From Folioceros fuciformis (Eukaryota), in assembly GCA_049999805.1 (NCBI GenBank), contig JBNGIO010006345.1, positions 62,001 through 82,092 on the forward strand: a stretch of 20,092 bases of DNA. Reading direction: 5' to 3'. A program made the translations under genes and the position numbers. This document shows, piece after piece, positions 1 through 20,092 of this stretch (within the stretch, counting starts at the first letter, position 1; each line of letters begins with the position of its first letter). The notes below the pieces were generated by a model that saw nothing but the letters and a program-made list of their open reading frames with translations, had not been told where the DNA came from and searched no databases.

Positions 1-321
1 ATGCCTGCACTGCCTGATGCTGCCATCGTATGGCATACTCTGCTCGGTGCTTGTCAAAACTGGAGCAATGTGGAGATCGGACGGTTTGCTTTCGACCAAG
101 CACTGAAGCTACAAGAGAAGGACGCTGCAGCACACGTGTTGATGTCCAATATCTACACAGGCGCTGAGATGTGGGAGGAGGCACAGGAGTTGCAGGCAAG
201 GAGAATAAGCATCGGGGCATGGAAGCAGCCGGGCCAGAGCTGGTGGACAGACACGGACGGCGTGGTGCATAAGTTTCTGGTCGGGGACAAGATGATCCCC
301 CGTGTCTTCAAGCAAGGGTGA
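1..321 (+). CDS. 3' end (end of S2, E1, E2, PG box) of a PLS-class PPR protein; partial, begins upstream of the window; inverted duplicate of 5967-6287
   Basis: Translation shows E1 (VWHTLLGACQNWSNVEIG), E2 (AAAHVLMSNIY) and KQPGQSWWTD. It differs from the C-terminus of the 1047-aa ORF by only two visible substitutions (ARR/AKR, HKF/HRF). The ATG at position 1 is an internal Met. Confidence 0.93.
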   Translation: MPALPDAAIVWHTLLGACQNWSNVEIGRFAFDQALKLQEKDAAAHVLMSNIYTGAEMWEEAQELQARRISIGAWKQPGQSWWTDTDGVVHKFLVGDKMIPRVFKQG

Positions 322-410
322 AGCAGGTCGGGGCACTGGTCAGGGAAGAAATCAGACTCACTGATCTCCAGATGACGAACTGCAAGCAGGAACCCTGTGG
401 AGCCTCGCCA

Positions 411-444
411 CATGCCTGAACACGGCTAGCCGTGCTCAGGCATG
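411..444. repeat. 34-bp near-perfect palindrome with no loop
   Basis: catgcctgaacacggct|agccgtgctcaggcatg, one mismatch (420/435). The mirrored copy is at 5844-5877. Confidence 0.9.
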
Positions 445-1237
445 CAAGAGAGGAACAAGTTTGTAGCACCGTCTTCTGGTGCAGGAGAGCTAACTGCAGC
501 CATATGTTTGCACCGAGCTTAAATGTTGCAGGCGGAGCTCCTGCCAAACATGTTCCACCAAAGCTAGTTATGCTGCAGAATGAAAAGCAATGAACTGTTT
601 ATCTTCACAAGTAAGACAGGCATGCAAGACCTTAGTCAGCTTCGAGGACGATATTGATCAGTGTCATACTTACTGTTGGCGGGAATGAGTATCAAAGGGC
701 AGTTAGGGACAGTTGTATGAATCGAGTAAGGAGGCTATTGTCCTTGTTTTGTAAATATGTAGATCGTGTCTTCTCGTCGAGTTCGGAACCTGAGAAATTT
801 AGTTGGGCGCATGATTTGGAGAAGGGCTAGGGCTACATTTGCGATTGGATAGGAGCTCTGGAATGTTTGCGGAAGTTGCTTGATATGTGTTCTTGATTGC
901 AGTTCGAGCTCCCCTGCGATCGCCATTTTCAACAAGATGAGATGACGAATGAAGATGCAGGGGATAGTATGGATATATGGGCCAGTGCCCATACAGTACT
1001 ACTCTGGGGAGTGATTGTAGTCAAGATGCATGAGCTGTTGTGGCGTGTAAGTATAGAATTACGTTCACTGCACGACGGAGGTAAGAAGTAATTCCAAGGC
1101 AAAGGCAAAGGCAAATGTGTGCGTGGCGAGCAACAGAGACAAAGAGATGAGAGGACAGGTCCGATGTCAGCTAGTGCTCAATTGATGTGCCCGATGAGGG
1201 ACGCGCGGCAAATGAGTCACGTGCTGAACAAGACAGT

Positions 1238-1253
1238 AATAAATGCCTTTATT
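1238..1253. terminator. Candidate bidirectional polyadenylation signal (AATAAA on + at 1238-1243; AATAAA on - at 1253-1248)
   Basis: aataaa-tgcc-tttatt lies between the convergent PPR (+) and secreted-protein (-) genes and is conserved in the other arm at 5380-5395. Confidence 0.4.
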
Positions 1254-1674
1254 GATTGTGTAGCTGGTCCTCAGCGTTTCAGGTGGGTATTCAGAAGAGT
1301 AATCTAGGAGCACTTTTTGTAGCAGTCCCGAGTATAAGACCTACAGCTGCCCCACTGTGTGTCACACTGAGACCCAGAATTAAGGCCTCCCCCACATATG
1401 CGCCAGCTCACTCTCCGTCGTCTACATCGTCCCCAGCAACTCAATGGCCTGCACATGTATGCATACACGACACAAATTTCAACGGAATTGCAGAAAGAAT
1501 GGAACTCATGGCAGCATACAGTTTGCCATTGTCGGCGAGAGCAGCAACAAAAGAACTCAGGCACGGGCGCCAGTATCCAAACCACCGCGTCACTAGCCCA
1601 AGACACGTCCTTCCTCTTCACTATTTGCACATCGACACTGACGTCCTGAGGAATGTGAAACAGAGTACGCACCA

Positions 1675-1763
1675 ACTCCCACACCGACTCCCACATCGAC
1701 GCCCACATCGACGCTCGCATCGACGTTCACGAGCTCGTCGACGCCCCCTACATCAACATCAAC
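1675..1763. repeat. Degenerate 12-bp tandem repeat (gatgtgggagtc-like on - strand; could encode DVGV repeats)
   Basis: actcccacaccg actcccacatcg acgcccacatcg acgctcgcatcg...; longer and more degenerate than the copy at 4912-4956. Confidence 0.8.
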
Positions 1764-1831
1764 CCCGGGGCCGGATAAGACGGCCGGTAAGCCAGCAGAA
1801 CAGACGTGGAGATCAAGCAAATGGAAGTCAA

Positions 1832-2083
1832 TCACAAAGTATGGCAGATATTCGTGCTTCTCAAGCGACATAGAGACATGGCGGCAGGCACAGCACTGGA
1901 AGGCACAAGGGACTGACCGAGCTTACGGCCTGGTCCGAAAGTTTGGACGCTCGCTGGGATACCGCCACTCGCCACGGCAGGCTGTGTGAAGCAGGAAAAC
2001 AGAAGCAGGGCTGCCAAGAGCAGCACCATCAAACTGCGGAAAGCCCTGGGCCTGGAGGCAGCAGTTGTCCCTGATCCAGCCAT
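1832..2083 (-). CDS. Small secreted protein/peptide precursor, copy A (83 aa if unspliced; may be spliced after GPG/GRKL)
   Basis: N-terminal signal peptide (RSLMVLLLAALLLFSCFTQPAVA-S), a GRKL motif, a TATA box about 100 bp upstream and a downstream AATAAA. The 3' exon structure is uncertain. Confidence 0.6.
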   Translation of the reverse strand: MAGSGTTAASRPRAFRSLMVLLLAALLLFSCFTQPAVASGGIPASVQTFGPGRKLGQSLVPSSAVPAAMSLCRLRSTNICHTL

Positions 2084-2180
2084 CTTCGGACGTGACTCTG
2101 AGAGCTTCGATTGAAGTGCCCGAACGACGCGAACTCGGCTGCGGGGACGAGATGATGTAGTCTCGATTGACCCTGGCCTC

Positions 2181-2188
2181 TATATATA
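2181..2188 (-). promoter_or_regulatory. TATA box of secreted-protein gene copy A
   Basis: cctatatatagagg on the - strand, about 100 nt upstream of the ATG at 2083. An ACGT core (ctacgtgcc) lies just upstream. Confidence 0.6.
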
Positions 2189-3559
2189 GGTCATACCCTG
2201 GCACGTAGCTCGATTGCGATCACGGGTAGGCAGCTGGGCAGCATGGGGCCCGCCCTCAGGTTGTAAAAGTGCTGTGCCACTTTGTGAACGCTGCCGAAGA
2301 GTGGTGGATGTAAAACTCGCCATAGCCGGAAATGCGCGAAAATCTGGAGAATCATTGATGTCGGTGGTGAGCTTTGTTGTCACAGTGTAGCGCCTGTGTC
2401 TATGTGGTTCTCCGTTGCAAATTTGTGTGTACGGTATACCATCCACCTTGGGACCCATGGTCGTAATACGATCCACCTTGGGTACCGATGTTGAATTTGT
2501 GGGCATACTGTCAACTTCCAGCGTCCCACGAGAGGCTGCAAGTACCCTTGGCACAACGGTATGCGGGGCGTAGGAACAAACACCTGCCGTCGATCTATGC
2601 ATGTGCTCTGATTGTACTCAAAAAGGAGACAATCAAGTCAGTGTGCGGACGACTGAGGAAGTGCAATTCCTGCTTTGAAACTTATCCCCTTTCTGACTCG
2701 GATGCCCCTGGTGTTCAATACAGTAGCATCCACAAGGGAGTACTGTACCTGCTTGCTGTAGTTTTCAACTCGTCTACATGCCCTCCTTTTAAGTAGAAGG
2801 AGCTGGATATGTACATATATCAAGCAGTAATAAAATGCAGGCATTTAAAAACCGAGGTTTTCCTGGGACCAAGCTACAGTACATATGCAGGCGAAGCTCC
2901 TGTTGAACATTTTCTACCGAACGCAGAGCAACAGAATCCCGGTTACTGTAGGTAGAGAATACCGGGCCCGCCACTTTGATTTCCAGAAGTTCGGGGATCC
3001 CGTGCCGCTTCCTAATGAACTAGTAAAATGTAACCATCTCCGGAATATGTAAACTCCCTTTCCAGAGCTTCTCAAAAGCACATCCAGGCGCTCATACAGT
3101 TGGCGAAGTCAGAATCACCCAATCACACAAAAAGTTGTGATAACTATGTTCCTATCTTCTCCTTTTGGCAATGCGCGTGCTCGGCATGGCTGAGTAAGTA
3201 TGTACTCGCTTTTATTTCTCTCGCTACTGTCGTTGTACGGCGATAAGTTGCTCTGCCCCTTGCAATATCTTTTAGTACACCAGGCCTCACTCTATTGAGC
3301 AAGACCATCTTTGGATCATGAATTAATGCCGGTGTCGTGGAGGCAATCCACAGACTCCAGGCTACAGCCACAGCCTACAGCCTACAGTTTGGTTCACAAC
3401 CTCCGCTAGCAAAAGGTTGTGAACGAGGAGCATGCTCCTGCTCCTGCGTGTCCTGTGTACTGCACCATTGGGATGCGAGCATAATACACGCGCACACATC
3501 TTCACATCCACAGCGCTGTGCGCAGCAGGACCTGTTATCTCTAAACACCTGTTCCGACA

Positions 3560-3895
3560 ATGCAAGAGAGGAACAAGTATGCAGGACAGCCTTGTGGTGC
3601 AAGAGAGCTAACTATATTCATGTTCATGCACCAAGCTTATATGACGCCGGCGGATCACCTGCCAAAAGCGTTCCACCAAAGCTAGATATGCTGCAGTATC
3701 AATGGCAATGAGCTCCCTCTCTCCAGAAGCAAGAGCGGTACGTGGATTTTACCTTCACGGACCGATATTTCTCAGTCTCGTGGCAGGAGTGAGCATGAAA
3801 GGGCACTGAGAGACGCGAGTATGATACAAATCAAGAGACGTGGTGTAAATGTTTTGTGGGCTAGCCTGAGGACTGAGTTAAGGTTCTGATTGGAC
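3560..3895 (+). repeat. Older, diverged third copy of the PPR 3'-flank sequence (similar to about 443-852); possibly decayed antisense PPR sequence
   Basis: Shared blocks: tgcaagagaggaacaagt, gagagctaact, gttccaccaaagctag.tatgctgcag, gcaatga, aaagggca. The - strand translation has PPR-like scraps (VLHTCSSLALSEQ, GCEPN). Similarity fades after about 3825. Confidence 0.7.
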
Positions 3896-4182
3896 AGTAC
3901 ACGCGGAGCATGCACGCGCACATATCCTCACATTGCTGCTATTGCTGTCCTTGTCGACAACAGTTGACTGCATGCCGCTCTGCATTTCGATCTTGCTGCA
4001 TTTGTGTTGAACGCCGTGTGTTCGTATGTGTGCAGACGCTCAAGGCGGCGTCTCGACCGCCGTCTCATGCATAGAACGACGGCAGGTGTTTGTTCCTACG
4101 CCCCGCATACCGTTGTGCCAAGGGTACTTGCAGCCTCTCGTGGGACGCTGGAAGTTGACAGTATGCCCACAAATTCAACATC

Positions 4183-4236
4183 GGTACCCAAGGTGGATCG
4201 TATTACGACCATGGGTCCCAAGGTGGATGGTATACC
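4183..4236. repeat. Two-unit 30-bp-period direct repeat in the upstream region (mirror at about 2433-2486)
   Basis: cccaaggtggat at 4187-4198 and 4217-4228, each followed by .gtat. Confidence 0.7.
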
Positions 4237-4480
4237 GTACACACAAATTTGCAACGGAGAACCACATAGACACAGGCGCTACACTGTGACAACAAAGCTC
4301 ACCACCGACATCAATGATTCTCCAGATTTTCGCGCATTTCCGGCTATGGCGAGTTTTACATCCACCACTCTTCGGCAGCGTTCACAAAGTGGCACAGCAC
4401 TTTTACAACCTGAGGGCGGGCCCCATGCTGCCCAGCTGCCTACCCGTGATCGCAATCGAGCTACGTGCCAGGGTATGACC

Positions 4481-4488
4481 TATATATA
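4481..4488 (+). promoter_or_regulatory. TATA box of secreted-protein gene copy B
   Basis: cctatatatagagg about 100 nt upstream of the ATG at 4586. Confidence 0.6.
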
Positions 4489-4585
4489 GAGGCCAGGGTC
4501 AATCGAGACTACATCATCTCGTCCCCGCAGCCGAGTTCGCGTCGTTCGGGCACTTCAATCGAAGCTCTCAGAGTCACGTCCGAAG

Positions 4586-4837
4586 ATGGCTGGATCAGGG
4601 ACAACTGCTGCCTCCAGGCCCAGGGCTTTCCGCAGTTTGATGGTGCTGCTCTTGGCAGCCCTGCTTCTGTTTTCCTGCTTCACACAGCCTGCCGTGGCGA
4701 GTGGCGGTATCCCAGCGAGCGTCCAAACTTTCGGACCAGGCCGTAAGCTCGGTCAGTCCCTTGTGCCTTCCAGTGCTGTGCCTGCCGCCATGTCTCTATG
4801 TCGCTTGAGAAGCACGAACATCTGCCACACTTTGTGA
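4586..4837 (+). CDS. Small secreted protein/peptide precursor, copy B (83 aa if unspliced; candidate phase-1 donors c|gtaagc at 4743 and g|gtcagt at 4752)
   Basis: ATG context aagATGG, a hydrophobic signal peptide with an AVA-S cleavage-like site, a GRKL motif, an upstream TATA and AATAAA at 5380. Confidence 0.6.
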   Translation: MAGSGTTAASRPRAFRSLMVLLLAALLLFSCFTQPAVASGGIPASVQTFGPGRKLGQSLVPSSAVPAAMSLCRLRSTNICHTL

Positions 4838-4911
4838 CTGACTTCCATTTGCTTGATCTCCACGTCTGTTGAGCTCGCTTAGTGGCCGGCGTATTATCCG
4901 GCTCCGGGGTT

Positions 4912-4956
4912 GATGTGGAAGCAGATGTGGGAGTCGATGTGGGAGTCGATGTGGGA
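4912..4956. repeat. 12-bp tandem repeat (gatgtgggagtc), about 4 units
   Basis: gatgtggaagca gatgtgggagtc gatgtgggagtc gatgtggga. Confidence 0.85.
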
Positions 4957-5379
4957 CCTGGTGCGTACTCTGTTTCACATTCCTCAGGACGTCAGTGTTG
5001 ATGTGCAAATAATGAAGAGGAAGGACGTGTCTTGGGCTAGTGACGCGGTGGTTTGGATACTGGCGCCCGTGCCCGACTTCTTCTGTTGCTGCTCTCGCCG
5101 ACAATGGCAAACTGTATGCTGCCATGAGTTCCATTCTTTCTGCAATTCCGTTGAAATTTGTGTCGTGTATGCATACATGTGCAGGCCGTTGAGTTGCTGG
5201 GGACGATGTAGACGGCGGAGAGTGAGCTGGCGCATATGTGGGGGAGGCCTTAATTCTGGGTCTCAGTGTGACACACAGTGGGGCAGCTATAGGTCTAATA
5301 CTCGGGACTGCTACAAAAGGTGCTCCTAGATTACTCTTCTGAATAATCACCTGAAACGCTGAGGACCAGCTACACAATC

Positions 5380-5395
5380 AATAAAGGCATTTATT
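5380..5395. terminator. Candidate bidirectional polyadenylation signal, right-arm copy
   Basis: aataaa-ggca-tttatt between the convergent secreted-protein (+) and PPR (-) genes. Confidence 0.4.
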
Positions 5396-5843
5396 ACTGT
5401 CTTGTTCAGCACGTGACTCATACATTCCAGAGCTCCTATCCAATCGCAAATGTAGCCCTAGCCCTTCTCCAAATCATGCCCCCGACTAAATTTCTCAGGT
5501 TCCGAACTCGACGAGAAGGCACGATCTACATATTTACAAAACAAGGACAATAGCCTCCTTACTCGATTCATACAAGTGTCCCTAACTGCCCTTTCATACT
5601 CATTCCCGCCAAGAGTAAGTATGACATTGAACAATATCGTCCTCGAAGCTAACTAAGGTCTTGCATGCCTGTCTTACTTGTGAAGATAAAAAGTTCATTA
5701 CCGTTCATTCTGCAGCATAACTAACTTTGGTGGAACATGTCTGGCAGAAGCTCCGCCTGCAACATTTAAGCTCGGTGCAAAAATATGGCTGCAGTTAGCT
5801 CTCCTGCACCAGAAGACGATGCTACAAACTTGTTCCTCTCTTG

Positions 5844-5877
5844 CATGCCTGAGCACGGCTAGCCGTGTTCAGGCATG
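5844..5877. repeat. 34-bp near-perfect palindrome (mirror of 411-444)
   Basis: catgcctgagcacggct|agccgtgttcaggcatg. Confidence 0.9.
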
Positions 5878-5966
5878 TGGCGAGGCTCCTCAGGGTTCCT
5901 GCTTGCAGTTCGTCATCTGGAGATCAGTGAGTCTGATTTCTTCCCTGACCAGTGCCCCGACCTGCT

Positions 5967-8900
5967 TCACCCTTGCTTGAAGACACGGGGGATCATCTTG
6001 TCCCCGACCAGAAACCTATGCACCACGCCGTCCGTGTCTGTCCACCAGCTCTGGCCCGGCTGCTTCCATGCCCCGATGCTTATTCTCTTTGCCTGCAACT
6101 CCTGTGCCTCCTCCCACATCTCAGCGCCTGTGTAGATATTGGACATCAACACGTGTGCTGCAGCGTCCTTCTCTTGTAGCTTCAGTGCTTGGTCGAAAGC
6201 AAACCGTCCGATCTCCACATTGCTCCAGTTTTGACAAGCACCGAGCAGAGTATGCCATACGATGGCAGCATCAGGCAGTGCAGGCATCGTGCTTACCAAA
6301 GTCACGGCCTCATCCAGTCGGCCTGCCCGCCCCAGGAGATCCACCATGCACGCATAGTGCTGCACTGTGGGGCTGATGCCGTGCTGCCTGCTCATGGCCT
6401 CGAAGATCTCTTGCCCCTTGCTCACCTGACCTGTATGACTGCAGACTGTTAGGGCAGCAAGGAAGGTAATCCCGTCTGGCTGTGTACCATCGTCGCGCAT
6501 TCTGGTCACCATTTCAAATACCGCTGCACTGTCACCTTGGTGGCTGTATCCTGCAATCAACGCATTCCAGGTCACAACATCCCGTTCAGCCAAGGCTTCA
6601 AACGCTTGACGTGCGTCAATCATGCTTCCAGACTTCCCGTACATGTTTATCAGACTCCCGGCTACAAAAATATCAGCCTGAAGCCCTTGTTCTACGATCT
6701 GTGCGTGTAGCTCTCTTCCCAGATGCAGAGCGGCCACATTTGCACATGCCTGCAGGAGGCACGCAAATGTCACGGCATTGGGTACAGCAATGCCTTCAGC
6801 TTCCATAGCCGTGTACAGGTGAAGGGCTTCCTCATCCATGCCTTGCTGGGAGAACCCTGCTATCATGGCAGTCCATGTCACCACATCTTTGTGGTCAAGT
6901 CCGTCAAACAGCGTCTGAGCATCGTCCAAGCTGCCACACTTGGCATACATGTTCACCAAACTGTTGGCTACCAATACATCAGATTGGTATCCTTGGTCTC
7001 TGATTTGTGAGTGAAGTCGGGTTCCCATCTCTAAGGCTGGGGTGCCCACACTTGCACAAGCCTGCAGGACACACACAAATGTCACGGAATCAGGAACAGC
7101 TGTGCCTTCTTCTTGCATAGCCGTGTAGATTTGAAGGGCTTCCTGGCCCCTGCCCTGCTGGGAATAACCTGCTATCATGGCATTCCAGGTCACCACATCT
7201 TTCTGAACGAGTGCGCTAAACACGCTCCGAGCATCATCTAGGCTGCCGCACTTTGTATACATGTTGACCAAGCTGTTGGTTACGAACACATCTGCTTGAT
7301 GTCCTCCCTCTTTGATTTCTGCATGAAGCTCCTTTCCCTTCTCCAAAGCAGGGGTGCCTACACTAGCACATGCCTGAAGGAGGCACACAAACGTCACACA
7401 GTCTGGTACAACCATGCCTTCCTCTTGCATAGTATTGTAAAGGCGAAGGGCTTGGTGGCCCATGCCATTCTGGGAGTATCCCGCGATGAGTGCAGTCCAC
7501 GTTACCACATCCTTGTGAGCAAGTCCGTCAAACACACTTCGAGCGTCTTCTAAGCTGCCACATTTGGCATACATGTTAACCAAACTGTTGGCTACATACA
7601 CATCAGTTTGCTGTCCTTCTTGTCTAATTCGTGCATGCAGCTGCTTCCCCTCTTCCAACGCTGGGATTCCCACACTGGCACATGCTTGCAGCAGGCACAC
7701 AAACATCATGGAATTGGACACAACGATGCCTTCATCTTCCATAGCACCGGAAAGACGAAGTGCTTCGTGGCCCATGCCCTGCCGAGAAAGCCCTGCTATC
7801 ATGGTAGTCCATGTCACCACGTCTTTATGGGCAAGCCCCTCAAACACTGTTTGAGCCTCTTTCAGGCTGCCACACTTTGCATACATGTTCACCAAACTGT
7901 TGGCTACAAACACATCAGTTTCATATGCTCGTCCTCTGATTTGTGTGTGAAGCTGCTTCCCCGTCTCCAAAGCTGAGGAGCCCACACTTGCACATGCCTG
8001 CAGGAGGCACACAAACGTCACAGAATCGGGCACGGCGATGCCCTCTTCTCGCATAGCCCTGTAGAGACGAATAGCTTCCTGCCCCATGCCCTGCTGCGCA
8101 TACCCTGCAACCAGAGACGTCCAGGTAACCACGTCCTTCACCACCAGTCCGTCAAACACTCTCCGAGCATCTTCCAAGCTCCCACACTTGGCGTACATGT
8201 CCACCAAGCAATTCCACACGAACAAATCGGGCTCAACCCCACTGGTCAACACATCAGCATGCAGCTCCTGGGCAGCTTTCAAATCCCCTGCCTTGGCACA
8301 AGCCTGAAGAGCTGCCACAAACACATGACCATCTGGCTTCACACTCGACCTGCGCATGCGATGATACAGTTGCACGGCTTGCTTATCTTGCCCGTGCTTA
8401 ACATGTGCAGAAATTATGGATGACCACATGAAAGCATCAGGTTCGGCAACCACGGTGAACACATCCATCGCGTCCTGCAACCTGCCGTGAGAAGCATACA
8501 TCCGCAGGATATGGTTGCACAGGAACGTGTCCGAGTCATACACCCCTTTCACCATGAAAGCATGTACGCGTCGACCCCCAACAAGATCCTTCTGCAACAC
8601 GCATTTCTTCAGGACCGTATAAAAGACAGACCTGGCAACACCACATTCTGCCTGCACCAGAACTCCCAGAGCCTCAACAGCCTCAGCCAGATGGCCTTGC
8701 TGACAAAGACTGTTCACGGTGTCAGCCGTGACAACCCTTTCCAATTCGAGTCCTGCAGGCCTGCCAGCCTCAGCAGCATCCGGCAAGCCGTCCTGGCATT
8801 CACCCTTGAATTGTCGAGACAGGAGACCCTGACTGGAAAATCGTTTTCCATCTCCAGCTGCCTGTCTTGCAAAGCTTTTGCATGTTACAGATCCTTTGAT

Positions 8901-9110
8901 TGCCAGAGCTTGCTTCCATATGGTCAGTCGTTCAGGATCGGGGGCGTTCGCAGAAATAGCCGTGAAGCAGCCATTTTGCTGGGTCCTCCAAGAATTCGCC
9001 CACAACGGGTCTTGTTGCCTTGTGTGCGGCTCAATTGTAGGACTCCACACAGCCATGGCTGTGAGAGAGCCGACGTTTGCTGCCGTGGTGCTCGTGGCAT
9101 CACAGTGCAT
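5967..9110 (-). CDS. PLS-class pentatricopeptide repeat protein (about 24 motifs, P2-L2-S2-E1-E2, WW-type PG box, DYW domain absent); putative organellar RNA-editing specificity factor; intronless
   Basis: 1047-aa ORF with repeated VVTWT.MIAGY (P), TFVCLLQACA (L) and NSLVNMYAKCGSL.DA..VF (S) motifs, then ITFLAALTVCSH, HYACMVDLLGRAGRLDEA, E1/E2 and KQPGQSWWTD. A non-repeat N-terminal extension of about 125 aa may hold a targeting peptide. An alternative start in a stronger context is at about 9056. Confidence 0.96.
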   Translation of the reverse strand: MHCDATSTTAANVGSLTAMAVWSPTIEPHTRQQDPLWANSWRTQQNGCFTAISANAPDPERLTIWKQALAIKGSVTCKSFARQAAGDGKRFSSQGLLSRQFKGECQDGLPDAAEAGRPAGLELERVVTADTVNSLCQQGHLAEAVEALGVLVQAECGVARSVFYTVLKKCVLQKDLVGGRRVHAFMVKGVYDSDTFLCNHILRMYASHGRLQDAMDVFTVVAEPDAFMWSSIISAHVKHGQDKQAVQLYHRMRRSSVKPDGHVFVAALQACAKAGDLKAAQELHADVLTSGVEPDLFVWNCLVDMYAKCGSLEDARRVFDGLVVKDVVTWTSLVAGYAQQGMGQEAIRLYRAMREEGIAVPDSVTFVCLLQACASVGSSALETGKQLHTQIRGRAYETDVFVANSLVNMYAKCGSLKEAQTVFEGLAHKDVVTWTTMIAGLSRQGMGHEALRLSGAMEDEGIVVSNSMMFVCLLQACASVGIPALEEGKQLHARIRQEGQQTDVYVANSLVNMYAKCGSLEDARSVFDGLAHKDVVTWTALIAGYSQNGMGHQALRLYNTMQEEGMVVPDCVTFVCLLQACASVGTPALEKGKELHAEIKEGGHQADVFVTNSLVNMYTKCGSLDDARSVFSALVQKDVVTWNAMIAGYSQQGRGQEALQIYTAMQEEGTAVPDSVTFVCVLQACASVGTPALEMGTRLHSQIRDQGYQSDVLVANSLVNMYAKCGSLDDAQTLFDGLDHKDVVTWTAMIAGFSQQGMDEEALHLYTAMEAEGIAVPNAVTFACLLQACANVAALHLGRELHAQIVEQGLQADIFVAGSLINMYGKSGSMIDARQAFEALAERDVVTWNALIAGYSHQGDSAAVFEMVTRMRDDGTQPDGITFLAALTVCSHTGQVSKGQEIFEAMSRQHGISPTVQHYACMVDLLGRAGRLDEAVTLVSTMPALPDAAIVWHTLLGACQNWSNVEIGRFAFDQALKLQEKDAAAHVLMSNIYTGAEMWEEAQELQAKRISIGAWKQPGQSWWTDTDGVVHRFLVGDKMIPRVFKQG

Positions 9111-9794
9111 TAGGTTGAAATCCAGTGTGATGCTCCTCTTCGATGACCCATCTCCCTGTCATCATCGATACCAGTCCTTGGCGTTTGTGGGTATGACCAC
9201 TTGGAACACCGTGAATCCCACTGGAGATGACGCTCTCTGCGTGCAGATTCCATGAAGTCACGCACGCCCGTATGTCTTGCGCTTCGTGCTGTAGCCACTG
9301 CACAACAATCACGGAGTTGAACGTTACAAGTTGCTGCATTCCTTGATCAGGAGGCACGGGCTAACTGAATTCGGTGATCAGAAGAAACGGGTTGTCTTTG
9401 CAGATAATTTCTTCTGACTGTTGGTCGACATGTCTTATCTGGGAGAGTGATTCCGGGGGCTCGAAGGAACCATATCAAAGCAAGACAAAGAAGCAGCTTT
9501 GCACTGGTGCGTTGACAACACTAGAGCAGATAGGCTCCCCAACGTCCGCTGAAGGTGTTCGAGAGGGCTTTGCTGCCGCTAGTCTGAAAGATGGATCAGC
9601 CTTGGCTTTTGTTGCTCCAGGATTTGCCGGAGGGATTAAATGGGTGCTCCATACTTTGGAGTTCGGAGTTCTCTAACACAACCACTACAAGAAGCATTCA
9701 GCTCAATCAAGCTTTTAACTAATGTATGTGGTTTCAAGTGACACGCGGGTCCCCACTCTGGAAAAGAACGCGATGACGTCGTTGAACTGGAGCT

Positions 9795-10769
9795 TTACGG
9801 GCTGTCCTGAACAATACCCTTGGCCTGCCAAGAGCCGTCGAAGCCGCACTGCCAGAGCTTGACATGACCATCCGCCCCAGATGTTGCAAGAGTCATGCCA
9901 GCCATATCCCAGGCTGCTTCCCAGACCTCGCCATCGTGTTCGCACAGCTGGGCCACCCTCTGAACTGAAAGCTTGCTACCATGCTCCTGCGGGAAGGAGA
10001 GCTGCCAGATAGCCACCGTCGCCCTGCTGGCCACGGCCACAAGGTCGTAAGGCCGGCCCATGTTGGGCGCCCATGACACACATGTAACGGCTTCCGGGGC
10101 TTCGTCTGCTTCCACCAGCTCGGCGATCGGATGCCACCGCTGCTGCACCTCCAGGAACTCCCAAACCTTGGCCGAACAGTAGACGAGATTGTCAGTTTCA
10201 TACCCGACCACAAACACAGGCTGCTGGGCCAGGCCAGACGAAGGCCGCCACGAAATGGACGACGCGGAGCAGTCGAGCTTATCCAGCCCCTCCGTGGCGC
10301 TGCACACGTTGGGGAAATCCGCCTGCAGCTCCCACTGCTTCAGGCACAGCGCATCCGTGGTCTCGTACACCTTGACGTGGCCGTCCACTGCGGCTGCAAC
10401 CAGCTTGAGCCCCGACAGGCAATTGCCGAATTGCAAATCCAGAACCGCCGGAAACCCCTCCTGCACGCAAGCGCATGGTGTCCACACGTCCCCATCGTCT
10501 CCGTCGCTGGTTTCCTCCCACACACGGATGCTGCCGGCTGTGCAGCAAGAGGCTACCACGTTCCCGCAAGTGGGAGGAGCCCACACCACCTTCACAATGC
10601 TGGCTTCATGCGCCTGCCATTCTCCGCTGCACACTAATCCGCTGTGCTCTTGATCCCAAACCTGAATCCTGCCGCTGTCAAATGCCACAGCCAGCCTCTC
10701 GCCGCCCTGATTCCACGACGCCTGCACAGCACCCGGCGGCAACTTGGCTGCCACGCTGTTTCCCGCCAT
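9795..10769 (-). CDS. SEH1: Nucleoporin SEH1 (WD40 repeat protein), single exon
   Basis: 324-aa WD40 ORF with SEH1 hallmarks: AH..SIVKVVWAPP..G..VAS, WELQADF, AKVWEF.E..QRW, VSWAPNMGRPYDLVAVA, HDGEVW...WDMAGMTLATSG.DG.VKLW. Confidence 0.93.
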   Translation of the reverse strand: MAGNSVAAKLPPGAVQASWNQGGERLAVAFDSGRIQVWDQEHSGLVCSGEWQAHEASIVKVVWAPPTCGNVVASCCTAGSIRVWEETSDGDDGDVWTPCACVQEGFPAVLDLQFGNCLSGLKLVAAAVDGHVKVYETTDALCLKQWELQADFPNVCSATEGLDKLDCSASSISWRPSSGLAQQPVFVVGYETDNLVYCSAKVWEFLEVQQRWHPIAELVEADEAPEAVTCVSWAPNMGRPYDLVAVASRATVAIWQLSFPQEHGSKLSVQRVAQLCEHDGEVWEAAWDMAGMTLATSGADGHVKLWQCGFDGSWQAKGIVQDSP

Positions 10770-10832
10770 AGCGGGTGCCCCAACTGGTCACTCTTCCCCG
10801 TTCATCACTTCTTCGCGCCTAAACCCAGCACT

Positions 10833-10919
10833 AAACCCTAACTAAGGCTTCCACACCCGTCAGCAAGCTGGAAAGGACGCCTGAACCCGTCCCACGCTTT
10901 CCGCCACAGTCAAGGCCCA
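10833..10919. promoter_or_regulatory. Telo-box (AAACCCTAA, 10833-10841) plus site II motif (GGCCCA/TGGGCC, 10914-10919) upstream of SEH1
   Basis: Both motifs lie 64-150 nt upstream of the SEH1 ATG, with site II distal and telo-box proximal, the known arrangement in plant growth and housekeeping promoters. Confidence 0.55.
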
Positions 10920-12324
10920 AAGTTCTTACTTCGGAAAGAAGAAATCAGACTGTGGCATTCGACAAGCTCTTCTCACCGTCCTGATATCCCTAAGCTCATT
11001 CTGGGCTTGAAGATGACCGGACTGGTCTTACGCAATCTGGAAGGGAGGTGCGAGCGACTGCCTGAGGAATAAGCAAGCTGCTTGGTCGAATGCAATCAGC
11101 CTATCCATCAGTTACTGTGGAAAGAGCTAGATTTGCATATCGTGGGCGTCCACATTTTGAACCTGTCCTGGAAACTTGTAGTGATGGTGGAGCACTGGAC
11201 GCTTGTCCTTCAGTCTGGGCACATATGGCGCATCCATCCCTCTGACCGCCCTGGACGAGGCTGTGAGGAGAAGCCTGAGCACATGGAATCGGGCTCAGCC
11301 GGGGATCTCACGGGTTCGTCAATGTATGACAAAGCGGCAATCCAAGCTACTCCATACACAGATAGAGCGAAAAAGAAAATGTAGATATCCCGGAGAAGGA
11401 CAAACGAATCGCTAGTTCACAAAGCAATTAATCCACGTCTCAACTAAGGCATGCTATTGGCACACTCTGTTCACGGCAGAAAAATAACTGCCATTCCCCT
11501 CGCAATTCCAGGGGGCTGAAAATTCTCCGTCAATAGCTGGTATCGATTCCACACTGGTTCGTGGCTCCCTCCGATTAGTACATTCTGTGCTTCCGCACGC
11601 TAGAGGGCAAGGTTGGAAAAAAAATGTCAGATTCGAAGGTTCTATTTGCTTCGACATGGAGACAGAACTGTTTGGAAGGATGAGGACGCCACACCTGAAG
11701 CTTGGACTCCCCCTTTCCACTCTCAACTCGAGATAGAAGGGATCCTTGCACTTCTTGTTTCACTCTCAAATCGAAATTGACGGACCCCTCGCCGACTGCA
11801 GCCGATGGCTCCAACACTGCGCTGACTCCCTCAACTACTAAGCCTGTCGAGGCTTCCTAGCCTTCCAGGTGGCTGGCTGTCTCACTTTTGAGGGGTGGCA
11901 TCAGACTTCTAGTCCTTGTCATCTTCTATTGCATCCTTTTCCTGGAGTCAGTTGAAGCATGCTAATTTGTGGCACATACCTCAACAAAATGAGCACACAA
12001 ACACTTCGGTATGCAGACCCAAGAGCCAGGTTCGATGATGCTGGGTAATCTGCAAGCATCACCTCACAACTTACTTTGCAACCACAAAACAAGGCAATAA
12101 TCGTAAATCCCACAGATGAACATCGAACCAAATACATCTGCTCCACAACTTGAGAGCTTGCAGAGAAACTGACAGAAGTAATTTGTTGCTCGGTGAGTAA
12201 GTATGGCAGGATAAAGTCACCTACACTCAAAGCCGGAAAACATCAGCAGGTCCGACATGGATGCAGACTTCATCTCACTGTAGCAAGGGCCCGAAGAAGT
12301 CCACGACAGGACTGTAGAATGAAG

Positions 12325-13585
12325 CTAGTATATTGCTCCCTCTGACAGAGTACAGAAAATATCAAGTTCAGTTGCTCCGTAACAGTGGGTAAAAAAGGAG
12401 AGAAAGAACAGGGAAGTAAAATGAGCACTAACCATCATCTCCGCCGTCATCCATGTCCAAATTGTAGTCATCATCATCATCAAACCCATGTACCTGCAAT
12501 GGTCGGAATAGTTGCATCAGCATCTTGCATGCAAGGCAGATTGTTATATGTGTTCCGACAATGTCGAAGGTGATGTACCTGTGCATAGTCATCGTCTTCA
12601 TTATCGTCTTCCTCATCTTGAACTTCTTCATCATCCCCTTCTTCTCCTTCTTCACCCTCCTTTTTCTTCTTCTCTCCAGGTTCCTTGCCTTCCTGTACAC
12701 CCCGATCAATCAGCACCTGCACACATATGCTGCACTAGCGATCCGTGCCCAGACGAGCAACTTCTCCGCTATGCTGCAAGCACCTAGAGGAAGGCAACTC
12801 ACATCATCTTGCGTTTTGGCCTTCTCCTCCAGTGACAGAAGCTGATCAAATCGATCTACAGTCACCAACAAGCACAATAAATAATGAACCGAGAGGTCCC
12901 TCAGATAAAATGCAGAAGCTTCCTCAACACAGTTCTCATCTCACCAGTCTTGCCACTGTGCACCTCAGGGTCCAATAGCCACTGAGAAGTTGCCACGGCC
13001 TTCGCGCTTTGCGTTCGTCTACGATCTGCAAGCCAGCGAGTTAGTGAAGCATAACGCACACAGACACAGTAGCCAATAACCAAGCCTCAACCACCACAAA
13101 AAGCTACAAACCTTGCCCTAACAGCTCAGCCGGGAAGAAGGCAGGAACCAGCTTCAAGAAGGTACTCAGAGGTGCCCGCTTCTGTTTCAGCTCAGGCTTG
13201 TATCGATCAGAGTAGCGCAGAATGTCAGCCACCACATCGGACTTCGGCTCCTCGATGTAGTAAGGGGATGCATTCCACGCAGCCTCCAAAGCCCTTTTCT
13301 TCACCACGATGTACGTCTCCCTTTCACTCAATTTTTTAGAGTCAGGAGCCTCCGGCAATTTCTGCGGCTACACCGACCACCAAAACACCCTAAGCATCAA
13401 CACCAAACAGAGCTGCCCCTGGAACACAAAGCCGTCCAACTTACTGGAAACAGTGGAGGCGGTCCTTCCAATTTTTCTGCAATCATGATGCTCCCGGATT
13501 CATCTCTGGCGACGGGCAGACCAATCCCTCGAGCACCAAAACGACCCCTCCCTCTGCCTCCGCCCCGACCGCCCCGGAAAGCCAT
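12325..13585 (-). CDS. RPC31: DNA-directed RNA polymerase III subunit RPC31/C31 (POLR3G-like); exons approx. 13585-13445, 13367(or 13361)-13112, 13025-12945, 12855-12803, 12692(or 12716)-12579, 12493-12433, 12341-12325
   Basis: RGG-rich N-terminus, PPPLFP, SPYY, ILRYSDRY, FFPAEL, and an acidic tail DDY..FDDDDDY..DDGGDDEGAIY*. All introns are GT-AG with consistent phases. Confidence 0.9.
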
Positions 13586-14146
13586 CGCTGCTCCTGGAGA
13601 CTCTCGATTCCAGCTGACGCTGCTCTGATCGGCTAACTGTCTCCTAAGGTACGCATCACATCCAAGCCCCGGTTTACGTCTGCATAGAGCTTAGAGTTCA
13701 CAGGGAAGCACAGGCCCATGGCGCATGTGGCGCATATATACATATATAGAAGTCTGATTTTGTCTAGAGGTGGTGGGTCCCTAGAGCTAGAGAGTGTCGG
13801 TCGTAAGAAGTTCCCAAATTGACTCGTACAAAGCACATGTACTGTTTGTGTGTAGTGTACATGGATAATAAAAGAGCAAAGGCCAAGCACATCAAGAAAA
13901 CTTCAAGAGTCGGGTAGGTAGATACCCACAGAGATAGCAATGACGCGAAGAGGAAGCTGGGAGGAAGGGACCGGAGGTGAGAGTTTCACTTGATTGTGCA
14001 ACATGCTGAAGCTGTAGAAGGCTGCCAACGATACGACAGCCTTTGTCCTGGCAAGGCTGTCAAAGACAGCCTTTGCCTGGACACATGGTGCAGTGGAAAG
14101 CCGAGACTTGAAGGAAGTGCAAGACGTCTCAGTCTCGCATTCTGCC

Positions 14147-16367
14147 ATGGCGCTGCGCCTGTGCGCTGGCGCCATGGCCACTCCGCGAGTACTGACGCCC
14201 GAGCGCCTGACCGCGCCTTGTCTCGCTCCAGCGACCGTGCCCTGCCGGCGGGTTGTGTGCCCTGGCCGATGCACCGTCCTGCTGCCGCATTCCACTGCGG
14301 CGATGCAGCTGGATCGGGTGGAGCAGCCGACGGATGAGGATCTCGGCGGCGACAGCGGAGACGACCTGCCAGAGCCGGCGTCCAAGGATCTGGTCACTCT
14401 GCCTCGTAAGTGCGAGAGCGAGCCTTGGACCGTGGGACAGAGGTGAATGTGCATGCGTCGTCTCACCATGTTTTGCACTGCCAGGGCCCTTGTCGGTGAT
14501 GGATTTGGCCTTGCCTCCACGGCACGGCTCACAGCTCAGAGTGGCTTATCAGGTGCGACTTGATGAGATTTCACCGTGGCTGTGACGGATCACTTGACCC
14601 TGGATGTCTCAGGGCTTTGTGTTGAGAATTGGAGGTTGTGCATGCAGGGAGTTCCGGGCGCCTACAGTGAGGCTGCAGCTGCTAAGGCCTACCCGCAGTG
14701 CGAAGCGGTTCCTTGTGAGCAGTTCGAGGCTGCGTTCCAGGTATTTGGTAGTGTCTGCTGTCAGTTAGCTGGTTTCTCTGTTTGTTACGGTGCTTCATAC
14801 CCGTGAGCGGTGTGCGTTCGCAGGCTGTGGAGCTGTGGTTGGTTGACAGAGCCGTGTTGCCTATTGAGAACTCGTTAGGTGGAAGCATCCACCGTAATTA
14901 CGACCTGCTGCTGCGGCATCGCTTGCACATTGTGGGAGAAGTTCAGATTGCTGTGCACCACTGTCTTCTTGGCATTCCTGGTGTAAAGAAAGAGGAGTTG
15001 CGTCGTGTTATCAGTCATCCGCAGGTTCGGCTTTTGTTCTATCGGGTTTCTTGCCTCATTTGTCTACATTTTTTTCGTGCCTAGTGTTCTTGAGCCGATG
15101 GCTGTGGTGACAGGCGCTCGCGCAGTGTGAGCAAACGCTCTCGAAGTTGGGTGTGATAAGAGAGGCAGTTGATGACACAGCAGGCGCAGCCCAGGTCCAT
15201 GCGTTGCAGAAACCTGTGCATTCGCCTAATCTAGCATGTGTCAAACAGATGTCTGCTGTGGAACCACAGCCAACGTAAGGCCCACATGTTCCCGGCTCCT
15301 GGCAGCTGATTGGCAAATCGCTTTTGTCTCGCAGTTCGTTGCTGCTCATAATCTTCGGGACACAGGTGCTGTTGCAAGCTCACGGGCTTCGGTCATCTAC
15401 GGCCTAGATATTCTTGCTGATGGCATTCAGGTGCTCTCGTTACTGTCAGTGGTAATGACGTCCTTTCTGCTGGCTAGAGACAGATGGCCGCCCCCAAAGT
15501 GTCTTTGAGGTATAAGAACGTTGTTGGTCTTACTCGATGGTCCTGTTCCCATGTGCAGGACGACTCTGACAATGTAACTCGCTTCTTGATGTTGGCGAGA
15601 GAGCCTATCATCCCGAGAACCGATAGGCCATTTAAGGTTCTTTTCTCTTCCATCTTTGATATGTCTCCTCAACTTAGTGTCCCTTTTGTGAGTGTGAAGT
15701 CTCCAGTAGCTGGGAACTGTCTGTCTGCCCCATGACTGACAATTGTCTGTCCATCGGTACAGACAAGCATTGTCTTCACCCTTGAAGAAGGACCAGGTGT
15801 TCTCTTCAAGGCTCTGGCGGCATTTTCTCTGAGAAATCTGAACCTCACAAAGGTGAGTCTTCGACAATTCCTGCACTCCTGGTTTCGTTCCACTTCCAGA
15901 CGTGGTACACGGCATTTGAAAGTTCATCACTAGTAGTGGGATGTTGGGTTGACTTATTTCCTCTCTGCTTTCCGGGGACCACTCTTCAGATTGAAAGTAG
16001 GCCACAACGGAAGCGTCCTCTACGTGTTGTGGACGACAGCAACAATGGCTCTGCGAAGTAACCTTCTCTTCTCAGCTAGTCCTTGTCGTGTTGCTTGCTG
16101 TAGAACATACACTTGTCGTTAAGTGACGCAATTCTTGGCAGGTACTTCGACTACCTGTTCTACGTGGATTTTGAAGCCTCAATGGCTGATCCAAGAGCGC
16201 AGAATGCGCTGGGTAATCTGCAGGTACGTCTACTTTCGTTGGACAGTTCGTGCTTGGATGTATCCATGTACAGCTTCTCATGTGATCTTAATGTGTTGCA
16301 GGAGTTCGCAACTTTTCTCAGAGTATTAGGAAGCTATCCCATGGATGTGAGTCCTGTGGGACCCTGA
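14147..16367 (+). CDS. ADT: Arogenate/prephenate dehydratase, plastid-targeted, ADT1/ADT2-like; exons 14147-14405, 14485-14552, 14648-14740, 14824-15024, 15114-15194, 15335-15430, 15559-15636, 15763-15852, 15990-16057, 16142-16223, 16302-16367
   Basis: [58 protein letters not shown] domain [32 protein letters not shown]. Ten GT-AG introns in frame. Confidence 0.96.
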
Positions 16368-16824
16368 GAGCTGCGTGGACATGTCCCAGACGGAACAGTT
16401 TGGGATAATTTTTTTTGCTTTTAGGTTTTGCGTTCTTCCGTGTACAAGATGTTACCTCACGAGAGATCTCTACGTTCTTCCTATAGTCCACGCCCCGGAC
16501 ACACCGTCTCGTGGACGAAGTTGGGAACAAACTCTGAAGTTACATGCGCTTACTTGCGGAGACCATTTCAGTGCAGCTACATATTTTTCCGATCTACTCC
16601 CTGGACGCACTAGGCCTTGCGAATGTGAACCAGGAGTCAAAAACTCTGAAACCAGACGCCCCGGTTTTCAAAGATGAGGTACATCTGACGCAGTCCCCAT
16701 CAAGATAGATTGATGGTTGGTCTACTGATTTTTCACAATGATTAAACTGCTGAATGGTACATAGTACAGGCCATCTACCTAGTCAAAACAGATCACTGCC
16801 TAACTGAAATGCAGGCTTATTATG

Positions 16825-18856
16825 CTACGAGCACAGGCCACAGAAAATGGTGCCAGGAAATTTACCCGTTCGCCTAATGCGATCGGCTCGCTCGTGGGTT
16901 CTAGCTGCCTGCTCAGCGCGACGGGCCTCCGCCGACGCTCGCATATCTTGTGCCTGCCGACGTGCTGCTGCAAGCTTGTACATGAGCTTCTCATTAGCGT
17001 GTGACCGCACCCTCTCGATCTTCACCTGCACCATCCAAGTAATCAGACCGCAAACCAGAAAGCTCGCACTTTCTATGCAAGTGATTCGACCACGAGGGCT
17101 GCACACCTCAATCCTTCTTAGTTCAGCCTCTGCCTTGGCCTTCTGATGATTTTCCCAAGCCAGTATCCTGGCCTCCTCACGCGTGTACCTGCCCGCAGAC
17201 GTACACATCAGCATGGATAAAGGGGGGTCTCGAGGACAAGGCGACCCTCACGAAAAATGAGACGTGATGGATTTGTAATGCGCAGCCATACCTTGCCAAG
17301 TATTTTGATCGTTCCGCCTCTTCCCACACCGCTGCACGAGACTCGAGTATGTCCTTCTTCACCTCCTCGAGGCTATGCAGTGTCATCGTCTTGGTACCTT
17401 GATTTTCTTCAGACTCCTTGGTTGCCCAAGCAGCGACATTCGCCTTGCCAAGCTGTGCTCCCAACGCCAAAATCTCCTGCCTTGTCTTCACTTGTTTGTC
17501 TGATAGGTCATTGACTTTGGTTTCAGTCTCTGCAATGGCCTGGCCGGCCAAAGAACCTTGAGCTCCGGTTGTTGATCTCGCCGCATGCCTCTTGGGCGTC
17601 GTCGGACGGGACGATGAGGGGCTGCCTAGAGTAGGCGTAGATGCGGCCAGAGGCGTCGCCGTCTTGCTGGCTATGGGAGTCATTTCTGTTCCCATGTCCC
17701 TCATGCAAACAGAGCGGACGGTCACCGTGGACGAATCATACCCACAGTTTTCTGCTTGAACATCGACTGCCACAACACAAAGACGATAAACAGACACACA
17801 TCATTTTGCTGTTCAGAAAGCCTGGTCAAAGAACCAAGAGGTAGTACCTTCTAAAACGTTGTCTGATGTTGGCTTCTCCGTCCTGAGAGTGGGCTTGGAG
17901 GAGTCATCCGAGGACAGGCTTGCTTGTTGTGCCTTACTGACATGGCCCCCCCCTGGCACGTCGTTCAAGGGGTAGCGATCCACTGTCTTGTTCTCTGCCG
18001 CAATCGAGCCTGCTGCGACAGGCACAAAAGAAAATTTGGCTCCACCATCTCCTTGGCTCGAGCTGTACCTAGTATCCACCTTCTTGGTTCGCTCGAAGGA
18101 GGGGCGTGGCGGTTGGTCACTCGACTGCCCAGAATCCTCTCCTGTAGTGGTGAGGTCATCCCCGGAAGACTGGGCATCACTGCTGGCACTGGTCACAGAA
18201 TGGGAGGCACTAGACAAGGGAGCCAGCTTTTGGCCAACGCCAGCACCACCCTGCCGACCCACATGGCTCCCAAACGTCGGCCTCTTCTGCACAGGCGCCG
18301 GATGCTGCCCTACGATGAGATGACCCTGTAGAGGCCCGCTCTTCGCCTTAGGCCTGGAAGGGGTGTCCGCAGCTGATAAGTTCACGAGCCACGGCTCGGC
18401 GTCATCCCACTTAGACGGAGTCGGCTTGGAGAGCGGGCCTAGCAATGCCGACCGGTGCATCCCTCTGCTCTTCAACTCCAGGCTCGCCACACTGCCAGTG
18501 TCATAGTTGCTCTCGCAGTCGAGGGCATCGGAATCAGGCCCCCGTATCAAATGAGTCGCGTTGAAGCTGAAGGCACCGGGCGCACCTGTCAACACACTAC
18601 CACTCTGGAAATTCAGCCGCACGTTGCCTCCTGCCTTCAGCTTGTTCAAACCACTCCCATCCTTGACCCCCACGGGGCCCCGAACACTCGGCATCACGTC
18701 CTGCTCATCCTCTCCAACAAGCTGGGGCCCGGACCCGGTTCTCTGCAACGTACCTGAAGTACCTGCCTTCCTCAACACCGCTTTATCTTTGAAGCCCTTC
18801 CCCCGCTGGTCCTCCAACACATCAGCCACGCCTTTCTCGGAAGAATCGACCCCCAT
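16825..18856 (-). CDS. Remorin family protein with long disordered N-terminus (group-6-like); exons approx. 18856-17848, 17766-17292, 17188-17107, 17025-16825; start codon uncertain
   Basis: PSKWDDAE.WL, RSVCMRDMGTEMTPIAS, KTRQEILALG.QLGK.N.AAWA, and the Remorin_C coiled coil (RAAVWEEAE..KY.ARY.REE..I.AWENHQKAKAEAE.R.IEVKIER). Ends in a Cys-containing anchor FCGLCS. Introns are GT-AG and in phase. Confidence 0.92.
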
Positions 18857-20092
18857 TGTCCAAGACGCTGATGGCTTAACCGCCGATGCAAACGCCACAA
18901 CCTAAAGCGCCTCCATCCACCTAGATGGAAACAACGCTCACATATCCAGAGACTCCTCCCCTGCAGGTCACTACCTGGATAAAACACTCACAGTCACGGC
19001 CTCCCTCGCTCCTCCACAAACCTTCCATCTCCGCACGAAAAGACTTGCTGTCGTCACACACCTCTCGCCGCCTCGAGATTCGTGCCCCTCACGTGTGACT
19101 CCCATACCTTCCTTCCCCTGGCCTCTAAGACGCTGCAACGAGCCTGACTTCCCGACTCCCAAGACTCTCACCACCACCACTCCTCCCTCTTTCCTCTTTC
19201 CTCCTCCCTCCGCATCAAATCTCCCCTCAACAAAAGCTCCGCAACCGCGTCCTCCACTGCTCCTCCTTCCAGAAACCAGTTCAAACGCTTTCCAGAACGC
19301 TTTCCAACTCGCAATGCAAGGCAGCTTCGAATTTAAACCACGCCGCAACCTTGGGCAAATCAGGCCTAAATCAAGACGAGCTCCCCCGGGAGCCTCAGCA
19401 GGTCAACAACTGCACCAAACACCTCCCGAAGAAGCGCTCTGCGGCCGTCTGCCCTACGCCCGGGCCTCCCATACCTTCCGCCTCCACTTCCCGCACAATT
19501 GAGAGCCACGCAATGCAGGAAGCTCCAGAATTGCTCAGGTCGGCCCGATCAAGAAGCAGCAAGGGTGCAACGCCTTTCCCGCCCCAAGAACGTGCACAAG
19601 GCCAGGCAGCAAGATGCAGATGCAGATACAGCGGAAGGACTCCAACGCAAGCCACAAAACAGATCAAAGCAAAGCAGAACCGGGGGCCGGGCGGGGACAG
19701 GGCAGGGCAAGGCAGAGCGGAGGCGAAGGGGCTTGGGAAGGGACGAGGAAAGAAGAAAGCGAGGGGTCGGGTCGTGAGAGGCCGCGAGCTCACGCCCCAC
19801 GAGGAAGCTCGGCCACGAGGAAGGCTGGCGGAGGAAGGAAGACAGTCTGACACCACCGTCGTGGACTGGCAGGCAGTCTGGCCGGCCCGCTCCAGGCCGC
19901 GTGAATCGCGAATCCCAATCCCCGAATCGTGGCTTGAGTCGTGATCCTTGGACTGCCCGACATTTAACCCTCGCGGCATCCTCTGTCTGTCCCTGTTATG
20001 TTGCCGGAGACCGGACCAGGACCCGGTTCCCAGAACTGCTGTCCCATCAGCCGCCGGGAATCTCTCCGTTCCAAACACGATTCTGCTGAGTC

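Follow-up and report, generated by a model that had tools for sequence, protein, structure and literature searches.

PLS-class PPR proteins of the E subgroup are the site-recognition factors of organelle RNA editing that work without a DYW deaminase of their own. Networks of siRNAs directed at PPR genes are known for the P-class PPR genes of angiosperms, and the PPR genes targeted in Arabidopsis belong to the P-class. According to the cited parts of the Arabidopsis studies, an inverted gene copy lying beside its source, with long and near-perfect arms, is the stage expected before a MIRNA gene is shaped (PMC1790633, PMC1820830). Palindromes homogenised by arm-to-arm gene conversion are, in the sections of the literature cited here, established in mammals and reported in willow (10.1101/800185, PMC8600007, PMC7023750).

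We analysed a stretch of 20,092 nucleotides from Folioceros fuciformis (contig JBNGIO010006345.1, positions 62,001 to 82,092), hereafter the window, in which two copies of a gene-bearing segment face each other. The locus is considered to be a genuine, young inverted segmental duplication, i.e., a small palindrome, that lies in the nuclear genome of a non-seed land plant, with later conversion between its arms; we assign this reading a probability of about 0.7. A single small inverted duplication is ordinary in a plant genome, and the locus is of a known kind in this respect.

Like the palindromes of the primate and mouse X and Y and of the willow W, as these are portrayed in the cited parts of the reports, the locus has inverted gene-bearing arms flanking a unique spacer, and identity in part of the arms exceeds the expectation under uniform divergence. 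It is smaller (2.2 kb or more, against >10 kb) and less uniform (97.7% identity, against >99%), and conversion is deduced here from one locus in one genome. Comparison with the Arabidopsis inverted duplications (MIR161, MIR163, and the large ones on chromosome III), within what the cited sections cover, shows that an inverted coding copy, which here includes PPR sequence, adjoins its source in both cases. However, unlike in loci of the MIR161/MIR163 type, the arms here consist mostly of non-coding flank and an orphan ORF, the locus is known from DNA alone, its host is a non-seed plant, and its PPR gene belongs to the PLS/E-class.

Structure of the palindrome

The following unstranded features were delimited by a self-repeat search, blastn, and a global alignment:

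1..2603: left arm, cut at base 1 by the window edge
2604..4065: spacer of 1462 bp, unique except for two old relics of arm sequence
4066..6287: right arm, whose apparent outer end at 6287 merely mirrors the window edge
1-880/5408-6287: inverted pair 1, 97%
1212-1724/4909-5421: inverted pair 2, 96%
1775-2603/4066-4894: inverted pair 3, 99%
867..1211: 345-bp indel, present in the left arm only (global alignment, blastn)
1670..1747: 12-nt tandem repeat, differing in copy number between the arms; mirror array at 4912-4956

The structure was observed directly. The arms are reverse complements of each other, and the self-repeat search resolved them into three collinear inverted pairs, the inner ends being exactly 1462 nt apart. 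Since blastn between the arms gave E = 0.0 for the two longest blocks, the match is not due to chance. In each arm, the final 106 codons of a PPR gene and their 3' flank converge with an 83-codon ORF, so that the order is PPR> <ORF | spacer | ORF> <PPR, as the preliminary description of this DNA had proposed. Its statement that the window edge cuts the left arm inside the PPR coding sequence was also confirmed: the arm begins at base 1 within that frame, and therefore the visible arm length is a lower bound (at least 2.2 kb).

The differences between the arms were likewise read directly from the global alignment. Over 2219 aligned positions, the arms are 97.7% complementary and differ by 51 substitutions (29 transitions and 22 transversions) and three indels: the 345-bp segment, 39 bp extra in the left arm (1709-1747) within the 12-nt repeat, and 3 additional bp on the right side (4891-4893). 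The preliminary description had held that such differences speak against a simple fold-back; the 51 substitutions uphold the argument, but the indels number three and not the two it counted. The 345-bp segment has no second copy within the window according to blastn. It was also considered as a transposon and rejected, as inspection by eye revealed no target-site duplication and no convincing terminal inverted repeat. A search for known RNA genes gave 0 Rfam matches in 1-6400 at E up to 1 and 0 tRNAs across the window.

Contigs of public sequencing runs were compared with the locus. The letters of both arms are present in contigs of public DNA runs: at place 564, both letters are read in X1 (10.4/18.6) and X2 (15.5/27.1), and at place 1850, both are read in X2 (17.3/24.6). 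Two of the contigs mix left- and right-arm letters, and contigs built from k-mers can switch between near-identical arms; thus, the contigs support the letters of both arms and not the linkage of variants. Contigs over 3331-4095 (X1) and 3379-4095 (X2) begin in the spacer, continue free of mismatches into the right arm, with the arm-specific letter at 4076, and cross the junction by 30 nt only, the rule for junction support being 31. X1 and X2 may represent the assembly's own sample. A contig of X3, a run of another study, agrees with the right copy over 5420-6064 with 0 differences across several arm-distinguishing sites. The matches of the X3 contigs fall within 5420-9300 and the shared PPR tail, and none falls on 311-5270, which has no bearing on the expression of ORF83, of the left 3' flank, or of a read-through transcript: no listed run (6 runs) is recorded as RNA, and X3 is only guessed to be RNA. 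The bin 2481-2790, which includes the junction of the left arm with the spacer, has no contig cover in 4 runs and is informative neither way. That the two arms are adjacent and face each other is taken from the assembly.

An assembly artefact, in which two haplotypes or unlinked paralogous copies of the PPR gene and ORF83 were joined head-to-head and no single molecule carries the palindrome, is unlikely. It would be compatible with the crossing of a single junction, by 30 nt only, in the public contigs, and with a variant of the spacer part 2848-3196 carried by X1 and X2 (9 other letters and 5 gap letters in one contig), which indicates more than one haplotype or copy in that sample. However, a unique spacer of 1462 bp, 51 substitutions and a 345-bp indel are unlike a missed-adapter or fold-back chimera, the contig running from the spacer into the right arm bears the right-arm letter at 4076, and old relics of the same flank within the spacer fit a real history of local rearrangement.

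Gene content of the arms

The genes and signals in the arms are as follows:

5967..9110, minus strand: right PPR ORF, complete, 1047 aa, PLS-class with an E motif, ending inside E2, no DYW domain
1..321, plus strand: left PPR copy, last 106 codons and stop, the rest beyond the window edge
1832..2083, minus strand: ORF83, left copy, 83 codons, orphan, hydrophobic N-terminal core
4586..4837, plus strand: ORF83, right copy, protein identical to the left copy, DNA with 2 synonymous differences
2181..2188, minus strand: putative TATA box TATATATA, about 100-105 nt upstream of the ORF83 ATG; mirror box (4481-4488) 105 nt ahead of the ATG at 4586
1304..1645, minus strand: Cys-rich open frame, left copy, possible second exon of an ORF83 gene, stop ~50 nt before the minus-strand AATAAA
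4988..5329, plus strand: Cys-rich frame, right copy; codons differing from the left copy: 5 synonymously and 5 non-synonymously, including Cys to Tyr
1238..1253, both strands: AATAAA on each strand, 10 nt apart; mirror at 5380-5395

The right PPR ORF encodes a PLS-class PPR protein of the E subgroup and not of the DYW subgroup. Pfam matched it to PPR_2 (E = 2.3e-112), PPR (E = 1e-94), and PPR_1 (E = 8.6e-73), and placed the E motif PF20431 at residues 962-1022 with 48.4 bits against a cut-off of 27.3. Five P-L-S triplet units of 312 nt (104 aa) lie at 6736-8283. The protein has the tandem PPR motifs of E-subgroup members, P-L-S triplets of 104 aa, and an E motif that exceeds the Pfam cut-off. 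It differs from them in that its nearest proteins are only 44-54% identical and its E2 is shortened, and a role in organelle RNA editing is putative. No match to the DYW cytidine-deaminase domain (PF14432) was obtained with Pfam on the 1047-aa ORF.

The left copy (1-321, plus strand) aligns to residues 942-1047 of the right ORF at 98%, and the tails differ at 2 codons, both non-synonymously (R/K and K/R). Neither arm has a DYW-like frame downstream of the PPR stop. In tblastn, with the C-terminal 260 aa of 10 DYW-type relatives as queries, the alignment reached query residue ~144-154, beyond which nothing was better than E = 0.9, so homology to these relatives does not go past the beginning of E2. 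The two copies terminate at one and the same position within E2, with no DYW remnant after it, and therefore the truncation predates the duplication. The locus had been presented as an instance of PPR-family expansion; this holds only in part: the copying took in the neighbouring unit and at least 321 nt at the 3' end of the PPR frame, and the left copy is visible as a 3' tail only. The PPR family is large in this genome, as judged from contigs of public runs matching 7751-8060, whose depths sum to 3801-5679, a summed contig depth that is no copy number.

ORF83 is a putative gene, which may be TATA-driven and whose product has a signal-peptide-like start. At its N-terminus, basic residues precede a hydrophobic core (residues 14-34), with a small-residue motif behind it; the core is defined by hydropathy only (Kyte-Doolittle means over 11 residues of up to 3.3, for segments starting at residues 14-24). 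With E up to 1 allowed, Pfam returned 0 families for ORF83 as well as for either copy of the Cys-rich frame. For the same products, a word-index search produced 20 candidates of which 0 were scored, HMMER against 1.84 billion representatives yielded 1 match, which is spurious (a translated tandem repeat), one atlas search gave no usable match, and another gave a best score of 0.80, which is a lead only. A single-sequence AlphaFold2 model made in the same analysis (mean pLDDT 37.0, pTM 0.25) is too poor for a fold search. The "secreted peptide" of the preliminary description is a reading of ORF83, for which the Pfam, word-index, HMMER, and atlas searches gave no relative.

Judged by the letters, many GT..AG pairs would keep the frame open from ORF83 into the Cys-rich frame, e.g., donor 1918 or 1927 with acceptor 1620. 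None of the splice models joining the two among these many combinations is favoured by the data. In a variant contig of X1 and X2, 3 of the 4 affected ORF83 codons are changed non-synonymously. This, together with the lack of a relative and the Cys to Tyr change in the Cys-rich frame, disfavours ORF83 as a constrained gene. The AATAAA pair at 1238..1253 has the appearance of a terminator zone common to both members of the convergent pair.

Uneven divergence and older relics

Three further tracts are relevant to the history of the locus:

1851..2603, unstranded: inner tract, candidate conversion tract, the arms differing at only 1 of 753 nt; mirror at 4066-4818
3538..3857, plus strand: old relic with about 70% identity to the PPR 3' flank, resembling 413-752 and direct with respect to the left arm
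3931..4038, plus strand: second weak relic, like right-arm 5075-5187 (nhmmer, E = 8.9e-8)

The divergence between the arms is uneven. The inner tract has 1 difference in 753 nt, against 50 in 1466 nt of the outer part (Fisher p = 2.8e-8), and within the outer part the PPR coding tail has 2 in 321, against 48 in 1145 for the non-coding sequence (p = 7e-4). This unevenness suggests later homogenisation between the arms or a second copying event. Gene conversion from arm to arm is most likely the cause of the inner near-identity. The pattern of identity is also compatible with a second, later copying event, which could have produced the inner 753 nt, and consensus polishing that mixed reads of both arms could have done so too. 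The roughly 70%-identical relics in the spacer indicate that the locus had been rearranged before.

Proposed origin and possible fate of the palindrome

We propose that the copied unit was a convergent pair, made up of an E-type PLS-class PPR gene, of which the 3' part and possibly the whole was included, and a putative TATA-driven small gene, the two probably sharing a bidirectional poly(A)-signal zone. Repair of a DNA break or a template switch may have set the second copy head-to-head across the 1.46-kb spacer. The arms would then have diverged by ~3-4% in their non-coding sequence, through a single 345-bp indel, and through slippage in the 12-nt repeat, and the inner 750 bp would later have been re-made almost identical, most likely by arm-to-arm gene conversion. 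If the duplication is real, it offers a dated snapshot of turnover in a very large PPR family, the copying having taken place ~3-4% non-coding divergence ago. It would also record the copying of a whole PPR gene, or of its tail, along with a convergent neighbour, with signs of later homogenisation and of older rearrangements at the same spot. Nothing points to a function of the palindrome as such, and the most fitting view of it is as raw material for gene-family turnover.

Another explanation is the capture of a gene fragment, i.e., the left copy would be a PPR 3' fragment with its flank moved by a transposon-like or foldback element, and the arms would be long terminal inverted repeats. The visibility of the left copy as a 3' tail only, the arrangement of long inverted repeats around a short middle, and the recurrence of relics of the same flank in the spacer are consistent with such an element. 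However, the 8 ORFs scanned across the arms and spacer gave 0 Pfam families and no transposase, no sub-repeated termini are present besides the one 12-nt array, and the right arm continues unbroken into a complete 1047-aa PPR ORF. Capture is accordingly regarded as improbable.

A functional hairpin-RNA locus, in which a transcript over both arms would form a stem of >2 kb and give rise to siRNAs against its own and related PPR mRNAs as a proto-MIRNA, appears very unlikely. Any spanning transcript would pair over the 2219 nt aligned, the inverted repeat does derive from protein-coding sequence (the 321 nt of the PPR frame), and the PPR family is large here, as the contig depth over 7751-8060 indicates. 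The inverted-duplication model itself is established for Arabidopsis in the cited parts of the literature (PMC1790633, PMC1820830). In the window, however, those 321 nt are the only PPR coding sequence common to the arms, the remainder being flank and the orphan ORF. The PPR genes are convergent, and AATAAA occurs on the plus strand at 1238, 2829, and 5380 and on the minus strand at 5390, 3211, and 1248, so that a spanning transcript needs read-through of all three on its strand. The ORF83 promoters face outward, away from the spacer. The fuller version, a working or nascent hairpin-RNA gene in which PPR read-through makes the >2-kb stem, siRNAs damp a large self-similar PLS-class family, and conversion keeps the inner stem perfect, is more improbable still.

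If the hairpin reading were true, small-RNA control by inverted duplication would extend from the P-class genes of angiosperms to editing-type PPR genes in an early-diverging lineage. Under the preferred reading of a young inverted duplication, the locus belongs among the young palindromes that are proposed as starting material of plant hairpin-RNA and MIRNA genes. A species that contains hundreds of near-identical PPR segments would therefore be a promising one in which to look for them.

Structure and integrity of the palindrome

A repeat search of the window returned three collinear inverted blocks, 1-880/5408-6287 (97%), 1212-1724/4909-5421 (96%), and 1775-2603/4066-4894 (99%), and blastn gave E = 0.0 for the two largest, which bore out the inverted repeat at the place claimed by the preliminary description. 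The inner arm ends lie exactly 1462 nt apart, and the arm lengths are minimum values, as the left arm is already under way at window base 1. Aligned globally, the left arm (1-2603) and the reverse-complemented right arm (4066-6287) shared 2219 positions, with 51 substitutions (29 transitions and 22 transversions). The earlier account of the arms was exact except that it counted two indels; the alignment contained three:

867-1211, 345 bp present only in the left arm
1709-1747, 12-nt tandem repeat, 39 bp longer in the left arm
4891-4893, 3 bp extra in the right arm

The locus is a genuine, young, and ordinary inverted segmental duplication of a convergent pair, a PPR gene and an orphan ORF of 83 codons (ORF83):

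5967-9110, minus strand, complete PPR ORF of 1047 aa, into which the right arm continues
1832-2083, minus strand, left copy of ORF83, convergent to the PPR gene
4586-4837, plus strand, right copy of ORF83, convergent to the PPR gene

As proposed previously, a simple read or assembly fold-back does not account for it: fold-back and missed-adapter chimeras do not give differences of this number and kind, a 345-bp indel, or a unique spacer of 1.46 kb. An assembly artefact is unlikely, and contigs of the public DNA runs X1 (3331-4095) and X2 (3379-4095), which derive from one sample, possibly that of the assembly itself, cross the junction of spacer and right arm with every letter matching, the arm-specific one at 4076 included. 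However, these contigs enter the arm by only 30 nt, 1 nt below the bridging threshold, and the placement of both arms on one molecule rests on the assembly. In support of a real duplication, both letters were read in X1/X2 contigs at the arm-distinguishing places 564 and 1850, and the letter of the other arm at 1418, 1445, and 5819, but k-mer contigs can jump between near-identical arms, and left and right letters are mixed within two of the aligned contigs (records 1 and 4). Further support comes from X3, a run of a different study, in which 5420-6064 was matched with no differences. This contig, over the right PPR 3′ flank, stops exactly at 5420, the breakpoint of the 345-bp indel, 25 nt short of the minus-strand AATAAA (5390-5395); it may end there by coincidence or because of a graph branch or the end of a transcript.

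The spacer is, to judge from its matches, not wholly foreign. The segment 3538/3560-3857 shares ~70% identity with the PPR 3′ flank (413/442-752) in direct orientation relative to the left arm, and 3931-4038 weakly matches 5075-5187 (nhmmer E = 8.9e-8). These old relics of arm sequence indicate that the locus had been rearranged already before the present palindrome arose. X1 and X2 also carry a variant of spacer 2848-3196, with nine other letters and five gap letters in one 354-nt contig, and part of the depth shows more variants at 2986-3086, a sign that the sample contains a second haplotype or copy.

Uneven divergence between the arms

The arms differ at 1 of 753 sites in the inner tract (1851-2603) and at 50 of 1466 sites (3.4%) outside it (Fisher p = 2.8e-8). 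Two of 321 sites differ in the PPR coding tail, against 48 of 1145 (4.2%) in the non-coding outer part (p = 7e-4). Assuming ~7e-9 mutations per site per generation, a plant-like rate that may not be that of this species, we infer that 4% divergence would correspond to a few million generations. The near-identical inner tract covers most of ORF83 and also 520 bp upstream of it; thus, selection on ORF83 alone explains it poorly. Gene conversion between the arms is the simplest explanation; such conversion is known from the palindromes of mammalian sex chromosomes and has been reported on a sex chromosome of willow (10.1101/800185, PMC8600007, PMC7023750). A later, second copying event or consensus polishing with the arms mixed is possible; the trace of homogenisation is interesting, but unproven.

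ORF83 and the proposed hairpin transcript

A TATATATA box is located 105 nt upstream of the ORF83 ATG, and the N-terminus passes from basic residues through a strongly hydrophobic core to a small-residue motif. The following features are located downstream:

1304-1645, minus strand, cysteine-rich open frame in the orientation of ORF83, candidate second exon
1238/1248 (1238-1253), mirrored at 5380/5390 (5380-5395), AATAAA on both strands, 10 nt apart

Many GT..AG combinations could connect ORF83 with the cysteine-rich frame, all being candidate joins predicted from sequence alone. Neither frame matched a Pfam family. Searches for relatives of the small ORF gave no scored candidate in a word index (0 of 20), only a translated tandem repeat, not a relative, with HMMER against 1.84 billion representatives, and nothing usable, or a top score of 0.80, in the atlas; a single-sequence structure model was useless (pLDDT 37). 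Between the arms, ORF83 has two synonymous and no non-synonymous codon differences, and the cysteine-rich frame five of each, including one Cys to Tyr; of the four ORF83 codons altered in an X1/X2 variant contig, three encode a different amino acid. Thus, the "secreted-peptide cassette" of the preliminary description, although it has a plausible promoter and a signal-like start, shows no conservation and is only a hypothesis.

The stop of the cysteine-rich frame is ~50 nt upstream of an AATAAA. The AATAAA pair looks like a terminator zone common to the convergent genes, and the palindromic AATAAA ... TTTATT arrangement is a candidate poly(A) signal for both. Overlapping 3′ ends there would be a second dsRNA source, more local than the whole palindrome. 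A transcript across both arms, folding into a hairpin and yielding siRNAs, would be certain to pair (97.7% over 2219 nt), and inverted duplication is an established origin of plant hairpin RNAs and MIRNA genes, with PPR mRNAs among the targets of miR161 and TAS2 siRNAs (PMC1790633, PMC1820830). However, the anatomy does not favour the hairpin/siRNA reading here, which is improbable: the PPR genes are convergent, three AATAAA signals per strand lie between them, the putative ORF83 promoters are directed outward, and the visible part of the arms includes no more than 321 nt of PPR coding sequence.

The PPR gene and its neighbours

The 1047-aa ORF matched PPR families in Pfam (PPR_2, E = 2.3e-112, and others) and an E motif (48.4 bits, cut-off 27.3), but no DYW deaminase domain. 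Its reading frame ends within E2; no DYW-like sequence was found in three frames downstream of the stop in either arm, and when the last 260 aa of ten DYW-type relatives were aligned by tblastn, the matches ended at about their residues 144-154. The E motif, the E2 stop, and the lack of a downstream DYW sequence identify the predicted protein as PLS-class, E-type, the class supplying the site-recognition factors of organellar RNA editing; it would not perform deamination on its own. In the left arm, the PPR frame is present with its final 106 codons, 98% identical to residues 942-1047 of the right copy, and both copies have the same stop; therefore, the truncation predates the duplication.

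The neighbouring genes are as follows:

9795-10769, minus strand, intron-free WD40 gene of the SEH1 nucleoporin type, uninterrupted 324 codons
13104-13358, minus strand, exon matching RNA polymerase III subunit Rpc31 (PF11705, E = 1.7e-8)
16825-17214, minus strand, exon matching the Remorin C-terminal region (PF03763, E = 4.9e-24)

Serine-rich ORFs upstream of the remorin exon (17177-18901) had no Pfam match. The closest PPR relatives (44-54% identical) belong to a lycophyte, ferns, Sphagnum, a leafy liverwort, and conifers; the closest sequences to the SEH1 protein are 59% identical, followed by the mosses Physcomitrium and Ceratodon (49-50%). Together with the neighbouring genes, these relatives indicate that the window comes from the nuclear genome of a non-seed land plant.

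Within the PPR gene, 6736-8283 consists of five consecutive 312-nt (104-aa) P-L-S triplet units, 66-79% identical in DNA and 55-70% in protein. The units are unusually alike for motifs each meant to read another base, which points to concerted evolution or to a recent expansion of the repeats inside the gene. Contigs of three public runs heap on these repeats (6511-8680), with dozens of "joints" between units and a summed depth of 3801-5679 on 7751-8060 versus about 9-12 on the flank; thus, the genome contains very many PPR paralogs sharing stretches of at least 95% identity.
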